Below, one piece after another: positions 1 through 64,000 of a DNA stretch of 64,000 nucleotides. The stretch's first letter is position 1; the number at the start of each line of letters is the position of its first letter. Origin of the DNA: Cystobasidiomycetes sp. EMM_F5 (Eukaryota); assembly GCA_051047955.1 (NCBI GenBank), contig JBPGPT010000013.1, positions 310,001-374,000 of the forward strand, written 5' to 3'. Below the pieces are notes generated by a model. The model had not been told where the DNA came from. It made no database searches and was given only the letters and a program-made list of their open reading frames with translations. The position numbers were made by a program, and so were the translations under genes.

Positions 1-924
1 ACTGGACGTTTGTCCTTTGAAGAGCCAGGGAAGCCGCGCACCAAGATTGGGATACAGTAACTACTGTGTCGAAACCGACTGTACGAGAGTGGGAATGTGA
101 CGGAAACGCCCATTGTGCGAAATGCCAGATCTCGCCCGAAACTTGTTCACATGGTCCGTCGACATGCGGATTTTTGCGGATGCTCCGCTAGTCTGGCGTC
201 GTGATGCGACTGCACTGGCTCGGGCTAGGCCAGACTGATATTCCGGATTGATTGAGTTGCGTAAGGTGTCTCGTCAGCATCCCGTAAGCGCGACATCGTC
301 CTCAGAAGGCAACCCGGAGCAGTTAGAGCGAGTCCGAAGGTGTGTCTCAGCCCGCGAGCGTAAGCGACGATGCGACTAATGTGGAATGAATCATCTCCGC
401 AAGGCCATCACGACAAGTGTGGGAATTGGACGTAGTTGCAACGTCAGTTGTTTGGATTGCGATGAATGGGATTCCTTGGGCCATTTCGCAGGCGGCTACA
501 GCGTCGAGATGCGTCAAGGGGTCCGCGTCCTGTAGTCATGCCGGACTGATAGAATGCTATCATGCCATTCCGGTGCCAGTGTTCAGCTGGCTTCTTGGAT
601 CACGGCTGTTGTCAATCTCGTTGTAGCGATGCTGGCGAGCCTCGAGGAGGTCTGAGCGTCAGCTTTTGACATGCATCTTATGAAGGAGACGGTGAAGGAA
701 GCCATCAACAGTTGTTCTCGTCTGGCGGTGTTGGGTATCATCATATATGCAGAGGAGGGCGGAATAGGCAAAGACAAGGCAAACACACACACATCCATGG
801 ACAAATTTCTAGATCATTTCGATAATGCTACAGTACGGTACACGGCATCTATCACTAATGCGCAACGTCCAGAAATAGTCGCTGATAGCCTCAATAGCCA
901 TACTTTACTCGTCCTCGAAAACCC

Positions 925-2005
925 TCAGGCGAGGAGCAGCTGGTCCAGCGTCGAATTCATAAAATGCTCCAGATCTTCTTGTTCATCGTGTGCATGCTCG
1001 AGATGTGCAAGTTCGAGTCGATCGACCAACCCATCGCCCTCCAGCAAGGCGCACGAGCTTGTCGTCATGATGGACATTGTGCGGTCGATACGCACAATGA
1101 TACTTTGCGTCGCGGAATGACCAGGCTGCATCAATGGAGCCTTGGCAGGCGAGAAAGGCTCGCGCAGAGTTACTACCACGGTATCGTCCGCAGCTTCCCC
1201 GCTTTCGACAGTGGAAGCGAGAGACGGACTGCGAAAGCTGGGACTGTAGCTGTTTGGCTTGTTGTCGGCAATAGCACCGTCACCAACAATCATGGGCGAG
1301 GCACAATTGCTCGATACAAGTACGGGCGAGAAAGACTGGCTGCGTGGGAAAGGGCTGACCGCGACTAGAGGACATCGTTTCGCTGCAGTGTGACCGCTTA
1401 GCATCAATGGGCGATTCGTGCTGCTTGCATAGTGACTGAGAGAAATCAATGGCGGGCTGCTTGAAGAAGCATAAAGTCCGTTTGTCCCATCTAGGCCGAA
1501 GTGTAAGGGCGATTCATCCTTTCTCGTCCGACCACGCTCGCAAGAGTTGGAAAGCGATGTAGCCTCAGCAGACACACCCTTTGCGGAAGTTTCCGACACA
1601 AAGGGGTTGCGAAAAACGACGGAAGTGGAGTCGGCGATGGAGGATGCGGCTGACGAAAGGACCGGCGATCTCGTTGGCCATCGAGCAAAAGATGGGAAAG
1701 TACTGGTTGTATGAGTCTTATCGGAGTTATTTAGTAAAGGGATTCTCTCGGCTTTGGAGTCTTCGACGGCGGCTGCTTGTCCGCTGTGATTTGAAGGGTG
1801 TCCGCTGTCGGTACTGACAGATCTGACCATCTTCTTCTTTGGAGAGTCCCGCGTACTCTGCGAGGTGGTTCAGCCGACCATCCAATCCATCATCAATTGC
1901 GAAGCTTACCATTTTGCGCTTGTGAAGCATTCGAACCTTGTCCCAGAGGCTTGACCTACGGCGATCCGTGATGTCCGCTTGCGACTGCGGCACCGGTCTG
2001 ATCAT
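925..2005 (-). CDS. Hypothetical Ser/Pro-rich protein, 2 exons (start uncertain)
   Basis: A GT-AG intron at 1858-1909 (GTAAGC...CGCAG) joins ORF 1727..2005 to ORF 925..1830 in frame (HKRKM|STRDSPKKKMVRS). No domain recognised. Confidence 0.55.
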
Positions 2006-2474
2006 GGTATCGCAAGGTGGAATCCTGCAAGCCTGTATATAGCAAACACCCGTACCGATGAGTTTCGCTGAGTAGGAAAGAGCAGTACGTATGGCCCCGA
2101 CAGAGGCGGGCGTAAGCTAGAAATTCAGTGGATTCATGCAAACCCTCCAGCCTTGTTGAGCATGAAACGGGGCTGGCGCCTCTTGTACGTCAGCTGGTGA
2201 GCAAACCCTGCACGCAGTCAGAGTAGCCACTTTCACAAGGAGAAGCTTTCGGGCTGAAGTGGCTTCAGTTCGCCTTCAATATGTGGAAACAGTCTCTCGA
2301 GTGTAGAAAAGTCTTCGTGAACGCGGACGGCCAAGAGCAGTTCAAACGGGCTTCGAAAACTCCTTCATAGTCTCAGGACATGCTGTATGGCCTCATTGAC
2401 CAGCTCAAGTACTGGTTTGAATTTGCAGTACCGCTTTCGCTGTTTGTGCCGCTCTTGACGACCATTCTGCAACA

Positions 2475-4963
2475 ATGAAGACGAAATGCAAGGTCAAGAA
2501 GAGGTCTGGCGCTGCTGCTCTTCATGCTGGCGACGCGCGTCAAGCCAAGAAGGCGCGGTATATCGACGTCGCAGCTCAGCGTCTGCCATGGCAGCGGACA
2601 GCCGGTATCAGCTACGAGCTCGACGACTTTGCCAGCGGAGGTGACGGCGGCATGATGGAGCTCGAAGAGGTGGACGACGTCGATGTCGTGTGGGAAGCGA
2701 CGCCCGACGGCGGCAAGGTCGTCCGCTTCAAGGTGTGTTGAATGGATTTAACAGATGATATTCCGCAAAAGTACTTAGCAAAATTCTGCATCTCGCGACA
2801 CAGATGAAGCAGGACAAGCTCGAAGAGAAGGAGGCTACCTTGGAAGATGGCAACGACGAGCAAGATACCACGGACTTGTTGCACGAGGTTGAAGAATGGA
2901 CAGGCTTCTCGGATGGTGGCGAAGAGGATATCCACAAAATAGACAACAACAACGAAGCGCCCGTCGCAAGTACTTCACGCGGCGTCTCTCCATCTCAAGA
3001 TAAGCCAGCGGTTGACTTCGAGATCCCTTTCGACGGTGAGCCAATTCCATAAGCATACTCTGACGCAGGCTGAACAAGCCATGTAGACCAAATTATGCCC
3101 GAATACGAGGCTATCTATCTCTTGCCCTCACTCAAGCGTGGATTACATGCTTTGGGCTTCAACCAGCCTACCCGAGTTCAGCAGGAAGTGTTCAGTTCCG
3201 TCCTTGCTGAATCTAGGACGGTCCTCACACGAGATGTCGTATGTGTAGCAGAGACGGGGTCAGGCAAGACTCTCGCATACTCGATACCTATTCTACAAGA
3301 CATCCTGAACTTGACGCTGGCGGAAGGCCCAACATCAGCCAGACGTCCGATCTCTGCCCTTATTCTTTGTCCAACCCGAGAACTAGCTCTGCAGGTCCGT
3401 CAGCATATTGGTGACTTGGTATACCGGGCGTCTATTCCCCCACAACCGACGACAGATCTCACAACTCCAGCTCACAAGCCAATCAAACACATACCTCGCG
3501 TCAACATTGTCACCATCTGTGGTGGCATGTCTATTCAGAAGCAGAAAAGATTACTGACTGCACGTCATGGTGTCGACATCATTGTCGCTACTCCAGGTCG
3601 GTTATGGGATCTCATGCAAGACGATGTGGAATTAGCAAAACAGATCAAGGGCATCCGCTTCTTTGTCCTTGACGAAGCAGATCGAATGATTGAGAATGGT
3701 CATTTTGCTGAATTGGACAGTATAGCCGCATTACTCAAGCGCAAAGGCGGGCAAGCAAAACCCTCGGGTGGAAGGTCTCAATCATACGGCAAAGGCAAAG
3801 GCGCAGCAACCTCTGCCGACCCTGTAGACGATGCTTTTGAGGACGACTTTGAGAACCCTGCAGATTCGGTCGATGCAACAGAAGCCAGGGCGGATCTCCG
3901 TACGTATGTCTTCTCGGCCACCATGTCGAAGGAATTGCAAAACAACCTGAAGAGAATGGGAAATACAGGCGCACGCAAACATACCCAAGAGCATGGCGAT
4001 AAAGGGCACATGGGAGCCTTGGGAGATCTGCTGGCTAAACTGGACTTCAGAGACCCAGATCCGATGGTTGTCGACCTAACGACTGACAGCAAGACAGTAG
4101 CGACCCTGAAAGAAGTCGCCGTTGACTGTTTGCTGGCCGAAAAAGATGTGTATCTGTACTATTTTCTCCTTCGATACCCAGGTCGGACGTTGGTCTTCTT
4201 CTCATCGATTGACGCCATCCGGCGGCTTCAACCACTCTTGGCTTTGCTTGGGGTGAACAGTGCTGTACTACATTCAGGCATGCAGCAACGCGCGCGTCTC
4301 AAGGCGCTTGATCGGTTCAGAGAAGCGAATTTTATGGCACTGCTTGCCACTGATGTTGCCGCCCGTGGTCTCGATATTCCTGCTGTCGAACACGTCATTC
4401 ACTATCAATTACCCCGCACGGCCGATACATACATACATCGAAGTGGTCGTACGGCTCGAGCAGGAACAGAGGGAGTCAGCGTGCAGCTATGTGCGCCAGA
4501 GGAAAAGAATACTCAGCGCGCACTCATCAAGGCTCTAGGGCGTAGCGGTACCCTGAACGATTTGTCTGTAGATTTTTCTATACTCTCTAAGCTCAAAATT
4601 CGTATCGACCTGGCAAAGGAGATTGAGGTAGCGCAGCATCGCGCAGACAAAGCTTCTCACGAACAAAATTGGCTTCGCAAGGCAGCTGAAGATATGGAGA
4701 TTGCCTACGATTCCGGCGACGCGGACTCTGACCAAGGTCGAGGCGCTGCCAAGAGGAAAAGTGCGCATGCAAAATCGAAAGAGGCGGAGTTGAAGAGCCG
4801 CTTGAAAGCGATGCTCGCGGAGCCTTTGATGAAGCGGGGCATCAGTGGCAAATACATCACTGCTGGCGGTATGTCCGCTCTGGCAAATGAGATGCTCAGC
4901 GGTCAAAGTCACAAGGTTCTGCTGGGCTTGAAACCAAGTAGAGCTGTCAATGATGTCAGATAG
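2475..4963 (+). CDS. MAK5: ATP-dependent DEAD-box RNA helicase Mak5/DDX24
   Basis: Exons 2475-2732, 2804-3035 and 3087-4963 join in frame. Motifs AETGSGKT, PTRELA, TPGRL, DEADRMIENGHF, SAT, ARGLD and HRSGRTAR. The N-terminal GGMMELEEVDDV segment is typical of Mak5. Confidence 0.92.
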
Positions 4964-5198
4964 GACATGCACGTTCAAATCTAATCTCACGTGGTCGAGG
5001 ACTGCGACTATTCTGATTAACCCTACACGTTGTGACGAAGTCGCCCTCATTGACCGTCTATATACATGCTGATGCGGATGGGAGAGACAGAAACATTGCT
5101 AACGAAATGCGAAAGAAGCAAAATTGACGATGAAACGATGCTACATGGGTAATAAATCCTCCAACTGACTGCGACGTGGATTTCATTGCGTGCTGTGG

Positions 5199-7217
5199 TC
5201 AAACCCACAAGGTCTGGGGTATCGGTTGCGTAGGCATTGAAGGCTGGGCGAAATGACTCTGAATATGAAGGCGGACGTCGGACTCGGTGCCAAAGTGGCA
5301 ATTGCAGCCCTGCAATAGGCAGCTATACATGCCCGGGCCGAGTTGGCTGAAGAGATTGCGTACCACCTCCTCCGACATCCAGGAAGGATTACTAATTTGG
5401 TATGTAGGCAGTGGAGGTAATGGAGCGGATGGGACAAAATACTGCTGCTGTTTGTGTTGCTGTCGGGACGAGAGGTTCTGGTGTGATGCGGAACGATGTA
5501 TTTGTTGCTGATGCTGAAGATTCTGCTGATGCAATTGCTGGTGGGACGATGATCGGACCAGATTCGGTTGTTGAACGAGCGGTACGCCTTGTCGCAGCTG
5601 GGTCTGCTGGTGGACCCGATTATCTGCAAACGGCGGCGGAGGTCGATGTTTGCCTCCACCAATCCTTCTCATATTCGCAATCGGCCGAGATTGATGAGTC
5701 GGCGAAGCCATTGGGGTAGTACTTTCCAGACCACCACTGAGACTGTGTTCCATCACGGGCGATAGCATGTCATCATCTCGCCGCCGCTTCAATTCGGGCG
5801 AAGAGATTGTGCTAAGCTTGCGAAGCCGACTAGGAGATGCAGGACAATCTGGTAGGTTTGAGATGGACGGGCGAGCCTGAACGGCAATGTTACTTTTGGG
5901 TGACATCGGCGTTGGCGCGACTCGCCACGCTAGGGCCGATGCGTGAATGACAGGCTGTCGTCGATATGGCGATTGCGGCTGTGAAACGGCACTAGATGGC
6001 GTGGGCGGTACTGAGGAAATGGAGGGTCTGGGACTGTGCGTTGGCGTTTTGATTCCAGTATATCCGGCAGCAAGGCATGCAGTATCGATAGACAGCTCGT
6101 GAGCAGGTTGAAGTTGGCTTTGGGCCCGAGATAGCGGCTCTGTTTCAAAAGACGTATTTGAGGTACTGCTTTCACCGTAACTTAGAGTCGGTGAAGTCCC
6201 GGATCCAACATCTGAAGTCGGACTAGGCAGAGGCCCGGGGACAGCGGGGAATAAGTTGAGATTGAATTGGCCAAGATCAATCATAGGGTCTGAGAAGAGT
6301 GTATCTGCATCGGATATATTGCGTTCATGTGCCGCTTGCGCGTTGAAAGCCATACCGACACTAGCCAACATGCTTGTGAAGTCCTCTTGACCTCCGCCCA
6401 TATCGAAAGCTCCGCCTTCGACCATGCCCGCCTTGTTCAACTCGTCAAAGGAAAAGGGCATGTTCGATGGAGGTGTCGGCTGTGCTGATCCATCCGGTCC
6501 GTCTTCTGGCGTATTGAATGGTACTATCAGCGACGCCGCCTTATCTCCTGGAAACAGAGGTCCGAGCATGCTATCGATTTCTGCCAATGCAGATGTAATA
6601 GTTTGATCTCCCACAGTCGTAACGCTTGCCGAGCTACGACCCGTATCTTGATAAAACGTTGTGCCGGACGCCGCACTGCTGCTGCTTGCACCGTTACTCA
6701 AAGGCATTGAAGCAATCGGGCTAGTATGCAGTCTAGGCGTTGATATTGATGCGGCGGACCCAGTATCGAATTTCTCGTTGGTGGAGAAGTTTAGATAGTC
6801 GGACAATGGTTGGTCCCATGAAGCAAGATCCAGACTCGATGATCCATGAGGTACATCTAGTCCTGGAGAGGCTGCAAAGGAGAATGACGGCATCAATGTA
6901 CTGTCTCCAGCGTTGTCATTCAGGTAATCGAAGATGTTGTCGGAGGCGTGTTGTTGATGTAGGTTGACGCCATAGTCTGCACTTTCGAGGTCACCGACGA
7001 GTTTGGAGAGGCGAGCTTCGTACGAATCGTCTCCGACGGTATTGCTACCGCTATAGCCAGGACTAGTGACGACCACGGGAATGTCATTCAACGATGATGG
7101 AGAGGCGGGAAAGCCTTTTCCCGAGGATGGTACCGGGCTCGTAAGAAAGTTCTTGAGCTTGTTTTTCCACTTTGACACCCCTTTGCGCCCATCAAGCTGA
7201 GCCTGAGTATCGTGCAT
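5199..7217 (-). CDS. C2H2 zinc-finger transcription factor-like protein (single C-terminal finger)
   Basis: 672-aa ORF, S/P/Q-rich. C-terminal YSCLLQGCNCHFGTESDVRLHIQSH fits C-x4-C-x12-H-x3-H. Confidence 0.75.
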   Translation of the reverse strand: MHDTQAQLDGRKGVSKWKNKLKNFLTSPVPSSGKGFPASPSSLNDIPVVVTSPGYSGSNTVGDDSYEARLSKLVGDLESADYGVNLHQQHASDNIFDYLNDNAGDSTLMPSFSFAASPGLDVPHGSSSLDLASWDQPLSDYLNFSTNEKFDTGSAASISTPRLHTSPIASMPLSNGASSSSAASGTTFYQDTGRSSASVTTVGDQTITSALAEIDSMLGPLFPGDKAASLIVPFNTPEDGPDGSAQPTPPSNMPFSFDELNKAGMVEGGAFDMGGGQEDFTSMLASVGMAFNAQAAHERNISDADTLFSDPMIDLGQFNLNLFPAVPGPLPSPTSDVGSGTSPTLSYGESSTSNTSFETEPLSRAQSQLQPAHELSIDTACLAAGYTGIKTPTHSPRPSISSVPPTPSSAVSQPQSPYRRQPVIHASALAWRVAPTPMSPKSNIAVQARPSISNLPDCPASPSRLRKLSTISSPELKRRRDDDMLSPVMEHSLSGGLESTTPMASPTHQSRPIANMRRIGGGKHRPPPPFADNRVHQQTQLRQGVPLVQQPNLVRSSSHQQLHQQNLQHQQQIHRSASHQNLSSRQQHKQQQYFVPSAPLPPLPTYQISNPSWMSEEVVRNLFSQLGPGMYSCLLQGCNCHFGTESDVRLHIQSHFAQPSMPTQPIPQTLWV

Positions 7218-8157
7218 TGTCGAGTATGATGTGTGTCTAGTGAATTGAAATGCCCGATTCCGGAGAGGATATTACACAGGGAGATCACCCTGCCCTCCTT
7301 GGTGCAAGAGAGCAAGAGTGACGAGGTCCAACAGCTTCGTTGTGAGACATGGGAGAGTCAGTACGAGTTTGGCGGATTCTTGGAGATGGCTTACATTCAA
7401 AGTAGCGTTTGCAGATCGGTGCCAGGTATGATTCGTAGAGACCAGACGGTAGGCGCAGAAGCAGATTCGTCGCGGCGTTGCGAGCAGCCGATGTTGTAGC
7501 TTCAGCGTGGTCAGTGTCAGATTCGACGTGTCTGTCAAGGGCAGAGCTCTGTGGCGGCCACTTTGCCCACTGCCTGCCTTTCCGTCGATGGCATCCCGCC
7601 CCCTCTCTTCCTCGGCATGAAATATTTTTGCATGGTCAACATCCATTCCTTTGTTTTCTTTCTCGATCGTTTAAATCTTAAAGCAAAACAGGCACAAGAT
7701 TAGAAACTCGGCCGTGTCAAAAGTAGTCGCGTCTCGATTTGCTATACAAGACGCGTAAGCCATCTCACGGTTCGCAGAACAATAATTTCAGGCCAGCATA
7801 GCCGATTTCTGCGGAATGCCAGCTGCAGGAGAATACATTATATCAGCTTGCAAAGAGGCAATGCTGAAACGTGTGTTGGATGACTGGGCGAATGATGATA
7901 TGCATTGTCAGGTCGAGAATTGAGCTCTCAGGAGATAGGTAGTCGAGCGCCCCTCGACGGATCTCACCAAGCCATACGATGGGTAGCACATGTGGAGACC
8001 TGTGATAGTCAAAAAGGAAGAGATGTATCGACCAAGCTGTCCGCCTGAGTTGTATTGGCCTGTGTCGGATATTGCAGTCTCTGCGTTGCGCCCACTCCGA
8101 GCTCACCAGGCATCGCTCAATATACACCCGCTGCAACCAGCCCTTTACTATATCTGA

Positions 8158-9290
8158 ATGCAGCACCATGCCCTCGTCGTCGGAGGCTCTGGCTTTCTAG
8201 GCGAGCTGGCAGCATTGATGACTACTTTGCACCGTCGGCCGCACAACTGATCCTCCATATCCGTTCATTATTGAACGCAGGCTCGGCTGTGTGCAGAGCT
8301 TGTATCGCTCGGGGTTGGCACGTCGTCAGTCTGAGCAGAAACGGGGCGCCGTCAATCCGTGAAAAAGGTCGCCATTCGCAGTGGACGAGCAGAGTGAGCC
8401 AATGTTGCGGAGACTGACGCTTCGAAGCGACTTCTTACACGTATACCATCTGCTTGCACAACAGGTCGGATGGGTTAAAGGTTCCGCCTTTGACAATGCC
8501 ATCCTCAAAGATCTCCTGCCAAAAGCTACCGTCGTCATACATACCCTCGGCATTCTGCTCGAGTCTAACTACAAGTCGTCGGTCTCTGGGCTGGCCAGCG
8601 GGCTCGTCAAAGGCCTGGCAGAGAATTGGTCATCGTCCGCGTCTCGAGGAAATCCCCTAGCAACCAGCAAGAACCGCCCTTCGAGCACAGCCCCGCAAGC
8701 ATCCTCTGGACTGTACGAGCGCATCAACCGTGATTCGGCTATCAATGTGATGCAAGCGTACATCGCTAGTCGCTCGACCAGCACGACCGGTACTCCCTTC
8801 CAGACGGACAATCCATTCGTCTATGTCTCGGCAGCAGATGTCTTCAAGCCGTTTGTTCCTGAAAGATACATTACCACAAAGCGCGAAGCAGAGTCTCGTA
8901 TCCGGGAGCTGTGCGATCAAAACAGTTTGGCTCAGACTGACGACACACAGAGTATCAAGCCAGACTTTCGCCCAATTTTTGCTCGGCCGGGTAGGGCGCG
9001 GATCGATTACGAACAAGTACTGCACTGACTCCGTTACAGGCTATATGTACCATCCAGATATTCGACCAGCATCAGCTTTGCCGGCTGCGGCTCTACAGAT
9101 CTCTGCAGCTCTGCGTTCCTACCTACCCTTACCGAATGCGTTATCGAATCTGACGTCTACGCCACCCCTACACGTCGATGCCGTCGCGGACGCTATATGT
9201 AAAGCAATAGTCGAACCTGGCTTTCGCGGTCCCCTGTCGGTCCAAGAAATGACGGCCATGAACAAGCAAAGTCCGAATCATCCGGTGTAA
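8158..9290 (+). CDS. COQ11: Atypical SDR/NAD(P)-binding epimerase-like protein, Coq11-like
   Basis: Exons 8158-8200, 8281-8393, 8465-8990 and 9040-9290 give MQHHALVVGGSGFLGSAVCRA (GxxGxxG), VIHTLGIL, YERINRDSA, FVYVSAA, RYITTKREAE and RPGYMY. Intron 1 is GC-AG. Confidence 0.8.
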
Positions 9291-9768
9291 TGGGTACGAC
9301 GCAGGGCAGACGGAACGCGCAATCTCAATCTCATTGAGAAAGTCTTAGGTCTGACAACCTCGTCGACGTGATTGTACGGCTCGGGACTTATGCACACGCG
9401 AACAGCTCGGTGACAATGGCGGCTACGTCTGCAATCCTTGCTAAACTCAATAATGGTAATTGCCTCCTTGCGACCGAATATATGGGGTTGGTCATCTCTG
9501 ATCCCGTTTCGGTCATACTGTAGGTTCCGGAAACAGCTGTGGACAGCTGTGGTCGGCGCAGTGGACCCGCCGCGCCTCTGGACTCTCGCAAGGTGCTATC
9601 TAGTACAACTTCTCACCGCTGTCCGACTTCATTTGAGGCCGTGCATGCGATTTCGCACAATCCTGTCCCTATACCAGAACCAACGAGCGGAACTATCCTT
9701 TTTCCATTAATTATAATGCTTGACGATCCATCTCTGCACTGGCCGCCGCAGCTTGAGCGCTGCTCCCT

Positions 9769-11775
9769 TCAATTCTGACGGCTCTGTAGATGCACCATCA
9801 ATTGGGCACCGCAGGGTTGTGCGTTGAACGTGTCATTCTGGACAAACATATCATCCGTCATGCTCGCATCGAGTGTGGCATCAAAGCGGCGGAAGAAATT
9901 CGCAGCGATTTGGCACAACTCCATCATTGCCAAGCTACGGATAGTAACAATCAGTGACTGCACCCGTACATGACCTTGTAGACGTACTTGCGTCCGATGC
10001 ATGCTCGAGGACCGATGCCAAAGGGTATGAAGGCATCGTTCAGGTCGCAGCTTGCGTCATCCTTCAACCATCGCTCCGGGTCGAATTTATCTGGGTCTGG
10101 GAAGTACTGCGTATTATGATGCATGGTCCAGGCCGTGGTGAGAACCTCAGTCTGGTAGCATAGTTTCAGTAATCAGCTTGCCGACCGCTCAATCGACACC
10201 GACAGTGCTTACACCCGCTGGTATCTTGATACCTTCCATAACGCATTCTTCAGTTGTCACGCGAGGCTGTGAACCAATGATGGCAGGATAACGACGAAAA
10301 GTTTCCTTGAGGACTGCATTCAAGTAAGGCAAATGGGATGTTACCTGACACGATATGACGGCTTGGTCAGCTCTCGCAAGCGCAGAGTCACGCATTGGAC
10401 GTCAAGGACCTGGGCTCACAGAATAAGGCAGAAGACCTCCGTCTACGGCACCATCGGCAGCGCGAACTTCCTCCTCTAGCCTGGATTTGACTCGAGGATC
10501 GCGCAGTACTGCATAGATGAGTGTGACCATGGTGTTGGCTGTAGTCCCAGATCCGCCAAACCTGCATCGTACTGTATGGTCAGTGATGGCGGTATTAAGC
10601 GACAGAGAAGTAGAATTTACATCAAGCCCATGCCCTCCTCTGCCAGCTGACTATCATTCAGAAGTTTGCCAGTGAAGCTATCGGGCTCTTTCAGCATCTT
10701 GCTTAGATAGATCGTGTCAGCATCCGTCCGGCGTGCTTGCCGCACCACATCCAGGGAGAACTGCTTTCAACATCAGTCCACTGCTTAATGTCATTGACGA
10801 GAAGTGCTGACCGCCTTCCACGCCCGTAGATCAGCAAAACAGCGTCCCACAAAGCCAGGCATGTGATGTCCGAAGCGGTTGAGCCAATGCCCAAAGGTTT
10901 GACGGTATATAAAGGCCGGCTTCCAAGCCGCTAGGTAACGCATAGCAACGTGGGGCTCGCCCTTCTCCAGAATCTTTGCATCTACGTCGAATGCAAGAGC
11001 CATCTACCACTTTGTCAGCACGTTCGCTTCGGAATCGATGGAGAGCGCCTTACCATGACCTCAAACCCGATCCAATGGAGCCAAGGAAATACTGCAACGA
11101 CCTTTTCAGCCCAACTGCGTCAATCACGCGGATGCTTCTGAATCACGCACAATTCAGAGGCTGTCCCGAGCAGGCCCTACGATCCCATTGTCCGAGCAGC
11201 AACGCGACCTTTGTGTTCAGCGTGGGTTCGAATTCCGCCAACGCTTTCGCAGAAAAGGTGCGAGCTGCCAGCTTTCGGCGTGCAGCATGCTTTGCAGGAT
11301 CTCGCGTGCTGAATAGATGATCTTCTTGATACATTTTTCGAGCAGCGTAAAACTATACACAGGTAAGCGACCTACTGACTTCTTGATGTAGCCAGAAAAG
11401 ACCTACGTCTGATTTTGCAAAACCTTTGTGCGAGTACATCGTTTGCAGGACTGCGGGATTGGCAAAGGATAGCTCATTAGGTGCTACGCGGATTACGGGT
11501 CCGTACTTCTGATGCTCAGCAAGCATCAAATGAGCTCGGCGATATCGCCAGTCGGCACGCATCTTCCACAGTTGCGAAACTGCTGCGAGTCTAGGTCCAG
11601 GAACTTTTGCGAGCGGGTGAAGCCATATGCGGTACACGGCAACAATGATAGTCCATAGGATAGCAAGCTGGAAAAGCCATGCGAATAACTGGACTACCGA
11701 AGGTATAACCAGACCGGTACCTCCATGCGACAGCCTCAGAGCAAAATGCTGCGCAACTGAATTCATTGAATTCAT
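9769..11775 (-). CDS. Cytochrome P450 monooxygenase (about 8 exons)
   Basis: N-terminal TM plus [23 protein letters not shown]-helix KETFR (ExxR), FDPERW and heme motif [10 protein letters not shown]. All introns are GT-AG and join in frame. Confidence 0.93.
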
Positions 11776-12119
11776 GTTGTTCTGACGCTGTCCGGCTGAA
11801 TGGTATGCATCAGGATAGTCCGACGGAGCGACTGAAGATGACTGACAATTGTAAGCTAAAGTCGTGCGTTCGAGGCGAGATCCAAGTGATACAGACAGCA
11901 GCTGTCGTTGATACAGTCTTGAGTCGTAAGGACAACGTGCTTTGCTGCCTGCGACAGAATCATGGCCGCATGAGCTCTCCTCACACTCTGCCGAGTCGGG
12001 AGCGGGTATACGTCGGTATGCGACCCCGTCAGGCCGAGCTGCGTGAAACTCTACACCCAAATTAAGCTCCTCCGCAGTAGTTCCGCTTAGTCTCTCTGGA
12101 TGTGTAGGATGCTGTCTTT

Positions 12120-12175
12120 CCCCGGTTTCCCCGATTACCCCGATACCACCGCGCTTTTCCGCCTTGGAAACGGGG
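12120..12175. promoter_or_regulatory. Cluster of CCG/CGG half-sites (putative Zn2Cys6 binding sites) in the P450/MFS divergent promoter
   Basis: CCCCG at 12120, 12129 and 12138 (9-bp period), CCG at 12149 and 12159, and inverted CGGGG at 12171. Confidence 0.45.
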
Positions 12176-12275
12176 AACCCGCACGCCGCTGCAAGCATTG
12201 ATGTGGACCCCGACCTGATGCATCCCTCTTTCATAGCCTCTTTTCCGTATCAGGTGCTGGTGTCATATTTGGACC

Positions 12276-14896
12276 ATGGAGCTCAAACCTCGCGAAGAAC
12301 AGTGGGAATACACCAATGGCTCACACGACGCCGGCGATAGCAAACAAGCTTTGGCGGACGGACCCGCCCATCCAACTAACATTGGGATTGAGGAGGCAGC
12401 CTTGGACGGTCATGCCGCGACCGATAGCTTGGGAAGATCCACAGTCATAATCGACCATCAGGCCGAACGCAAGTTGAGGACGAAAATGGACATGCGCCTG
12501 ATTCCTATGGTGTTTATCCTATACCTGTGGACTTTCATTGACAGGTATGTCTGTATGATACCGTCAGATGCATACAAACAATGACATCGCCCTCAAGGAC
12601 GAATATTGGCAATGCGCGTATTGCGGGTCTGGAGGCAGATTGTGCGTACTGGTAATTCATCAGTTATCAGCAAGACGTTGACATATTCTCGGCGCTGTCA
12701 GTGGGCATGAAAGGTACGCAGACTGTCACGGAACCAGCAAGTGTCAAACCAGCTGAGCGCAACGATCGTAAAGGTTACGACTACAACATTGCATTAACCT
12801 CATTTTACGTGGCCTATGTCGTATTGTAAGAAGACTGTTCGTTGCAAGGGACTTCGTGGGCTGAGAAGCGGGCTGGCTTGACAGTGAAATACCGAGGTGA
12901 TAACCGAGAATACTTGTCCATACGCTGTGTATTGAAACATGCCCCGACTAGTAACATCGTCTGCAAGATCATTGGACCCGGGCGATGGATTCCTATCCTT
13001 GTCTTCCTGTTTGGGGTACGCCATTCGACTTGTCCTAACATTGATCAACGGCTTACTCCTTCGTCAGATCCTGTCGATGTGTACAGCTTTCGTGAAGAGC
13101 TTCGGCGGCTTGATTGCTATGCGCTTCCTGATTGGTGCACTAGAAGGTATATGAATAAACGTCCAAAAAGGACTTGCAATGCTGCATGAAGCTGACCTCG
13201 CTCTGTCAATTCTCAGGCGGCATGCAGCCCGGACTTGCCTTCTATTTGTCCAGGTAAGTCTACTTTTGGCAATTGTGTCGTGTAGTGGCCTTACTTGTAC
13301 GCTAGATGGTACACACGCTCGGAGCTTGTCTTTCGTATCGCCTGGTAAGCAACAACGACGGCGCAAACCCTGTAAACTCGGGGCTGAGTGCTTAAGACAG
13401 GTTCATAGTGGCAGCTCCGGCGTCTGGAATGTTTGGAGGGGCGCTTGCTTACGGTCTGCTATCCATCAACGGCATTGGTTGGCTTACTCAGTGGCGGCAA
13501 ATCTTCTTCGTAAGTCGCCCATCTCCTGCATGAAGTGACCAACCAATCTGACTTTGATTTGATAAAGGTTGAAGGCATCGTGCGTCTGCCGGGCCAGTGT
13601 TGCAGAAATAGCTGAACACAAGGCTGATGAGCGAATTTCTAGGTCACGGCAGGAATTGGTGCAATCGGGTTCTTCATCATGTCTGACCGGCCTGCGACTG
13701 CTTCCTGGTTGAGTCCGGAGGAGAAGGCTCTTGCCATCAGCCGCGTGAAGCGGGAGACACCTGCCCAAGTCGAAGTCACTGAAAAACTGCGCAAGAAGTC
13801 ATTCTACTCTGGATTGTTCAGTATCAACGCCGCCTTCATAGCCCTCATCTTCGTCTTCGTACGTGTTATTGCCTCCTCCGTTGAGCTTGGTCATGATCAC
13901 TTAATTGGCCAACCTGTCTGCAGAATGGTATTGCCGTGCAAGGTATCTCGGTGAGCGCTGCTGTACAGCGTACTGCGTGACCCTCGACTGATTGCCCCAT
14001 AAATCAGGTGTTTCTACCGACTCTTATATCGTCGCTATATCCTGGCCTGACAACGTTAGAGAAGCAAGCCAAGACTATTCCTCCGTACGCAGTCGCGTCA
14101 GTGATAGTCATCGTGCTCCCTACGATCAGTTGGCGGATAGGTCGCCGAGCGATCATGATGATGCTGACTGCGCCTTTGGGCATTATTGGATATGCTTTGT
14201 AAGTCGTCACTTCTGCTCCCCCAGTAGTGTTACTCTCTGAGGCAGCAGCCAGGTACTTGGGATCGACCAACGTAACAGTGAGATTCATCGGGACCTTCTT
14301 CATTATGGCTGGTGTATATCCGTTCGTCCGGCCATATCTCAGCGAGGCCGGTTTCTATTAACCTTGACTACTCCATGATAGCTTCGGCGCATACTGCCTG
14401 GCGTATGGTGGCGCCAATGCCTCTCCCGACTCCGCGAGAGGTGGTGCAATTGCTCTAGTCTCTTTTGGCGGAAATCTGGGTGGCCTGATCTCCACCTGGA
14501 CATATCTGCCAAGTACGTCGTCCACCGCACTACCATTCCCGAGAATAGCGAAGCTGATGTATCCTTTCTGTACAGCCCAAGCACCCAATTATGGTTGAGT
14601 TGATGACTTACTAACCACGCGTCTCTACTAACATCCTCGTGTGTAGCCCCAGGAAATATTATCGGCATTGTTTCAACGACAGCCATGACTGTTCTGTCGG
14701 GCCTTGTTTGGGCGTATCAAGTACGCGAAAACAAGATCAGAGATCGGGGAGGGCGAGACTACCGATTGGAGGGCCTGAGTGAGCAGGAAGTGGCTATGCT
14801 TGGCCACAGACATCCGAGTAAGTGAGAATTGCCCATTAGTGCAACTTTCCTGATTCTGTCTATGCTGTCTCTACAGAATTCCGCTACACATATTGA
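12276..14896 (+). CDS. MFS transporter, Dal5/Tna1 (allantoate/anion:cation symporter) family, many small exons
   Basis: Spliced product contains KMDMRLIP, IDRTNIGNARIAG, YNIALTSFYVAYVVFEIPSN, RFLIGALEG, WRQIFFVEG, WLSPEEK and terminal EFRYTY*. Confidence 0.9.
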
Positions 14897-15414
14897 TGGA
14901 AGATCCCGAGCCAGCCCGAATAGGTTCCCCTTCTTAAGCTGGACATGCTGTTCATTGTGAAAAGGTGTAAGTACCAAGTACGCGCATCTTAGGTCCGAGT
15001 TCTTGTTAGTGGAAGTGTATGCTGGAACAGAATTGAGTACATACAAGTGGTGTGCAGCCCGTCTCAGTCGATGACAATGGCTCAGGAGCGGTTGAAGTCA
15101 CTGCGGTACAGTGACTGGAATGCCTTGACTGAGAGGTTGGGGTTGCTAAGATTTGTGTAATGATAAAAGGGCGATTTCGACGGAAGTGCGGCATAACATC
15201 CAGCAATGTTATCAGTCTGAAGACTCTAAGCGCGTTCGCCTGATTGCCCTGCTGCAGGCGCTGCCTTTCTCGGCCTTTCATTAGGATTACTCGAAACTGA
15301 AATCAAGCCCTTCGAGGATGCATATTATGAGATGGTTATCTCTGTAGCCTGACATTTCTCACCGCATAAACTGCCTCGTAAACGATGACCGTTCGCTAAT
15401 CATTCAAGCGCTCA

Positions 15415-18078
15415 ATGATGGACGCCAATGCCAGCAGCAGCGGGGACGGGTCGAGCCATCGCCTCAAGCGGACCCGGATTGCACTGGCATGCACCAGGTG
15501 CCGGGCGAGAAAGAGCAAGGTGAGTAAACAGACGGCTCACCTCAGACTCGGAAAGCTGATTGTTTGACCACGTCGCGGCTGGGCTGGAAAGTGCGATGGC
15601 CGTCAGCCTACCTGCTCCTCTTGCGAGGCATTTGATGTAGCCTGCAGCTACAGTATCGACTCTGCCAGCAGCGCGTCGTCTTTCTCGCAGCGGGATATGT
15701 AAGTTTTCATCCTAGTAGCGATGGCAGACTGTGATGACTGACTGTTCTGTTATTTGCATGCATGCATGCACGCTTGCACAATGCGGCTGGGTTCTCCGCT
15801 TCAGTGATCAAGCTTCCTTGCACCAGCGAGTGACAGACTTGGAGGCTGCGCTAATGCTCACCAATGCTCGCTTGTCGCACTATGCGGAACTCTGCGACGC
15901 TATGCACCAATCCGGCGCTGCAGGTCGCACCATCGAAACCACCATCAGTACTCTGAGGGACGGCTACATCTCCACTTCCGAAGAAGAGCAGTCAAACGCA
16001 GACGGAGTGGATGCGATGGGGATCTCGTCTGATCAAAGCGCCAGACGAGCACACTACGGTCCCACTTCAGCTGCGACTATGGTAGACCACCTGCTCAACA
16101 CGATGGGCAAAGTCGAAGCTCGTGCACCCTGGACGCATGACAGCATTGAAGACATCCTACCATATCAAACGACCATCCCGTCCATTCAGACTACGTCTCA
16201 GCAGCCCCATAGACCCCATGGCTTTACCTCATTACCGCGTGCGATGGAACTCTTGGACGCGTTCGAGAGAGATACCTGGCCGATATATCCGGCAGTCAGC
16301 ATGGTGGCGGTTCGGACGTCTTTGGAAAAGCTACACGCTCTAAGTGCTACGCAGACCGGTCTCGGTACCTCGCATCATGCAGAGCTTGCGCTTCTTCATG
16401 CCATCCTTGCGCTCTCGGCTGCGTTTATGGGCGATGAAAGCGAGGGGGCTGCATATTACCAAGTCGCGCGGGCTGTCATGGATAAAGACGGCGTGGATCA
16501 AGCCGTCGATACGCTATGGCAAGGTAATGCACACAGCCTCTAACGCGCCTCCGACAGGTATCGGCTAATTATGAAAACTCATTTTATAGTACAGTGTCTC
16601 ATCTATTGTGTCCTGTACCTTCAGTCGACAGACAGGTGAGTTTACCGGAGATGTCGCCAAGGGCTTCGGCAAGTAGGTCGATGTCATGCTTATTGCCTCC
16701 TAGTCCAGCTCGAGCATGGCACGCCTGCGGCCGGGCGGTCAGATCATCGATAGCCATGGGTTTGCATACAACTCGACCTCGATTGCGCACAACGGACGCA
16801 GATACGGCCGAAATGGCCAGCAGAACTTGGTACATATGTCTCGGACTGGATCGGTATGTGGTGCTGAACGTATTAGAGCATACACAGCGATATTGATGCA
16901 GTTGGTCAAGTTTCATGAGCATGTCCCTCGGTCGTCCGAGTGGTTTGGATGATTTAGCAGGCATGCCCAGGCCGCCGCGACCATTGGTTACCGAATCGCC
17001 GACTGACTTGGAATACTGCACAAACGTCATGTACGATGTCTAGGCCTGCTAACGTCGACAGGACGGAATACTGACGAGACTGTCAATAGAGCCCTGCATG
17101 GTATACTTGGCAAGATCCTCAATTTCTGTCATCGCCGTCAAGATGATCCTGTCACTCAGAGCATGACCAGGAGGCGATTGGCAGAGGAAATGCAAATGTG
17201 GTTGGAGCGGATACCTACCTCCCTTGATTGGCGCACCTTCTCGAACTTCGGTATGGCACCTCAGCAATCCTTAATGCTCGCGTTGCGCTTTCATGCGATT
17301 CGCATGTTATTGCATGGCTCGATGCTGGAAGTGTTTGCGGATCCCTCAAGTGGCACCGTTACGCCGATGAACTCCATGCGGCATACGTCTGCAGCTGATT
17401 ACGGTCAAGATCGCATGTCTGGCCTCAAGCTCTGCGTGGCGGATGCGCTGCAGAATGTAGATATACTCAATCAGACGAAACGTTCGGGCAGCAAGACTGG
17501 GGCAGCTTGGTACCGCTTATATTTCAGTAAGCATTTAGGCTTCTGCCTAAGTATCTACAGCAGAAGGGAAAATTCGCTGGCATCTGACCTGTTGCTGTGA
17601 AGCTTTCCAAGCTCTGACAGTCTTAGCTGGGTCGCTTGTAAGCAAGAAAAGCCTTAATTTCATCGATGCCGACCGAGAAGCCTACATTGGCACTTCTCGA
17701 CAAGCTCGCTTCGTGGGATGCCAGACATGCGTTGCTATCATTGCTGATCTGAGTCAGACTTGCGGATCGGCGCGCCGGTGCCTCGGGACTGCAGAGAAAA
17801 TCATGACTAGTATGCTGCGTGCGTGCGGCCATCGCTGAACATGAAACACCTTTGCTGAGATTCTGGATGCAGGACTTGGCATACACCATTCGCTTCTCAC
17901 GGACGCGACAGCTGTCGTCAGTAGTCTTCCAGCGGCAGAAGAGCCCAATTTTAGCATTTCGAATGTCGACTGGTGGGTCAACAGCGCGCAAGACATTGCT
18001 GGCTTGTCAGAACAGCAGCAGTCGTTTCTAGACACGACATGGCTGTACAATTCTGCAGGACTGTCCGAGTTCATCTAA
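15415..18078 (+). CDS. Zn(II)2Cys6 fungal transcription factor with Fungal_trans middle domain
   Basis: Exons 1-2 give RIALACTRCRARKSK|CDGRQPTCSSCEAFDVACSY (all six Cys). Also HYGPTS, and AWHACGRAVRSSIAMGLH...RTWYICLGLDR...SLGRP. The 3' end is less certain. Confidence 0.88.
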
Positions 18079-18125
18079 TGCAATGCACAATACGATGGTC
18101 TAGATGACACGGCCGATGAAGCGCG

Positions 18126-19805
18126 CTATGAATACAGGTCTTCCTCTTCTTCTTCGTGCAAGTGCGGATCGCCAACGATTTTGATAGGGGACAGACCGCG
18201 GACAGTATCGACAGCATTGACTTTTTTGCTTGCGGCAATGTTCTCATCCGTCTCCTCGATGCTCTTCATGAAGTCTTCGTCCTCTTCGAGCATGTCATCG
18301 TCAAAATCGAGATCGGGTCCAGACGACACCGATGTCGCTGAAGCTGGTATACGAGGTTTGGGTGCAGGATCTGCAATACCTTCCATCTCTCGCAGAATGT
18401 CTTCTTCATCGCCGAAATCATAGTCGTCAAAGTTGTCCTCGACTATCGATGCAGGGTTTCCCGGTGGTCGTGTCGCAGCAACCTTTGAGAGCTGTACAGC
18501 TGGACGCCTGTCCTCCATCTCCATCATTGCCAGTTCTGCTTCTGCATCCTCATCAAAGTCATCGTCGTCGAGGTCAAACGTGAGTTCATTGTCGTTGAAG
18601 CCCGCCTCGGATGTAGTCGATGGTCGTGGTATCGTTGCAGTTCCTCCGTGCCGCGCTTTCTGGGTATCAGTAAAGAAAATGTCGGCATCGGCGCTCGTGC
18701 TTGCTACCGGCTGTGAGTGCACGACTAGATCCTCGTCATCGTCAAGCTCCCGCATTTCGGCATCATACGATAGTGCCCCGCCAGGCGAAGACGTTGGAAT
18801 ATTGTCAAAGTGGGATCTCTTTGGCCCGGCAGGGAGAGGTGATCCTGCTTGCGACGTTGACGGACCGTCCGTAGTGCGATAACGGACCGTGATGCCAACG
18901 TCTGGATGGTCGTCGTCCGACCCTGCAGGTTGTCTATCGTTCCCTTCACCTTGCGCATCGGAAGTAGCGCCTTGGTCGGCCTTATTGCGAAAGATGCCCT
19001 TAGCTTCGTCTTTCAATACGTCAAGTTCGTACTATGCGTGAAGAGTTGAGCAAGAGAAGCGTACACATGCTCTAAAGCGTGATAACATACCTTCATGCCC
19101 TTCTTTAAGCACACCCTTTCGACTCCTTCAATAGTCGAGCGGAATGGTAGCCGCGGGAACAGTTGATGGGCCCACAGCTGGTACACAGTCATCAGACGTC
19201 GTAAGTCTTCGTCCTGTTATAGATCAAAGTCAATATCTTGTATGATGTCCACGCGTGGTGAGGGCACCCACTTCATGCCCTTTGCCCTTAATCTTGAAGC
19301 CTTTGAGGTTATCTCTGAGTTTTCTGAAGCCTCGGTCGCCCATCAGACGCGCTTCGTCAATCTTCGCACGCGGTTGCGCCTTCTTTCGCGACTTCTTTTC
19401 GCCGTCTTCGCCCTCATCCCCCTCTTGGGCGGCACCAGCGCGACCTCTGCCCTTGCCTCTTGCGCGACCACCCGTGATACTATCGTCGATGATGGCAGCC
19501 GCAGCCTGAGCCGCCGCCTTTGCTTTCCCATCAGCTATACGCTTGTCCTGCTCCGCGAATGCTGACCGGTCCATTGGCGCCGGCAGCGCTTCGTCGTCGT
19601 CGTCGCTCATGTCCCTGTCGAGATCAGCAAAGAGCCAGTCGACATCCTCTGCAGTCGTGCGCTTGTTGGCGAGTCCCTCGAGCCCTTTCCAGGCGACGTC
19701 TGCCTCGTTGTCGCTGCCCTCGTCGCCCAGAAATCGAGGTGCAGCTCGCTTGAGCGGGCGAGCTTGGACGGCTGCGAGGCCGGGTGGTGGTGGAGTGAGC
19801 GACAT
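18126..19805 (-). CDS. CSM3: Replication fork protection complex subunit Csm3/Swi3/TIPIN
   Basis: KIDEARLMGDRGFRKL...KGKGHE, then an exon with DLRRLMTVYQLWAHQLFP (Swi3 domain), followed by an acidic C-terminal tail. Confidence 0.87.
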
Positions 19806-19902
19806 TGATGAGTCTTGATAGTTGTTGGTGTTGGTGTTGCTCGGCAAGAGAAAGCAATGTATCTTCAATTGCAAATTGGCGCAAAGTAGCGACGCGATCG
19901 AG

Positions 19903-19918
19903 TGTTTACGCGTAAACA
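19903..19918. promoter_or_regulatory. Perfect 16-bp palindrome TGTTTACGCGTAAACA (MCB ACGCGT overlapped by two forkhead GTAAACA sites)
   Basis: Read directly from the sequence, about 100 bp upstream of the CSM3 ATG. Confidence 0.6.
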
Positions 19919-19974
19919 GACCATATTGCAGGCTTCTAACGGGGTATGCTACTCTACAACGACCGTAGTATTGC

Positions 19975-22144
19975 TCATGGATCAACATGCCAGTAGACGG
20001 CAGTGGTCCCGTCTGAAAGAAGACCCCACGTCAGCCAGGGTAACGCTACAGATTGAACAATACTCACACCCGCAGACAATGCGCTCCTCCGCCTTCTTGT
20101 GGTTCCACGTGCGAGGAGCAAGCTGTAGACGCTTGTGAGGCATGTGCGTCCTCGCTCCACTATCCATACCCTCTTCTGCACTCTTGGCCTCCTTGTCATC
20201 GTCCTTACCTTGTACCGCTGCTTCCGCCGACAGGCGCGCGTACGGGAGTGGACCAATATGCTGCGGCACTGCGAGATTGCTGCGCTTGCCTGTACCGAGC
20301 TGATAGTCTGCATTATGACCGACCACAAACACGTCGTTGCCAAAGTACTGTTTCGTAGCAGTATCGTACAGCGCATTGCCGAGCGTTATCGCAGCGTGCG
20401 TGGCGGAGATGGAGACTTTGTCAATTGGGATATTCCGTAGGCTCTGTGTCGCTTCGGAGAACTCGGTCAATCCCGAGACAGTCTTCACTCGCACTGCTTG
20501 ACCGGAGCTATCATGCAAAGCATCGTTTGGCGGTCAGCTGGGGCGCCCTCTCGGTTTAACAAAACAAAAGTCGCAGCTTACGATCCCCATTGTCCATTAC
20601 CAAGTTGCCCATTCGCACCCTGTCCGGCCGCCAAAAGATCACTGTACGTCCTCTTGGAGCTGCCGTCAGACATGCCAAGTCCCTGAGGCGCAGGATCGTT
20701 GGCCGATTTCATATCCTCCCGCTCAACAACGAAGAAGGACGTGTCACCGCCGGCAATGACCTTGAGCGGCTTTATTCGAGCTGTTCTTGGGTAAGCTGCT
20801 GTCAGGGCGCTTTCCGTAGGCGTCGGTATGGTGGGGAAGGAATAAGATGCGCCTAGTGCTAGTTGTCTGAGCAGATAGTATGATTTTAAGCGTCACAGAA
20901 TGAGGAAGATGACCATTTTTCACACCCACCCGTTCGAATTGTTTCCCCATGCCAGGACTCGTCCTTCGGTCGTCAGAGCCAACGAATGCCTGTCACCTGC
21001 GGCAATCTGCGAGATGTTTAGTTTGCGCAGACTTGGGATCTCCTTTAACGTTTCGTCGTATCTCAGATCGCTTTCTCTGATGATTTCAGATGTCCCATCG
21101 CTCGCTTTGCTGCTAGCCGCTTCGAGAAGTCGAGGAGATCCGAGTTGACCGCATTCGTTTGCGTTACTATCGACGCACGCGGCCATTGCTCGGCCATCTG
21201 TTGATAGGGCGAGAATGTGACTGCGTCCGCATGCAATATCTGTAATCTTCTTGTTGACAGGTTTGCCATCGGCATCGAGCAGTTGCATTGTCCTGTACTG
21301 TGCTTCTGGATTGTGATAGCCTAGTATCCGCCAGTACCAGCTAATGGAAGGCATGGGCTGGTATGACGTGTCGTGTTGAGCGTCTTTGCTGACAGGGACA
21401 ACGAGCACTTGACCACCTCGCGTTCTTGCGTAGATCTTTGCGGGCGTCAGGGCAACCTGCACTACATCCATTCCGCGTAGAGTCCGTTCGGGCGCCCTGC
21501 AAGCTGGTGAGTAGGCAGTCCCCCATTGTACGAGATCTCCGGATGAGGTGACTGCGACTGCGTACTGGTCGTGCAGAGCTAGATCGCGAAAGGTCTGTCC
21601 GGCCAGTCCTGGAAGGTATCTTGGCTTTTTGACTATGGGCGGGCCGGACAGAGTGGCCACTGAGGGACCATCTGGCGCAACAATCTTGTTTCTGTAAACG
21701 CAGTCTCTCGTCAGCTGCACTCCTCTAGCCAGGAATAATGATGGTGTACCTGTTTGTTCCCCACAGATGCACGCCGAGGTGTTCGTGACCGGAATGCAAG
21801 AGGTGGGAGGCGGTCTGCTTTACCCTGTCCACTCCTTTCGATATGGCTGAGCGAGCTTTCTCTGCCCTCTGCTGCTCAACTGGGGCAGCATCAGCTCGTA
21901 GTGGCGACGTGGAATTGACGACTAGAGCTGCAGCTGTCAGCGAGGAAGCAAAGAGGAGGATATTTCTGCGGGAGGGATATGAAGAGGTGTGCGATGAAGA
22001 GGTGTACGATGAATGCGGCGCAGAGTGGATGGCCCTTGCACTGAAAGCAGCGGGCGACGATGACTTCCATACGGTGCAGCGATGGTGGGCTGTGGATCGC
22101 GCAGCCTGCCGCGCAGAGAGAGACGTCGTCGACAGGCTGGCCAT
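19975..22144 (-). CDS. FMP25: Mitochondrial RCC1-repeat protein, Fmp25-like
   Basis: Arg/Ser-rich presequence plus TM, GVHLWGTN, and RCC1 repeats (IACGRSHILAL, CGQLG, IAAGDRHSLAL, GHNADYQLGTGKRSN). Ends CGYGTTAVYWHVDP*. Confidence 0.8.
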
Positions 22145-22311
22145 GGATTCAAGACGATGTGGTCGACAGAAAAGACAGTAAAAGACGAGTTGAAAGAACA
22201 CAGCGGAATTGCAATGATGCGCCTAGAGTATTAATTGGTGGCAACGACAAACAGGCATAGGGTCATTCTCGCCAGCTGCAACGCTGGGGCATTGCATACA
22301 CGCAGCACTCG

Positions 22312-23042
22312 TCACGCTTCACTGTCCGCCGCTACGGATGGAGCCGCGTCCAAACTGCTCCAGTCATGCCTGTCTGCAAAACAGTTGCCCGCAGCTTCAT
22401 CAGAGACGTCCGAGTTTTGGCCATCCCCGACCGTAGTGATGCAGTACGCCGTAATGTACGATTCTCCTGTCGAATTGCACGAGCCCATGTAAGCGAGCGG
22501 CATTGCGATACATCTACTCAGATTGTCCTACCATCAGCCTTGGTACAAGTAGAGCTGAGTACGGTGTAGAGTGCACCCTGATTGCTATCGTAAGCAGCTC
22601 TGTCACAGCACCAACCCCTGCACGTGCGACATGGTCCATCAGCATTCGTTATATTGCAGCCAGTCTTACAATGCCAGCTTGCCATTGATCGCATGTACTC
22701 GCACCGTAGATGGGGTCGTACTGTTACCGAGAGATCACTCGTGTCAGCACACCTCGGATACATTCTTGGCATCCGTATACACTGCGCAGCACGTACCTGG
22801 TGCTGCGCTTCGATGGTTTCGGATTTCGGCCAGTCGTACGAATGCGGAATGTCTTCAAACGGAGTTGGCATCGAGATAACCGGCGACGAGTCTACCGAGT
22901 TGACGGCCTCCACGCTGAGCGTGACTGTGGGTACTATATGGCGCGGGAGATTATGGCGCATTCTCTGTGGACCCTGCTGCAGCGCATAGATGCCGTGAAA
23001 GGCCAGAGTCGTCGCCGTAGAGGCAGAGAGGAGAAGCCGCAT
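22312..23042 (-). CDS. Small putatively secreted cysteine-containing protein (4 exons)
   Basis: Hydrophobic N-terminus. Three intron-like segments with branch sites give ...QHQ|YDPIYGASTCDQW|GWCCDRA...CTKADG|ESYITAYC...SEA*. This model needs a GC donor at 22682. Confidence 0.45.
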
Positions 23043-23130
23043 CAGAATGTGCCCGGTAGACGCAAGAGTTGTGGAGGAACAGGTTGAGCGGGAGCTCGCA
23101 CGAAGCTGGATCGATAGAGACGACTTGGGT

Positions 23131-23163
23131 TGTCGGATGGAAGGATGTCGGATGGAAGGATGT
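23131..23163. repeat. 15-bp tandem duplication TGTCGGATGGAAGGA x2 in a divergent intergenic region
   Basis: Read directly from the sequence. Confidence 0.8.
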
Positions 23164-23506
23164 TGGGGATGTCAAGGATGAAGAGAGTCCATCGGGTGAC
23201 TCCATGCAGGCAGGTGGATCGCGGAAGGGAGGTCGGTCCTGCCCATTCGAGTAAGCAATCACAGCGGTCACCGGATTTGGCGGCGACTATAATCCAACAC
23301 CCTGCTAGCTAGCCCTGTCGTGGCATACCAGCGTCGTCGAGGACCACTTCTCCCGTCATCGTATCCGCTGCCCAGTGACCACCTTTGCATGCTTGCAGAC
23401 TTGATGGGTTGCAACAAGACTAATCAGCGAGCACGGCAATCAAACCATCATCTGATATCAATCATCAAGAAGGCTATTGACCGCTTCCTCCCAATTACTG
23501 GCAAGC

Positions 23507-25102
23507 ATGCCTCCAAGAAAGCGGCAGTACAACAGCCCCCCGGCCATGGGCGGCGACTCGACAAAGCGGGTGCGATTCAACAGCGAGGAGGTCGACGACG
23601 ACACCGGAGAGTGAGCGAGAGAGGGGTGGGGTTAAATGACGATATGGCTGCAGCTAATGCTTGTAATGGTGCAAAAGGTTCGACTTTCCAAACCGCAAAG
23701 CGCGACGAGGTGCCGTAAAGGACACGGACGGCTATCAGGACGACAGCAGCGGGGACGACGACGGAGGGCCGCGGTCGAGGGTCGCACCCGCTAATGCAGA
23801 CGACGAGGACGACATGTTTGGCTCGACGTCTGCCGGGGGTAGCAGAGCCGGCATGGAGGCAGGCGAGCCAGACTTGGACGCAAAGGACAACGATACTCGG
23901 GTGCGCGACTCTGGACTCGACCTGTCAAAGGAGGCCGCAAAGGGAGGCAAAGAGTTTCTCGAGCTGGGTGATATTCAAGGGCAAGAGTTTGGGTCGACGG
24001 AAGCTGCTGGATCCATAAACAGGGAGAAGCGTCTGTCGGAGAATCAGACGCGCCTAGTGTACGAGGATCAGGAAGACTATGTCGAAGGAGAAGAGCACGC
24101 CAACGACGACGATGCCTACGTCCCGAAAGAGCGCAAGAGCGCACAAGGTATGGGCTTTGCAATGTCGCGCTTCAACATGAAGGACGAGATGGAGGAGGGA
24201 AAGTTCTCGGCCGATGGCAGTAGGTCGTATGGCTTCCACGCGAGATGCAGACTCGGCCCACAGCACGTACTGACCAATGCTCGGCCTGACTTGCAGACTA
24301 TACCGCCAACGCAAAAGATCCGGATGCAGTGCACGACAACTGGCTGACAAGCTTGACAACGCAAGACCTACAAGCGGCTCAACGCGCAAAGGAGAAGCAA
24401 GACGCTCTGATAGCGGATCGTCACCGCGTGCAAGATGCCAAGATATTGTCTCGCATAGACTGCCTGAAAGCGATGCTACAAAAAATGGGAGGACTGGTAC
24501 AGCCCGGAGAATCGGTACAGACTGCGCTCGTTAGACTTGGCAAGGCGAGAAAGCACGAGCAGGAAGCTGAAAAGGAAAGACTAAAGCAAGAGAGAAAGAA
24601 CAGTAAAAAATCACGGCCAAAGAAGGACTTTGATGCGCCTAGTCCCCCTGGCGAACATCAGACAGAATCGGCCGGTGCTACGGGCTCTTCAATAGCAGAC
24701 ATGGATGCCATTGACCCTTTGGCTCCCCCGCATCCTGTAGCTAGCGGAGCATTGAAGGAAGCGCCGGCAAACGGCACCAAAAGATCGACAGATACGCCCA
24801 TCAAGATCGCCATTGATACGCTCACGACCCTGGCGTCCACCATGTTGGGAACATACGGCGAGACTGCAATCTACGACGAAACGTACGGAGGCATGATCAA
24901 GCAGCTCGTGGCAGAAGGCGAAGTGCCGCGCAATTGGAAACCAACGGTTGAACCACTTGCTGGCAGCGCAAACGGGAATGATATCACTCACGTGTCAAGT
25001 GACAAAAGCGAGTCGGATGCGCTGACTATTACCGAGACGAAAAAGCCTTCTTCGCGAAAAACCGTAATCAGCCGCCCTCTAATTTCCCGGCCAAGTTCCT
25101 AA
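23507..25102 (+). CDS. LIN1: U5 snRNP protein Lin1/CD2BP2-like
   Basis: KRVRF near the N-terminus, FNMKDEMEEGKFSADG|NYTANAKDPDAVHDNWL, PGESVQTALVRLG and IYDETY. Three exons. Confidence 0.82.
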
Positions 25103-25239
25103 TCGTTCGTTCGTCAAATGACAACGTGCTCAAGCGGATAATTTATACATGTAGCTTGAGAAGTAGCTCGAAAAGTAAAGCGCAGGCGGAAGTGATCATG
25201 GAAGGCCAACTCTGGATCATGCTATAGACGTGACGCGAA

Positions 25240-28200
25240 CTACGAGTAGGACGTGGCGGGTGAAAGTCGGCCAGTGCTGCAGCTCGCAGCCGAAGAAACG
25301 CTGTACTCTCGCCGTAATCCAGACACGCTTGATATCTTTTTGACGGCAGCTCGGGTGATTCTGCTAGGCGGTACGTTGACCGTAACGCCCTTTGACGATG
25401 GCGAAGCTTCCAGCGCAGCAATCTTGTGTCGTACATTTGTCATGCTGGAAGACGTAGTCAGATTTCGAATCGGGGAGGCATTGGAATATGCGGAAGGTCG
25501 CGGAGCTGGAGAGGAATATGCGGAAGGTCGCGAAGCTGGAGAAGAGCTCGTACACCTGCCTGGATTAGGCGACTTTCGAGCTGATGTAACTGGCGGTGGG
25601 CGACGTTGGGGTGTTGCAACTGCAGCCACGACAGAAGTAGAACCCGTTACCAATGGTGCTTTTCCCTTCTTGACGGGCGAAGCTGTTGTTGCGAGTCCAA
25701 ATTGTGGTCCTTGCGAAGCCGACATGCTCCTTTGAGAAATGTTGGCGACATCTGGATCTACGGTGGCTTTGACCACGACTGTATTGGCCTCTTTCGGGCT
25801 TTGTGCCAATGAAGAGGAACCTTGACTACGCTGACCGGTAAGGCCAACACGCGAGGTGGGTCTTAAAGGAGATGCCGTAGCGTAGTTTGAAGAGAGTGCT
25901 GTTCGCATCTGAGTAGGCGATAGCGATACGGTAGAGCCAAAAGCTATGCTCGGTCTCGCTTGGTCAGAGCCCTCGTCATCCATCTCGAAATGCTTTGTCT
26001 GAAGCACGAGGTCAACCTCATCTTCCGACTCATCCTCGTATTCTTCAAAGTAATCGCAAGCGTCTGCCGCAGATATGATTTGCGCACGTTGTGCTTGGAC
26101 CGGATACTCTTCGTATGGTAAGTCCACATACACATCATCATCGGGTATTTCGTCCAGATCGTCCAACTGAATCCCCGCCTCGTTTGCGTGCGCATCAGCA
26201 TGGGGATATCTGTATTCTGTGGCGCCGAAATCTTGTACGGTAGCGTCGGCTTCCTCCTCTTCCATATATTCATCCTCCTGAATACCACTGAGCGGTCTCG
26301 CTTGGCTACCCCGTCTTGCTGTGGCACTCGCGATCGCGGAGCCTATGCAGTCCAGCGACATTTGATGTCGTATCTGTCGCTGCACGGCCTCTATTCCTCT
26401 ATGGTGCTGCTCTTCTGGCGGTTCTCGTCCTTCCCGAATGCTTGCCAGCTCTGGCATCGTATACGTTTTTGACATTCCACTGCTAGCGTACGTCGAGACA
26501 GACGAGTCAGTCTGCCCAGAGGCGGTTGAGTCACAAGAATATTGTCGTCCCATGCGCGGCATGGCGACCATCCTATTCAGGTCAACGATATCCAGGGTGT
26601 CCATTGAAGCCTGACGAATCGGGTGCGGCGCTGGAGGGGCCATGTTTCTGATATGATCAGTACTCAAGCTTCGCTGCAGTCTACTAGCGCTTGCTGATTG
26701 TGCACTGAAATTAGGAGCGATGTGTCCGGGTGGTGGATCGATAGACAGGAAGTTGATGATCCGGATCGGTAGTTCAGCTTTTACTTCGCTTGCTAGAGAT
26801 CCACTGATCGCCACCTTGAGGCTGTATGTGACCTCTATGAAGCGACCTTTCTCGACTGAAAGCTCGTCGGCCTAACATTACAGCCTCAGCAAGTTTAGAC
26901 ATCGGAGAAAGAGACATTGCGACTTACCGGAATTTCCAAGGCATGTAAGAAGCAGACCTCTTCGCCTTTATCGACTCCAAGCCACATTCCCTTCGCGGTG
27001 ACGGTGCCCTTCGTGCCCTTCTTACCCATGTCCAAGCTGTTTTCAGCCACTTTCTTCCTGATAACCTGTGTAGCTGACGCAGTCTCGGTCTCATCCGCTC
27101 CTTTCTGCTTGAAGACTGTTTGCGTTCGATTGAGACTGAGATTTATGCTCTTGACTTTCTTGCTAGCCTCATTGCTGATTTTGATGTCGACGTAGCATCG
27201 CTGCCCGGCAACCCACACGAGGCGATGAAGACTGATGGTAAGCTTCACTTTAGCGGCGCCAGTCGTGGATTCCGCTACATGCGGGAGCGGATCAGGCGCC
27301 AGAATGATCGCAGGATTTAGGTATGGGTAAACTTCTAGATGACGGTAAAAGTGCGCTATGGAACGCTGCGAGCCGTCGCGGGACTTGAGCTTGACGGATC
27401 TGGAACAACGCCATCCCTCAGCAATAGTATCTGGTCAAACTTGTCTCCACACGTACCCGATGAAGATATACTTCACTACTCCTTGCTTGCTCTTCATACA
27501 TCCTTTGGCACCGTTGCCCACAGGGACCTGCATGTTGAAGGCGAAGGCATGCGTCCCGACTTTGGCTCTACGGAAGCCTTCAGCATCTGGAAGGGAATCA
27601 TAACATGCCAACGCGTCTGCGGTGCTTCTACCACAGTCAGATCCGTCGATCAGTGCCGCGTGGTGGTAAAAGACGTGTCGTGCTTCTTCATTTGCTAATT
27701 CTAGATATAATTCGGGGATTAGTCTAGGCAGTCGATCAACACCGTGTCGCCCTCACCTTCGAAACCAACGATTCTAGCTTTGACTGCGCCTAGCCAGAGT
27801 TCGCCTTCATTATCCTTCATCTTGCGGACGCGCACTTCCATACGTCCCCTGAGAAGGCCGCCCTCAACGACCGTACTGCTAGCGAGATGTAAGTCGAGTT
27901 CAGCTCGTGCTTTTCCTTTGACGGCTTGTTCGAGCGCTACGGCGCTGGGTTTGCGTCGCAGGCCTGTAATCTGTCCAATATGACCAGTCGGTCCAATTGC
28001 TCCCACGGGGTCAAAGGTAGTCTGGAAGACCGGCTGCGTTGGAATCTCGTTGCTAGCCCAAGGCTGCTGCGGAGTGTGCTGCGCATGGCGAGAAGCGACG
28101 ATAGTCTTCGGGTCTAACAGTCGACTCAATTGTCTTGCATGCTGAGCGGGGTTTGCCCCCTTGCTACTCAGTAGAGTCGGCTGACGGGCGAGAGCGGCCT

Positions 28201-29533
28201 GCGTAGGGTTTTGAATGCTCAAGGATGCTATTCTGGACGCTGCGACAGTCATTGCTCGATTCCGGATGGCCTGTCTCTGCTCATGCGAGTACTGACTTTC
28301 CGTATTTGCGCGACTCATGGCAGGTGACCTCAATTGTCCAGCATAACTCTGTTCGCTACCTTGTGCAGCTTCCAAAGTGCGCATAGACATAGCCGATTTT
28401 GCCTTAACGAGCTGATGAGACCTTGGAGGCGCCGCAACTGGCATCCTCTGCCCCGCACTCTTGTACGAATGGGAGTCGGAGTATGCTGACGTTGCAGCCG
28501 TTGAAGCCGAGTCATAGCTGGTGGCCGACATGACTGACCTTGGAGAAGAAGAAGTAGCAGCGCTGCTATCGCGCGACATTCCGGGAGCAGTCGGTATGCC
28601 GACGGTGTCAAAGTAGTGTGAGGTCGGCCTGACTCGCGTAATTGCGGCAGGTTCTGGAGGAGCAGTCACGCTCTGCATGGCAAAAAGATGGCTGAGCTCA
28701 AGCATGCTCTTTGGCCGAGACAATGCTCCAGCTCGCTTCAATCCAGGTGCTGTTTTGACGACAGGTGCGTTGTGAGGTGGGATGTATGGCTGTTCCGACA
28801 AGGTACGGGTTATGGCCGGAAGGGGAGCGTACTGACCGTTAGCGGTATGTGCTGCATTAGAAACGGTCACATCTGGCACAGCACTATACGCATCGTCGAC
28901 CGAGTACGAGCGGGGATGCATGAGCGGAGCTTCTGGATATTGCGCAGTGTAGGCGTCTGCTTTCGGCGGAAGGGCTAGACGAAGTTCTGCTTCGAACTCT
29001 TCGGCAGCGCGAGATGGAAGAGACTTGGCTTGTTCCATAGTCTGCATGACGTGATGCCGGGTGGAAGATGCTCCTGACTGGGCACTTGTCGAGCGTGCAG
29101 ACATGGCGGGGGCAGAGTACAAGCTCCCATGGTCGTCAATTGTAACGATAGGTGAGCCAGCATATCCATCATATATATTTGCGTCTTCGTCCTCGTCTTC
29201 ATACTGTGATCCGGATCCGGTGGAGGACTGAGCGACGAGGCGGGCGGAGACTGTCGGTGCGCTTTCGTGGTAGACGTTGGCCGCACTGACGATTCGAACG
29301 CGACGCTGTGACGAGTGAAGTGCCTGGTCTGTTTCGTGAAAGCCCTGACCGAGCTTTGCGTGTTGCACTTGATGCTGCGAGTTGAGTGCTGCTGCTGCCT
29401 CGTTGATGGAACCAAGCGAGGAAGACGAGGAAGGAAAGGCGTACTTTGACGGGGAGTTGTTATTGTTGGATGGTAATGCTGCCGGCTGCCCTCTGAGCGT
29501 CGGGTTCAAGTCGATTCCGAGTCCTGCCATCAT
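25240..29533 (-). CDS. Arrestin-fold (arrestin_N/C) domain protein with long disordered termini
   Basis: KARAELDLHLASSTVVEGGLLRGRMEV...IVGFE|ELANEEARHVFYH, LHRLVWVAGQRCYVDIKISN and EVKAELPIRIINFLSIDPPP. The start codon (29533, 29530 or further upstream) is uncertain. Confidence 0.78.
25483..25542. repeat. 30-bp coding tandem duplication (SSPASRPSAY/SSPAPRPSAY)
   Basis: Two near-identical 30-mers with one mismatch. Confidence 0.8.
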
Positions 29534-29956
29534 TCTTCTTGCCGGTAAACAAGAAGTCTGTGGCGGGGTCCCGCCTGTCGGGGGCACACGAGGCGTGACG
29601 GCCGTTGTGACCCAGCCGTTGGGATGTGTCTCTGGTGACCAGATTGGACGTCGAACAGCTCTGACTGGTGCTCTTGCTCTTCTGCTCTTGACCGACTCTG
29701 CAAGACCCAAGACTGGAAAGTGAAATGCCAGAGTGTGATCCAATTCCACGCCCTGCCCGCCGTCATGCATTCCGGGATAGAGTGGATTGATTCAACATCG
29801 ACGACGACGAGCGATGAAGGAGATGCGACTCGCATATGCTCATGCACGATAACTATGAGGTTGTCTATGCAGCCGCCCTACTTTTGTAATTGTCCAATTC
29901 GAAATCCTTGATGGCCTCTGTCGAGCAATCCAGCTTTCTGCAGACGACAAACCGGG

Positions 29957-32474
29957 ATGACCTCGCTCGCAGTGGAGATAGCAGGCAGGCTGTCGCATGG
30001 CATCGACCAGCTGGCCGCGACAGTCGTAGAGCCAGCCAGCGATGCAGGCCCGGTTGAGGATGATGACGAGAATGACCATATCGATGGACATGGTCAAGGC
30101 AGCACTTCAGCGACACTGGCAGTAACGGCGTCCACAGCGCGGCTCACTGCCATCCTGCACAGAGTACGGACATCCTCGTATGCGCAGCAGCAGCAGACCA
30201 GCGCGGTATCGCGGCTGTTTTCCACCCAGATCATCAGCCCGCTCGACCAGCTCAAGCAGCTTGCCCAAGAAACAGCAGAGACCGCAGCAAGGCTCGATAG
30301 TAGTCCTGCCATATCCTCCCAAGATCAGAGGAGATTGTACCACCTCCAGTGGCTCATTGGTGCTCAGCTCGCAGTCGGAGTGTACTGCAACACCCTTTCC
30401 ACCCTCTTTCAGCAGGCGCAGGACGTAAAGGCGGAAGAGTCATACTGGGAGTCTGTAGACGGAAGGGATCATACTACGCTCCTGTACCTCGTCCAGAGTC
30501 AGTTGCCTGCTTGTTGTCGCAGTTGACCTTGTTTATGGGTTATATATTGAACAAGCTGAACTTATCCCTTTTGACCTCAGCAACGCCTGTGCGAGTCATA
30601 AATGTATTTCACAAGCTCCTACGTCGCTTGGACGTCATCGCACCGCGGCGGTCTGTGTCCTCATCATCGTCACGTCCACCCCGCCGACCGTTTTCGTACA
30701 CAAGGGCACGCAAAGCACTGACACCTTCACTGCTCATAACATCCCTCTTTCCGCACCTCGCTTCGCAGCAATATGGTGCTGCACCCTCCATCTCAGCCCA
30801 GAGCAACGAGGGCGAGTCTGGCAACGAAGGATCTGGAAACGTCCACTCTCTGCTTTTCCTGACCTTTTCACCCTTATTGCTCACAAGGCAAGAGATTTCC
30901 TTGAAGCGGAAGCATCTAAAGAAGATTCGCTATAGCCTGGCGAGACAGATTGGGGCTTTAGTCAAGGACGCAGAAGCAGCCTGCGATGCCATTCCGGGCA
31001 AGATCAAGGACAGTAAAGGCAAGATTGACTTGTCGGCGCTCGGAGATATTCTGGGAGGGCGACTGGCATTTATGCGAAACACGTTGCCATTCTGTGTGTC
31101 GAGTACAACGGTAACAATCACTTCGCCAAGCACCATGCTAGATGCGGTCAAATCGACAATCTCGGATACGCAAAGTACTCCGGCCTCTTCAGTGGACCAA
31201 CAGATTACAAAGTTGTCAAAGCCGTCTTGGCTCACGCGAAATTGGCCTGTGTTGCTTACCGCGCCCATAATCAGCTATTATGCATACTCCAAGATATACA
31301 ATGCGCGCGAGAGCCTATACAATCTTGGTATTCTCGCGTGGGACACTATTCGTGGCTTTGTGGTGGACTGGGTCGTTGACCCGTGCTTCAAGATATTCGC
31401 CACGTTGCGACATAGCGATAGTTTAGCACTGATGGGCAAAGACAGCTTGAAGAGTGATTTTGATGTGAGTCTTGATGGCTTGATTGTTGTGCTACCGGCC
31501 GCCCCTGCGCGTACGGTCACGGTACGGTGCAAGCTCGCATCCTGAGGTGCCCTTGCCTGCAGGATCCTACTGTGGCAATACTGCGAGTCGGTTTCAGGCA
31601 AGCGCTGAAATACGCACTATTCTCACAGAGTCTCGAAAGAATGGTAGCGGACTTTGCGAGAGATCAGAAGCTCACTCCAGATGAGATCAATCGGATAGTC
31701 TCTCGCGTTCGCGAAGGCGATATGACACTGGTGCTTGAGACATACGAGAACGACCTCAAGGTGAGTTGGTGTGCAAGCCAATGCTGAAATAGCTAACGTT
31801 CGTGCCGCATTGACTGTAGAGCCCGTTGAAATCGGCTGTTGCGGGTAACCTGGTCCGGACCTTGTTAATTCAGATACAAAAGGTCAAGGTATGTACAGAG
31901 TGTACGGCGGATAGGGCAGAGGCTGAGCGAATCGGATGACATGCAATACAGGTCGATGTCGACTTGGCCATGAACGGAATCGAGCAGATGCTGAAAAGCC
32001 AACAACTCACGTTTGCATTTGTCGGAGTAGCGCCCTCGATGGTCCTGCTGTACGGTGTCATACGATACTTGCGAAGAATAGGATCTGGCAGCTCCAGTGG
32101 CGTGCAAGAAGAACGGAAGCGTGTTTGGTATACTATGAGGTGGGCCTGCTCTGCTGTCTGTACGAGCCTCACATCCCGCTTTCAGGCTGACTTGCACTCA
32201 TCACAGAGCCGTCGACCGCTTATTGACAGATTCAATGGATGCCCTGGCTTCGCCGGCCGAGGATACCTTGAATGACGAAGCCAACGGGTTGCTCCTTGTC
32301 GAGCTCACGACTCTGCGTCAGTTTGCGCAGTCCTCGTCATTCCCTACGCGAGATCGGACCGTCAAAGCTGCGTTGCTCGAGGATATTCGAGATTTAGAAA
32401 AGTACAGCACCGGTGTGCGAGCAAAGATTCGGGTTTTCGACCGTGTTGCGAGGTCGTACTCGCAGTATCTGTAG
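29957..32474 (+). CDS. NCA2: Nuclear control of ATP synthase protein Nca2
   Basis: PSWLTRNWP, SLKSDFD|SLERMVADF, YENDLK|SPLKSAVAGNLVRTLLIQIQKVK|VDVDLAMNGIEQMLKSQQLTFAFVGVAP. Confidence 0.9.
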
Positions 32475-32644
32475 GACATGAGCAAGTCTGCAGTACAATA
32501 TCGTGTTGCTCTCTTGTATTTGAATTGTCCGCTTTGCAAAGCACTCGTCTGCTTTCTATCGACGCGTCCACTTCCAACACGCCGCCAGCAAAAGCTACAA
32601 ACACGACGGGACGGCGCAGGGCCAGCAAGCGCGAGCTCGCTGCC

Positions 32645-34245
32645 ATGGAGTCGTCGACGCTGTACACTGCCGACGGGCTCAAGGCTCTCAAGCTCCAGCT
32701 GAGCAAGTTGGCTGGGCGTTCATGTGGAAACAAAACATTGGCTGATGTGGACACTTTACGCGTTATGGGGTTGGCAACGAAACAGCTTCCACGACTGCAG
32801 AGACGACGCACTCGTTCAGTCCGCAGTTTGTGTACCCCATCTTTGGCGAGCAGGAGGTCATCTACGGCTACAGAGACCTGGTCATCAAGCTGTACGCTGC
32901 AGCGGGGTCCCTCGTAAACTACCTCGGTATAGACTACCTCGGCGAACCCGTAGCAGGAGACAGAGCTCTCGATATCGAAAAGACGCTGTACGAGTTTATC
33001 CCTCCAGGTTCGTGGGCATTCACCTACCGGTACATCTGGCGTGCGTACCTAATCCGAACGGATATTGACGGCAGACTACACCAAGAATATCGAAGTCTTC
33101 AAGAAGACGGTCAAGAAGGACGAAGACTCCTTCAAGCCGATAGGCAACAAGATTGGCGAATATGCCAGACGCAAGAAAGCGCAAGACGAGACTGTACCAG
33201 ATGTCAAGGGGAAGGGCAAGGCGAAAGTCAATGGCAATGCATCCTACTTGGGCGCATCAAAGGAGGAGTGGGAGAACTGCGACATCACTGACGAAGGAGC
33301 TATCGTGTACGAAGCGTACCATGTATGTTCCCGATAGAAGTCATTCCGCCTCTGTATGTGCTGATGTCTATATACCGCAGACTCGCTTCGACACTCCAAA
33401 GTTCAGAGAATACCATCGCCGCATGCAAATTTTTGTCCTCCTCTTCATCGAGGGCGGCTCATACATTGACGAGGATGATGAGCGGTGGGAACTTGTCACT
33501 CTGTTTGAGAAACGCAAACACGCGACAAAGAAGGACAAGTACACGTACCACTTTGTGGGCTATACGTCTCTATACCGCTTCCTGCATTGGCCTGACAAGA
33601 TCAGATTACGCCTTTCGTCAGTATTGTCCTGCCTCAGTCTGCATACGTATCAGCTTATTCTTGTTTCTTCAGACAATTCATCATTCTCCCACCTTTTCAA
33701 GGCATGGGCCACGGATGTACGCGCCTTGCCAGCGTTCTCCCTCTCCGCGCTGACACAATACATTCGCAGCCACATTCTACACACTCGTCTACATGTCCAT
33801 TCTTCAACGATCCGAAATTGCCGAGCTGACCATCGAAGATCCCAGTGAGGCGTTTCAAGAGATGCGAGACAAGGTCGACTTTCGTACGTTAACGTCTGCT
33901 GGTGTGTTTGAGCGCAAAAAGGCTCCGATCAATGCGAAATGGCGAGAGGACGCACGAGCAGAGTGGAAATTGGGCAAGAGGCAATTTGGTCGTGTCCTCG
34001 AACTGGCACTACGTCGTGGTGTCAACAAAATCAAGGATACAGCTGCGTCCGGTGTAGCGAGTAAAGCCAAGGACGCCAGAGAAGCTGAAAGGCAGTATCG
34101 GCTTCTGGTAAAGGAAAGACTGCATCGCCAGAACTACGAACTCCTAGCTGATATGGAGCCGCACGAGCGAAAAGAGAGCTTAGCAAACACTTATGATAGC
34201 GTAGTAGATGAGTACGACAAGCTGTTAGGACAGCTGCACCCGTAG
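32645..34245 (+). CDS. HAT1: Histone acetyltransferase type B catalytic subunit Hat1
   Basis: FSPQFVYPIFGEQEVIYGY, YHRRMQIFVLLFIEGGSYID, RLRLSQFIILPPFQGMGHG and ELTIEDPSEAF. Intron 1 is GC-AG. Confidence 0.93.
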
Positions 34246-34362
34246 GCTTTGCATGTCTTACAGCGTCAATGCACGCGTCAAAGTGCGAAATAATCCAAGT
34301 TTTGTGTTTGCTGTTGATACAGATGGCATACTTTCTACACTTACACTGATTTCTAGCTTTGT

Positions 34363-35870
34363 CTATAACTCCTCGTGCGTTGCTGTCGGCACCCGATGAT
34401 CGAATGCGTCTTGCAATTCTGCGCGTAGAGGCGTTCAGTCATAGTCACATCTCACAACGTTTCACTCACTTTTATATGTACTTGCTTTGAGCGATGACGG
34501 CAACACGACTGTGTACTCGACATACAGATCACCATCTGTCAGAGCACAAGTGACGAGCGTGGGCTTTTGTCAGCACTTCCTTATGAGACGTATTGGGCGA
34601 AATGCACCCACAATCCGAGCTATGCAGGCGGGGTAAACCTTCGCCAGGAAGGATCTGCACGTGGCCAGGCTGGGTTGTGCTGCCTTTAGTTGAAGACAGC
34701 TTTACGGTATGGCCATCAAAGTGGTGGATGGTATGTTGAAAGCCAAGAAGGGCTTCTGCGACTGATATCGGTTCCTTCCAGTATAGATTTTCGTTTCTCC
34801 TCGTAAAACCTGCTTTCGGTTGCCTGCTCCTCACGCGTACAATGAGATCGCCTGCCACCCAATCTGGATTCTCGTCTGCCTCGCCCTCAAAGACGAGTTC
34901 TGTCCCCTCTGCCAGTCCGCGATCGATATCTACGGAAATGTCGCTCTTCATTGCGACTATTCTGTGACCGTGGCATTGCGTACAGAGATGCTTGATTGTA
35001 CGCCCCCTTCCACCGCATCGGTCACACTGCATCTGCACTTGCTGAAACATTCCGGGAGCGAGCATGTGCTTTACGATACGTACGCCGTGACCACCGCACG
35101 TATCGCATTGTTGAATGTCGCCCTCTGAACGCGCGCCGGACCCACTGCACGCTTCGCAGATGGTCTTGCGCTCGACTTGAATCTCGTACGTCTTGCCAGT
35201 GTACATGTCACTCAAGTCTACCTCCATGTCCATGACCATGTTTGGGCCCCGCCGTACTTGTTGTTGCTGCTGCTGCTGATGAAACATGTTTGTAAAGATG
35301 TCGAATGGGTTGTGGAATCCACCGCCCTGTCCTTGCTGCTCGCGTTGCCGCAGTCCGTCCTAGTCACACGGACACGCGTAGAGGGTCACATAAGCTTTGA
35401 ATGTGCTCAAAGACGGTATTGCCCTACATGACCAAACCTGTCGTAAACTTGACGCTTCTCCTTGTCGCTGAGGACTTCGTAGGCTGCGCGCACAGACCGG
35501 GACAGTCAGTAGATGGCATTTATCAATTATAAACCCGCCAAATCAACCCACCCTGACTTATTTCCACAAACCGCCTGCTCGCTTCGTCCTTGTCGCCTTC
35601 GTGCTTGTCTGGATGCCACTTTTTGCTCTGACGGCGGTATGCGCTGTACATCGAGTACCGCTCAGTACGGGCTGTGATATAAAATACTGCCATAATCCCT
35701 GCCCACGTCTTGATGTCGCGCTCGCTGGCCGCCTTGGACACTCCGAGGACTTTGTAGTAGTCGAGGTCTGCCGCTGCGACGAGGACGGCGAGCAGCAGGC
35801 AGCAGCAGCAGCAGCATATGGCCAGGAGCATCAGCGGGCATCGCAGTATGCTCCCCTTCCAGCGAGCCAT
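34363..35870 (-). CDS. SCJ1: ER-lumenal type I DnaJ co-chaperone Scj1
   Basis: Signal peptide, J-domain (DYYKVLGV, HPDK), four CxxCxGx(G/R) repeats and C-terminal HEEL ER-retrieval signal. Confidence 0.9.
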
Positions 35871-36468
35871 GGTGGTGTAAGACTATGGAGCGAGGGAATT
35901 ATTACGATTTATTACAACGACGTCTTTCTTGGACAGCCATGCAAATGGCTGCAGCTGGGCAGCAAGAGGATATTAAACACAAGACATAGCTAACATGGCC
36001 ATTCAAACATCCCAATCAAACCTGGAATTATCGACAATATTCAATGTCGCGTATGTACCTGAAGAGTGGAGTGGCGACAATATCCATCCCGACAACAGGT
36101 CATCAACAGGCTGCTCTAATGGGATTATACTAATGGACACACAGTGAATACTAATCTGTCCATGTATCGCTCGCCGTCCTTTTACTATTCCTGCCTATCC
36201 ACTCCTCGATCATTGTCCTTGAACGGGAATGGTTCCGCAGCACTCGTCTTGAAGATTGGGTCTTTTTGATGGATATTCAAGCTCCGACTATCGATACTCA
36301 CACTGACACTGACAATCTCGCGAGCACTGGACTATCCGCACACTGACAAGCACGCAGCACGTCGACCCGGCTATCGAGCATCACCGCCTCTTTAGGAGGC
36401 TGCCAAGCTTAAAACTGCAGCTGGATTGAAACAATACAAGACTCGCTCGCAGTCGGATTGTCGACAAC

Positions 36469-38366
36469 ATGACTGCGACGAGGAGGACCGCAAAGAGGAG
36501 GACGGCGTGTGCAGCCTGCCTCCTCGGACTGGCAGCAAGTGCTACTGCCCAGGCTCCCTCAGTGTCGGGTACGTCAAGGAACGTGACTTGAATTAATACG
36601 TTCCTAACTATGTTGGAACACACACGCAGACGTGTCAAAGGTGCTCGGCAACAGCAACACGCTCAACGGAGGCGTGCTCTCTCTACGCCCTTTCAACGTC
36701 CAATTCCTCGCAAACTCATCCCAGTGGGTTACAAGTGATACGATCATGGTGTACACTCCGACTAATGTCCTCCTTCCACTCTTTACACGTCAATCCAGCG
36801 CCGTCATTTCACTCACCATTGCAAAGCCTTTGGCCTCTATCGGATACGCTGCGATCGGGACTGGCAACAGTATGGCATCTGCCGATATGCTCGTCATGTG
36901 GCCGTACTCTGGGCAATGGTATGCATCACACCGGACGGTCGATGTCGGGCACAATCCACCTCAGGAAGCAAGTGTACCGTCGTCTAGCGATCTAGCCTAC
37001 TCTAGCGCACTGTCGAGCAACTCCTCTACCTCCACCACCGTGTCCTTTGTCCGAGCACTCAAACCTGCATACTCTACGACTGCGTCTGCAGGCAGCGCGT
37101 TCAACCTCAATGCCGTCAATGGCATGATTTATGCCTATTCAAGCACAAATCCTGGGACGAGTAATACAGCAGAAGCCGATTTATCGAGGCACGACAACAA
37201 TATGTACGGCGTGACGAGCATCGACCTCAGTCAGTCCGTTGCTGTTGCTGTCGCTTCCTCGTCGTCGTCGTCGTCGTCACCTACCGCGACTTCGACAGGC
37301 GGCGCCACGTCGAGCGCGCAGACTTCAGGAACGTCAACACAGAGTGCAGCCACACAACTCGCAACGCAGACCCCATCGTTTACGAGTGAAGGCGTTGATG
37401 GGGCGTACACAAACATCCTCGTAGCGCACGGTATCGTTGGAGCCATCACTTGGGCCATCGTTTCACCGGGAATGGTCATGCTAGCGACATACGGCAGGCA
37501 ATGGTCAAGCTGGATAAGGATGCATAAAGTGGGTTGAAGTGCGATACATTCGAGACGCACATGTCGAAAGCTAATGTTGGACACTGCAGTGGGTACAGCT
37601 TGTTGGAACGGTCGCATTAACGGCCGTTACGGTTGCACTGGCATCTGTCGCAGTCAACAAGAACGGAGGAGTACACTTGAAGGGAGGCCATCAAGTCACT
37701 GGAATAGTCTTGCTCATACTGCTCGTGTAGGTGCTCTTACCGATGAATGCCCTTACTAGGCTGAGCAGATATCGCGTGATTTCCCATTCGCGCAGTGTAC
37801 AAATTGCATACGGCCTACTGATACACCATCTCTACAACCCGCAACGCACAAAAAAGCCGATACGTAATGTCGGGCATATTATGTAAGCATTACACACGCC
37901 TCAGAATGTGCATACCCTAAACACACCTGAGCCGTATTTACAGTCTCGGAGTCGCTCTCACGGTACTAGGCTTTGCACAAGTCGGGACGGGCTTGAATGA
38001 GTACAAGGAGAGCACAGGCTATAGTATCCACCCTGCGCTGTGGGCCATTTGTGCGTTGCTGTTTCTGCAGTCCCCGATACCGCGCTGATGAAGTGTCTTC
38101 CTACAGATGGCTTGATTTTCGGCGGAGTCGTTGCGTCGTGGTTGATGGCGGCTGCAAGATCTTTATTGAGGCGGAAGAGACAGAATGTGTCGTTGTAGGT
38201 CTTCATGCATTTCGGGCACTGAAACGACAGGCGTACTGACGGCGCTGTGATTGTTAGACTTAGCGAAAAGAATACAGCGACATCCTCCCCGCTCAGTACG
38301 CATTCTCCGCCAGGAGATGTAGAAAAGGAAGAACCGATCCGCGTCAGTTTTGGCGACAAGAACTAG
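36469..38366 (+). CDS. Membrane DOMON (CDH-cytochrome-like) plus cytochrome b561 domain protein
   Basis: Signal peptide. GYAAIGTGNSMASADM (Met ligand) and SRHD (His ligand). Ser/Thr linker. b561 His residues in VAHG, RMHK, GGHQ and VGHI. Confidence 0.82.
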
Positions 38367-38715
38367 TTAGGATTGAGGACTGTCCGAGGGATCTTAAAGA
38401 ATGGACTATTGTACAAGCTGCGAGCGTCGAAAATATCGTACATAGAAGGGGTGTCTATGGCCTAATTCCGTGTAACAAGTAAGTAAGGCTCTCAATGTAT
38501 ATCATATGCGGACGCTTTGCGTAGTCTGTCAATAGCACACGTACGTTGTTGTTATCAGTACAGACAATCTCATAGCTTGTATTGCATGTCTTATTCGCCA
38601 AGTTGCCAAAGGCGTGATCATTTGCCGTGCTTTGCCGAAGCCGAAACATCTGACATGGCTTTTTATCAAGCAACGTACTGCCAGATAAACGAGTATAAAT
38701 CTGATAACAGCAGCC

Positions 38716-40046
38716 ATGTCGTTCCTCAGGCTGTCCCCTCCCAAGATTGCGCTGTGCGTTGATGGCAAGCACGTCCGTCATGGTGAAAGCTGACATGGAC
38801 TAAACCTCATTGCAATGGGCTACAAGTATCACTGGAGCTTCTTCAGGTGAGTTATCGACTAATCACCCTTGGTCTTCTTTCGGCTTCGCGGCTGATGTAT
38901 TCCATCATTTCGTTTGCAATCCTTCTTCCGATGTGTTCTGTGACTTTCAATGGCTGATACACTGGCTGTCCAATACGACTCACATAACAAAAAGGCATTG
39001 GTCGGGAAACGGCCATTACGTTTGCACGAGCTGGAACGTCCGTCATCATAACAGCCCGACGTATCGATGCACTAGCAAAGACGAAGGAACTCTGCTTGGC
39101 TGCCAACAAGAATGTGACTGTACACACTATCGCCATGGACATTTCCAAGACGGACGAAGTGAAGGATGTCCTCTCCAAGATTCCGAAAGAGCTGGCAGAA
39201 GTGGATTGTTTGGTCAATAACGCTGGATTGGTCAAAGGCCGTGAAAGGGTCGGAGATATTGCTCAAGAAGATCTGGACGTCATGATTAACACGAATGTAC
39301 AAGGCTTGATTGGAATGACGCAGGTCCGTCTTACTCTGCGCACTCTGTGACAGCACAGAAAGAGACGACTAATGCCGAGTGAATTAAAAACAGGTCTTTG
39401 TGAAGGAATTTAAGAAGAGACAACGTGGACACATCATCATGCTAGGGAGTGTAGCAGGAAGAGAAGCCTATCCAGAGGGATCAGCGTACAATGCCTGCAA
39501 ATTCGCCGTGCGTGGCTTTACAAGTTCCTTGCTGAAAGAGCTCGTCAACACGCCCATACGCGTTAGTGAAGTACAGCCAGGGTGAGTCATTACCTATCAT
39601 TGTAGAATATAGAGAAAGGCTGAGAGTCTGTATGGTATGACTTAGAATGGTTGAGACGGAGTTTTCAGTCGTCCGCTTCCGAGGCGACAAGGCAGCTGCG
39701 GATAACGTCTACAAGGGATTGCAGCCTCTGACGGCGCTGGACATTGTGGGTCGCTACGCTTAGGTCTGCAACGGTCTGCGCTGATAATGACTGAATGTAT
39801 TTCCAGGCCGAAGAGATTGTATGGATAGCTTCCCGGCCTGCGCACATCAACATTGCCGAGGTGAGCGGTGTGACAGATTCGAGGAAATGAGGGTGACTGA
39901 TGCATTTGCTACCCCTGTCTGCAGCTTTTTGTCATGCCAGTGAACCAGGGTCAGTCTGCGCTGTAGTAGTTGATGTAAATAATGCCCTCTGACGATGACG
40001 CTCCAACGCAGCTTCGCCCACGCTCAACTACCGTCAGCCATCGTAG
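38716..40046 (+). CDS. NADP-dependent short-chain 3-hydroxyacid dehydrogenase (YdfG/YMR226C-like)
   Basis: Spliced ALITGASSGIG, LVNNAGL, GSVAG, catalytic YNACK and [13 protein letters not shown]. Confidence 0.9.
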
Positions 40047-40265
40047 ACGAGGACACTGTATGGGTACCATCACTCGCTCTCCACTCCGCGTTCACCTCGA
40101 TCGCGCGCTGTCAGGCACCGCTCTTCTAATCATCCCCGCGTAAAGTGGCCGTACGTGTAGAGAGGGAGGAGGATGATGAAGAAGTGATGAGATGAGTTTG
40201 AATTAGATACAGCGCACAACGAGTAGAAAATTAGAGATAGTGTGAATAGCTATTGGAGTGGTCCA

Positions 40266-40685
40266 TTACAAGTTGCATTTGTATGGCATACTAATGCTTC
40301 CCGTAAGAGAACGAGCTCGATCGCGCATGAATCTGAGCATTTCCTTCTTGACAGCCAGCCAGAATGACGGGTCTGCCTCGTCAAGCACAGTAGTGCGGGA
40401 GGTGTGCAAGTGGGCTACACTGTCCTCGTACACTGCTGCGACGAATACTCTGTCACTATTGCGACCGTCTGCAACCTGAACCTGGACAATAGCGACAAAG
40501 GGCGGAGAAGGGCAATCAGCGCAAACAGCGGCACATTCGCGGTCTGGACGCAGTGCAGTCTGCAGTCAATACACTCCTGGATAGCCTCCGCCGTCAGAGT
40601 TGGGAGCCTTGCCAATCCTCTGCGGCTGGTTCCCGCAGGGCTTCGGACGAGTAAAGAGACGAGGGAGTTGAAGGGAAGCTACCAT
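40266..40685 (-). CDS. Putative small (108 aa) two-exon protein of unknown function
   Basis: Exons 40575-40685 and 40266-40481 join in frame across a 93-nt GT-AG intron with a GCTGAT branch site and pyrimidine tract. Confidence 0.4.
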
Positions 40686-41818
40686 AGCGGGAGAGGGTGA
40701 GGAGTAATTGCTTGGATACAACGACTACTCTACGCCCAGCACCGCATCTCGTTCCAAGCATTAATACTGCTCTCCTCGACGCCCAGTCTCCTCAATCGGA
40801 GTTTTGAGCCCAACCTCAATCGCCCAGTCTGTCGCATTGAGGCGCTAAGGGCAACAATAGGGACGCATAGCGGCTGTTCAAGGATATACGAGGCAGAGCA
40901 GTACTGTCGGTGTACGCTTGCTGCTCGACTATTCGTCATACAAACCTCCCTCGACGCGCTCAATTTTGCATAATCCTGCCCCACCGGGAGAGATCAAGTT
41001 GGGTGCCTTAACCCTGGAGACGGATTAGAAGGCAGCAAGTACGAGGCTTACACACCACACCAGCTACGTCTCTGGGAGACTGCAACGATACTCGACGCCG
41101 ACGTCTGATCAGTGAGGGCTGGGTCCCTTGGGCTATCGATATCGCTTGTCGACTTTTATCAGCAAGGAAAGAAAGCTGCAGTGAATTGGCACATCTACAT
41201 TACGATACATGAGAGGGTAAGCAGGGCTGGCATACTAAACAAACACACACACCACACACTCGCCTCCTCCATCACACTCCCGCCTTCTGTCAATATCTAT
41301 TTCATATCGCCTCTCGACCCAGCCATCCAGTAGTCGCCAACCGACAAAGCTTCACCTGGCTTGCTCTGTTTGATAACTGCAGACACACAACGACACACGC
41401 ATCATCTGCGACACTCTCTGCTCATCGCACGCTACCCACTACCTGTATCCACTCTCGTCGGCGATAGTGCGAGCGAGCGAGTGATCGATTAGATAGTGAT
41501 TGCTGGAGGGAGAGCGGTCGACAGCATTGGAGTGGCATCCTGTCGCTGCATTCACAAAAGCACAAGCTTTCCATCAACGAGCCTCTACGAAGCCTGTGGG
41601 GTTGCGTCCAACGCGGCTAGAGTGCACGCGCATCGTTATCATCCTCCTACAGCGTATGCGCAGAGATTTCCTCTACATTTCCCCCTCTCTACCTCTATAC
41701 TGTTTACTTGTATTGAGTGTGCTGACTGTCTCTCTCCCTCTCTTCCTCTCTCTCTCTTCCCCCTGTCTCGGTCACTCATCACCCCGCGTCGTTGGAATCC
41801 GGGGAACCGTATCCGCTC

Positions 41819-41877
41819 CAACGGTTTCCAACGGTCTGCCTTGCCACCCTTCTCATCCCGCTCCAACGGTCAACGGT
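41819..41877. promoter_or_regulatory. Four CAACGGT motifs upstream of the CBM21 gene
   Basis: Copies at 41819, 41829, 41864 and 41871, arranged as two similar pairs. Confidence 0.35.
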
Positions 41878-42131
41878 CTGTCTCTCCCTCTATCCGCCAC
41901 TCGCCCGATGCAAAACTGTACATTTTATGCGACTGTCTCTCCTGCGCTCCTCCTCGAATACGACACTATCTCCTGACAATACCCTGCATTTGGACTATAC
42001 TGGCACTCTTTCAATCATCGTCTAATCTTCATCCCCCGCCTCACTCCCGCTTTTGTACGACACTCTCACGTCAACGTCCGACAAGCAGATAGCATCAACG
42101 ACGACCATTGTGAACCTCGGGCTCACTCACC

Positions 42132-45100
42132 ATGCCGTACGTCTCGCCAGCCCTGTCGCCCGCAAAGGCATTCGCATCCGTCTACCCCTCCCCGCCAGGA
42201 TCAGCTGGACCATCGTCCCCGACCGCGTCCGTCTCTGGTGGAGCTCACTCGAACGGCGGCTACTCTAGTCCGACCCATCCCCGGTCTCGCTCGGGCTCTG
42301 CCAGCCTCAACTCTTCGGCAGCGTCCAGTCCGATGCACTCGAGATCCGGCAGCTCAAACAGTATAGAAGCGACGTATGCCGCTCACTGTGCACCTCACAT
42401 GCAGAATGCAGTGCAGACGTCGAGTACAGTCGACTTTTCACCCGCTTACACGAATGGCTTTCCCGCGTCGACCTCTCAACAGGCCAAACGACCCACTCAC
42501 CGCCATCACAACAGATCACACTCTAGCGATACCCTCGTGTCTATGGGTTCAATCTCCACAAAGCAGACGCCAGGGTACATTTTTGTCCAGCCCGCGTCCC
42601 CTCAACGCGGCGTAGATTCGCATTCGAGGTACTCCAGCACAGAGACTGTTACCGCAGATTCGACACCCTCTACGACCCCTTCCTCTTCGACATCATCGTC
42701 AGTCTCCTCCCTCGCAGCGGCGTCCTCCTCTGGATACAGGACTAGCTTTCGACCACCCAGTCGCAACAATTCGTCGTCTAGGTTAGCGTATCCTACTTCA
42801 CCGCCCAATAATGCAGGTGACGATGGCGACGTCGCTCCTCCCCGCACATCGAGGTCTAGACGCGCTCGCCTGGCAGTCTCTGAAGGCGGCACTTCTCTTG
42901 GATCCACGTCCGGTTCTGGGACGGTCTCTGCCGACCATTCCCCTCGTGCGAGTCTGAGTATGAACATTTCGCGAGGAGTAACGAGTGGCGGCGAACCTGC
43001 TCAGTCACCCTTTACCCTACCTCTCCCAGATCTCGACGCAATGTCTCCACCGGCATTTGCGAATCGAAGCTCATCCAGCCCAAACCTCTCTACCCTCGGC
43101 TTGGACTATACGACTGCCAAAGAACGACCCTACTCTCGACTCAATCCTAGTCCTTCTGCTTCACCTCGTCACTCTCCAAGCTTGGCTATCCCCATGTCGG
43201 CCAGCGATTACTACCACTACCAGCCATCGAGGCAATTTCACGAACAGCAATTGCGGTCGGGCGCTTGGGATTCAGTAGCAGAGGAGAGTGAAGATGGGGA
43301 ACAGACGCCTCGTGCCGAAGCGAGGTATGGCAGCAGCGGCATACTCGGTGATAACGCCGATGAAGGATCCCCAACACAATACGTCCGAGCGACAGACCTC
43401 CCGCCCAACGATTCTGCACTGGCAACATCGTCTGAAAGCCCTTCGTCTGCATCGAGTGATGCTGGGTCGGACGACGATCGTATCTCTAAACACCTCGAAA
43501 CGAGATTGGGAAGACCTTCTCCGTCGCTTGCTTCTGCGAGGTTTCGGGCGACCAACTGGGGACAGGGTGGTGCGCCTGCCATGGACTCACCAGTCAGTTT
43601 CTCGTTTGCAAGAAGCGGAAGCTCGAGCAGTAGTAGCAGTACGGGTGGAAATACTCCTCCAAATGACGAGGCTGCGTATCCGGATTCAGCGAACGGAGAG
43701 ACTGGAAGTGAGACGGAGAGGGAGAGGGAGAATGCGACTCCAATGTCTACCTCTACGATACCGACTTCGGGACCTTTTGCGCCAGGGTCGAATCCAAACA
43801 CTGCGCGGATACGGAGACCTCAGCACACAAAGGCCTTTTCGGAGCGAGCAACAGGATCGCCAAAAAATAATGCAACGAGCACAAACAAGCCAAATTATTT
43901 TAGATTGGAACTAGAAGGTGCGGGGCCTTCCCGAACACCGTTTCCATCGTACAATTCCACGCCAATGGGACATGGTCCTTCAGCGAGCGAAGGAGGCGAG
44001 AGTCGGCGTGGTAGCAAACAACGTCCACCTGGCTTGCCTACACCCATGTTGAGGAAAAAGTCTGGAGAGTTGGTAAAGTCTAGCTTGAAGCACGATTCGA
44101 GAGCAAAGTCTGCACCGACGACACCGACTGGTCCTAAAGCGGTACATTTCGATGAGCAGCTGGAGCGCGTCAAGCACTTTTTGGCACAGCAGCGACCTCT
44201 GGCAGTCAGTAGAGATGGATCGCCTCAAGAGACTGAAACCGAAGATGATTCCGAAGCTGCTTTCCCCTTCCCGCCAATGACGACTTCTATACCTGCACAG
44301 ATTCAGCTCGTCTTGCCTGATTTCCCAAACAACACCCTTCCAGAGATTGGTCATCGCGATCTGTGCCTCGAGACGCTCGAGATTGCAGCAGATTCAAAGA
44401 GTCTGAAGGGCACTGCACTCCTTCGCAACATTTGCTTTGAAAAGCGACTCAGTATTCGCTTTACGTTTGATGACTGGCAGACAGTCTCGGAAGTGACGGG
44501 TGAATGGACATCGACCCTCGTTGGCGGCTCGCTGGATCGGTGGGCATTCACAATCAAGCTCCAAGACATGCTTGCGCGCATCGAGGAAAAGAAGATGTAC
44601 ATTGCTCTCCGATATAGCGTAGGAGGACGCGATATCTGGGACAGCAACAATGGCAACAACTACCGTGCAGAGTTTAGAAAACAACCAGCTCGCTCGCAAG
44701 CTGTAGTGGGTGGTTCGAGAGCTGCACGACACGAATGGTCCGTCACCAATTCTGGACAAGCGTCGGAGCGTATGAATGATCTCCGACGCGAACTCGATCG
44801 CCTGGTAGCAGAGCAAGACGACTTTGCGTCTGGAGACGAGGTTATCGTATCGAGAGGCATCAAGCGTTATATCGGACAGGAAGCGCTCGTCACTGCTCAA
44901 CCTCCTTCGCACCCGACCTTTGCGTCGAGGTATGACTTTGGTGCGTCGTTGAAGGAAGCTGGTGCTCGAAACAGCCCGCAGACCAACTTTGCAATTCTCG
45001 ACAACCCTTACTTTGCTGCCTCTGGCACGTCCGCAACTGCGACTGGCGGCGCTATCGATCCGCACGCGGCATGGAAGCCCAATCCTTCGCCTACGAATTC

Positions 45101-46172
45101 CTTACCGACATCTGGCAACAGCAGTCCTCCAAAGGGTCAATACTCGGCATTGTACGCCGGTGTCTCATCACCTCCTCTGCCCATTCCTGGTGTCGACGCT
45201 TCCTTCTCCACCACGCCGCCGGCTAGCTTTTCCGGACAGCCTTACTATGCGAGGATGGAGCACAATGGAGTCATTGCAACCGACTTTGGCCTTCCGAACA
45301 GCATGACTACAGTCCCTGCTAGCTTTATGAATGCGATGGGCGAAATGACGCCCACCGCGACCAGTGTCGGAGGAGTCGTTGGCTCGGTCGAAGACTCTCC
45401 CTACTTGCCTGCAAGCGACCTGCCTCCCGTCTCAGCACAATTCCTGGGAGGCGAGGCATTGTCGAGACAGGATCATGGCGTAAGTGTCCCTACCTGGGCT
45501 TCAGCGAGCGGTGCGATCGGCACTTCGCGGATTCTAGCACACGAAGCGACATCCCTACTTGAGCCATCCCTGGACGACAAAGACCCCCTTGATCCTTCGC
45601 TCTACTCTCCTGCCGTTTCTGCAGCTTCAGGTCCCAGTCCAGCAGATTCCCCAATCCGTCGCGCATCTCCCCCACCTAGACCAGGATCGCCAGAAGATCT
45701 ACTATCCCCATCTCCTTCTTCCGCATCCACCGACACAAGTATCTCGACTCCACAGTCCCCAAATGGGTCGCCTCCGTTACGACTGTTTCCCATGATTGAT
45801 GGCGGAGGCAGACCAGACATGGGCTCGGATACTTACTTCAATTTCGTTCATCGATGTGAGTTGACCCACCTTCAAAAGCAAATATTCCCATATTCTGACT
45901 ACTCTTCTTTAGACTGTTGGGGTAACGGTGAAGTTACCTCGCCTTCGCAAGTATCATCCTCTAGCACTAGCACTGCGTTGGGCTTGGCTGGCATGCACAG
46001 CTATGAAGCTACGACGCCAAGAGGCTCCACACCCTCGCACTCGTGCTCTGCTTCGCTCCTGTCCAGTCCTCCTGGATCAGCAGCCGGCTCGCGCACACCG
46101 TCACCTGTTCATGGCTCGCCTGCGCTTGACAGCAATGGCTTCATGTATGGTCCACGACCTGTTCAGATCTGA
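42132..46172 (+). CDS. Glycogen-targeting PP1 regulatory subunit with CBM21 domain (Gac1/Gip2-like)
   Basis: RKKSGELVKSSLK, PP1-docking KAVHF, and CBM21 motifs GTALLRNICFEKRLSIRFTFDDW and WDSNNGNNY. Likely in-frame intron at 45856-45912. Confidence 0.88.
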   Translation: MPYVSPALSPAKAFASVYPSPPGSAGPSSPTASVSGGAHSNGGYSSPTHPRSRSGSASLNSSAASSPMHSRSGSSNSIEATYAAHCAPHMQNAVQTSSTVDFSPAYTNGFPASTSQQAKRPTHRHHNRSHSSDTLVSMGSISTKQTPGYIFVQPASPQRGVDSHSRYSSTETVTADSTPSTTPSSSTSSSVSSLAAASSSGYRTSFRPPSRNNSSSRLAYPTSPPNNAGDDGDVAPPRTSRSRRARLAVSEGGTSLGSTSGSGTVSADHSPRASLSMNISRGVTSGGEPAQSPFTLPLPDLDAMSPPAFANRSSSSPNLSTLGLDYTTAKERPYSRLNPSPSASPRHSPSLAIPMSASDYYHYQPSRQFHEQQLRSGAWDSVAEESEDGEQTPRAEARYGSSGILGDNADEGSPTQYVRATDLPPNDSALATSSESPSSASSDAGSDDDRISKHLETRLGRPSPSLASARFRATNWGQGGAPAMDSPVSFSFARSGSSSSSSSTGGNTPPNDEAAYPDSANGETGSETERERENATPMSTSTIPTSGPFAPGSNPNTARIRRPQHTKAFSERATGSPKNNATSTNKPNYFRLELEGAGPSRTPFPSYNSTPMGHGPSASEGGESRRGSKQRPPGLPTPMLRKKSGELVKSSLKHDSRAKSAPTTPTGPKAVHFDEQLERVKHFLAQQRPLAVSRDGSPQETETEDDSEAAFPFPPMTTSIPAQIQLVLPDFPNNTLPEIGHRDLCLETLEIAADSKSLKGTALLRNICFEKRLSIRFTFDDWQTVSEVTGEWTSTLVGGSLDRWAFTIKLQDMLARIEEKKMYIALRYSVGGRDIWDSNNGNNYRAEFRKQPARSQAVVGGSRAARHEWSVTNSGQASERMNDLRRELDRLVAEQDDFASGDEVIVSRGIKRYIGQEALVTAQPPSHPTFASRYDFGASLKEAGARNSPQTNFAILDNPYFAASGTSATATGGAIDPHAAWKPNPSPTNSLPTSGNSSPPKGQYSALYAGVSSPPLPIPGVDASFSTTPPASFSGQPYYARMEHNGVIATDFGLPNSMTTVPASFMNAMGEMTPTATSVGGVVGSVEDSPYLPASDLPPVSAQFLGGEALSRQDHGVSVPTWASASGAIGTSRILAHEATSLLEPSLDDKDPLDPSLYSPAVSAASGPSPADSPIRRASPPPRPGSPEDLLSPSPSSASTDTSISTPQSPNGSPPLRLFPMIDGGGRPDMGSDTYFNFVHRCELTHLQKQIFPYSDYSSLDCWGNGEVTSPSQVSSSSTSTALGLAGMHSYEATTPRGSTPSHSCSASLLSSPPGSAAGSRTPSPVHGSPALDSNGFMYGPRPVQI

Positions 46173-46895
46173 TGCTCACTGCTGCCGCATGTCTATAGCG
46201 GTATGTTGGCGAGAGTCCGGCTTCGTCCTGTACTAGACTGACGCTTGCTTTCTATCGATAGACTCTGTTGCTTGAAGGCATGTCCAAATATCAAACCACC
46301 ATTTACGACGACACGACCTGCTTGTACCGAAAACGGCATTCATCGTATATAGCCTGGATCAGCACATACACGTCGCATTCCGTTATATAACCCAAACCAA
46401 ATCGTTCGCATCGCAAAATACAGCCAAAAAAGCTCAACCTTGATTATACAAGGTAATCTGAGCGGTCTCGATTGTGCAAGATATGTCTTGGGTTCTCCGT
46501 TCCGCAGCCTACCCTTCTTTCTGCTGCGGTGTACAACGTAATCACTCTTCGAATCGATGATTTGCTTGACTCTGCATGATTGTCTGGCGAGCAACTCGAG
46601 CGCTGCATGCCAGCAAGCATGAGATATCAACTTGATCACCTAGACGGGTCACAATCTCGTCAGTACAGTCTTTCCTGTCACCGATGGGGCTACAAGTTCC
46701 GTTAGCTTCTCTTGTTGTTGATTTGTAGAGATTCTTGTTGTTCCTCTCTCTGCAATTTCGTCAATATGTATGTCTGTCACGAATCACGTTGTCGTCATTT
46801 TTATTCCAGAATGCAAGCTTTACTTCACACTAATGGCCCCGCCTGGTATTCGCGTCACAAAGCCAGCGCCTGACGGGAACTACCATGTCAGACCT

Positions 46896-49800
46896 CTACA
46901 CGCTTGTCGCTGCATCTACGAGCATTTCTCCTGATATATCTTCCGAGACGCCATCTGCACTCTCTTCCCGGCTCACGTCTGGCGATTGCCTGCCCCCCAA
47001 GACCCACGCACAGTACTGTTCCACAATGTCTGGCCAAGCTCCGACCGTATGGCCGGTCAGCGCACCATCGTCAAGAGACACTTGCTGACAAAAGTCGAGT
47101 ATTCGATCCCAAACGTCCCTCGTTAGCTCAGCGGAACCACTGAAGCCAGCCTGAAGATCGTGCATGACTTCAGCCGAGACTTTCAAGAATGTCTGAAGAC
47201 AACTTACACCAATGTAGTTGACAAAATCATGTCCGATCTCGAAATGTGGGGCCAAGATCACTCTCCACAAGTTCTCTGCAAGATTTGTAGCGATGCAATT
47301 GGTCGCCGGGTCCCGCAGTGCGTTAAAGCAGAAGCTCCAAAAGCTGCGGTATTCGTTTGATACGCGGACGGATTTGATTGCGATGCGATCAGAATCGTCG
47401 TCAGCACCGGATGCGAAACGCGTGTGCGCCGACACAGCAAAGGTCGTTGACGCCAAGTTCTCAAGCCATTCGCGTAATTTGGCAGAAGTGTCGATTCTGT
47501 GGCAAACAACGCAATTTCAGTGTCGTTCTGCATTTCGTCCAGTCCCGCTCTCACTCATTGTCCGCCAGCAGCATTATAAAATCGTTCTTGTCAAGTCGTC
47601 CTTGATCTGAAGCATCAAGACGCCAAGCCAGGAGCAAAGGATGTGGCTTGATCTATCTGTCAGCAACATCGGACCAAGCCTTTAAGTCTCGTACGTACGC
47701 CTTGGATGTCTAATTTCAGATCGTCACCGAATAGCTTGCTCACGCCTTCTTCTCCGATTATACGACGATCTGCAGGGTCTACATAGATAGCTGTCAGCGC
47801 TGTCCGCCTTGTATTCTGCCTTTTTGGAGTCACTGACCTCCCAACGCGTTCGCCCATCGTTCCAGACGGGCTTCATCAAAGGGGTCTTCCGTCATCACTT
47901 CGCCATCGTCGTCGGTACCAGAAGCATTACTATCATCCTCAGATGATTCGGCTTCACCGTTGACTTTATCGGACCTATCCTCATGTGAATCGGCTCCTGC
48001 GTCACTCGATGCTGCAACTGCAAGTTCTTCTGCGTTCAATCGTTCCTCGCGGTCTCCCTGCTCCTGTATGATTTCCTCCAGTTCTATCGATTCTTCGTGT
48101 ACACCACGTTCCTCTGGTCCCTCAGAGGACGAAGCCCTTGTATCGTTGGTTGCAGCTTCGGCCTCCGCATCTTCTTTATCATCGTAAGCCCCCGACTCGG
48201 ACATGCTAGAAATGTCGAGATCCGTGACTACTGGTCGGGGCGGAGTGGGTACATCCCGACTATCTTCCTGGACTCCATCCACGCCGACCTCCTCGTCTGT
48301 GACTGCAGTCATGACAATGGTGTGTGAACCAAGCTGTACAGTTTCCGACGGCTTGTCTGCTCCTGACGGTATGTCGTCTGTATGATGAGGCTCTGATTCT
48401 TCAGCTAAAGCAGCTGGCTCTGATTCTTCGACGACTTCAGTTTCAATCTCAGTTGAGACCATCACAGAAGTCGTCTGCGTGGTTTCCATGACGGCCTCGC
48501 CTTCAGTAACAAGCTTCGCTGCTTCAATTACTATGTTGGACGATGCATCTTCGATGGTCTGCATGTCTTCTTCAGCGAGGTCGCCAACTTCCAGAGCAGC
48601 TGCTACGGCCGAATCAATGGCCTCCCGCACTTCGTCTGAAAGATCTTGCCCGATGCCGGATGTGACATCGATCTCATCAGGTGCCACGCGCTGTATGGAA
48701 GCTGTAGGAGTATGATTGTCTTGTGGCAGCTCATCTATTACCGTCTCAGGCGGCGGGAGTTTAGTCTTCTCAATATACACAGCTGCATTGTTGTCTTTCG
48801 GCTGCTCCACAGGGACACTTGAGTCCACGGTTGTATCGACAGTTTCACGCACTGGCGGTACGGGGGAGTCAGACTGTTTGCCGCGCGCTGGCTGGCGTGG
48901 TCCAGTGTCTGCTCGCCGGCCCCATGTGCGTCGTGCCATTATCGAGTCCGATTCTGCGACAGTACCGTTGCTAGGAGTAGTGTTGATTTCGACCGGCCGT
49001 TCGCGACCAAGAGACGGTGAAAGACCGCCTATTTCAGAGAGTGGGCGCTGTTTTATTGTGTCGTCTGGTTCTTCGCCGACGAGGACATCGGACCCCTGCG
49101 AATCTTGCGAGGCAGAAGCACCCAACCGCTTCTGTTTGATCATCTTCTGCACCCGGACAGACTCCTCCTTCGCTGACTGTGCAGCCTCTTCCTTTCTTTT
49201 CTGAACTTGATCTGCGCTTGCGCGAGGTTTTGGCTGCCCGATGGTAGATGATTTGGCTACAACGACTTCGTCCTCATCGGATGTTTGGGGAAAGTCGTCT
49301 GCAAGACTTCGACGAGGATTGACAAAAGGTTTGAACGCAGATTGGCGTCTTTTCCCAGTTGTCCGACTTGGGACTAAGCCCTTGTCGGGAGATTTCGACT
49401 TACTTTCCGAGCGGCGGTCAGCGCTATTGCCCGGCGATAGCGACCGCCGTGTAATACGCGAACTCTGACAGGTCAAGGACGTCAGTGTGGGGCATCCCAA
49501 ATCGGCATTGCTCTCACTTCACGGTGCGGACGACTTCGAGCAGATGCGTGAGATGCAAGATTTGAGGGGTCGTCGCTGGAACGCTCCTCTGGAGGTATCC
49601 GTGTAGCTGCATAATCACGAGAGACGCGTGGCCGTCGACTGAATTCCTCTCTGGAGCGCGGCGATCGTCTCTCTTCCTGTTGTCCTTCCGACCCACGATC
49701 GCGCGAGGTAGGCTTTCCGTTCGAAATGCGAACTTTACGCGGCACTTCACCTGGTGCAGATAGGTAATCGTCGTCTTCGGTCCCATCTACAGACGGCACA

Positions 49801-52800
49801 GGGATATCGTGAGGCTCATTTTGGCCTTCACTATAGCTAACGGATCGCGACGAGCTTCGTGAACGCCTTGGGTAAAGTGCGTTATCTATGGTCGGCATAT
49901 TAATTTGCGTGTGAGACGCATTTGATAGCTGTCTAGCATTCTCGAGCCTCTGAGCTTTCGCTACAGCATGTTCGTCGCCGCCCACTGCAGCAAGAGCTGA
50001 TGAGCGGCTCCTATGCTCAGACACAGCAGGAGGCAATCGGAATCTCCTCAATGAAGCAGATACAGTGCTCTTTCGGACGCCCTTGACTTTTCTCGCGGGC
50101 TGCGAGTTGGATGTCGCGATGCCGGACTTTTGAGAGCCGGCTGCCGAATCTTGCTTACTCTGACTCATGATCGCAGGTACCTCTCGTGGGAGAGGCACTT
50201 CGGCTGCAGTCTCAAAGTTATGTGTGTCCTCGTCCTGGAGTTGTCGGTTATTGTCAAAGCTAGAGTGTCCGTCCTCTTCCGCTACCTCAGGCATATCGTA
50301 GTCCGAAATAACTTTCGTGACAGAGTTTGGCTGTTCATCTTCTGACGTACGCTTGATGAGGTCTCCTGCGATGAAGGGAGGGGGCAGCGAGGCATCGTCG
50401 TCGCTATATCTCTCGGACGGTCGCGTTGCCGGCTCCCCTCTATCCGCTTTTGCATTGATTGACCGCGAACGACGGCCCACTGCCAGCAGCATGGTCGACA
50501 GACTGTTGGGAGAATGAGACACCACCTCGTCTCCCTCCTGCTCATCGGCTTTGTCCAGGACCATAGGAGAGATTTGCGTGACTCGGTGGTCAACCCCATC
50601 AGTCACAGTATTGATCTGCGACCGGCGCAACTGCTCTTCGTCTCTCGGCGATCTCGCACGGCTCTTTCCTTTCCTGCCAGCTGACGGTCGCGGGCTTTCG
50701 TTGATCTCACTCGCTTGCTCGTCTGGATGTACCAGCTTATTTTGGGCAAGTAGAGGCGGATCTCGTCCGCCTCGCGCAGCTTTGGAGGATCGACCGGAGT
50801 GAGCGTAGACATTCGACGCGTTCACGCTTGTATCCGCCTCTTCGTCAACATACCAATCAGGCTCTCGGTGCCTGAATGCACTGTCAAGTTCTTCGATAAT
50901 TGCGCGCTGCTCATCGGATTCGGAAGTACTCGGCTCCGGTATCCGAGCCTTGACCTCCAAAGTGTCTTCGTGTATTGCACCTGCGTCAGCAGCGCATGCT
51001 AAAACTCAGCGGGCTTTTGGTTCCGAGATCATAAACTTACCCTGCGCATTTCTGGCCCGAGCTCTAGCCTTGGTACTGGTAGCTTTTCGCAAGATAGAAG
51101 AGTCATACAAATTGTCATTGTCTTGCTCGCCACCGATGATTCGCCCTTGAACACTAGGGTCGGAATTCGGTCTGGACTTATGAGCCGATTTCTAAATTGT
51201 TCATCAGCAAAACAGTCGAGATATGTTTGTCAGCTTTGTCTAGATTGTACGACTTACTGTGCTGGGTACAAAATAGCTGCTTTTGGCTACCGCAACTTCG
51301 TCATCGTCAGACAAGTCCCCACGGGATGGTCTGCCTTTTCTGCAAGCCGAGGACGGCCTTGACGCTGGGCTTTGTACAGTAGGAGCTCTCCCTTCCGACA
51401 CCCGACGCCGCTTAGACTGTCTTTCAGCCTCCTTCGATATCCGCCGTTTAGTCGACCCCGCCCTTTGCGAAATTGATCCATTTACATCACTATTTTGTTT
51501 GATTCCAAGCGTTCGTTCAGATGTTGAAGCTACCGCAGACGACGTAGTATGACCACATTTGGTAATAGAGCTGGTATCAGCAAAAGCAGCTTCGGCACGC
51601 TCCGCTTTTTCCGCCTTAAGCAGCTTTGCCTGCTTCTCACGTTCATTGCGAACTGCCTGGAGTTCTCGCTCCGCATCTTCAATTTCCAGTCGCATGGCCT
51701 CCAGTTCTTGCCTGTGCTGCTTTGCCAAATCATCCGACTGACTCTTACGCCGATTCTGCCTTCGTGCCTCGCGTTCGATCTCCGCTTGCTGCGCCTTTAT
51801 CTCGTCTTCCTTCGCATCCAGCCGATCTTGTTTTGCTGCCACCTCTTGCCGCTTCGCTGCTAGTTCTTCGCGAACGGCTTCGAAGCGCTGTCGCTCGTTT
51901 GCCAATCGATCTGCTTCGAGGCGCAAACGGGCCGTCTCTACAGCGAACTCTGCTCGAGCACGGGCTGCTTCAGCCTGCCGCTCCTGCGCCAAGTCTTCCT
52001 GTGCGCGTCGCGGAGCGTCCATCTCGGCAGCAGAAGCGCCCCGCTTGGTTGCCTTGCCAGCCTTGCGGAGAAGAACAAGTGTATCATGAGAGACGGCGCC
52101 TGCGTCACGCTGCGGGGAATTTGCATGACCGTTCGTGTGTGCTTGTCCTCGTACAGCTGAACGCGGGGGTGCCAAGACGGGTTTGGAGGTTGAAGCTACG
52201 ACTTCTTCTTCGATGTCATCGTGCTCGCTTGTGTACGCGCTTGCAAGCTCATCATCGCTGTCGTGCGCTCCTGCTCCCGGGCTCTGCAACTCCGGCTGCA
52301 ACAACGGGCGAGCTCGTTCCGAGCCGTCTGATTGCTCAGCATACGGACGTCTACTCGGCCGATCCCGGGTAGCAGATTTTGTAATAGACTTTGTTCTGCT
52401 TATGCCAGACTTTCGCCGGCTGCTCTTGTCGGACCCCGGACTAACTTTTGCTGCTGAGCTTTGCTTTTTCGCAAAGGATGGCCGAGATGATGGACGGGTA
52501 GCTTTGTGTGCGATATTCTTGGGTTTTGATCGAGCGTCTTGCGATTCTTCGTCACTCGAAGGCGGGGCAAAAATGGACCTTTCTGATTTCCGCTTTCTCT
52601 GCGATGACTCATCTGCAGAGTCGTACTCGCGCTGACGTGACCCTCCCACCTTTGTGCCTGGCTTTGAGGCGGCCTTGTCTGAGTTCGGTTTTGTTGACCG
52701 CGAGACAGAGATATCTTGCTCGTCTAGAAATGGTCTGCGCTTGCTGAATTTTGAAGTCGTGGCTTCATTGAGGTCTTCCAGAGCGGCTATTGATTTTCTC

Positions 52801-53361
52801 TGTTTTACCTGTACTTTAGCCTCCTCACCGGAAGAGTCGGAGACATCCACTGCTTGGGCGCTTTGCAGCGCCTTCTTGCTTGCGGCTGGCCTGATTGTAA
52901 TCGACTCGTCCTTTGCTCTAGGTTTGCGTTCGTTATCAGACACCGAGGCTCTCCGCTTACTCCTCTTGGCGGCGTCGCTGGTCCTCGAAGAGCCCTTGCC
53001 CTTTGCGTTACGGCTCCGGTACTCTGAACGTGAGCGGTCTGCTTTCGTAGCCTGCGAGGTTACATATCTATTAGCGTACCATGTCAAAGCTCAGACGGCT
53101 CATCAAAGCACGCACGACCAAAGAGCCAACGGTGACCACATCGCTCGCAGCGCTGTTGCCCTCTGCGTCGCTTTCCACCTTCATGCTCCGCTCCTGCTTA
53201 AACGCCCTAGACAGCTCAGCATTTGGCAGCGCTTTCGCTTTCTTGTCGTCGATTTCGCTGCCATTGTCAGTATCGCTGTTCCCGGACCCATTATCAGACG
53301 ACGACGAGGTTTGAAGTCTGCGTTTCCTCGCTGCCGACGGTCTCGTTGGTCTTGAAGACAT
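46896..53361 (-). CDS. ~2,000-aa protein: long low-complexity/coiled-coil region plus C-terminal DCN1-like (PONY/cullin-binding) domain
   Basis: Nine exons: 53116-53361, 51258-53051, 51041-51191, 49518-50980, 47838-49464, 47699-47778, 47555-47646, 47208-47496 and 46896-47150. All introns are GT-AG and join in frame. The C-terminus has IGEEGVSKLFGDDL, LLLAWRL, YRSFWSFCF, LWRVIL, TRDVWDRILDF and GAWPDIVEQY. Confidence 0.75.
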
Positions 53362-53577
53362 GGCTGTGTTGAACTGAAGTCGATGTTTGTGCAGCTATTT
53401 CATGGTTGTCGCGGTCAAAAGAAGAGAAGGTCCATATGGCTTCTGATCAAGTCTCAATCGCGCAAAGTACTGACACGACTGACTTTGACACGCTCACAAC
53501 GATTGGCATTGATATATCGTATATGAGCTGAGCTGTGACGAGTCTCAGTCTTCCCGTTTCCCGCTTGTCCGTCAAAG

Positions 53578-54634
53578 ATGACCTCGTTACTCAAACCAAA
53601 CACACAAGCCTTTGCTCACTCCAGCCTACAATCTCTCCATGCAAGTCTACTGTGCCGTGTCTGCGGTGAGATGGTCGCCGACGAGTCCAGCCTCTCTGCG
53701 GCAGGTCAACAACGGAGCCTGGTCAGATTGACGTGGTGCGGGCACGCATTCCACCTGCCATGTCTTCAAGAGAGTCCTCAAAGCAACGTGTCTCTGTCCG
53801 AGAAACAGCTCAGCCAGCTCGAACACCTAGGCGCAGTATACCTGAGAAAGGCAGCATGTCCTATATCCGGCTGCGTGCCAGCAGAAGGTGGAGAAGGCAT
53901 CATTCTCGGCGTCGATGTTGGCGGAAAAGCGGTGTCCCAGCATTGGAGACAGGTCTGCGAGTCGCTCAAGCAATGGAATCCTCCTATGGTACGTCTATGA
54001 AAGCTGTGTGCACGGAGTCATCAATATCTGACAGTTTCTCTAGACGCAAGATATAAAACCATCTCCTGACCCCACAAAGGAACTCGATACATCTGCTACC
54101 GAGATCAAGCAGATTCGGCCTCCTGCTGCAGTCTCTCAAAGAGGACACAGCACTGCAGTACAAATCAGGGCAGAGCACGAAGAGCAGCCCGGTGGCATCA
54201 AGTGGTCGCGAACATCCCATGAAGATGGGCAGGACAGAGTATTCAAGCGTCCACGGCTTCCTACGAGCAAAGGTCAAACAGTCGAAAATGTGAGAGATTC
54301 GGGTGATCTGGACAATCGCGATGCAGAAATTGTGTCGCTAGACGATGAAGTCGCCGATTCAGACCCTGAAGAAGAGGAAGATACTCTGAGACACCTCTTC
54401 AGCGCCAGCCAGGCTTTGAAATCTGATCAATGGGAGAGTGCTCCAGTCGCAAGCCAAGAAGGTGAAGCAGACAATGATCATGCTGGTACTGGCGGTGAGG
54501 AAATGGCAGTAACAAAGGATACAAATCCCGAGGAGGACATTCCGCTGTGGGCCCGAGGCTGGAGCCCTATCGACGAATATGGCGCTCCGCCGAACAGTCA
54601 ATTCGATCTCATGCGGCGGGAAGTCAGAACCTGA
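53578..54634 (+). CDS. RING-H2-type zinc-finger protein with acidic disordered tail (~333 aa)
   Basis: CRVC...CGHAFHLPC...CPISGC. Intron 53989-54043 joins in frame to an open exon 54044-54634. Confidence 0.72.
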
Positions 54635-55344
54635 CACAGCGCAGTATGTTGCGGTGGAACCGGATCATGCTTCGAACCAGTGCGCAAGATGTTCTCGTTG
54701 CGTTTTCATGATACGATACGGTGTAAGTCAATCTCTCACCGTTGTTTCATATCCTCAAGCCTCTCTACGTCCTTCGCATCAAACTCTTTTGGCTAAAGCT
54801 GCCTTCGTAAAGGTGTTCGGGGCTGAGATCCCAGGCACAGGCACGCTCACAAGCCCACCACTTTACGCGATCCCAAATGACAATGCAATCCACAACGTGC
54901 AGACTGTCGTGTGGTTAAACTGTGCTCTATAGTCACATCACCATACATACTCCGTGACCATACGTCTACGCTTCCCATACAGCCGCAATGGCGCACTTAT
55001 CGGAGCATCGCCACCAACGCGGAGAGCGGGGAGGGAGGCGGGTTAGATGAAGCTGTGTACGCGGAGGCGAGTCGGTATCCCTGAGCAAACACGACACGCG
55101 AGCATGCTTTGCAATTTACGATATAAGCCGGAATGCCGACGGATATACGCGCTGTCAGGCTGTTCACCTCATTGCCGGCAACGTGGATCCCACACTGCCA
55201 GCTTGCAGCGTCCTCCAGGGAACGAAGGTTATCACACATGCAGCGCAAGTATAAAATGGCTCTTCGAAACCCAGACGTTGCTTTCTTCGCGTCCATCATC
55301 GACAAGCACAATACAAACCAACACATACCTTGACCTCCACCAAG

Positions 55345-55969
55345 ATGAAGTTCAGCATCGCGCAGACTATGGCAGCAACGTGCGCTATTCTATCGAGTGT
55401 AGCTCTCGGTGCGCCTGCCGCGGACGCTTCCCTGATGAAGCGGGATGGACCATCCGGCCAAATCTACTTCCCCACCTACAATGTCAATGTCCGAGATGGT
55501 CTGTCCTTCCAGTATAAACCCGTCGAACAGATCGCTGGCGGATCTGGCCAGGTTACAAAGAGTGTCATCGTCAACTTGGTGCAAGACAGGACCATCGTCC
55601 CGCTTGGAAGCGCTCCATTCGTATTCGTGAGCTAGGCTGGTTCACGAGATCAAGCTCTTTCAGAGATTTATCAGTCTCTCTACAGCCAAACTACTACAAC
55701 GGACCCAACACTCTCTCGTGGCCAATGTCCTCGCAGACGCGCCAAGGTAGGCATTGTTGACAGTATATGTTGCCGTTCGCACCGCTGATAGGAAAGTGTG
55801 CTAGGCTTCAAGTGCGGAGACTGGGCTGTCCAAGTCACCGAGGAGCAAGAAGGCTCAATTTACACTGGCACCTGTATGTTCAAGATTAATCTCACTGTTC
55901 CAAATGAGACTGACACGACATTGATCAGTCCTCGCAGCCGCACCAACTGTTACATTCGCCGGATGCTAG
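55345..55969 (+). CDS. Small secreted protein of unknown function (signal peptide, Kex2-like KR site), 4 exons
   Basis: MKFSIAQTMAATCAILSSVALGAPAADASLMKR. TATAAAA near 55250. Spliced to end ...LAAAPTVTFAGC*. Confidence 0.65.
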
Positions 55970-56552
55970 ACATGAACTTATGCCGTTTGTCGAGGATCTG
56001 ATGTCTGGACGACCGGTATAGACTGCTATACTACGACCCAGATATGTCCTGTATGATGCGTGAATGAATCTTCCGTGCAAACGCATCCGGTCTTTCCCAA
56101 GAGTTGGGATCTGCGTAAATACGCTTCTTACTGATACTATGCGCGCTTAGCACTACTAAAGAGCCTCGCCGTCAGTTATTGGACGTCATTGCCCACAACA
56201 CAGCCAAGCTCTTTACCGACCTTGATCAGGTACATAATTTGTCCAAGCCCTCCAAGCCAGCACGACTTTACTAATACTGCACCGAAGAAGCACTTCTAAT
56301 GCTTCGCGCATCGTACCACAACTAAGTATACAGCTCTTCTGCATATGAGACGCACAGCACAAGTGTAATAATTGGTTCCAGATTACGAATTAGCAGCTGG
56401 GCGGTCCACCCTTGGCACGCGTAAATGGAACGTTGTGGTACGGGTATAAAACGTACTCCTACGAGCTTTGATGGCTCTGCTTCTCTCTCTTCAGACAACC
56501 ACTCTCGTCCGCATTCACCCCATCTACGTAGACTTCCACCTATCCTGCAATA

Positions 56553-57287
56553 ATGAAATTCTCCACCGTCTTACTCTCCCTCGGCGCAGTCAGCGCAGCT
56601 ATGGCAGCTCCGATGAACGATGGCAAGAAGAGTGACTACAAGTCATACGAGATTTCTTCGTTCCCTTTCCACTTTACTTCAACATACTACGCCAACGCGT
56701 ACCCAGACCAGGTGTGAGTACTGTTAGATCAATCTACACCGAACTTACAGTACTAAACATGTATGTGTGCTTGTTCGGCTTGTCGCTCACTTCGCGCCCG
56801 AATATCAGTGTCAATAACAGCAATGTCTACATTCCAGGCGAGAAAGGCGCCGTTGGATATTATTCCTTCGGTATCAACAGCAAGGAGGACGTCATCTGCT
56901 TCAACATCACGCGCGTTCACATCCTTTATGCCTTATGGACTCTGTCTGATGATTCTGCATGTTCACAGGCTTCTCGGCGTGACCGGAGCCTACCAATCTC
57001 CGGCGAAGACAGCGACACACGTTCATGAAGCACCGAAAGGTCGTGCAGGACCTCCGCGCATTGCCTTCCCGAACCCTACCGGTGATGGTTACAAGCGGAC
57101 CTCATACGGCTGCCTCCAAGGTCCATTCACCACGGGAATTTTGGCAAACGGAGTCGATACTGGATCTGGCTTCAAAGTTTCTCAGATCGAAGCCAATCCG
57201 TCCGGTTTCTTTGCAGATGTACATACTACCAAGTTTGTTGCGGGTGCAGTACGAGGTCAGTTGGAGAAGTTGGAGAAGAAATGGTAA
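56553..57287 (+). CDS. Secreted CHRD-domain protein
   Basis: Signal peptide, DVICFNIT|LLGVTGAYQSPAKTATHVHEAPKGRAGPPRIAFPNP and FFADVHT...GAVRGQL. TATAAAA near 56445. Intron 2 is GC-AG. Confidence 0.85.
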
Positions 57288-57453
57288 ATTCGCGAAAAAG
57301 CAATCTCTTCGGCTCAAATTAGCATGGTAAAAGTATCAGATCGTTAATCATCAAATAACAAGGACTCTTTCGCGCTTTATAGTAGCCGATAATACCAAAA
57401 AGTTTCGTATTTTACTGTTGCATGATTCGGGTGCCGCCTTTCGAGAGGAGACC

Positions 57454-59847
57454 ATGGCTGACTATGTCGACATTACCTCCTTGCTCCACGATGCCTGTGC
57501 GAGTCTTAAACACAACGAGCTCGTTCAGTCTACGTCTCTATCGCTGTATGAAGCGACGTCTGCCATCGAGATTGGTGAACCACGAATGGATGCCGGCGTG
57601 CAGCTGGACGATGAAGGGCCTGCGCTAGACCACGCTCGAGCATTGTTGCCTGAGGAAATATGCTGGATCATGGACACGATGCTGGCTGCTCAGGTTTGTA
57701 TAACGAAGAAGGCAATTATTTGTTACATCTGACGGCATTTCTGCGAGGTCTTCAGATGTCATGGCATCAAGGCTTCGCACTAGCTCAGAACGTTCTGACA
57801 TGTGCATACATACATGATCTGGACGGCTTATTCTCCGCAAACACCGCTTTTGCTAAATCTGCAGCATCACGAGACACCCCCAATTATCCTACCGAACTAA
57901 TGTCAAAAGTCCTGCGGGCCTATCTCCGCGGAGCCCTGAAGACGTGCGACATCGTCATGGAAGAGCTGCTGAAAGGACACGTTTATGATGTCGGTTCCTC
58001 TTGCTTCACTCGCAAGGATGCAAACCGTTAACAATGTTCACATAGAATGAAGACTTCATATCAGACAAGTCTGGCGCGTCTTTTTTGGAAGACGTCGATA
58101 TAGACACCGTGCTCGAGGAGCTGGAAGAGGCGAATGACTGGCTTATGGATTGGGAGGACGGTAGGTCTGCATACAGGTCGCTAGCAAATGTTCCTGATTA
58201 CATAGGTCCACGCAGAATTGGCTTACCAATGTCAAATACCGCTGATGACACGACTGAGTCTTCAGAAGGTATCAAAAGCCTTGCAGGCGTAAATTGTCCG
58301 CTGAGTTTGCGATAACAGGAACTACTGTGTATTGTGACCCTGTTCGCCCTGGAAGAGCCAATCCAGCACGCTGTACCACAACACTTGCAAACAGCCTATC
58401 AGTGTGTCGAATTTCTGGAAAGAGAACGACCCGCCGTCAAGACATTGATCAGCAAGAGCATTGTTCCCGGAGCTTTCGACCCGTTCCTTGCGAGAAAATT
58501 GGAATCAATGGCGCCACCTCGTCCTCATGTTCATCTGCCAAACCCCCTCGAGACCCGGGCCAGCGTGCTTACCCTACTCAAGGGATTACAAGGCGGCTTG
58601 GAGTTGTTGAAAGCACAGAATTGGGATGACATCGAAGCCCACTTTGTTCGACAAGCTAAGCAGCCAACGCCCGTGATGCCATATATACGATCGCTGCACC
58701 AGGTGAGAATGCTGTCACTTTGATATCTCACTGTAGCGCTGATTGTCTGACCAGTCTCTGCTGTACAATGGACGCTTCGTCCTCAACAAGTATCCTTTAC
58801 AGTGGCTCGGAAAGGCATTCATACGATCTGCTATTGGCAATTGGAGCGATATGGACAGCAGCGAGCTGGAAACGCAAGCTGCGGTGGTCGAAACGGACTT
58901 CGCGTTTACTCAATATGCCCAAAATTTATCGGATGTCAGCAGCTTTGCAAAAGCCACATATCGTCGAGTGATGTGGCTGAATGTAAACTACAGACCATCG
59001 TAAATTACTTGGCTGGGCTGGGCAAAAATCGCCCTAAACAGTATCGGAAACTGGGCAAGAGCGTGGCAGAATGGCAAACCCACATAGACGAGGCGGCAAA
59101 ACATCTGCTTTCGATGGCACAGGCCAACACCTCATTCGCTGTAGGCGGTACGTAGTCTATCATGCAAATGTCCGCTGAGAAGCAAAGTCCCCGCAGAACA
59201 AGTCGTGCTGGGAAGCAATGCTAGTCGCAATTGCTCAATTGCAATCAACTATCATCATCGAAATCCTCTTCGCTGGCTTCGAGCTAGACTTATTTGCGCC
59301 TGGCGAGTTGCTGTCAATATACTGGTATTTAAGCCGGGTCGCCGGAGCAGCGCATCTCGCGTTGCAATCCAAAGGAAATTCCTGGCACGCCGAAAGGCAA
59401 AAGCATTGTAGGCGCACGGAAAAAATGGCGAGAGCTACTTTATATGTAGGCGCATACTATTCACTGCCCACCTTAGACTGACAGAGTGGGCAGGTGCTGG
59501 TTCTTGACTCAAACTTACAAAACATTCGTCAGCCGGATTCTACGTACTCGGAGCGACTTACTTACGAGCGTCGCTTCAAGTGGGCGCCCTCTGTGGGGAT
59601 TCTAGCCGCCAATTGGGACGATTACCAGACGGATGTGCAGGATTTGCGCGGCCGGACGGCCAATGACCTAACACGCGAAACAGTCCGTCTGTATGAGGAA
59701 GTTCTGAAGGCAGCCACAACCGATGAAGCAATTGCCCAAACTGCGAAGCAGAATCTTGCCGCACTCCGGCAGCGAGACTTTCGAGTGTCGTACAGCTCCA
59801 TCTCGGCATCGCCATCGCACCATTTCCCGCTTCTCAGTGCTGCATAA
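57454..59847 (+). CDS. MAK10: NatC N-terminal acetyltransferase auxiliary subunit Mak10/Naa35
   Basis: SLYEATSAIEIGEPRMDAG, MSWHQGFALAQNVLTCAY, GFELDLFAPGELLSIYWYL and YERRFKW. Nine exons. Confidence 0.9.
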
Positions 59848-59858
59848 CTTGGCGTACA

Positions 59859-62110
59859 CTACGTCACTCCATGTCCGGTCGGAACAGGGTTGATCTTGTT
59901 CTGTACGCCAATCATGGCACAAAATGCCTCCGTCTGTGGATTCGTATACCACGGGCCTGTGTAACCGCCTGTCCTTAGCGGATGATCCTTTCAGATACGC
60001 AATAGCGACTGACCTGGACTATGTCGATCATCGCCACCTGGCTGGCCTACGCAGGGAGCAGTCTGCTGAAAATGCAGCACGCTTGCAATCTCAGCTTGAC
60101 CATTAGACGGTGCATTCTGCTGTATCCATTGCAGCTCCTTGTCGATCATCGCCTTGCATATCGCTGGGTTGGCGGGTAGAGCAGGCTGCGATACGTTCAG
60201 GGACAGCAGAGGATGGAAAGCGCGTGTGATTGCCAGCCACACCGGATCAAACGTCAGCTTAGGAGGAGACGCCGACTCTGTCGTAGATATAGGAATGTCC
60301 AGGATCTGTGGATTATAGCATGAACCTGAGCATCGAATCATAAAAAGGCATTATATGACATACCTGTAGGAAATTCTGGCCAGGCAAGCATTTACTTAGC
60401 GCCAAGAATTTCGTTGCTTTGCATTCGATATTCATTGTGAAGCTCGGGATGACAGCTTTTTCAGCGAGTGTCGACGCAGAATTCGAGGGTTCTTCAAAGT
60501 CCTCCTCGTCCGACATTCGGATTGCATCCGGATTCTCTGTATGTACAGACTCGCCAGCTATCTCCAGCACTGTGACAGACTCGTCTACTGTATCTGTAGG
60601 CATATTGTCGGCTGTTCCGGCTGGCGCGTCGGGCTGACCGACAATATCTTGCTCGTCATCACTAATGGCAATCTCGTCTGCATTCTTCACGGGAGGTTCA
60701 ATTTGTGCAGGTGCATTTGCATCTTCAAGGTCCTCATCGTCGATAGCTAGCTCATCAGGATTCTGCTCCGCCGCCGATTCTGATGTGACAGCTTTATCAC
60801 CGTCTGCAGGTAGTTTAGGCCATCCAGTATCACGTTTCCGATGCCCATTCTGCTGAGGTGTAGCCAAAGCGGCTCTAGTCCCGTTCAGCAGCGTCGCTTG
60901 AGCATCGTGCTTGAACAGCGCTGCAAACTTGACGTGGAGATGCGCTGAAAACCAGTATGCCGGCCTAAGCGTCTCAAGCAAGGTACGCAGCGGCGGTGAA
61001 CCGAGCGTTCCGGAATTGACCTGTACTCGTCGGGATATCAAGAGTGTGATGGCAGAACACTGATGTGACTAACCTCGTCACGAAAGTAGGGCTTGTATCG
61101 CAGCAGGCCAGCTGTATCACCGTATTTCTCAATCTCGTTCGGCCAATCATGAGACAGGACGATTGTTGGCCACGCGCCTAGTAATGCTAGCTGTGTAATG
61201 TGTATGCAGCTTCAGTACGTCACCTGCGTATACGAGAACGTATGCGCACCTTGGAGAGCCTGTCAATATCGTATTGTCGCGTGTGATATACGCTTCGTAG
61301 AGTAGATCGGTCGTACGGCATGCGCTCGAAGCGTCCTGGCATCAACCATCAGCAATGTTAACACATGAACCTTACACCTCATTCACCTTTACGATAGTCT
61401 AGACCCTTGTAGATACCACTAGCTCCGGATATTCGCATGCCATTCACCAGCACGGACCCGGCAGCGCCCAGGTAATAGATTTTTGGAGCAAACCATCCAC
61501 CATGAAATCTATAAAACCCCATCAATGCGTGTCTTTATTGTCGAGGGGGAAGTGTATCTACAATTCCCAGTTGTAATTGCTTGCTTCGTGGTTCCCTCCA
61601 ATGACAATGGTTAGCATTGGCGCGACCTTCTCTCCGGAATAGTAGCTGCAGCGATATCCTATCAGTTGACAGTAAGACCTAGTCTCTGCCATTGTTCATT
61701 CTCACCGATGAAAGTCTGCCAGATGGCGATACTTTTCCGGGACGGCCATAGAATGGAGGTCCGAGTGATTCCGTATAGCCTGTGAATGCATCATGGCCGT
61801 GCCTCAGTCCATACTGTAAATGATGGTAACCTGGGTCGTCTGCCTGTGACGCACCTCAAAGTCACCACATATCAATAGGAGCTCCACTGGCAGTCCATCG
61901 ACCTGCTCCGCTTCCTTGATGGTAGCATAGATCTGCAAGGTATTGATTACAACGCCAGGCAGTCAGTACAATCTTTCCAGCTCGCCGTTCTTTCCCAGAC
62001 TTGCATTGTCGAGGTCGCCGTGCCCGCAGCCTTCGACGGCAACCTGGAGAGCTGTCGTGTCAGCATTCTGCAGCGTAGAGTAAACACAGCAGTCCATATC
62101 GCACACGCAT
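59859..62110 (-). CDS. DBR1: RNA lariat debranching enzyme Dbr1
   Basis: [61 protein letters not shown] and NPQTEAFC. Confidence 0.94.
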
Positions 62111-62570
62111 AGCTGGTTGCTGCAAAAATGGGCAGGTTTCGAGGCAAGACAAGCCTGACAGCGTGAACTTAATGACAAGCAGGAAAGAAAGAAGGCCGCC
62201 ACAGCGAGCAAGAGGCCTTTCACAACGGACTGGTGTACGTGAGGCAGTGACTTTGAACAACTCGAAGAAGTCGATAACAACCCAAGCTTTTTAAGGAAAC
62301 GGCACAAACTAGCATTTCAAGCTCGGTCTTTTCGCGACGGAGAACTGAGACTGACGGACTTGGTGTGAAATCAAGGTGCTACTCTACTGATACTTTAGAA
62401 CCTTCAGAGTGCACTGAAGTCAAGTTGCTCTGCGCCGTTCTATTCATCCGCAGCTTTACACGAAGTTGGTAAAAATGCCGAACCGAAACCCGAAAAGCTG
62501 GAGTAATTCCCGTGGAGCTCCGGGTTGCTTTCTACCTCTTTCTTCCTGTCAATTCAACTCATATATCACC

Positions 62571-63947
62571 ATGAAGCACCCTTCCTTCAGTGAAGCTCTC
62601 ATCGGGGCAGTCCTGACGTCTTCCGTGTTGGGACAAGCCACAAACTATTCGGCATGGATGGCAGTCAGCCAGATCTCACGAGGACAGGGTATCTTTACTG
62701 GTCTACTCGGGTCAAGCGAGTACTTTCAGTGCGGATTCACTCAGAAAGCTTTCCGCGCCTTCATCCAGCAGTATCCGAATGGCAACCAGACAAATACCAT
62801 TGGGGCGTACACGAACCGCTCTATCGATTCGATGATTGGCCCGCTCGGTAACGCTTCTGCAGACGTTGGAGTGTCCCTCGACCGCTTCTCAAACGGCAAT
62901 GGCTTCATCACTCGCTTTCAAGAGACGGGAAATGCGACCTATCGTCAGGCTGCGGATGCTTTAAGGCAATCCCTCAATCTTCAGCCGCGCAACAGCCTAG
63001 GTGGACTATGGTACTACGTATATCCTAAGTGAGAAATCCTAGCTCTCTTAGGCCGTTCCGCACTAATTGGGCCAATAAAAACAATATGTGAATAATCATA
63101 CATTGCTTTACGCAAATGATGGCATTTGCTTCACAAACATCTCATTAATAGCTGGAGCTACTTAGATGGTTTGTACTCGATGCCAATCTTCTACACAATC
63201 TATACAAACACGTTCAATTCGACAAATGCGACAGCCAGAAGCGATGCTGCCTTACAATTGGACCTGCTGTACCAAAACTGCCAAGATAATTCAACTGGTC
63301 TGCTCGTGCACGGTTACGACAGCTCAAAGACTGCCGTATGGGCCAACAACATCACCGGTGCCAGTTCGCAAGTGTGGGGCCGTGCGTTTGGCTGGTACTT
63401 TATGGGACTAGTCGACTACCTTCAAGTCGTTCCACAGAGTGAACCCTCGTACAACATCACCCTTTCCCGATTGCAGACGTTCAGCTCGCGCTTGGTAGCG
63501 TTGGCAGACCCGGCTAGCGGCGCTTGGTACCAGATTGTAGGGCAAGGCAACAGGACTGGCAACTATATCGAGAGCTCTGCTAGTAGCATGTTTACGTATG
63601 GTCTCCTCAAGGCGTCTCGGTTAGGTTACCTGAGTAATGCTACGATTGCAAATAATACAACATATCGCGCTGCAGCAGTCAAGGCGTACAGATACCTAGC
63701 ACAGACCTTTGTCGTCAATCAAGGCAACGGTACGCTCGGATGGAACGGAACGGTAGCGGTGTGCAGTCTGAACTCGACTGCGACGTATGAAGTGAGTTTG
63801 AGTTCTTGCTTAGAGTATCGATATGCTGATGAATGTTGTCTTGTGCAGTACTACACTGGCCGTCCAATCGAATACAACAATGTCCTCGGCAGCAATGCCT
63901 TCATCTTGGCTTCGCTAGAGTACGAGAGGCTGAATGTGACGATGTGA
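62571..63947 (+). CDS. Secreted glycoside hydrolase family 105 (unsaturated rhamnogalacturonyl/glucuronyl hydrolase)
   Basis: Signal peptide, GGLWYYVYPNWSYLDG, GLLVHGYD, WGRAFGWY and NYIESSASSMF. Introns at 63029-63151 and 63793-63849. Confidence 0.88.
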
Positions 63948-64000
63948 GGGTGATAAGCGTGATGGGAGGCAAGGGAACAGCAGTCAGTCATTCAGACAGT

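Follow-up and report, generated by a model that had tools for sequence, protein, structure and literature searches.

Examination of the 64-kb window, by which we mean the whole stretch of DNA that was analysed, revealed a minus-strand gene with a single reading frame whose product ends in a PONY domain of the DCN1 type, the positions of the cullin-binding DAD patch being kept as D, A and E. On balance, we favour the interpretation of this locus as one basidiomycete-type gene coding for a protein of ~218 kDa, in which a long disordered arm would place the cullin docking carried out by a divergent PONY domain.

The coding region (46896..53361, minus strand) contains nine exons and eight introns and reads as one continuous frame of 2,000 codons plus a TAG stop (CDS of 6,003 nt, ATG at 53361-53359, TAG at 46896-46898), with a predicted product of 218 kDa and a pI of 5.4. 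A first-pass annotation had chained open reading frames into one frame of ~1,998 residues through eight canonical introns, a model which our reconstruction bears out. The stop-to-stop ORFs concerned, all on the minus strand, are 53071-53394 (107 aa), 51240-53090 (616 aa), 51006-51191 (61 aa), 49482-51005 (507 aa), 47830-49518 (562 aa), 47660-47872 (70 aa) and 46896-47516 (206 aa). Exon 1 (53116..53361, aa 1-82) begins a basic S/R/K-rich block and starts at the first ATG of its ORF. Its donor, GTGCGT at 53115, opens the 64-nt intron 1; a nearer GT donor was rejected because the resulting intron, at 28 nt, would be too short. Exon 2 (51258..53051, aa 83-680) carries basic sequence, a charged helix with a heptad pattern and copy 1 of a short motif, exon 3 (51041..51191, aa 681-730) has GTAAGT donors and a CTGAC branch motif at its flanks, and exon 4 (49518..50980, aa 731-1218) is of low complexity and mixed charge. 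The second copy of the motif, a very acidic block and, at the 3' end, the first PONY helix are all found in exon 5 (47838..49464, aa 1219-1760). Exons 6 (47699..47778, aa 1761-1787) and 7 (47555..47652, aa 1788-1820) rest on the gene model and on alignment to ordinary Dcn1 proteins. Exon 8 (47208..47496, aa 1820-1916) carries a clade-specific insert between the two PONY halves, and in exon 9 (46896..47150, aa 1917-2000 and the stop) D1928, A1954 and E1960 stand ahead of an acidic tail.

Introns 1 to 8 measure 64, 66, 60, 53, 59, 46, 58 and 57 nt, and all eight run from GT to AG, with a branch-like motif of the CTRAN type close to the 3' end of each. Retention of seven of them would shift the frame or introduce a stop codon. 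Intron 8, the exception, keeps the frame and contains no stop, yet it represents an insertion relative to all five aligned relatives that span the site (P0002, P0004, P0005, P0009 and P0024). The 46-nt intron 6, with its acceptor ATAG, is the only in-frame solution at that place; alternative acceptors for introns 6 and 8 were read by eye and rejected since they shift the frame into stops. As the gaps between the ORFs are only 46-66 nt long, they leave no room for separate genes. The unit is bounded by two neighbours, a divergent RING-like ORF upstream, whose start lies ~180 nt away, and a convergent CBM21 gene downstream, which ends at 46172.

The PONY domain (aa ~1745-1967; 46998..47886, minus strand) is encoded by the end of exon 5 and by exons 6-9, introns 5-8 lying inside this span. 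The translation of exons 8-9 matched the Pfam family PF03556 (Cullin_binding) with an E-value of 2.7e-11 and 44.3 bits against a cut-off of 27.9, over profile positions 14-118 of 118, and a phmmer search of the PDB returned DCUN1, DCNL2 and DCNL1 (E 4.6e-6 to 2e-3). In a tblastn search, the Rhizoctonia Dcn1 (P0012) matched exons 6, 7 and 8-9 through three HSPs in colinear order (E 3e-15). An AF2 model restricted to the exon 8-9 piece reached a pLDDT of 71 and a pTM of 0.61; the top ten PDB rows of a Foldseek search with this model were all DCN1, with probabilities of 0.87-0.99 but with E-values of at least 0.12 and a TM of about 0.4 over ~120 columns. Once spliced, the C-terminus can be aligned with ten ordinary DCN1 proteins all the way from helix 1 to the last W; both PONY halves are present and colinear. 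Residue class is kept in 44 of the 58 columns that are conserved among these ten proteins; one of the 58 is merely the start Met of the other proteins, and in 13 of the 57 informative columns the class differs from the canonical one. What is kept includes the W-P that follows the Ala of the DAD patch and, in each half, the greater part of the hydrophobic core. Ordinary Dcn1 proteins are nevertheless only 26-33% identical to the domain, and exon 8 carries between its two halves an insert specific to its clade, T-F-A-V-S-A-H-T-R-F followed by an acidic run. Sequence comparison confirmed the last ~260 residues as a complete but divergent PONY/DCN1 domain. In a tblastn search with five DCN1 proteins, no second PONY domain was found within the 64-kb window, all other HSPs having E-values of 0.02 or more.

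In yeast Dcn1, the cullin-binding DAD patch consists of D226, A253 and D259 and is invariant (PMC4886823). The corresponding positions of the window protein are D1928, A1954 and E1960, with the canonical spacing of +26 and +6. The first two residues are identical in all ten ordinary DCN1 proteins, and the third is E where all ten have D. The first-pass annotation had proposed both a DCN1 PONY domain at the C-terminus and D, A and E as the DAD equivalents, and had named profile searching as the check on the former; homology was found by this means, above the gathering score and in agreement with the PDB matches and the full-length alignment, and the alignment places the three residues where they had been read.

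A search with the PONY piece among 1.84 billion representatives retrieved 24 proteins at E-values of 1e-3 or less, all of them of 415 aa or less, in line with the earlier remark that the size of the window protein is out of the ordinary for its family. Judged from these sequences, a mostly disordered protein of 2,000 residues that ends in a divergent PONY domain would be an unusual layout. No long-form relative was found for the PONY piece among proteins of 350-2000 aa, nor any relative for exon 5 among proteins of 950-2710 aa, blanks which count as weak evidence. A profile search among proteins of 728-2075 aa gave a single PF03556 protein, the 'Dicer-like 1' of Mycena venus, which was rejected as a long PONY relative: its truncated PONY domain (270-356) abuts a helicase, and the entry is probably two merged gene models. 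Two metagenome scans produced 513 and 325 pattern matches, none of which was confirmed as a relative. Among the papers listed by searches on DCN1 and neddylation in basidiomycetes, on PF03556 and on fungal DCN1 and cullin neddylation, none describes a giant DCN1-like protein, as judged by titles and the opening lines of abstracts.

In an unrooted tree, from which rows P0001, P0003, P0008 and P0010 (self or short fragments) were left out, the window protein groups with P0002, P0004, P0005, P0007 and P0024 on a branch of 0.76 with 100/99 support. This clade stands apart from 15 other rows, which include Dcn1 proteins of Agaricomycetes and Microbotryomycetes as well as a Cyanophora protein, and the window PONY falls outside the group of ordinary basidiomycete Dcn1 proteins. 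The five other members of the clade are unannotated, unnamed ORF fragments. Its place in the tree makes it probable that the gene is a second PONY paralogue, one that evolves fast, and not the ordinary Dcn1 of the organism.

The same clade also figures in the argument for a reading that we consider unlikely, in which the giant protein would have a degenerate PONY domain that has ceased to promote neddylation, serving as a generic protein-binding module, or as an inactive cullin-binding one, on a disordered scaffold that mainly fulfils some other function. Besides the long branch, the clade-specific insert, the E at the third DAD position and the 13 columns off the canonical class, it can point to the other clade members, which have lost one to three of the DAD residues (clade relatives carry D/V/A, K/A/S, E/R/K and R/E/R) and keep the canonical class in only 22-30 of the 38-42 conserved columns that they cover. 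Since the DAD residues are mostly missing from these other members, the assumption of co-E3 activity for the window PONY is weakened, and cullin binding may not be the conserved function of these proteins. Against this, no other member of the clade is as canonical as the window protein, which has D, A and E in place, a conservative change of D to E, the W-P intact and most of the hydrophobic core retained.

A second alternative, which we find rather improbable, concerns the junction between arm and domain. It holds that the locus gives two products, a PONY-only protein of ~260 aa from Met1741, made with or instead of the giant from a short mRNA starting near 47.9 kb in exon 5, and perhaps a long frame ending in a retained intron 5, at ~1,762 aa, which would lack a functional PONY domain. 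An in-frame Met1741 does lie four residues ahead of the first aligned PONY residue, with a purine at -3, retention of intron 5 leads to a TGA two codons into the intron, and DCN1 proteins are normally small, as the 24 matches illustrate. Such an arrangement would need an internal promoter within a coding exon together with overlapping transcription units. No mark of a gene boundary is seen in the DNA there, and intron 5 is bounded by canonical GT-AG ends and contains a CTGAC branch motif. The first PONY helix, which aligns with helix 1 of ordinary Dcn1 proteins, is encoded by the 3' end of exon 5, an exon that is open for 542 codons back from the helix through the acidic block. As the helix shares an open exon with the acidic block, the fusion of arm and domain is written into the DNA itself, and we retain the single giant protein as the preferred reading.

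The coding signal is consistent with this single frame. The longest ORF has 616 codons, where 200 mononucleotide shuffles gave 172 on average and 366 at most, and three ORFs (616, 562 and 507 codons), on one strand, are each longer than those of every shuffle. Codon log-likelihood was scored for exons 1-5, 8 and 9, exons 6 and 7 being too short, and the model frame was the best of the six frames in six of these seven stretches, including all five exons above 90 codons. The exception is exon 3 (50 codons), where one antisense frame was slightly higher (0.160 vs 0.142). Scores in the model frame were 0.14-0.22, within the span of 0.06-0.26 covered by 16 other ORFs of the window. That the locus is an artefact, in which unrelated low-complexity open frames or a decaying pseudogene are joined by chance splice-like sites, is therefore very improbable: T is scarce on the sense strand (AT skew about -0.2), which lengthens chance ORFs, and the N-terminal exons gave no homologues, but the three long ORFs outdo all shuffles, the eight junctions restore the frame with GT-AG ends and branch-like motifs, and no frameshift or premature stop occurs anywhere.

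The N-terminus of ~1,740 residues is made of basic, helical, mixed-charge and acidic blocks. Residues 1-300 are basic and S/T-rich with a pI of about 10, and across residues 1501-1800 the net charge per 100 residues is -17 to -24. Ten clusters of at least three K/R were counted, and the basic part of the arm bears NLS-like clusters. A charged helical segment (aa ~430-575; 51573..52010, minus strand) is a candidate coiled coil by heptad count, with a strongly hydrophobic position every seven residues (F, L, L, F, L, V, L, I, I) and an Ala-rich position four residues on; its best position is 48% LIVMF against a background of 16%. The succession of basic RS/K-rich, helical and very acidic blocks that had been described at first reading is thus recovered from the composition. 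A regex scan found the 12-residue motif twice, as S-D-D-D-E-V-A-V-A-K-S-S at aa 663-674 (51276..51311, minus strand) and as S-D-E-D-E-V-V-V-A-K-S-S at aa 1280-1291 (49246..49281, minus strand), and self-BLAST gave no larger internal duplication beyond this motif. In a charge-hydropathy plot, all 22 of the N-terminal 80-residue windows fall at or below the boundary, whereas the three PONY windows fall above it, and a single-sequence AF2 model of exon 5 gave only isolated helices, with a pLDDT below 50 in 391 of 542 residues and a pTM of 0.20. Apart from the heptad-patterned helix, the arm looks disordered according to these predictions. Pfam searches with eight exon translations gave no UBA domain or other above-threshold match outside the PONY piece, PDB searches gave no match at an E-value of 0.01 or less for exons 2, 4 and 5, and the Atlas gave no usable match for exon 2 or exon 4, the best score (0.79) lying in the chance range.

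DCN1 docks on the winged-helix B domain of the cullin and on the acetylated N-terminus of the NEDD8 E2, its PONY domain having a hydrophobic pocket for the N-acetyl-Met of the latter. In the interpretation that we favour, the PONY domain of the window protein would still dock in the same manner, and the giant arm would set the place or the partner of this docking, most likely in the nucleus. The role in localisation is proposed by analogy with the N-termini of DCNL3-5. The nucleus as its place, and with it the first-pass proposal of a tether to chromatin or a nuclear body, is suggested by the K/R clusters and by analogy with DCNL4/5. A bolder version, which we offer as speculation and think improbable, is that the gene shows for the first time, at full length, a member of a fast-evolving clade of fungal PONY paralogues that has gone unrecognised and that bears the H-T-R-F insert as its mark; this clade would have been taken on as the cullin-docking end of a disordered nuclear scaffold of 218 kDa. 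The duplicated acidic run and V-V/A-V-A-K-S-S motifs would then act as SUMO-interaction-like or other docking motifs, and cullin neddylation would be confined to one chromatin or nuclear-body compartment.

Together with its divergent relatives, the gene exposes a PONY clade that current annotation has missed. If the arm does determine the site of cullin activation, as has been thought, a PONY protein with an arm of 1,740 residues would put that idea to an extreme test; were its PONY domain inactive, the protein would illustrate how a co-E3 fold can be put to new use purely for docking.

Comparison with known DCN1 proteins places these features in context. Proteins of the DCN1/DCUN1D family (DCNL1-5; PF03556; PDB 3tdu, 4gao and 3kev) resemble the window protein in having a C-terminal PONY domain with both halves, and both have a variable, non-catalytic N-terminus (PMC4886823). 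The family measures ~230-415 aa and has D, A and D at the DAD positions, in contrast to about 2,000 aa and D, A and E in the window protein, whose PONY domain is very divergent and has a clade-specific insert between the halves. The specificity of DCN1-type co-E3s is thought to come from their short variable N-termini, by a mechanism that is largely unclear (PMC4886823). In the nuclear DCNL4 and DCNL5 and in the membrane-anchored DCNL3, localisation is directed by the unstructured N-terminus, and action on cullins is left to the PONY domain (PMC4886823). Where each of DCNL3-5 resides is believed to depend on its variable N-terminus, as shown for DCNL1, 3 and 5 (Keuss et al. 2016, PMC4886823). 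These human N-termini are short, with a single NLS or myristoyl site, whereas a localisation role for the arm of the window protein is suggested only by its K/R clusters.

DCN1 proteins of the UBA type (yeast Dcn1, DCNL1/2) have an N-terminal UBA domain, which the window protein lacks. The first-pass annotation had set the arm in place of this domain; the absence of a UBA stands, but the arm is not wholly new, as ordinary basidiomycete Dcn1 proteins already have an arm that is basic, Ser/Ala/Lys-rich, apparently disordered and without UBA. Their PONY domains lie on the opposite side of the 100/99-supported split from the window PONY, with which they have an intron or insertion at the same place, and in three of these proteins an acidic run precedes a V/I-rich core, a pattern resembling the motif of which the window protein has two copies. 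Their lengths, for instance 298 aa in Rhizoctonia solani, 359 aa in Rhodotorula araucariae, 373 aa in Plicaturopsis crispa, 381 aa in Phenoliferia psychrophenolica and 415 aa in Arthromyces matolae, go with arms of roughly 60-280 aa, compared with 1,740 in the window protein. Since a basic disordered arm is already present in the ordinary Dcn1 proteins of basidiomycetes, that of the window protein can be seen as the extreme of a habit of the lineage.

On the minus strand, stop-to-stop ORFs from 53361 down to 46896 can be linked into a single frame of 2,000 codons followed by TAG, carried by nine predicted exons in a stretch of eukaryotic, fungal style (49-56% GC, short introns, typical fungal genes) where the gaps separating the long ORFs are intron-sized only. 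Introns 1 to 8 measure 64, 66, 60, 53, 59, 46, 58 and 57 nt, all are GT-AG, and each carries, a short distance upstream of its acceptor, a branch-like motif of CTRAN type (CTGAC in four introns, CTGAA in two, CTAAT and CTGAT in one each). Seven of them must be removed for the frame to stay open, the exception being intron 8, which keeps the frame and contains no stop. Its retention would add 19 residues that are absent from the five aligned relatives spanning the site, and without it the spacing of the flanking conserved motifs is 11 residues, the same as in P0002, an unannotated ORF fragment. The ORF of another fragment, P0003, ends within about 15 residues beyond the intron 8 position, as would be the case if it continued into an intron at this point. 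The first-pass annotation had described a frame of about 1,998 residues with eight introns; our model departs from it in minor splice choices alone.

Because the sense strand is poor in T, chance ORFs are long. Across 200 mononucleotide shuffles of the region, the length of the longest ORF had a mean of 172 codons and a maximum of 366, against real ORFs of 616, 562 and 507 codons, all on one strand. Seven exon stretches were scored in six frames each with a codon log-likelihood trained on 16 further long ORFs in the window. The model frame ranked first in six of the seven, and its 0.14-0.22 per codon falls within the range of the training ORFs (0.06-0.26); the exception was exon 3 (50 codons), in which one antisense frame reached 0.160 versus 0.142 for the model frame. 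A 250-codon open frame was also observed antisense to the charged helical segment (51620-52372, plus strand). In exon 2 the codon score of the antisense frames is at most 0.04, versus 0.156 for the sense frame, and this open frame is most likely a by-product of A/G-rich sense codons.

Two neighbours bound the unit. Upstream, a divergent ORF with a RING-H2-like Cys/His pattern (53539-54000, plus strand) opens about 180 nt from the ATG of the DCN1-like gene; its Pfam matches are below threshold (zf-RING_Vps41, 24.2 bits for a cut-off of 30.3; zf-rbx1, 21.5 bits for a cut-off of 31). A promoter region shared by these two genes is suggestive, and may be a coincidence. Downstream lies a convergent 1,352-codon open frame (42114-46172, plus strand), whose Ser/Pro-rich product has a CBM21 starch/glycogen-binding module at its centre (E 1.8e-24) and is probably a PP1 glycogen-targeting-type subunit.

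A search with the translation of exons 8-9 identified the DCN1-type cullin-binding (PONY) domain (Pfam Cullin_binding, PF03556; E 2.7e-11, 44.3 bits, cut-off 27.9), so that the DCN1 homology first proposed from the sequence is borne out by profile. The same piece matched solved chains of the family, namely Galdieria DCUN1 (3kev, 4.6e-6), DCNL2 (4gao, 1.2e-4) and DCNL1 (1-2e-3). A tblastn with Rhizoctonia Dcn1 placed three HSPs, in colinear order, on exons 6, 7 and 8-9 (combined E 3e-15), and in a scripted alignment the spliced C-terminus is colinear with ten ordinary DCN1 proteins across the entire domain, keeping the residue class in 44 of their 58 conserved columns, one of which is merely their start Met. 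The AF2 model of exons 8-9 (pLDDT 71, pTM 0.61) has only DCN1 among its best Foldseek matches in the PDB, all weak (E at least 0.12, probability 0.87-0.99, TM about 0.4). The cullin-binding DAD patch of yeast Dcn1 comprises D226, A253 and D259 (PMC4886823). Its equivalents here are D1928, A1954 and E1960, the D, A and E recognised at first pass, with the expected spacing (+26, +6); D1928 and A1954 are identical to all ten ordinary DCN1s and E1960 replaces an Asp found in all ten.

Exon 5, open for 542 codons, encodes both the acidic block and, in its 3' terminal part, helix 1 of the PONY domain, with no stop, intergenic gap or frame change between arm and domain. The fusion of the domain to a long low-complexity sequence is therefore real at the DNA level, as originally interpreted. 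One of the two main alternatives is a short, PONY-only isoform from the same locus: an in-frame Met (aa 1741) stands four residues ahead of the domain, and were intron 5 retained, the long frame would stop two codons further.

The arm of the predicted full-length product has the basic and very acidic blocks noted earlier: the first 300 residues are basic (pI near 10, 19-24% K+R, 21-27% S+T), and residues 1501-1800 bear a net charge of -17 to -24 per 100 residues. Ten clusters of at least three K/R were counted. All 22 N-terminal 80-residue windows fall at or below the charge-hydropathy boundary and the three PONY windows above it; in a single-sequence AF2 model of exon 5, a weak type of evidence, 391 of 542 residues have pLDDT below 50 and only isolated helices appear. 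Residues from about 430 to 575 form a charge-balanced, Ser-poor stretch with a strongly hydrophobic position every seven residues across nine heptads and, four residues after it, a position rich in Ala, a pattern compatible with a coiled coil. The arm exons have no Pfam, PDB or usable Atlas relative. A 12-residue motif, S-D-[DE]-D-E-V-[AV]-V-A-K-S-S, occurs twice on the minus strand about 617 residues apart (51276-51311, aa 663; 49246-49281, aa 1280). It may be a docking motif, and may resemble the SUMO-interaction motif (SIM) consensus; a similar acidic run with a V/I-rich core is found in the N-terminal arms of three ordinary basidiomycete Dcn1s (Arthromyces, Rhodotorula, Phenoliferia).

The PONY piece, run by HMMER against all 1.84 billion representatives, returned only 24 proteins at E<=1e-3, none longer than 415 aa. 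Among them are the window's own ORF and eight unannotated ORF fragments (103-183 aa, 36-41% identity) with a common clade-specific insert; the remaining named proteins looked up are ordinary basidiomycete DCN1s (26-33% identity, 298-415 aa) and a Cyanophora protein. One annotated DCN1, P0006 of Arthromyces matolae (415 aa), has an insertion of about 30 residues exactly at the intron 8 position, which suggests a faulty annotation with a retained intron. In an unrooted maximum-likelihood tree of 21 rows, with four rows omitted (three short fragments and the window's own ORF), the window PONY groups with P0002, P0004, P0005, P0007 and P0024 (support 100/99, branch 0.76) and is separated from every ordinary DCN1, a split that would suit a paralogue under fast evolution. 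The DAD-patch residues are mostly lost in these five fragments, which keep a shared insert of core S-S-H-[TL]-R-[FY]: the other clade members read D/V/A, K/A/S, E/R/K and R/E/R at the DAD positions. Within the clade, the window protein is therefore the one closest to the canonical form, and the function common to the clade may be other than cullin binding.

Gene structure, domain identity and DAD state form the established part of this account. The PONY domain of DCN1 docks the cullin WHB domain and the acetylated N-terminus of the E2, promoting NEDD8 transfer, and by family membership that of the window protein would do the same. The second main alternative is that its domain no longer has co-E3 activity. 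By analogy, the arm would set the compartment in which the protein resides, probably the nucleus, on the model of DCNL4/5 and DCNL3, whose N-termini direct their localisation (PMC4886823). Of the interpretation given at first pass, the fusion and the domain hold, and tethering to chromatin or a nuclear body is a hypothesis.

Neither the PONY piece nor exon 5 yielded any long relative when searched, such blanks being weak evidence, and no description of a giant DCN1-like protein turned up in the literature searched, on DCN1-type neddylation factors and fungi. A profile search at 728-2075 aa yielded one PF03556 protein, Mycena venus 'Dicer-like 1' (P0028, 1652 aa); its truncated PONY (270-356) directly abuts the Dicer helicase, which suggests a faulty annotation that merged two neighbouring gene models. 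Ordinary basidiomycete Dcn1s resemble the window protein in having the UBA replaced by a basic, disordered arm, about 60-280 aa long; the arm described here is an order of magnitude longer, and is thus an expansion on that scale of a habit of the lineage.
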